Shown: positions 1 to 64,000, counted from the first letter of the stretch. The stretch is 64,000 nucleotides of DNA from Hamiltosporidium tvaerminnensis FI-OER-3-3 (GCA_022605425.2 JAKIMF020000007.1:558001-622000), one strand, 5' to 3'. Notes: generated from the sequence alone by a model not told the origin. Made by a program: numbers and translations.

Positions 1-415
1 CAAAAACCTTAACTGAAATTTACTTTCTTAGAAATTAAAATAGTAAATATGAAACTATATGATAAATTAATAACCTATAAATTCAATTGGTTATTATATT
101 GATAATATCATATATCAAGCAATATATTTCATTGGACACAATAAATCTATAGATTTCAAAACTTTAAATTTTGCTTAAAAAACGAAGTAAAATATAAATA
201 TCTCATTAGGTTTGATTATATAAGATATGATTGCCTATAAATATCAAATTTAAATTTATTTTTCTTAAATGAAAAAAAGATTGAAACATATATTTGCAAA
301 TATAAAATATCAAATAACCAATGTTTAACAAATTCAAAAATGTATTCAAATATGAATTAAGAATCTGAACGAATCATTCGGTTTAAATCCATTAAATTTA
401 CCGTTTAAAATTTAA

Positions 416-486
416 AAGCTCCGCTTGAGATACGAAGAGTGCTAATCTGCAGTTCCTAAGCCCGGATAAAGAAGGAGAGTTGAGCC
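416..486 (+). ncRNA. Twister ribozyme, 3' cleavage-product portion, degenerate copy
   Basis: Order and spacing match the type-P1 twister pattern AACUCC-GCY-[P3]-GCCGG-UCCCAAGC-CCGG-AUAAA-GGAG-GAGGG. Here it reads AAGCTCC-GCT-[AGAT..ATCT]-GCAG-TTCCTAAGC-CCGG-ATAAA-GAAG-GAGAG. Several stems carry mismatches. Confidence 0.65.
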
Positions 487-611
487 TAAGGCAAGCATTT
501 CTATCTCACAAAACCACATTGTTACAAACCAAAACGAAATAATATAAATTAGAAAAATCACTAAAGAAGCTCGGGCTCTATAGGAGCCGTAGCGCCAATT
601 AGTAGTAGTAA
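418..611 (+). mobile_element. Non-autonomous RTE-related retroposon (twister-headed 5' UTR fused to RTE 3' end)
   Basis: GC-richer island between identical 14-bp direct repeats TTTAAAATTTAAAA (404-417, 612-625). 5' part GTTCCTAAGCCCGGATAAAGAAGGAGAGTTGAGCC...AAAACCACATTGTTAC resembles RTE 5' UTRs. 3' end has hairpin GGCTC-TATAG-GAGCC (574-588), then GTAGCGCCAAT and a (TAG)n tail, typical of RTE 3' ends. Confidence 0.8.
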
Positions 612-2344
612 TTTAAAATTTAAAATGTATTAAATTATTTGAATATATAATTGATATAACAAGAATATTAAAAGTACAATTTTATAACGAACGGATTTTT
701 ATTTCCAATCTATTAATATTTATAACAAAACTTTTTTTTTTCAGACTTTTTAATCAAAGTTATAAAATATATGAATTACAATCTTGTATATTTAAAATAT
801 TACTTTTAGGATTAATATATTTAATAAATAATTGAGTAAAAAGTAAATTTATAATTTTTAGTACCACAGCATTTTCTTATGGCTAAGCTTATCAAAATAG
901 AAATGATTTTCTTAAAAAATCTTTTTATAAATATTTTCAAGAAAAATTTTTATTTGAATCAAAGACTAAATAATTTGGAAACACTTAAAAGGTTGATTAA
1001 ATCATCCGAACTAAAAATTTCTCTATAGTATAATTAAATATGTTTAATCGAAATTAATTAACTATCGAATATTTGGGATAAAAGTTACAAAATTATATGA
1101 AAATTAATTAAGATTTAGAGCAAAAACATAATAAATCTTTTTTTAAAAACACGTATAAATTGAATTAACAAGTCTATTCAAGCAATAATAAATTCGTAAA
1201 AAATATTCTGTAAGAAATTTAGAAAAAATGAATTTTCAAATTAACATAAGTTAAGAATCTCTATGTAATTAAGATTTTTAGAAAAAGAACTATTAAAAAT
1301 AAAGATATCAGGTTATTTTTATTCAATATTTAATAATTTAAATTTAACCTACAATAAAGCACAATACTTTATTTTAAATACAAATTGTTGGTTTCGAAAA
1401 ATTTTTAAATCTATAATAGTTACTTTTTTAATGTTTCGTTTGAATTTAATCAGTTCAACTTTAAACTTTTTATAAATTTCAAATTAAAAACTCCAAAATT
1501 AGAAAAATAATTTAAACAATAAAAATATTTTGTATTTTTTACTATTTTAAACCATGCTGAGATTTATATTTTTATGGAAAATAATTTATATAACTAAATT
1601 GAATGTCAAATGAATTTTTTTGATTCCAAAATTTGTATTTATAAATATATGAATCCTTTTATTTTTATGAGTTTTGGTATGAATCCTTTTTTATCAATAG
1701 ATTGGGAAAAAGGCGAAAGTAACGGTAGGAGATTATAGATTTTTTAGAACAAAGCGACATCAATTTTTGAAGAACAGAGCAAGATATTTAAAAACACATG
1801 CAATTATGACAGAAAGCCAATGAAAAACAGAATATATTTTATTAAGAATAGAAAGATATGTATATTTTAATGATAGAAATCCCGTAAGAAAATTAAGTAT
1901 ACTTTCTGAAAAACCTAAATTTTCCCTGGAATCCTATAATTCAAGTATTCAAAACAATTATTTTACACACGAGATAATAAAACAAGGAAATACAGTAGAA
2001 AATAATGCCTTTATAATTTCATTTTTCTGTTTAGATAAAAACGATGCACAAATATCAAAAGAATCCAATGATTTAAACAATGAACTAGGATTTAAAGAAA
2101 ATCGAAAAAAGTTTGAATGAATCATCTAAATTGTAATAAAAGTTATAAAAATCAAAATGGTCTGGTTTATCATCTCAAATATGGCCATCCACTTTTTCAA
2201 ATTGCCAAAAAATATAAGTGTGGTTTTCCAGATTGTAATAAGAAGTATAAAAATTCTAACGGGTTAAAATATCATAGAATTCATGGCCATAAATGAAAAA
2301 TTATAATATAAACCACAAAAAGATATTATTTTATAGGTTATAAT

Positions 2345-2990
2345 CCAGGGCGGAACATAACAACATCAAATGCTTTCTGCTGGTAATAACTATGTTAAAA
2401 TCATTATTTGTAATTTTTATAAACTATAAACCATATTACATTTTTGGCTCTTCTATTGGGATTTATAAAAGGAGAAGATAGTCCTACAAAATAGAAAACT
2501 TTTTCTACAACTTAGCTTGTTAATTTTTATGTAACTAGATTACAAACACCTATGAATATGTGTGTAATTGTCATGTAAAATCACTGAAACCTAGTCTTGC
2601 TCTTTGGTAGAAGATATAGCCTAAGAGATAAGAAAAAAACAAAGCTTTAAAAAAACCAGGAATGTTAACTAACACTTTATACCTATTGGTGTGACTTCAC
2701 AATGTCTAGCTAGATCCTATCTGAGTCACAGGGCTTTTCTTAGCCTGAGGTCTATTATTTAAGGAAAATTACTGAGAAATCAAAAGGGCTTTTTGTCTAG
2801 TAAATCCTGTAATATTTTAAGATCTACGACACACCTTCGTTGACAAATAAACCTTAATCTAGAAATATTTCGCCAATTAAATGATCATTACATACTTTTT
2901 AGAGAAAAACCTAGGAGAAGGAGGCATTTAAAGATACAAACAGTATAATGTGGTAGTTTTCTATGTTTAACCAATAAGTGTGTTAATTTC
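2345..2990 (+). mobile_element. Family A SINE-like element, decayed copy
   Basis: Colinear blocks shared with 52862-53590: GCTTTCTGCTGG, AAAACTTTTTCTACAA, TTTTATGTAACTAGA, CATGTAAAATCA..GAAACCTAG, TTATACCTATTGGTGTGAC. Confidence 0.75.
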
Positions 2991-3850
2991 ATACAAAAAT
3001 ATTGAAGATATATTTATAAATGATTTAAATTTAACAAATAAAATTTGAATTCTATTTGTTTTGCTTTTAAGACAAAAGTATTTATATTGGTCATTATAGT
3101 TTTTCGAAATCCAGAATATTTTTGCCGTAAAATAATCATATATTATATCTTTTGAATTAAAACTATAAATTATAAATTTATTGTTCTCATTTGTTGATTT
3201 CGATTTATCTGGAATATTTTTTTTTCAATAACATTGTAAGAGTTTAGTTTTATTTTCTTGAGATGCGTACAATAGTAAGAATATAAATTATGAAGTTGAT
3301 CTTGTAAGAACGCATGTTAGTTAAAAAAGTTTAATAAAGTTTTCTCTGTAATAGCCATTCTAGTATTTTTATATCATACGTAAATATTCGAATGTATTGA
3401 TTTTATTAGTATTGCTTAATAGAAAAATTTTAAGGAAACAATGATTTAAAATGTAAATTTGATAACTCAGAACATGATCACATATAAAGAATAAGCTTAG
3501 GCTAACTTTTCAAACAATTGTAAAAAAATAAAAGTAATTTTATTATAACATCTTATTTAATAAGCTTGGAAGAGACATAGAAGACGTATAAATGTCTACA
3601 TTCCTCATTGAAATTTTATTATTTATAAGTTATTTTTGTGACCAATTTGTATTTTATAGTCAAGATTATCGTAATACTGAGTAAAAATAGTTGTAATACG
3701 AACTTATATCTTTATAAAAATAACAGAATGATTATTGAGAAATTTGAAAAGAAATGAAAGAATGCGGAATTTTCTAAGAATTTAAAAAAAGCGATTCTAG
3801 AAAATTCTAATTTTTGAAGCGAATAAATTATTTGATGGAATGTATATTAG

Positions 3851-6172
3851 ATGCCCCTGATGCGCTTACTAAATTTAATTCTTTGTACAAATTCAAGTTG
3901 GAAACATAAATATAGTTTACTTCGAATATTAATAGTATTTCCAAGTATGATCGCGGTAACGAATGTCATATTTTTATTCACAGAAGAAGATCATGATTTT
4001 GATTCGTTAAAAGTGAATTCATGGACTAATGAAAACTGTTCCGTTGGTAAAAAAACATGAAAAAGATTCTATGGAAGAAAAGCAAAACAAAAAATTTAAC
4101 CCAAAAGAGAGTTATAATATATTTGTTGTTGAGAACATAGAAAAATATCCAATAATATTTAAAAGAATCACAGAAAAGATAGACAAAACACAATCAGATA
4201 TAGTTATTGTGTTAAAAAATACAAAATATTCCGAGTTTAAAATTTTTGACAATTTTCTGAAAACTTGCTATTTGCCTCAAGAAACGTTTTCGATAAATCA
4301 TTTTGGTTTGATTTTATATTTTTTAGAATCATTAAAGGTTGTATTCAATATCAATTTTACGAAAATAATCAATTGTCTCTTTTACAATTTAAATATATTT
4401 TGTAAAAATGAAATGAATATTCAAATGAAGTTTTGGATTGATTTTTTGGTTTCAAACGAAGATTCTTTGGATTTTTTTAATATGGTTTTTGACATTTATC
4501 TCGCTTATTTCGGTATCAATAATGCTTATATTTTAAATGATTATATAAATTTTGAAAGTTATTTATCGTTCGAAACATACGATTTTCTTTTGACAAATAA
4601 AAAATATCGAATATTAAAAATCGACGAGACATTTTTAAATATAATATTAGCTAGGGAGATCGACAATTTTTTTATTACAGTTTTCCTTGCATTATTTAAT
4701 GCTGAAGTAATATTTATAGAGAATTATAATTTATTGGATACAAAGGCTTTAGATAAATGCTTATTTATGATTACTAATAGTGTTAACACGATCGTATTTT
4801 ATGATATTTCTATAGAAGATAGTGTTATTAGCTTCATAAATAGCAATAATATTTTTAAAAAGATAACCAATCTATACTTTTATTGCTATAGTTTCACTGA
4901 AATAACTGATGTTTTAAATAAATCGCTTGGTATAAAAAAGGTTTTTTTGGTTGATTGGTTGGAGAATCAAAACTTACAATACCTTTCTTCCGAATCATCA
5001 GAATCTATAGACAAGCTAAAGCTTTTAATAAATGAAAAATCATTGAATATTTGAATTATCGAAAAGAATTTTTCCGAGGATTCCGAGTTAAAATCCCCAG
5101 AATATTATCTCATTGAAAATTTTAATCAAAATAAGCATGTTTTGCTACAAAAAGATAAAATGTCAAAAATTAAAGTACTAGCAAGATTTGATTTTAAATA
5201 TTCTTACTGCAGCTGCTTCGGATTTTTAACAGATAAAAATGAAGTTAAATATTTATCTATCGAATATAGAATGCAAAAATCGAAAACTTATGTACCTTAA
5301 AAAATCATGTCATTATGAATTAAAATCATTAAAAATATTCCAATCTGAGGTAACTTTTGAAGATTTGATAAATATAGTAGATTTTCCGTGTATAAAAGAA
5401 CTGGAGTTAAATGAGGTAGAAATTATTCAGATAATTGAAAACTTTGAAATAAGATAAAAACAACCAGTCTCTACTAAATTTAAAAATAATTGCACCAAAA
5501 ATTTCCATGAAAACTAAAATCTATGATTTTATACATTGTTTCAATAAGTTAGAAAGTTTGAATTTATATTTAGATGAAGATTTAATTGGATAAGAAAAAT
5601 GTTCTACTGTTTTATTTAGAAGTGCTAAGGATCTAAATCTTCTAACCTTTGTATGTACTAAGGTTACAATTATGGCTATAACTGAGCTATCTTATTTCAA
5701 GAATACAAAAAAAAATAGAATTCCGAGAAATAAAACGTGAAAGTTTCTTTTCGGGTCTTTTTTTAAATCATGAACTTTTACGACTAGCTACTTTGATTTT
5801 TAAGAGCTTGATTTTTATGAAACTGATAGATTTTGCTTTAATTTTATGCATTTAGAAAACATATAATTTGAAAAATGTAAATTTAAAGATATTGAATTCA
5901 ATCAACTATTTTACAGAGTGAAAGAATATAATATAAAGTCTATTTCTCCGATAGACTGCAGTTTAACTGATATAGATATAATTTTTATTTTTGAATTGAA
6001 AAGTTTAACGTTTTTCAATATATATGGATTTTATTTAAAAAATAGTAGTATTTTAAGATTCAAAAGAAATAATTTTTTAGCTCTTAAATTATTCAATATT
6101 TCTTTAAGTTGTGATAAAAAATTAAATTCTAACCTCGCAATTTTAAATGAAGAGTTTAGTTCGATACTTTAG
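3851..6172 (+). pseudogene. Fragmented lineage-expanded LRR-type protein gene
   Basis: Consecutive same-strand ORFs (3851-4060, 4029-5054, 5239-5457, 5918-6172). LRR-like phrases IKELELNEV, LKSLTFFNI, LKLFNISL. Interrupted by stops and frameshifts. Confidence 0.6.
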
Positions 6173-6843
6173 AAATAGACTATATAAGATACTCAGTTAC
6201 TCTTAAAATAAAAATAACTTATGTGATATATTTTTAATTTCCCCTATAATATAATGTGTGTGTAGAAGGAACTTGTTGTAAATTCTTTGCAAAAAAAAGT
6301 CTAAACCATATTTTGTAAACTATATTATATCTGAAATGCCAGTTTTTTTTGTTTTTGAGGCAATATAAATATAAAAATCATATAAAAATCTTATAAAAAA
6401 AGATGATCAACATTGTGGTGCCCTTCTTATATTTTCGATTGTTCATTTTTTTTATTTCTCATTATTTTGCTTATAGTTTAAGCTTAAGCCTTTTTATATT
6501 CCGAGCCTATGAATCATTTTTTTGTTTTTTATGTGCAATCAGGGTTAGATAGTTTATTTGCTTTGATTAGCATGTTCACGCTAGGAGAAAAAGTTGAATT
6601 ATATAAATAAAGTACACTTGTATTTTCACCTAAGCTATAAAAATTCATAATATTTTTCTTGCCTCTTCTAGCCATCTTTCTTACAAATAATTGCTTTCAT
6701 AGATCAAGGTAAAAGGTTTCTTACTATTTTTCGAGCAATTTCGAGTTAATATTCTGCTCTCCAATTTCTGGAAATGAATGCATGCTGAGTTATATATTAT
6801 GATATTTGTTATAACACCCGCAAATTATATCAAATAATAACAA

Positions 6844-7064
6844 TTACTTACTTTTCCGTTCTCTTCTACCTTTCGGTTTTGAGAATTAACAAATGAAAGT
6901 TTTAATTTTACTTCTTTTAAATTGTTGCAACTCGGAATATCGGAAGATCAGCATATAGATCTCATGTGGTTTATCTTTCACCGCAATCGCAGCACTTATT
7001 TTTACCTGAATCGTACACACATCGGTAGCAGATCGTTTTTATTTTTGGTTATTCTTTCTCTACA
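6844..7064 (-). mobile_element. Family B SINE-like element, decayed copy
   Basis: Reverse complement aligns to 35396-35622 (GAATAACCA, CTGCT, ATAAACCAC, GATCTATA, GATCTTC, CCGAGTT) and ends GAAGAGAACGGAAAAGTAAGTAA. Confidence 0.7.
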
Positions 7065-8759
7065 TTATGCGATTAAAAATATCCTGAAATTTTATTAGCA
7101 AATTTCTGAAAAAATGCGAGAAATATAGATTTGGAAGACTAAAAAAATATAAGAATGAACATATCCGGTACGCTATATAGAGCCAGGAAAAAATATTTAG
7201 AAATGATGCCCAATATATGTGTGTATGAAAGAAAATTCTGCTTCTTCCTTTATTTTTGTTGCTTGTAAACCCAATTTTTATATACAGGCTTAACGGCTAT
7301 TTTTGTTACAGAAGGGTGTAGAAGGCTTATTTTATGTTCTTAGCTTTGAGTTTCTAGGATGATTTTTGTAATTTTTAATAAGGAGTTTAGATATATAACA
7401 TATAAATTACAATTAAGAATCCACAAAATCTTACATTTAATAACAGTAATAGTATTCAAACAATTATATTTTTAAGAATTTTAGAAATAAAAAATAACCT
7501 CGGCATTTTAAATACGTGATTATCGATAATATTTTTTGTAATAATTCAAAATTTAATAGATTTTCAAAAATCGTTTACATTATTCTGAAATAATTTTAGC
7601 AATGTTTAAAAAATCCAAGAAATAAACTACCTTTCTTTTTATATAAAATATCGCCATGAACTAATTTAAACTCCAATGATTTATATAATTAGAATCCAAA
7701 CCAAAAACATTCTTTATTGGATGTATCTCAAGCAAGTCAAAGCCTATTAAAATCAAGAAACTGAAATAGTAGAGAAAGCAATAAAAACATAGAAAACAAT
7801 AATTTTTAATTTAATAGAGAATCTATGACCAAGGAATAATTATATTTGGTAATAGAAATAATACAGATAACAAAACCAACTGTGTTTTAATGCATTCCAA
7901 ATCAATTAAAACAAGACGATTAAAATGAACACTATTAGCAAATATACAAATTATTGCTAAGAGCACTAAATACAACTTAAGCCTAGAAGACCTATTAAAA
8001 ATTACTTCGAAGCAAATTAAAATGAAGTTAAAATGAAATTAACACCAGTTTACTCTTTTTATAAAGATTTGAATGTTTTGAACCAGTCTTTCATAAATTT
8101 TAAATCCGAATATATCTAAAAAGATAATCAAACCAAGCCAAGAAATTAAAAAACGCATTCAATTGAATTTTTATATTTTATTTTTACCAATTTAAAATCT
8201 ATTTTCATTTAAAACATATACTGAGTAAATTAAAAAGCCGTAAAGAACTGGAATGGAACATAATATAATAGAAATAAGAATTATAGACATGCTTAAATAA
8301 AATATAATTTCTAAGACTATTATAATACATAAAATTTTAATAGAAGCGAAACAGTATTAAATTTCGATGAAACAAAATATAAATGTAATATAGATTAAAA
8401 ACCAATTAAAGATTAAAACAAATTTAAATGAAATTTTTTAAAAAAAATACTTTAATATTGATCGAAAGGAGTAATTAAATAAATTGATTTAAAACATTAA
8501 AAGAGTCTATATTTGCATATATTTTGGGTAGGACTATCCTAAGAATTTTAAACAAATAAAAATTTCTATTCACACTAAACTAAACATTTTAGTTGCAAAA
8601 CATTACTCAAAAATCTTGAATTTATTAAATAAATAAAAAAGTTTTTAATCAGAAATATTAGTATATAATGATTTATTCGCAAAAAATGAACATTCTAATC
8701 ATTTTTATGATCAATTTTACAACTTTGAAACTATATAAAGAAAAGAAAAGTTAACCCGC

Positions 8760-11519
8760 ATGAGTAAAATAAATTATTGCAGAATACCAAATGAAGCTAA
8801 AAGATCTATGGAATTGAAGATTGCAAACAATGAGTATTTTAGGCCAAAGTTGTTATCTATATATATTAGAATTGCTTTTTTGCTTACCTTTGTGGTAAAA
8901 TGCAACAAATGTATTAAAGTAACTGTGCAATTTAAAAATGAATCTGATGTTGATACCTTTACCGAATATGTAGACTTTGAATGTGGGCACATTCCAGGTA
9001 TAACAAATGAACCATCTAATGAGATTGTCCCGATGTTACAACCACAGCCACATGCGTCTTATTCGCTAGGTAGAGAATCCTGGAATAGACGAAGCTATGA
9101 ACAAATGCGTTATCACGAACATACCATGTCAGAGCGAGATTTTGAACGATTTCTTAGAGGAGAGATGAGAAATCTCGGGGAATTTGAAGATGTTTCAAGC
9201 GAAGGGTTCGATGAGCAGAATCTTGGAAATAGATTGCGAAGAACATTCCCTGCAGACGCACAGGCCATTGTTCCATTTGGAGAAGAATCATCAAGGAATT
9301 CTCAAAGAAACCCCTTAACGAGCTCTTCTATTGATTTTCGAGGTTACAATCCCGGTGAAAACAGATACACAGCAGATTACGATAGTCAGAACACAGTAGT
9401 GGTAAGAATGGGCCGTAATGTAGTTAGGCATAAAATTCCAGCAATATCCTTTGAATATTCTTCTGTTTCTATGATCAGACTAGGTTTTTTTGATCAGCTC
9501 ATCGATTCCGGAGAAACTGAGATTAGTCTGGATATTGAAGACATAACAAAGGAAATAGTAGATAGAAACATGTTCTGTTTATTTCTCAGAACATGTTTTA
9601 ACGGTTTAGATCCAAAAATAATGGGATTAAAGAAAGAAAACGTGTTGAATTTTGTTGGACTTATTCAAGATTTTCGTTGCTATTCAAGTTCAAGTGCTCT
9701 GAATAAATTATATTTATATTTGCTTCCTTTTTTGCTCGAACAAAAGAATGCAATCACAAAATCTTCTACAATTGGAATGTCAGATACGGATATAATTAGG
9801 TATAATAAACTCTTTATACCCTTTTTAAATACAATTTTTGAAACAATTGATATATCCTTTGATTCTTTAACTGAAGAGTTGATTCTTTTGAAAACAAACA
9901 CGCCTAATAAATCGAAATCGCTTGATTTTTCGTATCAAAAAGAAATTAAATTTCGAATTTCTATTGAAGCGCTATGTATTTTAAATGATAATGATTTTAA
10001 ATACAGAACCGAAACTTTCTTTTGGCTAATTCGTATGTATAGAATCAAAGGGATTAAAATATCTGCTGATAACATATATTTTGACGAAATAAAGGATTCC
10101 GATAAAGCATGCGAAAGCTTGCTTAGAAACAATTTACAACCAGATTTTGAACATCAAACCAATGTATTGTTTAATATTTTTATAATGAATTCTTTGCATT
10201 TGTACGTAAAGAATCTTGAACTTGATAAGGTATCGCTGTCGGTTATGGATGTTGATTATTTAAAAGAATTTGTCAATTTGCAATCTTTAAGTTTGGTAAA
10301 ATGTATTTTGCCATCTTCTTCAAGGTTATTAGATGGAATTACAAAATTCTTCTTTAGATTAAAGCAGTTGAAGATTGTTTACTTTCCTCTGTCTGATAAC
10401 TTCTTTCGAGGAATAAAAAATTCTTTAATCGAAGCTTTGGATTTGTCTTGTTGTGAATATGTTGATATTGACGAATGGTTTGATTTAAAAGGTCCATTAT
10501 GTAACTTAAAAGAACTTAAGTTGGATTCTTCAAAGCTAAATGATCAAATATTTTCGTTCTTTTTAAAAAGTAAATACTTAAAGATTTTAAGTGCGAGAAA
10601 TGTCAATTTTAGAGAATTCAAAGATTTAGAAAATTTTGATGGATTTCAACGTATATTTGATTTTCTTGACATTTCAGGCTGCAATTTTTCTGAATCATAT
10701 TTGAATTTTTTTTCTACGAACTTAAGAGTCAGAACCTTGATTATGCAGAATGCAAAAGATGATGAAGCAGAGTATAGAATATTATCATCTAAAACATTAT
10801 ATCAATCAGTTGAAACATTAGATTTAAGAGGGAACATATTGACACCAGATATGTTAGCTCCGATTAAAAAGTTTTGTTCTGTGAATAATTTAAATCTTTC
10901 TGGATCTCTTACTGATTTATTAGATGATGCAAATGATTTTTATACATTTGAGGACTGCTTGAAAACTTTAAATATTTCCTGTAACCGTCTCAAAAAAAGC
11001 TTTTTATGCTTTTTGAATCGTTTTAAAAATCTAGAAGAATTTATAGCAGCTGATTGCAATTTCGATTCGGGTTTTATGAGTTATCTGGAGTCAGTTAAAC
11101 CCTTGAACAAATCCTTAAAAAAGATTGATATTACCGGGAATAGAGTTGACATATTTGACATTATTGGGCTAAGAGTGTTTGAGAATCTCGAAAGTATTGC
11201 TATTACATTAAACTCTAAAGTTGCTTCTGACTATTTAGAAGTAAACGTCTCACCTTTTTGTGTCAATCTAAAAGTTCTAACACTTGCTTCTGTCTATGTT
11301 GACGAGATTATTTTCAAGCTAATTATGCTTCATTCAAATATAGTTAATCTAAAGTTTGTGAATTGTAAGATTAAAGTAAATTCTTTTCCAAGAGAACTTC
11401 GAAAAGAGCTCAGGCTACTAAATTCTGTTACTTTATTTGAAACAAATGTTTCTTCGACGGACATGAAAACTTTAGAATATTTCAGAAGGAATGGTATTGG
11501 CGTATCTTTGAAATATTAA
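8760..11519 (+). CDS. Leucine-rich repeat protein with N-terminal hydrophobic segment, 919 aa
   Basis: Long intact ORF preceded by a CCC motif (AACCCGC-ATG). Hydrophobic LLSIYIRIAFLLTFVVKC near the N-terminus. Many LRRs in the C-terminal half (LQSLSLVKC, IEALDLSCC, LKELKLDSS, VETLDLRGN, LKTLNISCN, LKKIDITGN). Confidence 0.9.
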   Translation: MSKINYCRIPNEAKRSMELKIANNEYFRPKLLSIYIRIAFLLTFVVKCNKCIKVTVQFKNESDVDTFTEYVDFECGHIPGITNEPSNEIVPMLQPQPHASYSLGRESWNRRSYEQMRYHEHTMSERDFERFLRGEMRNLGEFEDVSSEGFDEQNLGNRLRRTFPADAQAIVPFGEESSRNSQRNPLTSSSIDFRGYNPGENRYTADYDSQNTVVVRMGRNVVRHKIPAISFEYSSVSMIRLGFFDQLIDSGETEISLDIEDITKEIVDRNMFCLFLRTCFNGLDPKIMGLKKENVLNFVGLIQDFRCYSSSSALNKLYLYLLPFLLEQKNAITKSSTIGMSDTDIIRYNKLFIPFLNTIFETIDISFDSLTEELILLKTNTPNKSKSLDFSYQKEIKFRISIEALCILNDNDFKYRTETFFWLIRMYRIKGIKISADNIYFDEIKDSDKACESLLRNNLQPDFEHQTNVLFNIFIMNSLHLYVKNLELDKVSLSVMDVDYLKEFVNLQSLSLVKCILPSSSRLLDGITKFFFRLKQLKIVYFPLSDNFFRGIKNSLIEALDLSCCEYVDIDEWFDLKGPLCNLKELKLDSSKLNDQIFSFFLKSKYLKILSARNVNFREFKDLENFDGFQRIFDFLDISGCNFSESYLNFFSTNLRVRTLIMQNAKDDEAEYRILSSKTLYQSVETLDLRGNILTPDMLAPIKKFCSVNNLNLSGSLTDLLDDANDFYTFEDCLKTLNISCNRLKKSFLCFLNRFKNLEEFIAADCNFDSGFMSYLESVKPLNKSLKKIDITGNRVDIFDIIGLRVFENLESIAITLNSKVASDYLEVNVSPFCVNLKVLTLASVYVDEIIFKLIMLHSNIVNLKFVNCKIKVNSFPRELRKELRLLNSVTLFETNVSSTDMKTLEYFRRNGIGVSLKY

Positions 11520-12098
11520 AAGCGTTTATTTTTAAAATTCGATGCTATCTTATTATTTATTTTTTATATTACTTTTCGATATTGCATTTTTATTTAAAAT
11601 TCACTTTTATCTAATCCTTAACATTATGGTTTTTCATTGATGTAATTTCCTGGTCATAAATTAATATTCTATCAAAAAAACGGTATATGTTTCGAATTCA
11701 AAATTTAAATGTAAAATCTGTTATTTTTGCAAAATATTTTTTTTTGCTATAGATATTTATTCTATATAAAAAACCTTTTAACTTATGTAAACAACGCCTA
11801 GTTCACGCAACTATGTCGCTATTCTATACATACAATGATTATAATTTAATTTTTAAATAATTCGAAGTATATCCCTGATATATATTTTAAAGGTTGCATT
11901 TAGCATCTTTTCGTATTTACTATTTTTAAAAGTTTTCAATTTTATTATTAAAAAGCAAGCAATTTTACATTCATATATATTCCATTAAATGTTTAAAACA
12001 AAACATGGCACCATTTTCTACTATATTTCAATGCCAGGAATTTGTTTCAAAACTTTTCTATTCTAATTATATCTATTTATAAAGCCAATTAAAGATAA

Positions 12099-12600
12099 GT
12101 GAGGGTGTGTATAAACATACAAAAACGTTTTTTTGGGAACAAATTAGTTCATAAATGTAACATTTGAGTTTGCATCTTTTGGGATTGAACTCCCACATGT
12201 TTGGGTATGCCGTTCGAAGCTGTATAAAGCAGAAAACTACGTAAAGTTTAAAAAAAATTTCTCTTAATTTATTTGCTTTGTATGTAACTATATTAAAGAT
12301 TGTGTTTTAAACCGAGAAATAACATGCAAAAATGAAGCCCTAGCCGTGTTTTCTTGGCTAGATAACCTAGCGCCAGGGGTTAATATTAAATTATATTCTT
12401 AGAAAGCCAGGAGGGATAAGTAGCGGACTTATGTTGTATGACATTGCGCCCCAAGGTTAAACCTATGCAAATAATTTGTTTTTTTTGTTCCTATAAGTAT
12501 ATTCAGTGCTAAGCGTTCGGATTAGGGAGTTAATGTTGCTAAATCTTTGGTCACAGGGTGAAAGTCGACCTGCAATTCCACACATGGTATCCAATGTTGT
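12099..12600 (+). mobile_element. Family A-related element, highly divergent copy or subfamily
   Basis: Shares ordered blocks with family A: AATTTATTTG..TATGTAAC, CATGCAAAA..CCTAGCC, TAGCGCC, AAAGCCAGGAGGGATAAGTAGC, GTATGACATTGC. Confidence 0.6.
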
Positions 12601-15439
12601 CTATTTTAGGGCAATTATGTACGCTATTAAATAGATTATGCCGGCTTTTTATTTGAAATTATCAGAAAAATAGGTATCTTAAGGCTCAGATGAAGTTCTC
12701 TGAACCTATTTCTTAATGTAAAATCAGAATTTCGTAAATGTCATAAAAATTATAACCTATGCCAATTTCAAAAATATTTAATATTATACAATAAACTATC
12801 AAACTATAATTCTTTATAACAGGTTTTCATTGCTAAAGTATATTTATATACTATTAGCTCGAGCTGCGCGTTTTTAAAAGAAAGAAACTCCAAGGATCAG
12901 AAAATTAAGAAAGTAGGTGAATTTTTCCTTTAATATTTTTTATCAGTTCATTCAAGGACTTGAATATACAATATTTTTTAGGGGGTTTTTCTGGTCTGTA
13001 AACGAATAAATCGGCAAGTTAGTCTACGCATGAAGTGATACAAATAGTTTTCTACGCTTGACTTACATATTTATCAAATCTATCCAAATAATTCAACGAT
13101 TGAATGTTGATTTGATAATTTTCATTACAAAAGCTATACCAAGGGAAATAGTAAACGTGTAAATATGTATGTGAAATATGTTGAAACCATTAGATTGCGC
13201 AGTAACTGAACACTTCTTCTTTGAAATTCCATTCAACATTGAGGCCTCAATGAGATTTTTGAAATTATTTTTACTGAAAGTCTCGCATGATACAGATTTG
13301 TAGTGAATTTATGTCGTAGAAAAAATAATGGCACGTCATTTTAAAAAATCTAATTCGCAGGAATACCTGGGAAATCGGATGAAACTAAGGAAAGGGTTTT
13401 GTAAGCAACAACTTTTCTTATTTGATTATGGTATCGATGACCTATCTGTTTTCGCTTCGCTGGTATTCGAATTCGTATTTTAAATTTTATACTGCTAAAT
13501 TATCTTTAGCAGAAGCATGTATAAGACCTGCTATGTGTTTCTGCTTATTATCGTATTTTACAGTTATAATTTGCAAGAGGTTTGAAATAAATTTGTCTTA
13601 AATAAAGATATCATATCAAAAGTTTCTGGAAATGTGATAATATGTGCGAACGAATAATCTATCTTTATGCTTGTGACATCTAGCAGTGCTTTGTGAAACG
13701 TTGGTTAATGCGTTATTTTTTTACTCTCAGTCGCATTTTAGTGATTAAAGTCCATTCCTTACATTACTTCATAAAACGATTATTTTTGACATGCCTTAAG
13801 TTTATAAACATGTATAAAATGCGAATTACTGGCAGAAAATGGAAAAATCACACTACTCTAAAATTTATTGCCCATGAAAAAGGTGCAAATTTACTCTCAA
13901 TCTTGCATTGTATGATCAAACGCATCCAATGTTTTTTTTGTTATATTGTGTTTTTATTTCATATATTAAGTTATATATTTAGGAAACATTTAAGGCAAAG
14001 AAAAATTTTAGTGATCTTGTGGGTTGGCGCCCTAATGACTTGAAAATCCCATCTTATTTTAAGGCAAAATTTTTCTCCTTACCCTCTATATAAAATTTTT
14101 CCGCTTTCCTTGAAAAAGAAAGAAAGGAGATAGATTAAAGATTAAAAATAAATCATCGTTCCTTTAATATTACCTATATGTTTCTAACACCCATTTAAAC
14201 GATTACTTCCTCAGAAGTAATACCCCATTCCTATTTATTCATTTACTTATATCCCCTAATCTAGTATATTAATTTAATAACATTCTATAGAAGACTATTC
14301 CTATTTGCTGTCTTTAACGACTACGCTATATTTAACGGCCTTTAACGTACGCCTTTCTATCTTAAAACCTTTTTAAATCACCACACTGATTTCAACACTT
14401 TTTAGTAACAATAACTTAATAAACGCCTTTAGTTAATATACATTGATAATCAAAAATAGACTCCAATATTCCCATTCATGCAATATTCCCACATACATAT
14501 TTATATTTGTTATATATAGACATATAAAAAAACAAATCTAAACAAATAATAAAAATTTGAACTTTGGTTTTGGGTTAACAATTAATCAATCATTTTCCTT
14601 TGAATAGCTTCGATTTCAATGTATTACTGTTATTCATAGTTTTTTTTAATTGAATGTTTTGAATTCTTATTGAAATGAAATTCCAGTCCAAAATGTTCCC
14701 TCTGTCTAATACGCCTCATTATTTCAATATACTTTTTAATTTCAGTAACACTCTTTATTTTTATACATTTCTATTATTGCCATGCATTTATGTTCTATTT
14801 ATTACATTTTAATCCAATAAACTTCTTAAAATCACATTCTATTCTAATATTTGACTATAAATACCATCTTAATGATTTCTTTCTGTACGATAAATTAGGA
14901 TGTGTAAAATGAAATTAGTCTGATAAATTTACCAATAATCTTTCTACCTCTATTCTTTGCAGTTTTGTGTTTTTGCATTGCTAAATTTGCAAAATTAAAA
15001 TATATTGTTCCTCTGGATACCAGAACTGCAGATAATACACAATCTATAAATATTTTTATAGATTTCAGATTTCATTTCTTTCTTTGCTTTTTAAATATTC
15101 CTTTCATATATAAATCAATCTATAGTATCTACAGGGCCAAAGAATGTAAATTCTAAAACAGAAAAGATAAAAACCGGAAACTATCCCCTGGTTGCATAGA
15201 TTTTGGATTAGAGATAAAAATGATTAGAATTGCTTAATTCTCAGTATAATCTAGACATACCCAAACATCTTTAGATTTTTGAATTACTGAAAAGATTAAA
15301 TAGTCTGTCGAACCTTTGCAAATTCTGGTGAAAAATTGAGTTCACAGCGGTAATGCCTTCTGATAGCGGTAGATGCTTGGAAATCTACTTTTTAAAACGT
15401 TTTGGCCGAGTTGATTATTAAGCTTATACAGAATGCTGG

Positions 15440-16550
15440 TTACATACTTACTTAATGCATTGCGGCTCATTAATATTTCTAATTTTATTAATAATAACTC
15501 CCATCTGTCACGATCAAGCGCCTATATTCTCTATTCGTTTATACCAAGTTACTGTAATCTTTTTTTATTACCGTTAAGCCAATAGTTTTGGGCGACTATG
15601 AAGCATTTGACCTTCTAGATCATACATATACTCTTTTCAATGCTTCGCTTTCATGCATTCGTTAAAAATGATTAGCTATCTGAGCCTATTTCTTTATTAT
15701 CGTTGAGAAATCTTGCATATCGATATAAATTTTAGAGCTCGAAGATGGTAAAATTTTTCATTCTCATTGCTAGTTTCTAGTTAATTTGTATATTCTCCGT
15801 AGAATTCTTCGTTCCTATGTGTCCAGTATCGCTTCATTTCTTTTGCAAATACCAGTATTTTCAGCTATACCTCCCCATAGGTCTAAGAATGGTTCTATAT
15901 GTTGTTTTCTTGCTCATCTTGGTCAAAGTAGGGATTTTAGGATCTCTTGCTAGTCAAATCGGCCATTATTTCCAGCTTTAATTCTCTCTTTATATTTCCG
16001 CATTATTGTCATTATTATTCATCAGAAGCAATCCTAGATGAGGAAAAGAGGCTATACTCGCATAGCCGTATCCTTTACTTGAAAACAAAGTGGAATATTT
16101 TCCTGCTTCCTCAAGGCCATCATATACTTTGTTTTATTTTCATTAATATAAAAACATGTTTTTCTCGTTTCCTGTTTGATCTTCCTGGCATGATCTCGAA
16201 GGTCGTCTACTTTTTTTATTATGATATCATGTCATCGGCATAGCCTAAAAAGTCTACTCCTCTGTTGTACAGATATTCTTGCGGAACATTATGTACTTTT
16301 ATTAAAGCCTTTTCGAGCGAATACAAAAAAACATACAAGAAACCGCACCTCTTTGTCACAAACACGACACATTTTGAACCCCCCCCCCCCGAAAATTTTC
16401 TTGCTCACAAATTCTACTCTTTGTCTTTCTTCAGATATTCAGATGAAGTTTACAATTTTCTTGAGAATCTGCAATTCTGATAATGTTTCATTAAGAAGGT
16501 TTCGATTAACACTATCATATGCTTGTCTATAGTCAACTAAAATCTGCAAA
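15440..16550 (-). mobile_element. Decayed RTE-clade non-LTR retrotransposon (RT domain to 3' end)
   Basis: Minus-strand translation across stops and frameshifts gives RTE RT motifs in order: ILVDYRQAYDSVNR, ~GAVSCMFF..LEKA, FLGYADD (~16231-16251), INENKTKYM, RIKAGN, YRTILRP, ERRILRRIY, ALDRDRW. Ends GAGCCGC..TAAGTAAGTATGTAA. Confidence 0.85.
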
Positions 16551-17509
16551 GGAATATACAAAGCTTTAAAGAGTTTATTTTTTTAAAAAAAATGTATAAT
16601 CGTTATTAAGACCTAAAAAACTTTAAAAAATGCAACAGCAGTCATACTATTGCGAAAAAGAACGTTTGATGTGTTATAAAAGTTATTTCTACGCTCAAAT
16701 TTATTGGCACTAAGAATATGTTCTGCTAATATACAACGACTTAGGCTTTAAACAGGTTGCCTGGCTAGCAAACTGTAATCATGATTATAAGAATTATCTT
16801 TTATATTTTACTATTAATTTTGATTCCTTTACATCATTTAAATTTATTTTGTCTTTATGATAATTATTTTTTAATCAAAAAAATCGTAAGTTAGAAATAT
16901 GAAAATGAAATCATTTAATACATCTTATTGAATCTTTCTGATTCTTGATTTATTTTTAATGCCTTTTTCTTTTGTTTATTTGACCATTTATTTTATTTTT
17001 TATATTTTGAGTCAATGCATTGATTTCGATCTTTTTGTATATACTTTAGGGTTCATTATTTTTGTTATTTGCATCCTTGCCATTTCACACCTCAGAGCGC
17101 AGTTTTTGCTGTGAAAGAATGTATTTTGCGGCTTTTTTATTTAAATCGTTGACTTTCACAAATTCCCATTGGTATTTTTTTCAGGACTCTAAACGAATTC
17201 TTTAATTGTAAAAAAAAGTTCTGATTATTTTATTGTTTATTATAGACTATATGGATTCCTTTATTATTAGCAGATTTACAATCTATTATAAATATCGTAT
17301 ATTATTTAGATATATATCATCCCGGTTCATTATTTATGAGATTATATCCATTCCAAACGTATAAATACGACACAATTTATTTTGAAATAATTCGTCGATG
17401 GAAGTTATAAATATATATAACTTCAATATCGATAAAATTTTGATTATTAAAAATATATTTCTAATAAACAGGTTATTTACAATTTTTGGGTTATCTTGGT
17501 TTTTCTTAA

Positions 17510-17729
17510 TTTCTCATTATTTCATTTCTCTTTTAACTTTCAATGAGGAGAATACATAAATGAAAGTTTTCCATCTGTTTTCTTTTAATTTGTTGTAATT
17601 TGTAATAAAGGAGATCGACCTATAGATCCCGTGTGGTTTATATTCCACCAAAATGACCGCAATGATTTTTATACGAATTGCCTTTCCATTGCCAAGCAGT
17701 TATGTTTTAATATGGCTATCCTCACTTCA
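17510..17729 (-). mobile_element. Family B SINE-like element, decayed copy
   Basis: Reverse complement has GAGGATAGCCATATTAAAAC..CTGCTTGGCAATG, GGTGGAATATAAACCACACGGGATCTATAGGTCGATCTCC and ATTAAAAGAAAAC, matching 35396-35622. Confidence 0.75.
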
Positions 17730-18240
17730 TTTTTAGGTTTTCTAAGGATTAATTATATGATTTTAAAAGAATAAAAATGTTACCTCAGACTTATCATTTA
17801 AATGAATTTTTAAATAAGATAAGAAATAGCCTTTCACAGTAAAATACAATTAAAATAAATTGTTCAAAATTTATTAGCAAAATTATTCATCATTGCTTTA
17901 AAAAATAAAGGTACTGTTTAATTTCTAGATTTGAAAACCTAGATTCCAATATTATTCTGCGAATAAACAAACCGAATCATTTAAAATTTTTCTAGAAATA
18001 TTATATTAGAGTCGGGATTTTACCATATTAGCTGCAGATACTTTATTTATTACCGAAATGTTATTTTGTGAATAAATATTTACTTAATTCGAGTAATTGA
18101 ATTATTTTCAAGAATTATTGAATATATGTTTAAATACATATGAACTGACCCAGTTATAACATTGTTAATGAAGTTAATATGTTATGTATTTAAATAAAAA
18201 ATTAAAAAATAAAAATAAATTTTAGATGAAATATAGAAGT

Positions 18241-20578
18241 TTATATCCAATAATACCTTCTTATACCACGAATATAATTTTCAAGCACAAATCCCAATTC
18301 AAAAAAATACTTTTGCAAATTCTCAGAAAGATCATTTACCTCCGATTCATAATTATTAGTAATTTTCACTCTTATTTTACTTTCTTCAAAATCCGAAGCA
18401 GTGAAGCACAACATATCATCACCGAAAACACAATCGTCAAATGTAATTTGCTTTATGTTTTTAAGGAAAGTAAACACTCGAAATCGATCCTATTGATAAA
18501 AAATCTTTACAAACTATATTTTCAGGTATAATTTCATTTTTAAAGTTTGAAAAATCCAAAACACTCGGAAAAAAACTTATTGAGTGATTCTTAACAACCA
18601 AAGATTTGAAATTTTTTAGATTTTCAATCTAAAATTTTTCTGTGGATTCTTTTGTCAAATCAATTAATACGAGTTTCTCTGTGACTTACAAGAATCACTA
18701 GAAACAATCCTGTTTGCAAAAGCAAAATCAACGGTTGAAAAAATCAACAATTCCTCAGTTCTCCGTCGATGCTTCTAAGACATATTTCGCCATTAAAATT
18801 TTTATCGAAATTATTAAATATTTTCATAAAATCATTTTTAAAAATATGGTTTTCTATTTCCTCTATGAACGCCGTATAAATCTTAAAATTTATCAATATA
18901 TTTGTATTACACGAAAGAATATCTAAAATATTTAAAAACATCCCATTGTGCTCAAATTTATTATCAGTTAAATCAATATATGTTATAGCAGTTTCTCTGA
19001 TGTTTTTCAAGAGCTCACCATTAAATTGCAAACAATTATATTTCTCGTTTAAGGTTTTAAGATATGGCAATTAATGGCAACAATCAAGAATTTTCTCGGA
19101 AACTATTGACCGATGTATTTCTAAACATACAATTTTAAGACTTTTAGGAATGAATATAACTAATTCTCTTCTTTTACATTCACAAAATTAATACTTATCT
19201 CGATATTCTTAAATAAATTTTCTAAAGAATTAACAATGTCATCGGCTAAAACATATTTCTCAAGACAACAGATTTTTAAACTTTCAATATCATTTTGAAA
19301 CCTTAAAAAGTAAGGATGCGCGCAATCACTATAATCATAAAAATTATTGTTAAAATTTATCACTTCCGATGAAATAATTTTATTTACTTTCAGCTTCGAT
19401 GCTTGAATTCGTATTTTAGTATCCCACTTTTTGCAATATAAATGAATAAGTTGACAAATTGACAGATAATTAATGAAACAATATTCCATATTACTCGTAA
19501 AAACGAACTCTTATCCTCTTTGTAAACTACATTCAACAAAAGTAATTTTTTTTAGATTTGGAAATTGATCTCGATCTTCTAAAAGAGTAAGTTGATCTAG
19601 ATTATAGCCAGCATTTATAGAAGTAATTTCTTCAATAGAATGACTTATGAATTCAAAGAACGGAATCTCGGTGAAATTCTGTAAAATATAAGTATGTATG
19701 ATAACTTTTCGTATTTTTAGTATTCGAAAAAATACTCCAGAGATATTTTCCAAGAAAGTATTACCAACTATTCGTAGTATTTTACTAATTGGATCCGAAC
19801 ATGAAATATATAGAGATTCGGTAATACTTTCTTGGAAAATCTTTCGATGTTTTTGCAAAGTATCATCATAACTTATATCTTGTAAAAAAAGTCTTCTGTA
19901 TATTTCCTCTGCATTATATATTTTTAAAAAAACCTTGATATTATACTTCTTTAGATTTTGACTAATCTGATTTATTTTTTGGTTCGAAATAAAATCAAAA
20001 TTTAAATATATATCAATCAGGTCTTCCTTACATATTGAATAAATTAAGAACGTTTTTACCAATTTATAAAAATTTAAGTTGTAAATTGGTTCAACAAAAT
20101 CAATTATTCATAAAATGTCAATGAAATTTTCAAGTGTTAGTCCTACCTAATTAAAACCATGTTTACCTTGCAAAAAACCATAAAAAATTTTCCATTCGGC
20201 ATATTTAATATCTCCCATGTCTAGAAATCTCTGATTCTCCGATAATTCTATTGATTTCTCGATTTTTCGAAAAGTTGAAACCAAATTCAAAGTATTTTTA
20301 TTTATATAACCTATATCGGAAAATTCAGAACTGTGATACCGAGATATATATGTTGTACTATTAAAATATTCTCTGGATAGTGCAAAGCCTGATAGGTCAA
20401 GTTGAAAAAAATCATTCATATTCTCGGAAGTAGACATTTCATCCTTTTTAAAACAAAGATAAAGATCGGAAGTTGGTGGTACCATAGAACCATAGATTAG
20501 TGTAGATCTATATATCTTATAAAATATATATAGAATAGCGAAAAGATTGCTTGGTATTCTCATTATTATTAGATTCAT
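18241..20578 (-). pseudogene. Fragmented LRR-type family gene, paralog 1 (MNLIIMRIP family)
   Basis: Chain of minus-strand ORFs (20578-20147, 20062-19511, 19489-19160, 19070-18744, 18477-18241) broken by stops and frameshifts. Near-identical to 53644-55935. Hydrophobic N-terminus; CCC motif upstream. Confidence 0.8.
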
Positions 20579-21599
20579 TTTTAAGAGATTTGGGGAAAAT
20601 GTTAATGAGTAGATAAATTAAATCTAAAATAGTTAATTTTTTTAATTTAAAGAAAAAATATCAATTGTGACAAGATTAAATGGATCAAAATCACGTAAAA
20701 CTTTGATCAAATAGATGAAAAAAAATATAAATGTCAAAAAAATCAAAGGTTTACTTTATCAAAAACATACAAAATTTTAGTAAAATAAATTCTACACAAT
20801 AAACGAATAATTTCTGATTCACTACATAAATTAACTTACTATGTTTTATTATAATTATGTATATATAAATTATAATATGATGCTAATATTTACATTCAGT
20901 GCTTAACGGTATATTAATTTTAATTTTTAGTATGTATTATATTGACTAGTTTTAGGAATTATATTGCAATTCGGATCACTAATAGCATTATTATGTAAAT
21001 AAGTGCTCGAATTAACAATTTTATTGAATAGGCATGGTGTTGCAATTATTTACATTAAGAAGTAAATAATTATTGACAAATGTTTGAATCACATGTCAAA
21101 ATCATCTAAAACCAGGTATTCGAACCACTAGAGTAATCAGTATTCGACAAAGTTTTTTAAACTAATATAAATTATTTGTTTCAATTTCATTAAATACTGA
21201 TATATTGTATTTCGAAAAATGATGCATTAGATTTATGAAAAAAACCAAATTCTTTTACTCACAAGTCTCTTTGTATTATTCTTTGAATAAACATGGTAGA
21301 TATTACATTGATACGATTATATTGGCTTACTTTGTAATACAACGAAAACTATGAAAAGAAAACATATACACTATCAAAAAAAATTCCCATAAATTTAATT
21401 TTGAAAACAGATTATATTTTCCTAAAAAAATGGATTTGATATCTATGGTAAGAGAAAATGGCTGTTATTCCCTCCCCCCATATTTACGTAATTATACAGA
21501 ATGAAACATCTTAGAATGCCTATCATAACCAAGTTTATTTTAGATATTTTTTAAATGCTAGGAATATTTTATTTAATAAAATTCTTGGGTAACAGATTC

Positions 21600-22060
21600 T
21601 CTCGCTTTTAAATAAGTTTTTCTTGCAATCTTAGCCATTACACTTCCTACGTCTAAATCCGATTCTTTATTCATGTATATTTTCGGTTCTTTATTGTGAT
21701 TAAGCTATCTAAAATAAGCAATAAAAAATGTTTTTCTATTTCTTATTAGGCACCATCTTCCTTGTTGTCTACTTGCTTGAAGGGGTTGTTTTTTATGAAC
21801 CTTGGCTAACTAATAAAACTCAATGAAGATCTCTCGCAGGAGCTCTTTTCGGAATTTGGTCTCGAATCAAGTCGTCTTCGTCGATCAAAGGAAATCGTTT
21901 TTACAGTCTTTTTAAGTACAAACGACTGAAGATAGGTCCTAACATTTATAGGTATTTGCAGTCTTTTGATGTATTACTTATGCTATTTTGTCATATAACT
22001 GCTCCGGATCTTCATATAAAGGATTATCTCAACATATTCAAAGATTCATAGACCTAAATT
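21600..22060 (-). mobile_element. 3' fragment of RLE-type non-LTR retrotransposon
   Basis: Minus strand reads ~VEIILYMK..KRLQIPINV..YLQSFVLKKTVKTISFDRRR, homologous to 43000-43400 and 45110-45530. Confidence 0.65.
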
Positions 22061-22421
22061 TATTAAAAATTAACAGATGACGAAATACCAAGATAAAAAG
22101 TAAATCATATGAATTCATAAACCTAATAAATGCAAAAAGCCTTTGAAATGAAGAAAACTGTATTAGGTGGATTACAAAAGACATTCATTCAAATTTTCAT
22201 GCACCCAAGCGAAAAAATATATTCGGTCGGGATGCAAAGCGGGCGCTGATTATTCCAAAGATAAATGATATGAATACTTCATAAGATTCGGCACTTGCCC
22301 TAGGCTTAATATAAGAAAATATTAAACAATATCTAATTAGCGAACCGATATTTATATTAGATATAGCAAATCTTATATATTCAATTAGAAAAAAACAAAT
22401 AATTCTATATAAACGCGTTAG

Positions 22422-23140
22422 GGTGTAGGGAGAATAACAACATAAAAAAACATTTGCTTGGGACGGAATAAGTGAAATTGGTGTGGAAGATTATTGTTTG
22501 CATTTTTAGTGGGAATGAAAATACACTAGATTTTCGGCTGTTCCATGAAAGTTTGTAGAAGAAGAACGAGTTCAACGAAATGACGAAATCTTTTCTAAAT
22601 ATATTTTGATGTTTTTTTTAACTAGATCGCAGTTTGCAGGTGAAATTTGGAAATCGCCATGTAAAAGCACAGAAACCTGGTCTTTCTCATCCATTTAGAC
22701 AACATAGCGTCCAAGATAGAAAAATATAAACCATCAATGCTGGAAAACCTAGGTTGAAAAATATTACCTTTTGGTATGGCTTTGCAAATTCCGGTTTATT
22801 CATGTAAGATGCCAAAATAAATCTTATGTAGAAGTTTATTAAGATCAGAAAGTGTTGAATAAGCAGGTATGATGCATAGTTTTGCAGGTGTCCAAGATGG
22901 ATTCGACCTACGATAACACGCTATGCAACTGGTATAAACGAACTTCGGGAAATATCTTCGCTTATTAATTGAGTTATATCCACCTTTTAGATGAAATTAT
23001 TAGAGATCTAGGCTGCGTCGTAAAAGGCACCTATGGGATGTTGGGGAGAAGTATTTTTTGTAAAACTTGAACAGCTTTAATATTACAAAAAAAATAAAAA
23101 CTCGCAACTATTTCAAATAGATGTTAGATTTTTAAATCAA
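22422..23140 (+). mobile_element. Family A SINE-like element, near full length, decayed
   Basis: Head GTGTAGGGAGAATAACAACATAAAAAAAC, then GTGAAATTGGTGTG, GTGGGAATGAAA, CTAGATTTTCGGCTGTTCCATG, GCCATGTAAAAGCA, ATGCAAC..ATAAACGAACT, and tail TAGATGTTAGATTTTTAAAT. Confidence 0.8.
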
Positions 23141-26100
23141 ACCTCTAAATAATCGTTAGAAAGAGCGATTAGAATAACTATCGATCAAAATAGAGATATG
23201 TAATTATATTAGTTTACAAAAAATACAAGTCAAGTATAAAAATATGCCAGCGTATATAATAGTAAAGATTAGGTTTAAATCGCAAGCATTTATATTTTTC
23301 TTTAATTTCCTGAAATAAAATTTTAGCTGGTATAAATATTTTTTGTTCAATTTTAAGTTAATACTTAAGCTTAGTCAAAAGTCAAAATCTTTAATATTAT
23401 AATTAAAATAGTGAACATTACAATATATTCAGCACTTTTCTATAAAGAAAGTATCATATATAGCGTTTAGAACAGAGCAAAGGTACTAAGAATATGGACC
23501 ATGAGTTGTATTTTTTTCGGCAGTGCAAATTCTATACTATCTCGCGGCTGGTCTTTTTCCCGGACATTATTATTCAGTACACTCTGATATAAGTTATCTT
23601 GTGAGTATTTGGCTCCTTCTCATGTATGTTGTTCTCGTATATAGTTCTTTTCTGTATTGTAAAGTAAGGAATTTCCTTTTTTCGTTGGGAAATATTTGCA
23701 ATTATCAAAAAACTACTCTAAATTCTATGATGAGTAAAAAATATGCTTTTTGATTTAATTTTTTTATTCAAAATTTGAGTAGGTGCAGGCGTCTTAACAC
23801 AGAAATAAGGCAATTTTTTGTATGTAAAGTAATAATGTAGAACAACTTAGCTTTCCCATGCCTTTCCGATTCGAAATTTCATATTTTCGCTCTATCTCTA
23901 AATTGAAAAAAAACATCCTTGTAACAGCTATTGTCAGGTTTAAGAAAAGGGAAATGCGAAACTTGAAAATTTAAATAGATTCATAAAACAGAGTTTTTTG
24001 CTTTTCTTTAAAAAAATAACCTAGAAAAACATTTCATTGAGTTTGATAGATCCTGAAAACAGCGAAACAGCTCTATATGGTTACATCAAATATCAACTCC
24101 TACTAAAATTTTCTTCTACATTTGAGTAAATTTCATTGCGAGCAGAGTTTTTTTCAAGAACTTCGCAATGAGATATAGACCATTAAGTTTCCTTCTATTC
24201 AAACGAAACGTATTATCTTACCATGGTAAAATTCTGTAAAATACTTTCTATAAGTTTCTTCGAAGTATTTACGTATTATGCCGGTGTTTAATTTAAACAA
24301 AAAGGGAATTTTTTCGAAATGAATGTCTTTTACGACAGTTATTCGTAAAGATGAAACTAGGCTTCTGTCTTAATAGGCGATCAAACATCGTTGTTTTAAA
24401 AATTTTCTATAGCGCGAAAGATTTTTCGCTCAATAAAGCTTTTCTTTTTACTAATTTGGGATCTGAGAGTTCTTAAGAAAATAAACAAAGTTGCTGCTTT
24501 TAGACTTAATGTACAAAAAAATGTCAATAGTTGAGATTCTGGCTTTTTTTGAGTTACAGAGTACTTTATTTTATAGTCAAGTTTGATTCCAAGAAGTATG
24601 GACAAAAATTTGGCATATTTTTGTTGCTTAACTATAATATATCATACGGAATATTTAGCATTCGATAACAAAGGGAACAACTTTTTTATTCAGAATATTA
24701 AATTCATAATTCAACGCAATCAAGATCTCATCGGGCTTTAAAATGACGTATTTGCAAAGAACTTTAATAGCCAGTCAAAACCAAAATCAGCAAAAACCCT
24801 TTTTAAGATGCAATTCTGACATAATTATTTTATCAAAATCTGTCCGAAACACATCAAGACTGATTTACAAGAAATATTCACAGATCAAGATAAATACAAC
24901 TTAAATAAGCTGTTAGTGCAGAATTCCTCAAATCAAAAGAATGATCTCAAAAAAAGGTCAGAAACTCTGCGAAGGATAAAACCCAAGACTACTATAATAT
25001 CAAAAAAAAAATAGGATATAAACTTTATGACATATTGGAAAATTTCGAGACTTCAGATTCTGATGATATGCGAATTTGATGAACAAACCAAGTCTGAATA
25101 TCCAGAGAAGAAAAAAAACTCACAATGGTTCATGGGAATAATATTAGATAGGTTTCTTATTAGCTTTTCTAAAAATTTAAAAGACTAAGTAAATCTAGAT
25201 AAGATTTAGCATGCCATCTTCGATAGAACAGGTACTACAGTTTTCGAATTCCTCTGTTTAAGCAGTCAGTTTCAAATGACTTTCATCATCACATGCAAGA
25301 ATGCAGCCGGCAAACACTAAAACACAACGTATCTAATACGTGCCCTTAGAAATTCTGTTAAATCCGACCTTTCAAGCTAAAGCCAGCGAAATACTACCGC
25401 GGTACATTTTTAAGTCATTTCATAAATTTTTAATGCCAAAAAAAAGATTTTAATGTTTAAATTGTTATAGACACTGTAAATCAGATAATATTTAACCAAC
25501 AAATGATAATTATAACTTCCAATATGGTTCATTTTCTTTATTTTACCTAGAAATATAGAATATGGGTGGAATGGTAGCCATGTGGTTTTTTGAGTTTAAG
25601 AAAGTACAAAAATAATAAAAATGTATTTAAAATTTGTAAATAGCTTAATATGCTTAAAGAAAAAAATTTCCCATTTCGTGGTAATTTAAGGAACCAACTC
25701 ATTTATCAACTAAAGTTACTGATATTAACGAATTTTAGTCATATAAAACACTTTTTATGAATTTCCTAGATTAAATCTTCCATATTTCTCATAAAAAGGC
25801 CGATTTACAAAAAAAATCTATCCAATAAATTTGATTTCAAAGGCAATATTACGCATTAAGATTTTTGTTTTCAAAATTTTTATTCCTAAGTCAGAATGCT
25901 ACATCTTTTGTATCACCACTTACTCATTAAACTTTTATGTATATTAGAAACAGAATTTCTAGATTATTTTATTCTTCCAACTCTTTTCGGTAATAAAACG
26001 TAGCAAGAACGTGCCTATAACTTTACTCTACAAATATTAAGATTTGATAGTATCACTATCAATTTAGTTTTATAAGGCTAAAGTAAATAAAAGAAACTAG

Positions 26101-26541
26101 GATTGGTTTTAAGATTTTAATGTATATATATTTGTAGAAGAATGATATATTTCATTAAAAATATGATTTTAAGTTCATAATAAATATATCGTTTTAGTTA
26201 TACATCTAGAGTGTTTTGAACTTAAAAAATTGGAATTAAATGTGGTTTTTTGTACTTTCCTGTACAAAAGGTTAATACTATTTTTATCTGGTCTATTTTC
26301 ATTTTTCTACTGTGTGTCTCTAATAATTCATTTTACATAAAATTCAAAGGCTAACAATTGAAAAAAAGCCAGAAAACTCATAAGAAATGAAAAAATCGCA
26401 AAATCTAATGAAAAAAAATCATAAAACATTTAATGAACTAAAAAAAGCCTTAAAAACGAGCATTTCCTAAACTAATCATAAAAATATATTAAGATTTTTT
26501 ATAGACCTAAAACAACAATAAATTACATTTTTTTAAAAAAA

Positions 26542-28795
26542 CTAAACCTCTTTAATATTCTTAATAACCATTTTTATATCCTCAATAGAGTCCAGATTAC
26601 CGCACGCAGTAATATCACCTAAGCACTCACCATTCAAAAGACATTTCAAAACTCTTCGCATAATTTTACCCGTTCTTGTTTTAGGAAGTTCATTACAAAT
26701 AATTACATGTCTTACATTACACAGTGTACCGATCGTATTTCTAACAGTCTTCTTCACACATTCTTTTATCTTCTCACAAATACTATAATCATATTTCACT
26801 ACAAATGCTACTATGCACTGTCCTGTAAGTTCATCGTTCATAGGTACTACTGCTGCTTCTACTACACCTTCACTACTACATACAACACTTTCAATCTGCA
26901 TCGTACTTAGTCTATGTCCACTCACATTCATCACATCATCTGCTCGCCCCACTATATGATAATATCCTTTGGAATCCATATAACACTCATCACCAGTATA
27001 ATAATAACCAGGATATTTTGTATAATATTTTAAATATCTAGAATGGTCATTTAATATTGTAAAAGCCATAGAAGGAAATCTACCTTTAAGTAATAATAAA
27101 CCTATTTCACCAACACCAGCTCTAACGAAAATTTCTTTGTCTTCGTTGAGATTTTGGTTGAGAGTTTTACTTTCTTGTTTTTCAGATTCCTGTCTTTCAA
27201 TTTCAGAAAAAATTCTTTTTTCGTCTCTAATTTCGAATTCATTAAAATTTTCATTTTCTTCAACTTTTTTTGCTATAAAAGGTTCCACACCGTAAAAGGG
27301 AACACCAACACATTCTGGTCCACAATCTACGCCATTTTCAGGTGCAAGTATGACAGAACCCTGTTTCTGTCTGCCAATATGTATCAATAATAGGCAATTT
27401 ATCGCTGCCAAATATATTCTTGAACCAATGCATACGCTTCTTTATTTAAAGGTTCTCCCATACATGCTATACCTTTCAATCTACTCATATTATAGGCATT
27501 TTTACCCACCAAATCTTCTTTTTTCACGACTTTTTGTAGCATTCGAACAACAGTAGGTGCAGTAGAATAATGAGTAACTTTACATTTATCAATAATTTTA
27601 AGCATAATGAAATTATCTGGAAATAAAGGCATCCCTCCGAATATAACAGTGCATCCACCTACCAATAAGGGTCCATACAAAGTAAGAGAATGAGCAGCTG
27701 CCCATCCCAAATCAGCCGTACAGAAAAATACATCGCTTCTTCCAAAACAAAACACGTCAGAAACCGACAACGCAGATCCCAACAAGTATCCCGCAGTTGA
27801 ATGTGCTATACCTTTCGGTTTACCTGTAGAACCACTTGTATACAAGTAAAACAACGGATGCGTCGAATCCACAGAAACGCACGGCACATTATCACCTGCA
27901 AGATCTATATCATAAAATTTATCCACCTTCGTTTCACCCACACACGATTCCACGATATCTTCGCACTGATCATAAATCAGAATGCGTTCAACTTTTATAT
28001 TTCTTACCAATTTTACTGCATTTTTTACATTTTCAAAATAATTAATAGAATTCTTCCCTCTTCTTCCCCTCATCACAGTAACAACAATTTTACTCTTCGT
28101 TTCTTCTAATTCTCATCGCCAAACTATCTACACTAAATCCACCAAACACCACATTATGAGGTATTCCTAATCTAGCACATCCTAGCATCGCAAATACCGT
28201 CTCGGGCATATTGGGCATATAAATAGTTATCGCATCCATCTTCGTAATATCTACCACCGACATAATATATTCACAGTATTTATTGATTTCCTTTTTAAGT
28301 GAATTATATGTATAGCTTAAGTATTTGCACCCTCATTGCTTACATATACCAATGCCTTCTTATCTCCATATTTTAAACAGTGTCTATCCACACAATTATA
28401 ACATGCATTTATTTTACCACCCACAAACCATCCATCTTTGTTGTAAACACTGTCATATTTCTTATCAAATGTCAAATATTTTGTAGCTGATAAGTCAAAA
28501 AAAATCATCTGTATTTCTTATACTCATTATATATTTACTTTTAAAATCTAATGGCATTTCATCAGGGTAAAATAACATTCTTAAGCAATCTCTTTCCACC
28601 CTCATTATATTCTTTAACATCGTATTGAGTATTCTTTTCTTTGTTCCCTCTAATATTCTTTTCTATATCCAATCCTCCTCCATTTTCCTTCTCACCATAT
28701 TCACCTACATCATAACACTTCTCACTATACTCACCTACATCATACTCACCTTCACTATACTCCTTACTTCTCTTTATCTTGTTCTGTTCCACCAT
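26542..28795 (-). CDS. acs: Acetyl-CoA synthetase (AMP-forming), interrupted by several frameshifts in this sequence
   Basis: Signature motifs across frames: WFVGGKINACYNCVDRH, IYMPNMPETVFAMLGCARLG..HNVVFGGFS, YTSGSTGKPKG, TADLGW, DTYWQTETG, YYTGD, GRADDVMNVSGHRL, LPKTRTGKIMRR. The start codon is uncertain (28795 or ~28557). Confidence 0.9.
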
Positions 28796-29189
28796 AAAGG
28801 TCTCTCATTTTTTTTTATATTTATATTTTTTTATAAATTATTTGATCTATAAAATCGCCATATTTTGCTATTTAAGGAAATATAATTTGACGTTTATGAA
28901 AATTTAATTTAAAAGAGCTGATAAATTAATATAATCGATCAATATAACAGAAAGAAGTAAAATAATAAATTAAAAGACTTAAGTATTGAAAGTTATGTGT
29001 ATGTATACTATTGTATATGTATATTGGGAATGGATAGAAATGGTCAGGTTACGATAGAAAAGATTGATCCAACTTATAAGATAACCAGTAGAAGTAATAA
29101 ATATTTTAAATTATAGGATAAGGGATGGATGTTAAATTAATGGATATTTTATTTTATAAATATAACTGTTATGTTTGTTATAAAAGCAC

Positions 29190-29420
29190 AATACTAACAC
29201 CTCTTACTTAGTACTTAGTATTATTTTATAATTAACACCCATTATTTACTACTATTATATATAACACCCCTTTATCATACTACTTATATTTAACACCCCT
29301 TTATCTAACCTCCCTTTATCATACTCTATTTGTTTAACACCCACTTACTGATACCTATAACACTTAGTCGTCTGTAAGTAAAAACCTTTATCATACTCTT
29401 ATATTTAACACCCACCTACA
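29190..29420. repeat. Degenerate dispersed/tandem TTAACACCC repeat
   Basis: (T)TAACACC(C) recurs about six times. TTTATCATACT and GTC.TCTGTAAGTA units are also duplicated and overlap the stop of ORF 29405-29752. Confidence 0.6.
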
Positions 29421-30020
29421 GGTATGTCTAGGACCCAGTCTTCTGTAAGTAATTCATAAACAATTTCATCCAAATATTTAACATCTTTTTTATTACTACA
29501 ATTAATTACTGTTATTTTACGATAATCATTTAAAAAAATATTTATATTTATTGGTTGATTAGATAGTTTTATATAGAAGAGTAATAATATTAACGTGTAC
29601 TTATTAACAGGAGATATATAGGGTGATGTTTTGGGTGTATCGAGGGATGTGTTAGATGTATATGTGTTATATACGTTAATATTAGATCTATCAATAATAC
29701 CTTTATCACCATTATCATCTTTATCTTTATTATTACTGCTATAATTCCCCACACTCTTTACTTTCCATCATTTGTTTGATCTTTAAAAGACACAAAATTG
29801 TTTCTTTTGATGGTTTAAATCTGTGTAAAAAGTAAAGACAAATAAGAAACGGATGCACATCATCGTATATAAAGGAACCTATAGATGTAAGTGTAGAAGA
29901 GTATTGTAATAAAGAATTTAGTGTAGGAAAAGAGTACTTAGTGGGTGAAGTAGTTAATTTGTGTTGTATTTTTTGTGATATTGATTTCGGAAATAAAGAA
30001 GTGTGTTTTGTGTCTTTCAT
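29405..30020 (-). CDS. Hypothetical protein, probably one gene split by a frameshift near 29745
   Basis: Two overlapping same-strand ORFs (30020-29739, 29752-29405) with protein-like composition. No recognisable motif. Confidence 0.55.
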
Positions 30021-31029
30021 TTGAAGGATTAAAAATACAGTGTTTTAAAAGCGGTAGAATTGATCGATATAAAGGAATATATTTTAAAAGCTGTTTTAAG
30101 ATTTGATTGAAGATGCTCTATAATTGTTAAAAATGGTTATATTGGTTATTTAAAATATTTTTAATGGTAAAAACAGAATATTTGGCGGGAAATATAAAAA
30201 AATATAGAAAACTAGGAAATAGAAATGTAGGAACTATTTTTTAATGTGTAATGAATATGTTAAACAATTTGTTAACAAGAAATGGCTATTCAAATAATTT
30301 TTTATTATGAAAGTTATATTTAAATTTAATTTTTACAGAATATTTAATATATTTAATTATCTACTATATAACTACTTAAGAATAAAATACAAAATATTTG
30401 TTTATAAATATCTGAAGTGATGAATTCTTTCAAATTACATAATTACAAAGGAAAAATACAGCGTTTTATCAAAATGGTGTTCAATTTTTATGTTCTGTAA
30501 TGATTTAAAAAGAGTAAATTTTATATAAATTGCTTAACTACCTTATAAGGAAATATAAAAATTAAAAAGTGGGAAATTAAATCGTATTTTTTTCTGTTGG
30601 TTTATAAGAAATATAATAATTTGAAACGAAAAAAGTAAAATTTATTTTTAAAGTTTTTTTACAACTAAAAAGGGAAAAATAGAGGAATAAAAAATGTATT
30701 TTTTATTCGTTAGTTTTTAATGAAGAGAAATAATATAGGAATATAAAAGGAAGGAAGTCAATTATACATATGGAAATCAACATTTATATTTAATAAAATC
30801 CTATTTAAATATAAAGAGAGGATTGCCTAGATTTTCTGGAAATCAGCTAAGTTTGAAGTACGTCTCTAACAAGGAGATCGTCTTGCTGCTCACCGTTCCT
30901 TTGTTATTATAAAATGGATTGTTTTCATAAAATAAATAATTGTCTTTATTGGTTTTATTCATCTTGGCACACCTTTTCTTTATTTTAAAATATAAAATAA
31001 AAATATTATATCTTTGTGATATAAATATA

Positions 31030-31740
31030 TCACAAGGATTTCAATGCTAAAACTTTCTGCTTAGAAATAAATGTGTCAAATTGGTGGTAAATATTTTTTT
31101 CGGTTTTAGGTGGACAAAAAAGCTCACCACATTTTCGCATATTCCTAGGATTTTGATATGAAAAAGAATGTGAACAAGTAGTATAACCTTTTTTCACAGA
31201 CTTAGATAATGGTTTTTAATGTAATTAGATTCTGATCGTTGCCGAAAATGTTAGGTATTGCCATGCAAAAGCATCGAGACCAGTGCTTACTCACCTCGGT
31301 TTGAAGACCTTGCGTTTGGAAGATAAAACAACTATTATTTAGAAACCCAGAAAGCTAAGGAGCAGCTTATATTTGTTGGTGTGACATTGTAATGTTTAGG
31401 CAAATCTCATAAAAATGCGAGTCTATATTTTAGAGAGAATATACTCGGAGCTTTAAGTTCAGAGAAAGTGGGAGTGCTGCTGTATGTGGGGTTTCTCTAG
31501 GCAAACTTAAACTTGCAATTAAACTGATTGAAACGAACAGTAAGGCCCTCGATGTATTTGTTCCGCAAAATTTAATGAGTTCTTCTCAACTTTTAAATGA
31601 AAAACTTTCATATTTAGGTATCCTGGAGCATGAATTCTATGTGAAGAAAAGGAGGCACTTATCTATGTATACTTCGAATTGCCTTTATGCTAGCTAAACG
31701 ATATATCACATACTTTAAAAAAGATGAGATTTTAATAAAT
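31030..31740 (+). mobile_element. Family A SINE-like element, near full length, decayed
   Basis: AAAACTTTCTGCTT head, TTGCCATGCAAAAGCAT, GAAAGCTAAGGAGCAG, TGTTGGTGTGACATTG, GTTCAGA..AAGTGGGAGTGCTGC, and tail TTTAAAAAAGATGAGATTTTAATAAA. Confidence 0.8.
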
Positions 31741-34700
31741 TATTTTATAGTCTGTATGATATATTCAACTCAAATTCAATTACAAAACTGTTAATTATAG
31801 AAGTTTTTGGTTATTTTAAGGATTCTATAAACAATTTAAATAATAAAATCTATTTTAAGTTTTTCTCCTCTCGATTCTAAATTATTAATTAGATTTCAGA
31901 CAAATTTTAATTTTGATTTATTAAGCTTATTATTAATACAATATCCTATTTGTAAGTTAATGAATTATACTTCTTTTGTATATCTAAAATCGCAAGCGCA
32001 CTTCCACCAAGACATTTAAACTATTACCTTGTATAATCTTGAATTCTACGGCTTAATATGTAATTATGAATTGATAAAGATGGTTGTCTAGTAGTTCTCT
32101 GCTTCTGATCTATACAATAAATACTATTTTTAGCGCAATGAATGTAAAATATATGATGTTTTTCTATAAAGGAAAAAGTTAAATTTCACAAATCATGTTA
32201 ATTTGAATTAATAGTGTGTGAATTTTATACCCAAACAACATAAAAATAGAAAAAATGATTAAGTTTTTGGATCGAACGTTTTTTTAACATTGAATTATAG
32301 AAAGAATAAATCTGGATTAATATTAGAGTTAAAAAAAAAGAAAAACTGATAGATGAATAGCATCTTCTAGAGAGTCTTTTATTTATTAAAATAGTTTATG
32401 AATGTAATGAAATGCAAATTGAACTCGATTCTGATTCAATTTCAATTAAAAACTTCAAGTTATTTAACGTATGATCGAAATTTTATGAGATTCGCAATAT
32501 TAGTCATACAAATTTATAAAAATTTCGTTTAAGAAACTTAAATCGTATATAAAAAGATCCATATTTTTATTAGAACATTATTTTCCAGTAAATAGCGAAG
32601 ATTATATAAGGCTTTTTTTTAGATTTATATTTTATACATTTAAATTTTGATCAAGATTTTAAAAAAAATTCAACTACGAAATTTATTAAATTATATGAAT
32701 GCAATCGAACACATATTTTATACTAATTGCTTGATTATTCCTTATGATTTAATTTATGTTAAATAGTGAGTTTAAGCAGAATAGATTTTTTTAAAAAAGC
32801 ACCAAAGTTGAGCCTTTGAATATTTGACCAAATTTAGTATTCTTTTCACCAATTGACATGCTATGAAACATTAAATATTTTGAAAAAAAAATAAATATGT
32901 AAAATTGTGGTTCTAAGATCCTTTTTTAGAAATTTGATAAGGTTATTAAAGTGAATACGTGTTCTTTTTGGAAAACCAATTTTATTAGATTATAACGTTT
33001 TTAAATTATTAATAGAAAAAAATACAACTTTTAAAACACTTGTTTAAATCTTTAAAAATTTATAAATGCATTTTTGTACATTTATAGATTAAAACTAGAG
33101 ATTTATATTCTAAAAACATATATTTTTAATGTATATTTTGGTACATGTCATCTTAGAATTTTTTCTTTAGTTCGAAAACATTTTCAACGTTTTTTCTTTT
33201 ATAACTATAAAACTTCATAAAATGATGGTTTTAGATCTTAATACAGTATTTTAAAGATAAAAATTTAGTAATGAGAAATATTTCATAGCAGAAGTAACTT
33301 TCTCTATATTTTAAATGGTGATATAACGATAATTGAAAGCCCGGAAACAAAAATATTTCCACGGAATGCTGTGAATAATTTATATGAAGGCGCCCCTGTG
33401 AACTTCACGCAAAGAAAACATTATAATACATGTATAAAGGATTTAAAATTTTACAAATCCCGGTATAATAAAGGTGTGAAGGCACTGTGCATTATCGATA
33501 AAATCTTTATAAAATCACCCTCATCATTTATTATAAGATCAAAGAGAATCCGAATTAATTAAATTCCTACGTTTATATTGAAATGTGTTGAGTTTTAGAA
33601 AATTATACTTCGAAAAATGCCTAAATTTAAAACCATATTGATTTATATTAAAAATATTTCCATTATAAAACGAATTTACACTTTTTCTAAATCAAATAAA
33701 TTACGAATTATGATTTTTAGTCAACAGAATCAAGATTTAAGATGAAGTTATTAAAGAGCAATCTAAAAAAAATTTAATTGAATTTTTTTTTTACATTTTT
33801 CAAATTTTATTTTTTTGTTTATAATTTACTGTTCTCGAGCTCGTTGAAACGAACTTTATTTTACATGTAACAAAACTAAATAAAAAAGATTTATGGTTAA
33901 TCTTAAACTTAATCCGAGCAACAGTTTCTCAATATTTCTAATAAGAATGTATATTCTTGCTAGTTTGTTTTTCGTATATTTTTATAGTCTTTCATTTTCG
34001 AATTATCAGCAGCTTCTGAGCAATTTCTTAATATAAAATTTAAGTTTTTTTTACCTGTATATTTCTTTCTCTTTGTTTTATCTACTTGGAATTTTTCGGA
34101 GCCTAAGCTAAGTATATTAATTTTTGTCTTTTCAGTTTAACATCTATTTATATTCCATCTTGTTTTTTTCCCGATGTAATATTTTTAGTATGAAGAGTTT
34201 TTTTGTCTGAAAAAACCGTGCTTTTTAACTATGCTGAAGAGATTAATTTATTTTTTGTTCTAACTCATAGTCATTTTTATTAAAAATCTTTTAATTTGAT
34301 GAGGTATAAAATTTCATGAATAATCCAAGCGGAAATTGTTTTATACCGATATTATTGAAGGTTTAAATAAATTAATTACACAGAGGAATAGCAAAAAAAC
34401 ATCAATCATATTGTACAATCTGTTATGTATTAGTCAAAAACCAAAAAAAAACCCTCGGCAAAAGCAATTTAAATTATTTTTTACAAAATGAACACGATAG
34501 GAAAATAGAAAAAAATCTATTTATTGTGTCATTCTTGCCACAAAAAAAAGATTTTTATAACAGATATTTAAATATATTTTTAAACAATAAAATCTTTCTA
34601 AGTGTTTCCTACTCACTTCTTCTTACTATTATTGGTTGGGTAAAGTTTATGAACAAATAGAAAGAAACATATCTTAATTGGAGCACTCATATCGGTGTCT

Positions 34701-35191
34701 TGTATTTTTTTAACTAATTAAGTATTTCGAGGTGGGTCGTCTTCAAGGTATTAATGATTATATGCCAATTTTTAACGTATAACGAAACTTTTAGAGGATT
34801 ATCTTTTAATATTAATAATATATTTTTTCTTCGTTTTTATTTTTCAAAAAATATATTTCTAAAAAGCAAGTTTAGTTTTAATAAATTCTAGATTAAAATC
34901 TTTTTCCTTTTTAAATATTTAATTCTACTCTTTAAACCTTTTCTTCTTACTCAGACACTTCATGTATGGTTAATTTTGGTTCTCCGATTTAAAAAAAAAG
35001 AGACAAAATATTTTTTTATATTTACTTGTTCCACATCTGCTTACCTGTACTCGTTTGTTTTAAAGTTTTTTTGTTCATTACGCCTCTCAGCTCTTTTAGT
35101 AACAACTATTTGCACTCTTTTCCAGCTGTATTTTGCATTTCGTCGTGACTCAAGTTCTTCGGGTAGAATATTGCAAGAAATCCACTGGTTT

Positions 35192-35235
35192 GTGCTTTTA
35201 CACATCCTATTCGGTGCTTTTACACATCCTATTCC
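35192..35235. repeat. 22-bp tandem duplication
   Basis: GTGCTTTTACACATCCTATTC(G/C) twice in tandem. Confidence 0.85.
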
Positions 35236-35395
35236 ACTACATTTATCTTTATTTAATTTATCGGTGTCGTATATATAGCTCTTTAGTTATCTATTTTAGA
35301 ATGCAGACTTTTTTCTTAATTCACAAAAATAATTTTTTTCCATGAATCTATGTTATAGTTAAAATCACAAATATTTTAATTGGTTTTTTAATTTT

Positions 35396-35622
35396 GGGTG
35401 GAGAGAGGATAACCACATTAAAAACTATCTGCTTGGCAATGTGTGCCTAGAATTAGTGGAAAATCATTGTAAAGATTTTTGGTAGGATATAAACCACGCT
35501 GGATCTATAGGCAGAAGATCTCCTATAATCCTGAGTTATACCGATTAAAAGAAGCAAATGGGAATTTTCATTTGTTCATCCTCGATACGAGAAGTAAAAG
35601 AGAACAGGAGTAAGTAAGTAAG
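35396..35622 (+). mobile_element. Family B SINE-like element (~227 bp), best-preserved copy
   Basis: Head shared with family A (GTGGAGAGAGGATAACCACATTAAAAACTATCTGCTTGGCAATG). Tail GAGAACAGGAGTAAGTAAGTAAG. Flanked by 11-bp direct repeat TTTTTAATTTT (35385-35395, 35623-35633). Confidence 0.85.
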
Positions 35623-36740
35623 TTTTTAATTTTACCAAGAAATAAAAAAATTAAAGATCGATGATATGAAAGCAAAAAAACCTTCTTCCTAAAAAAAATG
35701 TTTCACTGTTTGATATTTATTAAAATTATCAAAAGCTTTAAAAATATCAAGAAATTCTGATAGTGTTTTGACATAATTAGAAAAGTCTTGAGAATTGATT
35801 TTTTAAAAGTCGTACATTATTACTTTTAGATTTACTACATTGGATGGTATCAGACAAAATATATCTTTTTTGAGGCGTGATTATGTGCCTAAGGCCGTTC
35901 TCTATATTTTTATGTAGATCATTTTCACGTCATTGAATGGTTTTGAAGCGGTAAATAAATGTAAGAACATATGGGAAGTTCTCGATCAAGTTTTTCTTGT
36001 AACTTTTCTCAACTTTTTGAGGATTTTTTCAAAACTGTATTATACTTTAAAATAGTCTAGGCTATTCTTGCTGGAGCTTCCATAAAACTACATGGTATAA
36101 ATATTCGCTATTGGGTAGTGTCTTTCGAGAAGGAGTTTATTGTATCTAATTCCCTTTTAACGGCTATACGCTCCATACTTAAACTAAACATTAATATGTA
36201 ACCTCGATGTAAAAGATAAAAACTCGGTATATAAGTGAAAAACATTCTATGTTTATATCAGTTCTCTTCTAGTATATCAGCATCTAAGGTTTTAACACAA
36301 TAAGCCGCTGGGTTTTGCACAGAAAAGTTTAATTTCATGAGTTTTATATTTATTTTGCCTTTTTCCGAGCTGTTACCTATATTTTTCTAGATTTTTTAAA
36401 CGTATTTCATTTTGACTTTTCATTTTCATCAATTTTTATGGATTCCTTTAAGTTCTTAAAACAATAAAAAGTATTTTCTATTTTATAAAAAAAAGGCTGT
36501 CTTTTTGATTTTACATTTTTTTGAAGTGCAATTTACCCAAAAATATAATTTTATATGTCAAAAGTCAATCAAAGACGTCAAAATATCATTTTTGCTATTT
36601 TCAGCTAGATTTCGCTCCTATTAAAGAAAATTTTACATCTAAATTTAGATTGCATTTTTTTTACTTTCAAATAAATCGAAAAAATTACTATTTAAGTTAA
36701 ATTATAAAACTATAAATACGTTTTTTTTTCTCCTTTTAGT

Positions 36741-38226
36741 ATGAACAAGAAAAAAAAACAGGTGATATTCGTTATTGGTGGTAGTATTCTGATATTTCTT
36801 ATACTGGGTCTTGTTATGGCTATTCTGAACGCGAATCGCTTGTGTAAAAATCTACAAAAAGAATTTATAGAATTTGAAAACTCAGAAGTAGGTGCTCAAG
36901 TTTTGAAAACATGTCAAGGAAGTGATAAGATTTCTCTTGGTTTTGCTGTATTAGAGAATTCTAAAAAAATATTATTTCCTCTGGGTGTTTGTTTTAAAAA
37001 TTATAAGGCAGTTAATGAAACAATTCGAATATTATTTGAAAAACTCTATAAATGTTTAACAAAAGAAGAAGAAAATAACGTTAGAAAATTGAGTGCCGAT
37101 ACCAGTTTAATTTTTATACCATGGGTTTTTGAAATGGAATCATTAAAAGAATTCTGTAAAAAATATAACCCGAATTTATTTCAACGGATCGGACTTTTCT
37201 TTTTAAAAAATAAAAATTTACTTCTATTTATACCAAAGTATGTAGAAAGCTTTGATCAAGCTTTTCAAAAAAAACCAATAAGTTTTGGGTCTTTGGAACA
37301 ATATATCTTTGAAAAAACAGTGAAATTCAAAATAAAATCTATTGAAGGTACTTTTCCTTGTCCTGGGTCTTCTTCTCAAGATATGTCAGCAGGAACTGAT
37401 ATTGATTTTAGAAGTGATAGAAAACTAGACTGGCTGTTATTTTTTATGTATAAATCATATAAAAATAATCCAGAGGAAATTTTCGAAGAAATTTTAAATT
37501 TACTAGGAGAGAATGTTCTATCTTGGTTCTCTGGAAATATAGTTAGACTGGTATACTTCTTTACAGTAAAAGAAGTGTCAAATCCAGAAATCGAAGATTT
37601 TATTTCAAAATTAAAAGATAAAACGGAAAATGATTGTGTTAGAATTGTAAAGGAATACAACCAATCTAAAAACTTTAAATGTTTGTATAGGCTTGGATAA
37701 ATTGATTTCGGACTTTGCAATTGAAATCTTATGGGAATCTTTTCTTAATGATGAAAATGATGTCTCAATTCATTTAAATAATTCGAACGCATTTTTCGAG
37801 TGGATTCGAAATAAATATTATGGGGAGTTTCCTCGCTGTGAAAACGAAGATAATTTATATGGACCCAGTGCAGAACTCATGATGAAAGTAAAAAAGCTTA
37901 TAGAAGAATACGAGGACATATTAAAATATGTAGACAAAACTTTAAAAACCGCATTAAAAGATTATAAAGAAAGAGAAAATATGTCTGCAATTACAAGAGA
38001 AACGAATATTGAAGTGGCAGTTTCTTTCCTTAGAAAAACATTATTAGATGGATTTTTAACATCTGAAAAACAAAATATGAGGGCTCTTAAGTTTTTTGTC
38101 AAAATATTTGGCTTGATATTACACGTTTACTCAGATGCAGTTCATACTATTGATTTCATTGAAGATTTTGCATTTAAACTTATTTTACCAAATTTGGAAA
38201 TTCTAAGGAGCGTCATTTTCAAATAA
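36741..38226 (+). CDS. Hypothetical protein with N-terminal membrane anchor, probably one ~495-aa gene with a frameshift near 37690
   Basis: Basic N-terminus MNKKKK followed by a ~24-aa hydrophobic helix. The second ORF overlaps the first by 8 nt and starts at TTG, as expected for a frameshifted continuation. Confidence 0.7.
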
Positions 38227-38320
38227 AAAAGTCTTTGATTTAAATAAGTTCTGTTGAATATTTTCTAACTTAAAATCTCTAGGTTTCAATATTTTTGAAT
38301 AAAAAATTTTTGTTTTCAAT

Positions 38321-39047
38321 TTTTATTTAAAAGTATCACATCTTTTTTAAAAAGTGGCAAGTGTTATATTTTTTTCATGACATTAACGCAGTTCTAGGTT
38401 TAACATAAATGACTGCTACCCAACACCCCATCGGTAACCCCTGCGATACCTACGTCCCAAAGCCTTTCATCTACCAGGTGTGTAGAACCTAATTAATAGG
38501 CGAGGCAGTTGCCCGGAGTTCGTTAATGTCCGTTGCATGGAGTGTGATCGAAGGCCGAAGCCCCCCCTGGGCTCCCCCAAGACTATGCAGCATTCCCACT
38601 TACTCTACACTTTCTGAACCCAATAAACTTCTAGCTAAGATATATTTCAGAGACTTACATGGGGTCTACCTAGACAGTGCAATGTCATACCAACAGGTAT
38701 AACCTGCTACTTAGCTCTCCCGGCTTTTAATGGTTTTGATTTTTATATATCGCAGGCGCTAAGTCTTCTAACCCGAGTGAGCAAGGCTAGGTTTCCATGC
38801 TTTTACATGGCAATTACCTACATGTTCAGCTGCGGTCTGCAATCTGGTAACATAAAAAACTATAAATAAATTTGTAGAAAAAGTTTCTCCATTTCTTAGA
38901 CCTCTCCCCTTCATAACAACTCCCATGGAACAACCAAAGATGTAGTGTGGTTTTATTCCCACCAAAAATCCAAACAATGACCTCACACCAGTTTCACACA
39001 CTCATTGCCAAGCAGAAAGTTTTTTGTGTGGTTATCCTCCCTCCACA
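38321..39047 (-). mobile_element. Family A SINE-like element (727 bp), young full-length copy with TSD
   Basis: Near-identical to 52862-53590 and 63607-64000. Flanked by 13-bp direct repeat TTTTGTTTTCAAT (38308-38320, 39048-39060). No terminal inverted repeats. 3' end GATGTGATACTTTTAAATAAAA. Confidence 0.92.
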
Positions 39048-40049
39048 TTTTGTTTTCAATAATATAAGTTTTTTTTTTATTAAAGCACTGTGTGTTGTAT
39101 TGTTACTATGACATGAATGGGGTTTTATGTTTTGGATAAGAGAATACTCTTCCCATTTTATTTATATTCTATATATACCCATATTCGATGGGTTTTCATC
39201 TAACTAATGTATCTCCAAACTCGGCCGCTGAAATTTTTTTTGTAGAGTAGGTGTTTTTAAATAAGCTAATAAATTATACAAAAAAATACAATTATAAATA
39301 ATTTTTATTGTGAATTTGCAATATCAAAAAATTTTATTTGTCTTATAACATTTTTTTCAACCATTACTCATATTTTTTTATACTAAAAAACTAAAAAGAA
39401 TAGCAAAAAATTAGTGTCAGAATTTATTAGTAATCCGATTGATGTATTTAAAATTTTTAATTTTAATGTGTTTAAAACCTGGGTTATGTTTACAGATAGA
39501 GACTAACAATAAAGACTTCAAGTACTTATCTGTTAATTTTAATCTGTAAACATTTTTGTGTATTTCATTTTAAAAATTTTTCTTCGTCTCACAAGATAAA
39601 GCTGAAGCAAATTAACCCTCCTGTAAATTTATGAAGTTTTAGAATTCTGAGGCTGGAAAACTTTTAATAAATTCTACAAATTAGCTTTAATATTTTTCTT
39701 TAAAATCTTGTGGAGATTTAATGGGTGGAAAGAAATAGTTAGCAGCTAAAATATACAAAATGAAAACCCAAAGGCTGTAAACGACATGGAAAATAGTTTA
39801 AGAGAGATAAAATTATGTGATATAGACGTAATAAAAATATACGAAAGACTTCTACTACAACCGACAATCCATCACCAAACCCACTTACCGTCAAACAATG
39901 CTCGCCAGACTACTCATTCTTCTCGCTCGTAACCATACCTCGTCTCTTTGTCCCAATTCATCTGCATTTAGACTAGCAAACACCATTAAAACCTCAACAC
40001 AGCTGCTATTTTAGGAAGAAACCTACTGATAGTATTACATTCAATACTT

Positions 40050-43000
40050 TATTCTGTCAGAACAGTGAAAAAGCAATAGCCTAGATCTGCTATTCTAACA
40101 GTGCAAACCAAATTTGAGATGGATGCCTATAAATCACTGGTCTGCAATTCTTATGTACTACAATGGGAAAGTTGGCTGTACTGTTAATATCGATGTGTTA
40201 AAAAAATTGACAAAAAATGAGGCAGACAGGCAAATGGCGCAATAAAAAGTGAAGACCAATGTAGTATCGCAATTTTTTTTGCTGGCTCATGTTCTTTGAC
40301 AGATTATTACTCTATATTAGTCTGAGAGAGAGCTTTTTTCTAATCCCAAAAAACGTTGGAGAAGGAATTTGGGGATGATGTGGTTCGAACTAAAAAATTT
40401 CAAAGTAAGTTAGTTACGATACAATTTTAAACCCCATCAATCAAATCGCGTTGTAATTTTATGACTCTTCTATAACAAATACTGCTAATGATGCAGCTCA
40501 CATAATCAAGGAGGCTCGGACATGCTATGAAAAAGTAGCACGGTTTATTAAACCTAGATACGCATAGAAGGCGAATATGGAAACTATAATTTCTTAGGCA
40601 TAATTTTCAAATATTTTTCGAAAAAATTAATACGCAAAAAAAGCTCTTCTCTTCAACAGTGAAAGGCCTTCAGAAATCATGCGATTCTTAAAATAAAACA
40701 TTAGCGATAACTGGTTTTTCGGAGGCTTTAGTTTATAAAAATGAAACTTAGAATGTCTACAAGAAAATTGGTGTATGAAAGTAAAAAGCGATTACGAAAA
40801 GAGAATTTTATGTTTGAGTTATGCCTCAGTCGATTTTATTCTGCGTTATTCAAGCGCATTGAGTTTGAACATGTAGTAAATCGTGGCGAAATTTTTTTAC
40901 TTGGTCTACAATGTAGGACCAAAATGATAAAATGGTTTTGCACAATAATTATTAAATAAATATCGTGTCAGATACTTATCAGACCATGCTTTCTTAACTT
41001 GATGAGTTTATAGTATCATAACTTGGGTACTAAACAGGAAAGCTGCTAGGATTGAAAGTATTAACAATTTTTACATTAAGAACCTTACGAGTCTTCATGA
41101 ATATCTTTACGAATTTGTAAAAGCCATATGTTCAAAAATAAAGCCTCAATTCAATTGGTATTATTATCGACTTAGTTATCTGATACCTCAATAAACACGC
41201 CAAACCGATTTTAATTACAAGTCAATAGGCTTTATCCTAAACTTGTATAAGCTAACAACAAAATGTGTTATAAGGTGTACAGATTGAGGTTAAAAGACGA
41301 GGTTTATTTTCAGATAATCAGTTAGGAGCGTTTATAAATATGAACTAAAGCGAAATCTAAACTCTAACAAATTTTGTTCATTATATGGCTAAAGAAACAA
41401 TCTTAAGACATCGATCTACGATGTCTTAAGGGCATATTCCTAAATATATGAAGCTTATTTAACTTAATGCATCGAAAATCTGAGTTTACCTCATTGGTTT
41501 ATGTAATTTATTAAGTGAAAATATCAAAACGGAAAAATGATATTTCGGTAAGACCTCCAAAAAACATGAACGAGAAGGTTGATAAAGATACTTTGCAGAA
41601 GGATTGTCTTTCGATATTATTGTTTGTGTTGTGTATGGATTTATAAAGCCGAAAGCTGAATAAGAAATACGCAAAAGTAACAAAAAAGACAGAATTATCA
41701 CACTATACCAATAATATCTTGGTTATTGATGATATCGAGCTTCTGGCTAAAGATGAACAAATACTAGAATAGATGACTGAGAAAGTAAAAATTTTATGAA
41801 CAATATTAATATAAGATCAACAAAGAAAATCGGCGACAAATTATATGTGTTGTTAAGTAAAGGAACTTTTAATGAAGGCATAAGCGTTATAAATGCCTTA
41901 GCAGTATAGAAAATAGCAGAGGAATTCCAATACATAAGGCATTTAAGGAGGTATAGATTCTTTTGGTAGCACGAGTAGAAAGACTTTGCTGAATGAGATT
42001 AAATGCAAGAATCTTATTTCAAGTCATGCTTAACATGCCCATTCCTATTAACCATCCCATAGGTGTAGTCTTAATTTAACCAGCTGACTTCTATAAGTTG
42101 TATGATACAAGGTCTGCTGTTTTAGTAAAGAAAAAAATACATATACCTCAAGGATGTAAAGAACTTCGATATCTTTTTCGTAAAAAACTTAAAAAATGTT
42201 TACATAGTGCCGAGTTATAATGCGAACATTTGCTTGTGCCACTCTTTAAGTTTCTAGAAAAGACAAAAGTTCCATCAACAAAAAGAGCACCAATCTTTTA
42301 AAAGAAAAATGACAATGCTACCCATCTCGCATTGATAAAAGATTTTAACAAGTAAATAGGGTTAAAAGATTGGTCTACTAAGAAGAAATACGAAGAATTC
42401 CCCTAGCTACTTTTATATAAAATGGAAAAACAAAAACTACATTTAAAGTTATTTAATGTTATAACTAACTAACTGTTGTGTAAACAACTCCTCACGACGG
42501 TTAGAAAAAAAAAGTCTAAGACAATGTGATGAAGTAGTGTTCTGCTATTACCAAGATTGAAATGTATTCCTGGAATCATAAGGTATATGTCAATACTGCA
42601 ACACGTCTAGAAAAACAGTGGCTATTCCGCAATTAGATTTGTAAAAAAGGCTTGGTCATGACTATACGAGAAGACATAATGAAGTAGTACGATGCAGCAT
42701 TTACACTTACTAAATAGATATGAATTTAAGTCTTCAAGACGAAGTAGAAACCACTTAGTTCAATAAATTCATTATAAAAAGTAAAAAATGATATCAATAG
42801 ATATTAGGCTAAAACTACTGTCAAAATTTGGAATAATAAGCTGGATACATTCATTTAAGTCAAAAGACAAGAATGAAATAACCCTCATTGAAGTAGGAAT
42901 CACACTCCAAAGCCCTCTTTAAGTAGTGTAACCAGAGAAGCTTTAGAACTATGACGTATTATCAAATCAGCCAGGTGTTATTTATAGATATGGTGTGTGG

Positions 43001-43410
43001 ATAATTCCTTATGTGATAACCTGAACGATATTGTGACATAACAAAATACTTATCTTAAAAGATTTCAAATACTCATGAATGTAGAGCCATACACTCAGTC
43101 GATAGTATTTAAGAAAATGTCAAATCAATTGTATTTGATGAAAAAAAAATCTCGATTCGAGATCAAATGTTAAAGAAAGCTGCTAGGAAAGAACTTTATT
43201 ATCTGTAGTTAAAGAGGTGAGTTGCATAAAAAACCAAAAATCTTTATAAGCAAGTAGATAATGAGGCAGATGTTGTTCAAACAGTACATACAAATACAAT
43301 TTATAGCTTATTTTAGATGGCGTAATTACAGATTAAGAACCTATAAGCTACCATAAATATGATTAAAGAGTTGGATTTAGATGAAGGGTGTAAAGTGGTA
43401 TAAAAAACGA
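40050..43410 (+). mobile_element. Decayed RLE-type (R4/NeSL-like) non-LTR retrotransposon
   Basis: Remnant motifs in order: NLYKLTTKCV (~41240), NQLG, ~LQKDCLSILLFVLCMD (~41595), VIDD (~41725), GHDYTRRHNEVVRC (~42655), LIEVGI (~42890), EKL..YD, IIPYV. A-rich 3' end. The 5' boundary is uncertain. Confidence 0.8.
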
Positions 43411-43759
43411 AAAAAAAAATTTTAACCGAGAATTTTATTAAATTAAGTAAAATATTTTAGGGATTTTTTTACAATTAATTCAAATGAATTTAAAAATATC
43501 ATAAATAAAAGATTACTTTAATATCGATTTTGTACTAATTTATACATCGACAATAAAAAAATTCAAGTTAAAAAATCAAATTTGTGCAGCAAAGGGAAAT
43601 GCAAAGAATAACTAAAAATCTTTGCCGGTACTAGATTATAAAATAAGTATTTTTATTTTTTGAATATAGTTTCTTAAAAACCAATATAAATAACTATTCT
43701 TAAGAAATACACCAATTTCAAATAATAAGTACAAATTCTTAAAAGGGGTAAAAAAAGAT

Positions 43760-45010
43760 ATGGAAGGAAGCAAGATTTTAGTAAATAAAAATATTAAAAA
43801 AAGAAAAATAGATGGCTTGAAAAACTTATCAATAATAATTTCATTCATAGCTTGTATTAGATTTATGTTTGCTAATTATAAGAAACATGGAATACTCATT
43901 ACATTACCTCTACAGTCACTTCTATTCAAAGATATACAAGGATTATTTTACATTTTAATCATGAATTTTTTTAAATGTTTATTTGCATTTTGTAACGAAT
44001 ATTATCTTAATAATTTGATTTTCAAACTTATATTTCTTCTTTCTTTTGAGATTTTTATTGGATATTTAAATGTTAAATATATTCAGAATGTATATTTTTC
44101 ACTGTCTTTACTCATTCTTAGTGTCTCATTTCTAATGAAAACGATATCTTTTCATATATATTTTTATAGAATTTTAACTTTTGGCGGAGGTAATGAAAAA
44201 TTTAATGATGCATCTAAAAAAGTAACTCATAAAACATGTAGCATAGAAAATACTAAGACAAAACACTTTGCATCAAGATATACAAAGCTAAGCTTTTCCT
44301 ATTATTTATATTTCATTTGTATACCAACTTTGTGTTTCAGAAAAAAATATAAAATTCGTAAAAATAGAAATTGGATTTCGATTTTAAATTTATTTTTGAA
44401 ATTTTTAATAAGTATACTTCTAATTATGTTTATAATGGATCAGTATGCAGTACCTTGTATTTACAATATAGAAAACTCACGAGATATTATTTCTTTGATA
44501 GAAAATGTATTGGACTTATCTATCAGTACAACATTTTTATGGTTAATATTTTTTTATAGTTGTTTTTATTGCTTTCTTAATATATTGGCACGTATAACAA
44601 AATATAAAAATGATAAATTTTATAAAAAATGGTGGAATGTCAGTTCTATACGCCAGTTTTGGTCATGTTGGAATATTCCTGTGCATGAATGGTTCAAGGA
44701 AGTAGTATATATTCCTTTGGTACAGAATAACTATTCGAAGTCGCATGCTTCGTGTTTTATATTTTTTTTATCTGCCATTTTACATGAATATGTAATTGGC
44801 GCTTCTACAAAAATGTTCAAAGGTTGGATTTTTCTTAGCATTTTTTCTCAGATATTTCTTATCAAGATATCAGATTATACGTGTTGTTTTCCAAATTTGG
44901 GAAATTATCTTTTTTGGTGTTCATTTTGTATCATTGGACAACCAATGTGCATGTTTTTATATTATAGAGCTTTATATCTTAAAAACGTACCATTAGAAAT
45001 GTCAATGTAA
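43760..45010 (+). CDS. MBOAT-family sterol O-acyltransferase / DGAT1-like protein
   Basis: Intact multi-TM ORF with YFICIPTLCF, FYKKWWN (FYxDWWN-like), FWSCWNIPVHEW and catalytic-His motif SAILHEY. GGG motif upstream of ATG. Confidence 0.92.
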   Translation: MEGSKILVNKNIKKRKIDGLKNLSIIISFIACIRFMFANYKKHGILITLPLQSLLFKDIQGLFYILIMNFFKCLFAFCNEYYLNNLIFKLIFLLSFEIFIGYLNVKYIQNVYFSLSLLILSVSFLMKTISFHIYFYRILTFGGGNEKFNDASKKVTHKTCSIENTKTKHFASRYTKLSFSYYLYFICIPTLCFRKKYKIRKNRNWISILNLFLKFLISILLIMFIMDQYAVPCIYNIENSRDIISLIENVLDLSISTTFLWLIFFYSCFYCFLNILARITKYKNDKFYKKWWNVSSIRQFWSCWNIPVHEWFKEVVYIPLVQNNYSKSHASCFIFFLSAILHEYVIGASTKMFKGWIFLSIFSQIFLIKISDYTCCFPNLGNYLFWCSFCIIGQPMCMFLYYRALYLKNVPLEMSM

Positions 45011-45109
45011 TAATTGGAATTTAATTTTTTTAAGATTTATTCGATCTTAGATTATTAATTTATTAAAACTTTTATTTAATAAAATTCTGGTTAAAAATTT
45101 TTTATGACT

Positions 45110-45530
45110 TTTATAAATTTCCTTCTATCTCTTTGACCGTTATCGTTTCTTCTTCTAAATTTGATTCTTTATTTATGTTTATCGTCAGTTCCTTAATCGT
45201 GGTTCCTCCTATTGAAATAGGGAGTGTAATATTTTTTGTCTTTAAATGTTCCACCCCATCTTCATCTCTAATACCTGTTTTAAAGGATATGTTGATTCTC
45301 TATGCACCTCAGCTCTCTTAATAACACCCATTGATGTTATTTCGCAGCTCTCTTCGGCACCAGATCAGGCCCTGATTCAAGTCCTTTTGTCGATCAAAAG
45401 AAATTGTTTTGATTGTCTTCTTGATCACCATTGAATGAATCTATGTCTCTATATTAGGAGGTATTTGCTGTCTTTTAAGATGTGACTTGTGGTATTTTGT
45501 CAAAATACCGTCCCAAGTCATCTCATACCG
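45110..45530 (-). mobile_element. 3' fragment of RLE-type non-LTR retrotransposon
   Basis: Minus strand reads MTWDGILTKYHKSHLKRQQIPPNIE..VIKKTIKTISFDRQK, homologous to the 3' end of 40050-43410. Confidence 0.75.
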
Positions 45531-48062
45531 AATTAAATAAACACTAGGCTTATAATTAATTGATTAAAATGTTAGAAGTAAAATATATTTACTTAGGAAA
45601 GATTTTCGAAACCAAAAATACGTATTTATTAAATAAAACCATTTCATAGAATTTTAAACTACTTCAAGATTATTCTTTGTTTTAAAATAAATCGAAACAA
45701 AATTTTTTTTATTATGTTTTGTCTGTATAGATCAAATTTTTGAAGAATACAAGGCGTTGTAAATTACTTGAATGTATTAAATTTTGACATTCCTTGTATC
45801 CTGATAAAAAATAAAGAAATATCCATCGGAAAACCAGCAATCTTAAATACTACGTAATTTTATAAACTTATATAAGCCAGTGTAGGATTTTCGTAGGCCA
45901 AATATTAAGTAGAAACTGAAATTAATATCAAATAAGACAAATACAACCTGCAAGTTTTAAAAGCAGAATAGAAATACAAGAAAACTTATAAGACGTAATA
46001 AATTTTTAACTCACCGGTGCTATTACCTCATTGGAATAAATATAAGAAACTAACAAATCAGATTATAAAGTATATTGGTATATCAGAAAAGAAGTGTATT
46101 CTGATTCCCATTAGAATATTTTGATAAGTAATTATTTTAGGCACTAGCATAGTATTTGCGATAAGATATCGATATTATATTTAGAAAATAGCATACTCAT
46201 TTATAAAATGGTTTTACTGTGCTTGTTTATTTCCATTAATAAATATAACTTTGACTCTAAAAAATGAATCAATTCAAAAGTATAAAAAATTGTCAATACA
46301 AGTATGCTACAAGAAAAACGCGATTATAAAGTAAAGCGAAAAATTCTAAACAACAGATAATTTGTTTTAAATAAAATTAAATTAGATACTGTTTTTAAAA
46401 TCAGAATAATGTAAAAGCTTTCAATAAATTATTGAAGCCAAAAATATGATTAGATAAAACACTCAGTATATATATTAAGTACAATTTGAAATTTAGTGTT
46501 TTGTTAATTGTGATCTAATAACCGTTATTATACCATAGAAAATACCATATGAGTACAAATATTAACCTTTCCGCACCAAGAATAGAGTGATCCTTAATTT
46601 TATTGTTCTTTAAAAATACTTTCAAAGCTATTTCTGCCAGTGTGGAATGGAAGTGAAAATAGAAGTAAAAAGTCTTAATAATCTAACAAAAACTTCAAAC
46701 CGGAAGCATATTCTTATTCCTCGTATGTATCAACGAAAATGAGGGTTTTAAACGAAAAGCGTCAAAACCATCACAGTCTACTTTTGGAAAAAAGAGCAAA
46801 TAAAAAACATTGATTAAAACCGTAGAAGAAACAAATACAAAAAACTCTAATAAAATAATAAAAAGAATAAGAAGTACCCGAAAACAAAAGGAACTTTTCT
46901 AATAATAGAACTTTATATTATTTAATAAATTTTAAACACAAGATTATATTTTTTATCTTTGCGCACGAAGGTGCGGTTTTACTACTTAGATCTATTTTTT
47001 ATATTTTTTTAAGTTAAGACATTGTTTAGTTTATTCTGTCAAAATAAATTCCAAATTTTCTAAAATATCCTCTGTTTAAAGGCGAATAAAAAGCTTATAC
47101 TGTAAAATTAAAATTAGTTACCTGCTTAGAAAATTTTTATTAACTTTAAAAACAGCTATAATTACCAAAATGAATATCCAAAATTACAACCGAAGTTATT
47201 AAAGAGCCTTTCTAAACTAATTAAATGTTATTGATTACGTTTTCAAGACAAATGAAACATTAAAACAAAAGGTTAAACAAAGCTGGTAACAATTACTCAT
47301 CCTTAAAAATCCATAGTCTGATGATAATATAAAAAATCAGTGTCTCTATAACCAAAAACCTTGGTAATTAAAGGAAATGACAATGGTGTCAAAGAAAATG
47401 GTAGGGATACAGCTTGCCTATTTAGATCTTGTAATCTTCCAGCTAAACAAGGTATATTATAACAGTCACCTAATCAGCAAAGTTTTTATCGTACCAACCT
47501 TAAGAAGAGGCTTAAAAAAACATTATATATCCAATAAAAATCATAAATGAATTATGAATTCACAATAATATACTGATATTTTATAAAATAAACAATTTTA
47601 TATATTAGCTGAAGGTATAACAAATATTTGAGAACGATTTATTAAATTATATTAAAATTGAATGAAGAATAACAGAAAAAGAACAATTTATGTGATAAAT
47701 AATTTCGCAATTGTTTTTTCTTTTTAATTAAATCTCAGATATTTTTTTCAATATATTTTATTCTTCGTATATTGCTTCATTTTGATTCTTCTACAAAGCT
47801 TTATCCACGTCAACTATATTCTCCAATCCATTTTAAAAATTTACCGAATATTGTGATTTTTGTGAAATAACAAATGTTCATAGAAAAGAGATGGAAATTT
47901 GAGTTGGATTAGAATTTATATTGGTATCGAAAATTTTTAGATAAATATTTTTTTATTTTGGTTGCAATTTGAATGTAATTTTAAATTAAAAAGAAAGTCA
48001 TAATCTTAATTTCAACGAGTAGCAAAATCGAAAAGAGTGTTAGAAGATAAAGTAATAATATT

Positions 48063-50198
48063 TGTCACGGGCCAATAAACCCCCCCATGCCCAATAGAAC
48101 CCCCGTTATTTCCTATACATTTTTAATCTTGATAACACCCTTTATTTTTTGATATAGCCTTTTAATTTCTATATCCTTATAACTCATTTATTCCCCTTAT
48201 TTTAAACATCTTCTTATTTTAATTTCCTTTCCAATATTTCTTATCCATACTTTTTTAACATTTCTTTTGTATAAACAATAGGATGTGTTAATTATAAATA
48301 AAATATCCAATAAAATTTATATTTTGCTTTTCCGTTCCTTGTTTGCTTTTTTTCACTTATTTGCATTTGTTGGTATTTATAAGGCGAAATTTCGTTGTAG
48401 AATTCGATACAGGCACTAAACAACATAAAATTGTACAAACATTTATTTAAAGCTTTCATATAATTTTTTATTTTCTAAGTATTCATTCTAAATATATAAA
48501 AATATAATGTAACCAAAATGCCAAAGATTGTAAGTTGTAAAAATAGGCAAGAAAAAAAAATTCTTACTGCATATTTAAAAACCTGTCAGTATCCAGCTAT
48601 GTATTCCAAAGAAGAAAAGAGGTTGTTGAGGCAGAAGGTAGAATATTTTACTTTGTTCAGAGATGAGATTTGTTTTAAAAGACGCGATCATCTAATAAGA
48701 GCCTTTTTTGGATTTGAAACTGCCTTGATTCAACAAATTACTCAAATAGAGCATTCTGTTGCACATATCTGCGTAAATAAAAGGATTGCTTTGATTATAA
48801 AAAAATACTATGGAATTCTCAAGGCATACATAAAAGAGTATGTAAAAGACTGTGAAGCATGTAGTCGATTAAATTCTCTAAAAACAATTCAGCCAATATA
48901 TATAAATCATATTATCAAAAAATATGATCTTTTTATGATGGATTGTGTAGATTTTAGGAGATACAGCGATCAAAATGATCAATGTAGCTAGATTCTTAAT
49001 GTAATCGACACATACATAAAACATCTCTAGCTTTAAGCTGATTAATAAAACTTCGGAATTAGTAAGAGATTGATTAGAATTTTTATTTGACAACTTCGGT
49101 ATCCCGGTGGCAATACAATCTGATAATGGTCGAGAGTTTAAAATGCACTACTTGAAGCCTTTTTAACAGATCTTAACATCAAAATTATACTTGTAAGACC
49201 ACGCAATCTAAAGGCGCAGGGTCAAGTGGAACGTGTAAATCAGACCTTAAAAAGATGGCTAGCGACTAAATTGCATGAAACAGGTGGGAAAGGGTGGATT
49301 GAACATCTTGTAATGTTGTTTGTGCATATAACAGAACAATACACAAGGCAACAAACAAATCACCATTTATGCTTTTCTTTGAACAACCAGGTTTAAACAA
49401 TCTACTTTCTAGAAGCATAATAGTTGAAAACGAAGCCGGTAAGATAGTGCCTGCTATTGATATAGATCCTGATATAGTTTCAGCAGAAGAAAATGCAGCG
49501 GATACACAATGGATCCTGGAAATCGCCTCGGATCTACATGAAGAAGTTGCTGAAACGGTAACCACAATAACCACTATAATAGCTGATGATCATGAAAGTG
49601 ATGGTAATATACGTTCGGATTTTGCTAAGCACTTTAAAAATTATAGAGAAGAAAATATAAGAAGCAACAATTTAAATAGACTAAACATGGATTTATCTAT
49701 TTGAGATCAAGTTTTGATGAAAAAAAACTTCGATATGAATAATAAAACTAAAAGAGCGCTCTTTGACCCTTTTTACGATAATTCGGTTTTTAAGTTACCG
49801 CTACTTCGATGACCAACATGATTGAAGTAAAAAAACAATAAAGATGAGACAAGAACAGTTTTTAGAGGCGTAATAAAATGTATTTAATTTAATTTAGTTT
49901 ACAATTTTTATAGGCATTTTTTATTATTTAAGTATTACCATTAAATCTTTTATTTTTATTCTGGCAAAACTTGAAATATTTTTTTTGACGGGAATTTCAA
50001 GTTGAAAATTATATAAGTATTTTTTAAACAGACCCCATATTAAATTTAAGGAAAAAATCACTTCCTTTTTCAAATACAAGGCCCTTGGGTCAAATATATG
50101 AAAATAACAGGTTCTATAAATCATTAGAAACTAAGGGGGGTATATAGGAAATTTCATCGGTTCTATTGGACATGAGGGAGGTTTATTAGTCCTTGACA
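48063..50198 (+). mobile_element. Ginger2-like DNA transposon (integrase-type DDE transposase, TIRs)
   Basis: Imperfect ~40-bp TIRs with TGT...ACA termini: TGTCACGGGCCAATAAACCCCCCCATGCCCAATAGAACC versus GGTTCTATTGGACATGAGGGAGGTTTATTAGTCCTTGACA. They enclose an integrase pseudogene. No RT or LTR. Confidence 0.85.
48518..49890 (+). pseudogene. Integrase-like (H2C2 zinc-binding + rve) transposase pseudogene
   Basis: EHSVAH...YVKDCEAC (H2C2), MDCVDF, IQSDNGREF, KAQGQVERVNQTLK, YNRTIHKATNKSPF. Contains in-frame stops and frameshifts. Confidence 0.85.
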
Positions 50199-52861
50199 TT
50201 TATTAACAGTGGAAATCTAATATCGACGCTTTTCTGTGTTGTTAAAAATTTTTCTTAAAAAAAATCCTTTGGATAATTCTAAGGAATAAAAGTTTTTCTT
50301 TATCAGACGGTATTTTTACCATTACTTGCAAGATTATACAATTTAAATAGGTTTTTTCTTAGTTTTTTTATTAAAAAACCTAATATGCATATAATTCTCT
50401 TTAAATAAAGACTATACCTTTGTAAATAAGCATCAAGAAGCTATATAATTGGTTCAAAAATAACACAATTGCTTCATGAGATTATCTACATCAAATTATC
50501 TTACATTGATGATTTATGATAATTATTATAAGTTATATTATTGGTCACGTATAAATATAAATATACTTAAGTTTTAAATAAATATGTCTTTTTATGATAA
50601 TGTGTTATTTACTATGAAAGAAATAATTGGTAGGGAACGCAAATCCAACTATACCTATATAGGAATCTAATTGTTTTTTAGTAATAATTTAGATCCTTAT
50701 GTAACAAATGCAGACAACTATAACATTTTTAATTACCAGAATGAAACTGTAAAAATTTAACAACTGTGTAACCCATAATTGTTCTATATCAACTAATTCT
50801 AAAATTTTTAAAATTTTGTAGAACCTCTGAAAGAGTTTATACAAATGAACTTCTGAGAATTTGGAATAATAAAAAAACATTATTTAATAACCACTTTCTA
50901 GCAATTTTATATTATAAAATTCAAAAAAAAGCTGGAATAAAGTTTTAAGTATAATTTTTAAAAATACCTAAAAAAATAGAGTCATTCCTAAGAAATTCCA
51001 AGTCTATTTGTTCTTAAAACAGTTAAACTATGAAATTTTGTTTTCTATTTAGAAATTCTAGTTGATTTCGTTCTCAAGCTGATTTAAATGTCGTTTTATT
51101 CCTAAAGTGCATCGAAATAGATTTTAGCATGAATATGTAATAAGCAGAGCAATAATATTTTAATGGCTCGCATTGGTATGGAAGATATTTGTGTTCAATT
51201 ATACCTGATATCATATCAAAAAAATTCTTTCATTAAAATTTAAATATTAATCTTGATACAATTAATTTATCACTTCCGTTCTACAATGAGTCTTATTATA
51301 TACGTGATAACGTCCTTAATCCTCGCTTTATTTTCACAGTTCTCTTTTTAAGAACGATATTCAAATTTTTCGATTTTCATTAACCGTTTCGTCAGCGGAT
51401 TCTTTTATAAACTCTATATTTATGACCGATTCCTTCTCGAATAAAAATATATTTAGTATTTTGAAAAGGAAATTTACTTGTTTCACTTAAAATTTATTCA
51501 ATACGATTTCAACAGCAACCTATATAAGATTAAATTGAATCTCCATAATGTGAATATTATACTTAGATTTAATTTATCTCATTGTGGCATAAGAAAAAAA
51601 ATATATTCGGTAACGAGATTACCTTTTCAAGACCATTTAAACCATATGTCTTCAAAATATGTGTGATAATGTTTACTTTAAAACAAACGTTCTTACCACA
51701 TATATATTATCGATTTAAGATATTTTCACCAAGGATTAGCAGATTTTTGTATGCAATACTAAATTATAATGAACCGAATGGCTTTTTAAATTACGAGTTC
51801 AATAAATAGAAAAATAACCTTCACAAACATATTTTTAATTCGCGCCAATTCTTAGACGTATTTGCCATTTCACGAGATACTTTTTAAAATAATTTTTCTT
51901 ATATATAATTGAAATTTTGAATATAGAGTTACATTTAAATAATGAACTTGCCTGCCATTTTGGAGTCTATATGTACTCGCCTTCATTCAAAATTAAATAT
52001 GCGCCCTTAAATTTAATTGGTTTTTCCGATAATAGAATTAGCATATTATATTTTTCTTCTCAGGTATCAATAATAAGAATTTTGAGAAAAGTATATCTTT
52101 TTTACAGATAAGGAAAAAAATTGTTTATATGTCAGGGAATAATTACATTCTGCAATATATTTGAATTATTACCAAACACGTTAAAAAGAATAGGGCGACG
52201 ATTTTAGAGGATTTATGAAATATTTTGTAGCTGATTTAATTTCTTTGATTTTTTTAACCGTAATTATGAATACTAAAATATTTTATAGATTCTTAAAATC
52301 ATTATCCCTAAATACATGGTATTATATCCTAAACACTGGGATTATTAATTTCCTTAAGTTAAGTAAATTACTTATTATTCTGAAATACGATACCGATAGA
52401 AATTGAATCCTAAAGTGATCTACGTCGTTCAAAGATATTTGTTAGAAAAAAATAATTTTTAAAGAAATGGAACATCTGATGATTAAATATTCAAACGCTC
52501 AACCACTAATACTTAATATGTTGTTTCGGGCATACAGGAAAATTATAAGTGATACAAGAAATTGTTAGATATTATCCTTTACATATTAAAAAAAACACTG
52601 TTTGTTTATTTGAATCGTTAAAACTATTAAATCTAAATTGCGAATAATTTTCCTCATGTTATTTTTATAAATGGCAAAGTGATTCAATATTTATTTGTAA
52701 TGAATTCATATAGACTTTTTGCTGCGATTAAATATATTTGTTGTAGTTATTATCTCATAAATATCTTAAAAATCATACTTTGTATTGTTTTTAAGAAATT
52801 TTGTCCATAAAAGTTGCAAATTATAGAAAATATATTTTTTTATAATTAATTTAGAAACGTA

Positions 52862-53590
52862 GTGGAGGAAGGATAACCACATAAAAAACTTTCTGCTTGG
52901 CAATGAGTGTGTGAAACTGGTGTGAAGATCATTTTTTGGATTTTTGGTGGGAATAAAACCATACTAGATTTTCGGTTGTTCCATGGGAGTTGTTATGAAG
53001 AGGAGAGGTCTAAGAAATGGAGAAACTTTTTCTACAAATTTATTTGTAGTTTTTTATGTAACCAGAGTGCAGACCGCAGCTGAACATGTAGATAATTGCC
53101 AGGTAAATCATAGAAACCTAGCCTTTCTCACCGGGAATAGAAGACTTAGCCCCTGGGAGATATAAAAATCAAAACCATTAAAAGCCGGGAGAGCTAAGTA
53201 GCAGGTTATACCTGTTGGTATGACATTGCACTGTTTAGGTAGACCCCATGTAAATCTCTGAAATAAATCTTAGCTAGAAGTTTATGGGGTTCAGAAAGTG
53301 TAGAGTAAGTGGGAATGCTGCATAGTCTTGGGGGAGCCCAGGGGGGGGGGCTTCGGCCTTCGATCACACTCCATGCAACGGACATAAACGAACTCCGGGC
53401 AACTGCCTCGCCTATTAATTAGGTTCTACACACCTGGTAGATGAAAGGCTTTGGAACGTAGGTATCGCAGGGATTACCGATGGAGTGTTGGGGTATCAGT
53501 TATTTATGTTAAACCTAGAACTACGTTAATGTCATAAAAACGAATATAACATCTTGCCACTGTTTTAAAAAGATGTGATACTTTGTAATA
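52862..53590 (+). mobile_element. Family A SINE-like element, young full-length copy
   Basis: Reverse complement of 38321-39047 over its whole length, with scattered substitutions. Confidence 0.92.
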
Positions 53591-53643
53591 GAGTAAAAAT
53601 TTAATTAATATACTCATTAACAATTTTCCAAAATCCCTTAAAA

Positions 53644-55935
53644 ATGAATCTAATAATAATGAGAATACCAAGCAATCTTTTCGCTATTCTATATCTATTT
53701 TATAAGATATATAGATCCAAACTAATCTATGGTTCTATGGTACCACCAACTTCCAATATTTATCTTTGTTTTAAAAAGGATGAAATGTCTACTTCCGAGA
53801 ATATGAATGATTTGTTTCAACTTGACCTATCAGGCTTTGCACTATCCAGAGAATATTTTAATAGTCCAACATATATATCTCGGTATCACAGTTCTGAATT
53901 TTCCGATATAGGTTATATAAATAAAAATACTTTGAATTTGGTTTCAACTTTTCGAAAAATCGAGAAATCAATAGAATTATCGGAGAATCAGAGATTTCTA
54001 AACAAGAGAGATATTAAATATGCCAAATGGAAAATTTTTATGGTTTTTTGCAAGGTAAACATAGTTTTAATGAGGTAGGACTAACATTGGAAAATTTCAT
54101 TGACATTTTATATATAATTGATTTCCTTGAACCAATTTACAACTTAAATTTTTATAAATTGGTACAAACGTTCTTAATTAATTCAATATGTAAGGAAGAC
54201 CTGATTGATATATATTTAAACTTTGGTTTTAGTTCGAACCAAAAAATAAATCAGATTAGTCAAAATCTAAAGAAGTATATTATCAAGGTTTTTTTAAAAA
54301 TATATAATGCAGAGGAATATACAGAAGACTTTTTTCACAAGATATAAGTTATGATGATACTTTGCAAAAACATCGAAAGATTTTCCAAGAAAGTATTACC
54401 GAATCTCTATATATTTCATGTTCGGATCCAATTAATAAAATACTACGAATAGTTGGTAATACTTTCTTGGAAAATATCTCTCGAGTATTTTTTCGAATAC
54501 TAAAAATACGAAAAGTTATCATACATACTTATATTTTACAGAATTTCACCGAGATTCCGTTCTTTGAATTCATAAGTCATTCTATTGAAGAAATTACTTC
54601 TATAAATGCTGGCTATAATCTACATCAACTTACTCTTTTAGAAATCGAGATCAATTTCCAAATCTAAAAAAAAATATTTTTGTTTGATTGTAGTTTACAA
54701 AGAGGAGAAGAGTTTGTTTTTGCAAGCAATATGGAATATTCTTTTAAGAATTTATACTTCATTCAAGCTTTTGTTGGTTTTGATAGGTGGAAAATATATT
54801 CTCAACTACAAATTAAAGCTTCCAATATGAAATATAGCGGGTATTTATCGCCAAAAATTCTAAATTTCGCTAGGAATTTTCAAAATGGCGGTAAGCATTT
54901 ACATCCTTATTTTTCGGAGTTTCAAACCGATATTATAAATTTAAAAATCTGTTGTCTTGAAAAATATGTTTTAGCCGATCACATTGTTAATTCTTTAGAA
55001 AATTTATTTAAGAATATCGAGATAAGTATTGATTTTGTGAATGTAAAAGAAGAGAATATAGCTATTTTCATTCCTAAAAGTCTTAAAATTGTATGTTTAG
55101 AAATACATCGGTCAATAGTTTCCGAGAAAATTCTTGATTGTTGCCTACAATTGCCATATCTTAAAACATTAAACTTGAAATATAATTGTTTGCAATTTAA
55201 TGGTGGGCTCTTGAAAAACATCAGAGAAACTGCGGTAACATATATTGATTAAACTGATAATAAACTTGAGAACAATGGGATGTTTTTAAATATTTTAGAT
55301 ATTCTTTCGAGTAATACAAATATATTGATAAATTTTAAGATTGATACGGCGTTCATAGAGGAAATAGAAAACCATATTTTTAAAAATGATTTTATGAAAA
55401 TATTTAATAATTTCGGTAAAAATTTTAATGGCGGAATATGTCTTAGAAGCATCGACGGATGAAGTTAGGGAATTGTTGATTTTTTCAACCGTTGATTTTG
55501 CTTTTCCAAACAGGATTATTTCTAGCGATTCTTGTAAGTCGCTAGAGAAACGCGAGTAGTTAGTTTGAAAAAAGAATCTACAGAAAAATTATTGATTGAA
55601 AATCTAAAAAATTTCAAATCTTTGGTTGTAAGAATCACTCAATAAGTTTTTTTCAGAGTGTTTTGGATTTTTCAACATTAAAAAGGAAATTATACCTGAA
55701 AATATAGTTTGTATAGATTTTTATATCAATAGGATCGATTCTAGAGTGTTTACTTTCCCTGAAAAAACATAAAGCAAATTACATTTGACGATTGCTGTAT
55801 TCAGTGATGATATGTTGCTCTTCACTGCTTCTGATTTTGAAGAAAGTAAAATAAGAGTGACAAATTATTAGTGATTATGATTCGGAGGTAAATGATCTTT
55901 CTGAGCATCTGCAAAATTATTTTCGAAGAGTTGTG
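53644..55935 (+). pseudogene. Fragmented LRR-type family gene, paralog 2 (MNLIIMRIP family)
   Basis: ORF chain 53644-54078, 54027-54347, 54362-54667, 54680-55252, 55280-55462. Near-identical to 18241-20578 but with different disabling mutations. Confidence 0.8.
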
Positions 55936-57269
55936 ATTTGTAGTCAGCATTCATGGGCATTTTATAATAAACTATTGGCTATAAAGGGATTATTGAGTTT
56001 TTATACAGTTAACTATCGTTTATTACTGTTAATTAGTTTCCTATCGACCGTAATGAATGAATTAGCGAAGGAAAACTCTTTTTTTATAATTAAATTTATT
56101 CTTAGTGTGGCTGTATAAAATTTACTTAGATCCTTCTAAATATCTTTTTAGACTTCCTTGGACATGAAAAAAATTTTGGTCTCTATTTCTTGCGTATTGT
56201 ATTACCTGATTTATAATAAAATAAAGAAAGTAAAATTTAAAGCGTAATCTTCATATATTATTTTTATTTTAGTAATTTCACATGGTAATGTTATATTTAA
56301 CATATTACTATACATGCCTTGTAAAATTCTAAAAATTGATGTAAATCTTGAGTAATAAACTAAGGAGTTAATCTACAGAGTTTTATTCATAATGAGCGAA
56401 TTAAAGCGAGGTTTTTAGGTTACTCGTGTAAGAAATTATACTCGGTAGTTCCCCGAAGAATCTTTTAATTTTCTAAAGAGGTTTTCGTAGGTCATATTGC
56501 ATTATTGAAGATATTCTGAAACAGTAATGCGCAATTCTTTTCTGGTCTCCTTTGTTTAATTTTGTTCCAAATCCATATCCTTGTTTTATAATTCGACAGA
56601 GGAATTCAGGAGGATAAAAACTCTTGAAAAGATATCCTCGCTACCCTTAACTGCTATTATGTCTCTTCTTCACTTTTTCGTTTACATATTTCAGTCAAAA
56701 TTTTATTACTTTAAGGATTAGAAAAAGAATATCGATAAATACCATTATAAGACTTGTATACGCATTCTTAAAAATCGAAATCAATTACTTTAAATGCAAT
56801 TCTTTATTTTTAGATGCAAAAAGGCAAATATGAGAAAAACAGGGGTGGCCGGGCCTATCAGTGGCTTTAATACAAAGCACGAACTTTTACAAAAAAACAA
56901 ACGAAAAAATTTCAGATATCGAAGGTTTAAAGATTTCCAACCTTTCCTTCTATTCAATTTACTTCTTTCGATTTTTTTTCTTCTAAATAATGCTTACCTA
57001 TAATTAAATGAACACCATGCTTTGTTTAATAATTAAATATATGCATTAGAATCGAGAAAATATCTTATTGAAATATATTAAGACTTTATTACGGTCAGGT
57101 ATTTTATTTGTACTTTTCAATTTAATTGGTGGTTTAGATTTATCGTTTAGAGCATATAACCCATGAACCTTACGCAATAACAACAAAATATAAATTTAAA
57201 AACGATTTCATTTGAAAAATTATTTTTTTCACGTTTAAATTATATAATGTCAGAAAAAATTATCTTGTG

Positions 57270-58200
57270 TCTGTTAATGGCTTTTGAGATGGTTAAAAGG
57301 AGAAAATACAAGGTCAAGCGAGGAACAGTGTTCTGCTATATCCAGTATAGAAATTGCTTTGAGCAAAAAAAATTTGACCACGTTGCAATAAGTCTGATAA
57401 AACAATAAGGCAGAAGTAACTTGATATGAGAAAATGCTCCGACATGACTATACCGACAGCATAATGATATGGTTAGATGTCTAATTTTTCCTTCTTAACC
57501 CATATACGTTTAAGTCTACAAACTGAATTAGGTGTAACTCAGTTCAAGAAATTCTTCAAAAAAAGTATGTGTAGATAAGAGTGCATACCAGAATAAGAAC
57601 TCATCTAAATTCGGAATGATAGACCAGATATTTTTCTTTAGATAAGAATTAAAGCTGATAACACTTATTAAAGTAGGAATTACTTCCTATGATTCCCTTC
57701 AAATAGTTTAAACTGAAAAGGTGTGAATTATGACTTCCTATCCAATGTGTTTAGTCTTATTTTAATTGTAGTGTTGATATAATTTCTTATGTGATAAATT
57801 GGCACAATGATGTGACAAAATTATAATGGTACCGTTAAAAAATTGCAAACACGCATGAATATAGTGGCCTACATTCAGTGTATAGTACTCAAAAAGACAT
57901 TTGGAAAAAAAAATTGATCAACAGGTTAGCTTGAGTTGGTACCAACTGCCAAGAAAGCTGGAAAGAACGTCAACGGGTGTTAATAAAAAGCCGAGTTGGA
58001 TATAGAACCAACCATTCTTTCAAAACAAGCAAATTACCAGGAAGATAGTGTTAAACATGCTAAAACAAAAACAATACACTCTTTACTTCAGTTAGCGAAA
58101 CCCCACCATATGATCTGATAATAGATAAAAGAAGCTTCAGGTTGCGAAAAAGAAAAGCAAAGTGGCTAAAAAGTTAGAAGAAAATATATAAAAGTGTGAA
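57270..58200 (+). mobile_element. 3' fragment of RLE-type non-LTR retrotransposon
   Basis: EKMLRHDYTDS (~57430), RNDRPDIF, TLIKVGITSYDSLQIV.TEK, AYIQCIVLKKT. Homologous to 42600-43400. Confidence 0.75.
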
Positions 58201-58952
58201 AAAAAAATTAATCTAATATTATATTAAAGTTATCCCTACAAAGGAAAATCAAAACCACAATTTTATAAATTTTTTTCTTTCTTTGTATATAATTTTTTAA
58301 TTTATAAACCTTGGACAGAAAACAGCAAGCTTTAGAAAATATTTCGTTACCTAAATTAGCTTTTTTTTACACGAATTTTCGTATTAATTATACAATTTCA
58401 ATAAATTGATTCACAAGATATTTTTGCGTCACAAACTAGGATTAAGTACTCATTTGCAATTGTTTGATTTTTTTCATTTCAAATTGAATTCATTTTTGAG
58501 TTTTTCTCATAAATTTAATCCTATAAAATTTAAAATTTAAAAGATCAATGAAAATTCTTCACTCTTTTTAAGAAATATTTTCTTGATCAAATGCTTATTT
58601 TATAATTTAATCTAAAATATTCGTGATGAATATTCTTATATATGTCTTATTCGGTGTTTAGTATTTGAAGAAAAGAACTTCTATATACATTCATATCTTC
58701 AAAGACATATAATAATTGCATAACTGTGGAAATATATATCGAAATACATTATTTGGTATTTTCGCACTATTTTAGATACCAAAATATTCGGTATTCATAT
58801 AATTATTTGGGTTTTCTTTGATAATAAATTATAAAGTTTTTTTTCATTAGATCTAACTTCAAACGTTTTTATAAAATATAGAATTTAGTTTGATATATAT
58901 TATTGCTAAATTAAAAGAATATTTTATATAAACTTTCAAATGTGGAAAAAGA

Positions 58953-59180
58953 TACTTACTTACATATTATGTTCTTCTTCTATCTTACGGTGTCGAGGAT
59001 GACCGAATAAAAATTTCCTATTTGTTTCTTTTAATCTGTTATAACTCGGAATTATAGAAGATCGGCCTATAATTCAGTGGGTTTTATATCCCACAAAAAT
59101 GGCAATAATTAATTTCACACCAATTCTACGCACTCATTTCCAACCAGATAGTTTTTAATGTGGATATCCTCTCTTCACCC
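58953..59180 (-). mobile_element. Family B SINE-like element
   Basis: Reverse complement reads GGGTGAAGAGAGGATATCCACATTAAAAACTATCTGGTTGG...CCGAGTTATAACAGATTAAAAGAAACAAAT...CATCCTCGA...GTAAGTAAGTA. Confidence 0.85.
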
Positions 59181-59880
59181 TGTAAAAGAATACCCGCATT
59201 AAAGCCTTTTGCTTATTAATGTGTATGTGAAATAGGTGTGAAAATCATTTTTTGCATGTTTGGTATAAAGAAAACTACAGTATATTTTCGGTGCTTTTCT
59301 GGGATGATAATATAATTAGGAAAGGTATACAAAATGATGAAACTTTTTCTAGAAAGAATGTTTATAATTTTTATGTAACTAGATTAAAGCCTACCTGCCG
59401 TAATGATAAATGATTGACATTAAAACCTAGGAAGTCCTGGCTTTTCTCAATTTAGTTGGAGACTTGGAGCCCGGGCATTTAAGAATAAAACTCTTTAAAG
59501 CTAGGAAAGCAAAGTAGCAGGATATTTATTGGTGTGTCGTTTCGGCATCTAGGTGGACCATATTTAAGGCATAGAGATATACCTTGGCTTGGTGTTCATT
59601 TGGTTCAGAAATTGTAAAGAAATATAAATACAGTGGTCCTGGGTAGCTAAATGTCGATTTTGGCGAGCGATCACACTTCAAACAGCGGATATAAACGAAC
59701 TCAAATTAATGCCATCTATCGATTAGCTTCTACATAATTTTAGATGAAAGGCTTTGGGATGTAGGTATCTGAAGGGATACCGATGTAGTGTTGAAGAAAA
59801 TGTTATCGATGTTAAACCCAAAATGATGAAAACAATAAAAAACGCGTCACTTTTATGAAAAGATATGAAATTCAATATAT
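59181..59880 (+). mobile_element. Family A SINE-like element, near full length, decayed
   Basis: GTGAAATAGGTGTGAAAATCATT, GAAACTTTTTCTA, AAGTAGCAGG, CGATCACACT, ATAAACGAACTC, TAGATGAAAGGCTTTGGGATGTAGGTATC, ATGTTAAACC. Confidence 0.85.
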
Positions 59881-61439
59881 AGAAATGTTTTTATCAAAAG
59901 TATAAAAACGAATTTGATAAAAGTCAGTTAGTCACTAGCAAGGTAAATACCTTTTTTTTCAAAACTTTTAATGTCTACAAATACTTTGAATGATATAAAT
60001 TATATAGAGAATAATATTTATGACTAAAAATTAAGAAATCTTAATTTTTAGTTGGCGAGAAACTTCTCCGAAAATATAATACAACGAAATATTTCATTGC
60101 GTTTTAGATATTTATTTTTTTGCTAATCTTTGAAAGTATAAAAATAATAGATTAAACAAATTATTTTATGTTTGCCATAGTTTTCTCATTCATTTTGTTT
60201 GTTTAGACAAGTTTGATATTATGCGGAGTTATCTAATAGTTCTATTTTACTTGAATACATGTATTTAATAATCAGATAACATGAAAGTATAAAGTTTATA
60301 ATAATTCATTTAATAAAGTTAACGACACAAAAAGTGCAGCACTTATCCATAATTTTTAAGTCTTATACAATAAAGAACTACACCAAACACGAGTAAATAC
60401 TGTATATAATCCGTTATATCTCTAAAATAGGCATCATCTTATCAAAGAACAAGATTACAAAAATAATTTGCTATATGATGCTAGAAATATTTCTATATAT
60501 TTTAATCAGTAGTATTCACGGTATTAGGTAAAATTAACTACTGAACGAGCAAATCTATTTCATATTTATTTATTATAAAGACGCACGCACATGTTACCAA
60601 AATTCGTTTGAGAAATACAAGCACGGTAGCCCTTTTAAATTGGTTCAATGTAATTTTTAAGGGCATGGGGTGATTTAAGATGGGATATATAGTATTAAAT
60701 CAGATTAAAACAATCTCCAATATAAATTAAAAGTATCAATGCTTAGATTATAAATATCATATCTATCTTGATGAATTATATCAAATAAAAATGAATATAA
60801 AATAAATAATTCATTGTTGATAAAAAAACTCAAAATCGATCTAATAAAAAGTATAAAAGCTAATGTCTATAGTACACAAAGTATTAAGATCCTATCTAGG
60901 AATATTCAAAAACACTTGGGTTTTTTCACATGATTATAAAAATCTAACTTTAAGAATCTCTTTTCCGTAAAGAAATATTATTATAAAAAGTACTCAAATA
61001 CCTTAAAATTTCTCATTTGTACATCGAAAATTGTATCATGAACAGAATAAACGTAATCTAAAGTATCATTATAATATATCTTCTGAGCTTACCTATTTCT
61101 TCTAGATTAATTACCTTATAATTATTAGAAATAGAATATCAATTATATAATTTCCTAATATGGAAGAATCATTAGATTTATAGAACTTATTGAACCAAGA
61201 AAACTACGTAAAAAAATCACACATAATAAAATACTGAAAAACAAAACATCATTGATAACAAAACAGTAAAAATTAGAGAATTCCCGTATAAAATATAAAA
61301 TATGAAAGATTAAAAAATAACTATCACTCATAATGAGAAATCAAAGTAAAAGATATAAAATATGATTTTAGCAAGAAACACATTCTTAAAAACAATTCAA
61401 AAATATAAATTATGTATAATATTGACATTAAAACAAATT

Positions 61440-62510
61440 TTATTTTTTAGACCGTTGAAACGCATAATTATTCTTCTTTCCTTTATCCTTAACCATCTCT
61501 TCCAACACATCTTGTTTATTACTAAAAACAAGCGATTTTTCCATAAAATTATTTTCATCCAAACTTTTAGCAAACTCTGTTTCTTCGATATCACACACTT
61601 TTTCATGACTAATTTCACTCTCGAATTCATTAATTGCGCTGTAAAGAAACCCATCCTCACTTGAAGACACATCAATACCACTTTCATCTTCATCTTTAAA
61701 TTCCCGTTTACTAAATATCTTTTTATATTTAAAATCTATCTTTTTCGACCCATATTTTTCTTTAAGTTTATTTAATTTCTCAACATCCATTACTTCCATC
61801 TCCTCGCCATGTTTAGAAAGCCCTTCAAAATAATCGTCTTTAACTTTCTTTGTTGAAATAAATTTTGACTTTTTCAGATCTTCAAATATTTCTTTCTCAT
61901 CCACCACCGAATCACTCGATCCAGACCCAGAAAGCTCTGCTTCATCTTCTATATAATCTAGATTTACTTCATTCTGTTCCAAAAAGTCATCTTCGTTTAG
62001 TGTATCACTACTAACTGAGTCATCTTTAATATCTTCAAATTTTCCAGTATTTAATTTATTTTCATTATCAATATTACCATCAAATATATCTCTATTCAAC
62101 CCATTTTCTACACCAATATTATTATCAATTTCCCTAATATTCTCTACACAACTATTATTCTCTACAATATTATTATCTCCTACTTCATCATTACCTTCTA
62201 CTTCCCTAATATCCTCTACAATATTATTATCTCCTACATCACTCAACAAACTATCAATACTATCTTCAATACTACTATCACCGACACATTTACTCTTATA
62301 AAACAACAACTCTATCTCATCATTATCGATACTCAATAACTTATTTTTAATTCGTTTCTGTGTCTCATTAATTCTCAACTCAGTAAAAATACCATTTCTT
62401 ATCTTTTCATAATTACACAAACATAAATCAATATCGTATGATTGTAACGGTTTAGTTAATTCTAAATCTACTGAAGAATATATAAAACTTTTTTGTTTTT
62501 CTTTTTTCAT
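61440..62510 (-). CDS. Acidic low-complexity protein, possibly Mrc1/claspin-like
   Basis: Intact 356-aa ORF with CCC motif upstream. D/E/N-rich with an internal VGDNNIVE repeat. YIEDEAELSGS resembles the Mrc1/claspin acidic motif (weak). Confidence 0.7.
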   Translation of the reverse strand: MKKEKQKSFIYSSVDLELTKPLQSYDIDLCLCNYEKIRNGIFTELRINETQKRIKNKLLSIDNDEIELLFYKSKCVGDSSIEDSIDSLLSDVGDNNIVEDIREVEGNDEVGDNNIVENNSCVENIREIDNNIGVENGLNRDIFDGNIDNENKLNTGKFEDIKDDSVSSDTLNEDDFLEQNEVNLDYIEDEAELSGSGSSDSVVDEKEIFEDLKKSKFISTKKVKDDYFEGLSKHGEEMEVMDVEKLNKLKEKYGSKKIDFKYKKIFSKREFKDEDESGIDVSSSEDGFLYSAINEFESEISHEKVCDIEETEFAKSLDENNFMEKSLVFSNKQDVLEEMVKDKGKKNNYAFQRSKK

Positions 62511-62529
62511 ATTTTTATAGGGTTGTCAT

Positions 62530-63110
62530 ATAAGATTGGTTTACATATTAAAATTTCTCTTTTTTTAAAGAATTATTTCTCATTTTTTAAAGAATTATTT
62601 CTTAGTAAAAACGATTCTTTTTTTTTAAGAATTAATTCTCGTTTTTTACACAATTATTTCTATTTTATAAACGATTCTTTTATTTATGAATTATGTCTCA
62701 TTTTTTAAAGAATTATTTCTATTTTTTTAAATATTCTCCGCCATTTTTTTAAATATTCCTCCCATTGTTTTTTTAAATATTCCTCCCTGTTTTTGTAAAT
62801 ATTCCTCCCTGTTTTTGTAAATATTCCTCCCAGTTTTTATAAATATTCTACCCATTGTTTTTATAAATATTCTACCCATTGTTTTTTTTAAATATTCCTC
62901 CCAGTTTTTTTAAATATTCTCACCATTGTTTTTAAATAGATTTCGTTTATTAAACACCCCCTATCCTTTATTTTACCTTTTTTTTAAAATCACTCTCATT
63001 TTAATTTCTCCATATTCTTTTATTTCCTCTAAATTTTTAAAATTACCAATTTTCTATTTTTATTTCCTCTAAATTTTTAAAATTACCAATTTTCTATTTT
63101 TATTTCCCCA
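62530..63110. repeat. Cluster of short tandem repeats upstream of the acidic gene
   Basis: TTTTTTAAAGAATTATTTCT units (62540-62720), about eight ~21-25-bp TTTTTAAATATTCCTCCC(ATT)GT units (62725-62935), and a 40-bp duplication (63018-63105). Confidence 0.8.
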
Positions 63111-63113
63111 CAA

Positions 63114-63248
63114 ATGAATCTAAAAAATTATTATTTAGAATCCAGAAAGCATTTTTATGAATGTGAAAGTGAAGAAGAAAGTGATAATTTAGAAGATTTA
63201 GAAGAAATAAAAAAATGGAAAGAAAGAAGTGAAAGAAGGAAATTTTAG
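63114..63248 (+). CDS. Candidate 44-aa small protein
   Basis: CCCCACAA-ATG start context. Translates MNLKNYYLESRKHFYECESEEESDNLEDLEEIKKWKERSERRKF*. Below the ORF-track cutoff. Confidence 0.4.
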   Translation: MNLKNYYLESRKHFYECESEEESDNLEDLEEIKKWKERSERRKF

Positions 63249-63319
63249 AATTAAAGAGTTTTAGAGTTAGAATGAAGGTGGTATTAAAGAATTATTATTT
63301 GTATGTAGAAAACCAATAG

Positions 63320-63590
63320 CAAATAAATAAAAATAAATTTCTTTAAAAATTCTCTACAAAATAGAAAATAACTTATCTATGATATTTTATTCAATTCATT
63401 TACTTAAAAAAATGCTCTTAAAAAATAAAAAATAACTTATCTAAAAAATATAAATAATAAAAATAAATTTCTTAAAAAAAATGCTCCAAAAAATAAAAAA
63501 TAACTTATCTAAGATATAAAATATAAATAATAAAAATAAAAATAAATTCCTTTAAAAAAATACTTCCAAAAAATAAAAACTACTAATCTA
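63320..63590. repeat. Degenerate A-rich tandem repeat (~65-80-bp period)
   Basis: AAAATAAATTTC..AAAAA..CTC..AAAATAAAAAATAACTTATCTA recurs 3-4 times. Confidence 0.65.
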
Positions 63591-63606
63591 AAAAAGAAAG
63601 AAGTAC

Positions 63607-64000
63607 TTTATTTAAAAGTATCACATCTTTTTTAAAACAGTGGCAAGTGTTATATTTGTTTTCATGACATTAACGCAGTTCTAGGTTTAACATAAATAAC
63701 TGCTACCCCAAAACTCCATCAGTAACCCCTGCGATACCTACGTCCCAAAGCCTTTCATCTACCAGGTGTGTAGAACCTAATTAATAGGCGAGGCAGTTGC
63801 CCGGAGTTCGTTAATGTCCGTTGCATGGAGTGTGATCGAAGGCCGAAGCCCCCCCTGGGCTCCCCCAAGACTATGCAGCATTCCCACTTACTCTACACTT
63901 TCTGAACCCAATAAACTTCTAGCTAAGATATATTTCAGAGGATTACATGGGGTCCACCTAGATAGTGCAATGTCATACCAACAGGTATAACCTGCTACTT
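63607..64000 (-). mobile_element. Family A SINE-like element, young copy truncated by window end
   Basis: Nearly identical to 38322-38712 and shares the same 3' terminus TTTATTTAAAAGTATCACATC. Confidence 0.92.

What the first reader, a model, noticed from the sequence alone, without database searches (positions are those of the whole stretch)
404..625. 194-bp retroposon whose 5' end is a twister-ribozyme cleavage product
Seen: a non-coding island between 14-bp direct repeats. It starts (AA)GCTCCGCT, contains TTCCTAAGCCCGGATAAAGAAGGAGAGTTGAGC, and ends in a hairpin plus GTAGCGCCAAT(TAG)n. Known: type-P1 twisters read UAACUCCGCY..GCCGGUCCCAAGCCCGGAUAAAGGAGGAGGG, cleave at U/A, and occur in RTE-clade 5' UTRs; the 3' end here is RTE-like. 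Inference: the element starts where self-cleavage would leave the RNA, since the 5' strand of P1 is missing. It looks like a minimal ribozyme-released, RTE-mobilised RNA with no coding sequence and no Pol III head, in a probable microsporidian. This copy is decayed (P3 partly deleted, P2/P4 mismatches).
Basis: partly seen in the sequence, partly recalled or inferred. Interest (0 to 1): 0.8.

Follow-up and report, generated by a model that had tools for sequence, protein, structure and literature searches.

The report
Twister-headed mini retroposon in a microsporidian
Window 417-611 is one dead copy of a short, gene-less jumping element made from the two ends of an old RTE-like LINE; its 5' end sits at the cut site of a twister self-cleaving ribozyme, which extends a mechanism shown in Schistosoma to a microsporidian and to a non-coding derivative.

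Summary
Window 418-611 is a 194-bp non-coding insert between perfect 14-bp direct repeats, with a twister-like core and a hairpin/GTAGCGCCAAT/(TAG)n tail.

- **Twister signal.** Rfam twister-P1 scores this copy only 24.9 bits (cut-off 67.2). The genome holds at least 26 homologous copies and at least 56 twister heads, the best at 43.9 bits (E 1.7e-7). The family consensus carries the twister core.
- **5' ends.** In 11 of 19 independent copies the target-site duplication beats mismatched controls. In 10 of those 11 it ends within -3 to +2 nt of the predicted cut (or is ambiguous over shared A's). P1 pairing with the flank is at chance level.
- **Origin.** The element is an internal-deletion derivative of a roughly 3.05-kb APE+RT LINE: the LINE's first ~135 nt joined to its last ~65 nt. 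One decayed LINE copy carries both the twister head and the same tail. All LINE copies examined are dead.
- **Relatives.** Intact relatives in other organisms' assemblies carry a twister head (58.6 bits) or the same GCUGUAGCGCC 3' motif.
- **Host.** Hamiltosporidium tvaerminnensis or a very close relative.
- **Precedent.** The mechanism is published for Perere-3 in Schistosoma (Liu 2021). New here are the ORF-less derivative and the phylum.
- **Not shown.** Cleavage itself and RTE-clade membership were not tested.

Other first readers of this scan noted twister-headed LINEs elsewhere in this genome.

The parts
404..417 (+). Upstream copy of the target-site duplication (TTTAAAATTTAAAA). Its last 1-4 A's are ambiguous with the first bases of the element. 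Bases 412-415 (UUAA) happen to pair with 480-483 as a chance P1.
412..483 (+). Twister-P1-like ribozyme as aligned by the covariance models. The predicted cut lies between 416 and 417. P2 is 419-422 with 472-475. P3 is about 425-429 with 445-449. P4 is 450-453 with 462-465. The copy is decayed, with mismatches in P2, P3, P4 and T1.
   Evidence: Rfam RF03160 24.9 bits; family model R1 72.2 bits (this copy was in the model's training set)
417..611 (+). The retroposon copy itself (194-195 bp, ORF-less), one member of a family of at least 26 copies.
417..550 (+). Part derived from the LINE 5' end: the twister 3' cleavage product (417-483) plus a conserved post-twister segment (484-550). This segment is also conserved in intact relatives from other organisms.
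   Evidence: blastn to LINE 5' ends L064 215-354 and L066 216-350; L074/L077/L078 5' ends
546..599 (+). Part derived from the LINE 3' end: the last roughly 13 codons of the ORF remnant, hairpin 574-588 and the GTAGCGCCAAT motif 589-599. The deletion junction lies between 546 and 551.
   Evidence: blastn to L064 3213-3276, L067 and L068 3' ends; alignment A2; same motif in L074, L075, L080
600..611 (+). (TAG)n-type simple-repeat tail (TAGTAGTAGTAA).
612..625 (+). Downstream copy of the target-site duplication.

Best explanation
Window 417-611 is a decayed copy of a non-autonomous, ORF-less, promoter-less retroposon family of a microsporidian (Hamiltosporidium tvaerminnensis or a very near relative).

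The family arose by internal deletion of a roughly 3.05-kb single-ORF (APE endonuclease + reverse transcriptase) RTE-like LINE. It keeps only the LINE's first ~135 nt and last ~65 nt.

The head is a type-P1 twister ribozyme lacking its own P1 5' strand. Proposed mechanism:
- When a copy is read through from outside, the ribozyme cuts just 5' of the AAC that precedes P2. This frees an RNA whose first base is the cleavage-site A.
- The LINE's RT recognises the shared 3' end (hairpin, GUAGCGCC, simple-repeat tail) and copies the RNA into a new nicked target.
- This gives 9-15-bp TSDs that abut the cleavage site. The new flank supplies, by chance, whatever P1 5' strand and -1 base the copy will have.

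Shown: the family, its anatomy, the TSD positions, the shared ends with the LINE, the twister homology, and that all copies seen are dead.
Inferred: actual self-cleavage, read-through transcription, trans-mobilisation by the LINE's RT, and RTE-clade membership.
For: 1. Twister homology. There are 31 RF03160 hits in the genome up to 43.9 bits, E 1.7e-7. The 24-copy consensus reads nnnnUAACUCCGCC-P3-GCCGGUCCCAAGCCCGGAUAAAGGAGGAGGGUUG, which is the Rfam core. The proposed pairs form in 71% of cells, against 41-46% when partners are slid.
2. Start at the cut site. 11 of 19 independent short copies have TSDs above the 95th percentile of mismatched controls. In 10 of those 11 the upstream repeat ends at -3 to +2 of the cleavage-site A or runs on ambiguously over shared A's; L022 is a dubious low-complexity match at -16. 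Three weaker TSDs (L006, L021, L036) end at 0 to -2. LINE copies L057 and L060 show the same. P1 pairing with the flank is 49.5%, which is chance level.
3. Partner LINE. Twister-headed copies run about 3.05-3.3 kb. L064 has both the head and the tail. There is an RVT_1 hit. An EN fragment is 99% identical to an H. tvaerminnensis protein that UniRef names endonuclease/exonuclease/phosphatase. The short element maps to the LINE 5' 135 nt plus 3' 65 nt.
4. Intact relatives elsewhere. L077 (926-aa EN+RT ORF) has a twister at 12-96, 58.6 bits, with compensatory changes in P3 and P4. L078 starts inside a twister. L074, L075 and L080 end in GCUGUAGCGCC plus a simple repeat.
5. Precedent. Perere-3 T-variants have TSDs next to the cleavage site, and the TSD forms the P1 5' strand (PMC8501958).
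Against: - No copy in this genome reaches Rfam's gathering score (best 43.9 against 67.2). The window copy scores 24.9 and has mismatches in P2, P3, P4 and T1, so it is very likely inactive.
- Within the genome there is no covariation beyond shuffled controls. This is what neutral decay of dead copies gives, but it is also no support.
- Several copies have 1-3 extra bases, mostly T, between the TSD and the cleavage-site A. T is over-represented at -1 (21 of 31, p 4e-4). So the 5' end is not always exactly the cut. Non-templated addition, target preference or a start just upstream are all possible.
- No RNA data could be obtained.
- Four of the eight non-Hamiltosporidium relatives fetched (L075, L076, L081, L082) show no twister; L080 has only a possible remnant and L074 is cut short at its 5' end.
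- RTE-clade membership rests on architecture only.
Confidence: 0.8

Rival explanations
1. The element is a LINE deletion derivative, but its uniform 5' end comes from transcription initiation (an internal promoter in the head, as Pr77 does in L1Tc) or from another processing step. On this view the twister fold serves something else, such as translation of the LINE, or is a relic.
For: There are extra 1-3 nt, mostly T, between the TSD and the cut site in several copies, and T is enriched at -1. Liu 2021 reports that the cleaved twister supports downstream translation. In L1Tc the same 77 nt is both promoter and ribozyme (PMC3383444).
Against: The 5' junctions cluster at the one bond where a twister cuts. 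The P1 5' strand is absent in all copies. The ORF-less derivative keeps the whole ribozyme although it has nothing to translate. Extra T's fit non-templated A addition to the cDNA end.
Confidence: 0.1
2. The short copies are not a mobilised family. They would be DNA-level products: segmental duplications, or repeated independent deletions inside LINE copies.
For: The window copy and its 99% twin lie in an inverted segmental duplication. L007, L009 and L015 share flanks, and L049/L050 and L054/L055 are duplicates.
Against: At least 16 further copies have unrelated flanks, their own TSDs and the same deletion junction, at 72-79% identity to one another.
Confidence: 0.04
3. The twister resemblance is a chance match in a GC-richer island of an AT-rich genome.
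For: This copy scores 24.9 bits, E 0.03-0.05, far below the cut-off.
Against: Sister copies reach E 1.7e-7. The consensus matches the Rfam core almost base for base. An intact relative scores 58.6 bits, E 5e-11.
Confidence: 0.02
4. The element is a MITE or other DNA transposon.
For: It is short, non-coding and flanked by direct repeats.
Against: There are no terminal inverted repeats. TSD length is variable (9-15 bp). The 3' tail is a simple repeat. Both ends are shared with an RT-encoding LINE.
Confidence: 0.01

Closest known systems
Twister 'T-variant' / Perere-3 (RTE clade) of Schistosoma mansoni (Liu et al. 2021, PMC8501958)
   Same: A twister sits at the extreme 5' end of a single-ORF APE+RT LINE. 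The TSD lies directly next to the cleavage-site A's. The P1 5' strand is supplied by the target. The number of A's at the cut varies. The 3' tail is a simple repeat ((GTAA)n there, (TAG)n here).
   Different: The host here is a microsporidian, not a flatworm. The window element has lost the whole ORF and amplified as a roughly 190-bp non-autonomous family. All copies here are dead. No cleavage assay or RNA data exist here.
NARTc / L1Tc with the L1TcRz HDV-like ribozyme in Trypanosoma cruzi (PMC3185411, PMC3383444, PMC4035085)
   Same: A short truncated partner shares the 5' ribozyme-bearing head and the 3' end with its autonomous LINE. The ribozyme frees the 5' end from co-transcripts.
   Different: The ribozyme class differs (HDV-like, cutting at its own 5' edge, against twister, cutting after P1). 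Pr77 is also a promoter, and none is shown here. The LINE clade differs (ingi/L1Tc).
Canonical LINE-tailed SINEs (tRNA/7SL/5S head plus RTE- or CR1-type tail)
   Same: Short and non-coding. The 3' end is copied from a partner LINE and presumably recognised by its RT. Copies have TSDs.
   Different: There is no Pol III promoter head (ARAGORN and Rfam negative). The head is the LINE's own 5' UTR.
Retrozymes and Penelope-associated hammerhead elements (PMC4918200)
   Same: Non-autonomous retroelements built around a small self-cleaving ribozyme.
   Different: Those use hammerhead ribozymes in LTR-like repeats and have circular RNA intermediates. Here there is a single twister, a linear TPRT-type insertion and no repeat of the ribozyme at the 3' end.

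Membership tests
Twister ribozyme, type P1 (Rfam RF03160) | Covariance-model score at or above the curated gathering score (67.2 bits) | tested here: not met
   Window copy 24.9 bits. Best copy in the genome 43.9. Intact relative L077 58.6. The loss comes mostly from unpaired P1 and decay.
Twister ribozyme, type P1 (Rfam RF03160) | Conserved core nucleotides (UAA, GCC, GCCGGUCCCAAGCCCGGAUAAA, GAGGG) | tested here: met
   The consensus of 24 copies carries all of them. The window copy keeps most but has substitutions (AAG for AAC, GCU for GCC, UUCCU for UCCC, GAGAG for GAGGG).
Twister ribozyme, type P1 (Rfam RF03160) | P2, P3, P4 helices and T1/T2 pseudoknots supported by pairing or covariation | tested here: inconclusive
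   71% of cells pair, against 41-46% when slid, but this is no better than column shuffles. Across species, L077 has a wholly different but fully paired P3 and a G-C to U-A swap in P4. My assignment of T1/T2 partners is from memory.
Twister ribozyme, type P1 (Rfam RF03160) | Closing helix P1 | tested here: not met
   The flank pairs with the fixed 3' strand in 49.5% of cells, which is the chance level for this base composition. This is expected for a 'T-variant' inserted after cleavage.
Twister ribozyme, type P1 (Rfam RF03160) | Site-specific self-cleavage at the U^A bond | not testable with these tools
   Needs an in vitro assay or 5'-OH end mapping.
Twister-headed RTE LINE (Perere-3 type) | Twister at the 5' end of an element that encodes APE and RT | tested here: met
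   This holds for the partner LINE. The window element itself has no ORF and so is a derivative, not a member.
Twister-headed RTE LINE (Perere-3 type) | TSD directly adjacent to the cleavage site | tested here: met
Twister-headed RTE LINE (Perere-3 type) | RTE clade by RT phylogeny | not tested
   Only architecture fits: about 3.05 kb, one EN+RT ORF, a 3' UTR of about 20 nt and a simple-repeat tail. Relatives have 915-1000-aa ORFs on 3.0-3.3-kb contigs.
SINE (canonical) | Internal Pol III promoter head derived from tRNA, 7SL or 5S | tested here: not met
   ARAGORN found 0 genes. Rfam gave only the twister hit in 404-625.
SINE (canonical) | 3' end shared with a partner LINE | tested here: met
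   (L064, L067, L068).

The most novel reading that the evidence does not exclude
A twister ribozyme, plus about 65 nt of LINE 3' end, is enough to make a self-defining parasitic RNA with no promoter and no gene. This would be the first twister-headed non-autonomous retroposon family and the first self-cleaving ribozyme reported in Microsporidia. It belongs to a widespread, so far undescribed RTE-like lineage marked by a twister head and a GCUGUAGCGCC 3' motif. That lineage also occurs intact in other eukaryotes and may have reached the parasite by horizontal transfer.
Probability: 0.5. Interest if true: 0.55.

Novelty: new variant of a known kind. Interest (0 to 1): 0.45.

Why it matters
- **Generality.** It shows that using a twister to set the 5' end of a non-LTR retrotransposon is not a Schistosoma oddity. 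It is a trait of a wider LINE lineage that reaches a fungal-related intracellular parasite.
- **Minimal system.** The ribozyme head alone, joined to the RT-recognition tail, was enough for amplification. That gives a minimal natural system for asking what a stringent LINE RT needs from its template, and how P1-less twisters cut in arbitrary flanks.
- **Annotation.** It explains at least 56 twister-like hits in this genome as transposon heads rather than host ribozymes.
- **Caveat.** The family is extinct here, so the biological effect on the parasite today is probably nil.

Tried and rejected
- **RNA evidence.** The look-up of sequencing runs found no RNA run that holds the stretch. Four RNA runs of the associated species label laid no reads. 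This is no test, because the organism was not in those runs.
- **More genomic sequence.** The roughly 20 extra heads found by model R1 and the intact 915-aa RT ORFs of the genome could not be read.
- **Intact LINE copy.** None was found. Open frames were at most 137 aa in 27 RT-fragment hits and at most 184 aa in the 12 loci read.
- **Endonuclease in Pfam.** Pfam did not recognise the decayed EN pieces even at E 10. The word-based protein search found only the species' own protein.
- **Covariation within the genome.** None beyond shuffles. The 3' hairpin is likewise weak.
- **Whole-element fold.** Not significant, z -1.1.
- **Relatives without a twister.** L075, L076, L080, L081 and L082 gave no twister hit. 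L074 is cut off at its 5' end.
- **Run accessions of the relatives.** Not found in the paper library, so their organisms are unknown.
- **Consensus.** No consensus of the LINE was built.

Full report
**What is at the coordinates.**
One search shows a GC-richer, ORF-less island in 27%-GC sequence.
- TTTAAAATTTAAAA lies at 404-417 and again at 612-625.
- The insert begins (AA)GCTCCGCT.
- It contains the quoted TTCCTAAGCCCGGATAAAGAAGGAGAGTTGAGC.
- It ends with a small hairpin (574-588), GTAGCGCCAAT (589-599) and TAGTAGTAGTAA (600-611).

Rfam's twister-P1 model aligns 412-483 end to end, but at 24.9 bits (E 0.027 in 3 kb; cut-off 67.2). ARAGORN finds no tRNA-like head. The whole element does not fold better than shuffles. 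On this copy alone the twister call would be borderline.

**The family.**
- A DNA search of the window's own genome (21.6 Mb, 17 contigs) finds 26 matches, most at 72-79% identity over nearly the full length.
- The Rfam model finds 31 heads, up to 43.9 bits and E 1.7e-7.
- A model built from 24 heads (A1, R1) finds 56, a lower bound since only 150 of 3335 candidates were scored.
- The 24-copy consensus reads nnnnUAACUCCGCC-(P3)-GCCGGUCCCAAGCCCGGAUAAAGGAGGAGGGUUG. That is the Rfam twister core, with P2 as CUCC/GGAG.
- The first four columns, where P1's 5' strand should be, have no consensus. They pair with the fixed 3' strand in 49.5% of cells, which is what this base composition gives by chance.
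- The proposed P2/P3/P4/T1/T2 pairs form in 71% of cells, against 41-46% with slid partners. They do not exceed column shuffles, as expected for copies that decayed neutrally after insertion.
- My assignment of the T1/T2 partners is from memory of the published structures.

**Where copies start.**
For 19 independent short copies I compared the 30 nt before the predicted cut with the 50 nt after the GCGCCAAT motif, and used all mismatched pairs as controls.
- Eleven copies exceed the controls' 95th percentile and six exceed the control maximum.
- In 10 of those 11 the upstream repeat ends between -3 and +2 of the cleavage-site A, or (L003) runs on ambiguously. L022 is a dubious low-complexity match at -16. 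Three weaker TSDs (L006, L021, L036) end at 0 to -2.
- Positive values are ambiguity from shared A's.
- Negative values are 1-3 extra bases, mostly T.
- Two LINE copies with clear TSDs (L057 with 9 nt, L060 with 13 nt) behave the same way.
- The base at -1 is T in 21 of 31 copies, against 36% expected (p 4e-4). In about half of the well-defined cases that T belongs to the TSD.

Target preference, non-templated A addition to the cDNA end, or selection for a U at -1 could each contribute. I could not separate them.

**The partner LINE.**
- Heads that do not continue into the short element run on for about 3.05-3.3 kb and are alike among themselves at 65-75%.
- One decayed copy (L064, C11:90000-97000, reverse) has both the twister head (element start about 217) and the same hairpin/GTGGTGTCATT/TAG tail at about 3240-3281.
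- Fragments carry an RVT_1 match (E 6e-9).
- An endonuclease piece is 99% identical to an NCBI protein of Hamiltosporidium tvaerminnensis that UniRef calls endonuclease/exonuclease/phosphatase.
- The short element maps to the LINE's first ~135 nt (window 417-550) and last ~65 nt (window 546-611). It is therefore an internal-deletion derivative that then amplified, because copies share the junction but have different flanks and TSDs.
- Reading the 3' part against relatives shows that it covers the last dozen codons, a 3' UTR of about 20 nt and the tail.
- Every LINE copy examined is broken. Open frames are at most 184 aa in the loci read and at most 137 aa in 27 RT-fragment hits.

**Relatives elsewhere.**
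An exhaustive HMMER search with the 184-aa endonuclease piece gives 3704 relatives.
- The best full-length ones are 915-1000-aa EN+RT ORFs on 3.0-3.3-kb contigs, or sit in insect genomes (Diaphorina, Rhodnius) and a ctenophore, at 37-46% identity.
- L077 (926-aa ORF) has a twister at 12-96 scoring 58.6 bits (E 5e-11). It has the same P2 and the same 3' P1 strand. Its P3 is entirely different but fully paired. One G-C to U-A swap lies in P4.
- L078 begins inside a twister.
- L074 begins in the conserved post-twister segment.
- L074, L075 and L080 end in GCUGUAGCGCC followed by (TGA)n or (ATGT)n (L080's contig ends after the motif), matching the motif here.
- Four relatives (L075, L076, L081, L082) show no twister, and L080 only a possible remnant.

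The microsporidian family is thus a dead branch of a wider twister-headed lineage. Its RTE label rests on architecture, not on a tree.

**Host.**
- The SSU rRNA is 1303 nt and matches Rfam's microsporidian model at 1208 bits, beating the other SSU models.
- With the 99% protein match and the published 21.6 Mb / 17-scaffold FI-OER-3-3 assembly (PMC12376958), the genome is H. tvaerminnensis, a Daphnia parasite, or a very near relative.

**What is known.**
- Liu et al. 2021 (PMC8501958) showed that P1-relaxed twister 'T-variants' head Perere-3 (RTE) LINEs in Schistosoma mansoni.
- They cleave in vitro and in reporters.
- The TSDs abut the cleavage-site A's.
- The TSD provides the P1 5' strand.
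- They also cite that cleavage without P1 is possible, if inefficient.
- A short non-autonomous partner sharing a ribozyme head with its LINE is known for NARTc/L1Tc, which has an HDV-like ribozyme (PMC3185411, PMC3383444).
- In the searchable library no paper links twister with microsporidia, and none links twister with RTE outside Liu 2021.

**Verdict.**
- P3 is substituted, not deleted.
- The -1 base here is A.
- The twin copy is a segmental duplicate.

The mechanism is a known one. The ORF-less twister-headed family and the phylum are new. Cleavage, expression and clade remain untested. RNA data could not be had.

Noticed in passing
window 1-2125 and beyond (L001 = C15:556904-560125) versus L002 = C15:524416-527638: An inverted segmental duplication of at least 3.2 kb at 97% identity, about 32 kb apart. 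It carries the element together with its TSDs. Its full extent was not measured.
   Followed up: partly
L007 (C14:1363063-1366245), L009 (C14:68168-71352), L015 (C12:2633024-2636177): Three copies of the short element share the same flanks on both sides (GACAAAAATCTGATAAAAAAG... upstream). One old insertion was therefore re-copied inside a larger repeat unit.
   Followed up: no
L062 (C3:1089300-1096300) versus L063 (C4:305700-312700); L054/L055 (C3:454268 and C3:519306): LINE copies lie within larger duplicated blocks. L062 and L063 are 94% identical over about 5 kb, extending beyond the LINE. Segmental duplication seems common in this genome.
   Followed up: no
L061 4707-5433, L062 4998-5724, L067 1677-2369: A separate repeat of about 700 bp, 84-90% identical in three unrelated loci and not part of the twister LINE.
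   Followed up: no
genome G000, e.g. C13:59462-60142, C4:7827-8510, C9:2559-3242, C12:2315488-2316207: More than 150 RVT_1 matches, many in uninterrupted frames of about 915 aa or about 1255 aa. Other retroelement families here may still be intact, in contrast to the dead twister LINE. None of the ~915-aa ORF matches I compared lies near a hit of model R1.
   Followed up: partly
heads of copies in loci L003-L066, position -1 and the 5' junction: T is over-represented just before the cleavage-site A (21 of 31, p 4e-4). The 1-3 extra bases between the TSD and the element are mostly T. The number of A's at the cut varies (AC, AAC, AAAC, AGAC), as in the Schistosoma T-variants.
   Followed up: partly
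window 484-550; L074 1-50, L077 97-150, L078 36-95, L080 45-95: The segment just after the twister (GGGCUAACAC...CUNUNAAAAC...UUGUUACGAAAC) is conserved across species, with GGG/CCC against AGG/CCU changes around a CUAACAC loop. It may be a second structured element of the 5' UTR.
   Followed up: no
G000 C14:884776-886078(+) and C14:917769-919071(-); C1:628303, C1:1202433, C1:1236878: Five dispersed rRNA units, two of them an inverted pair 33 kb apart. The LSU starts about 105 nt after the SSU.
   Followed up: no
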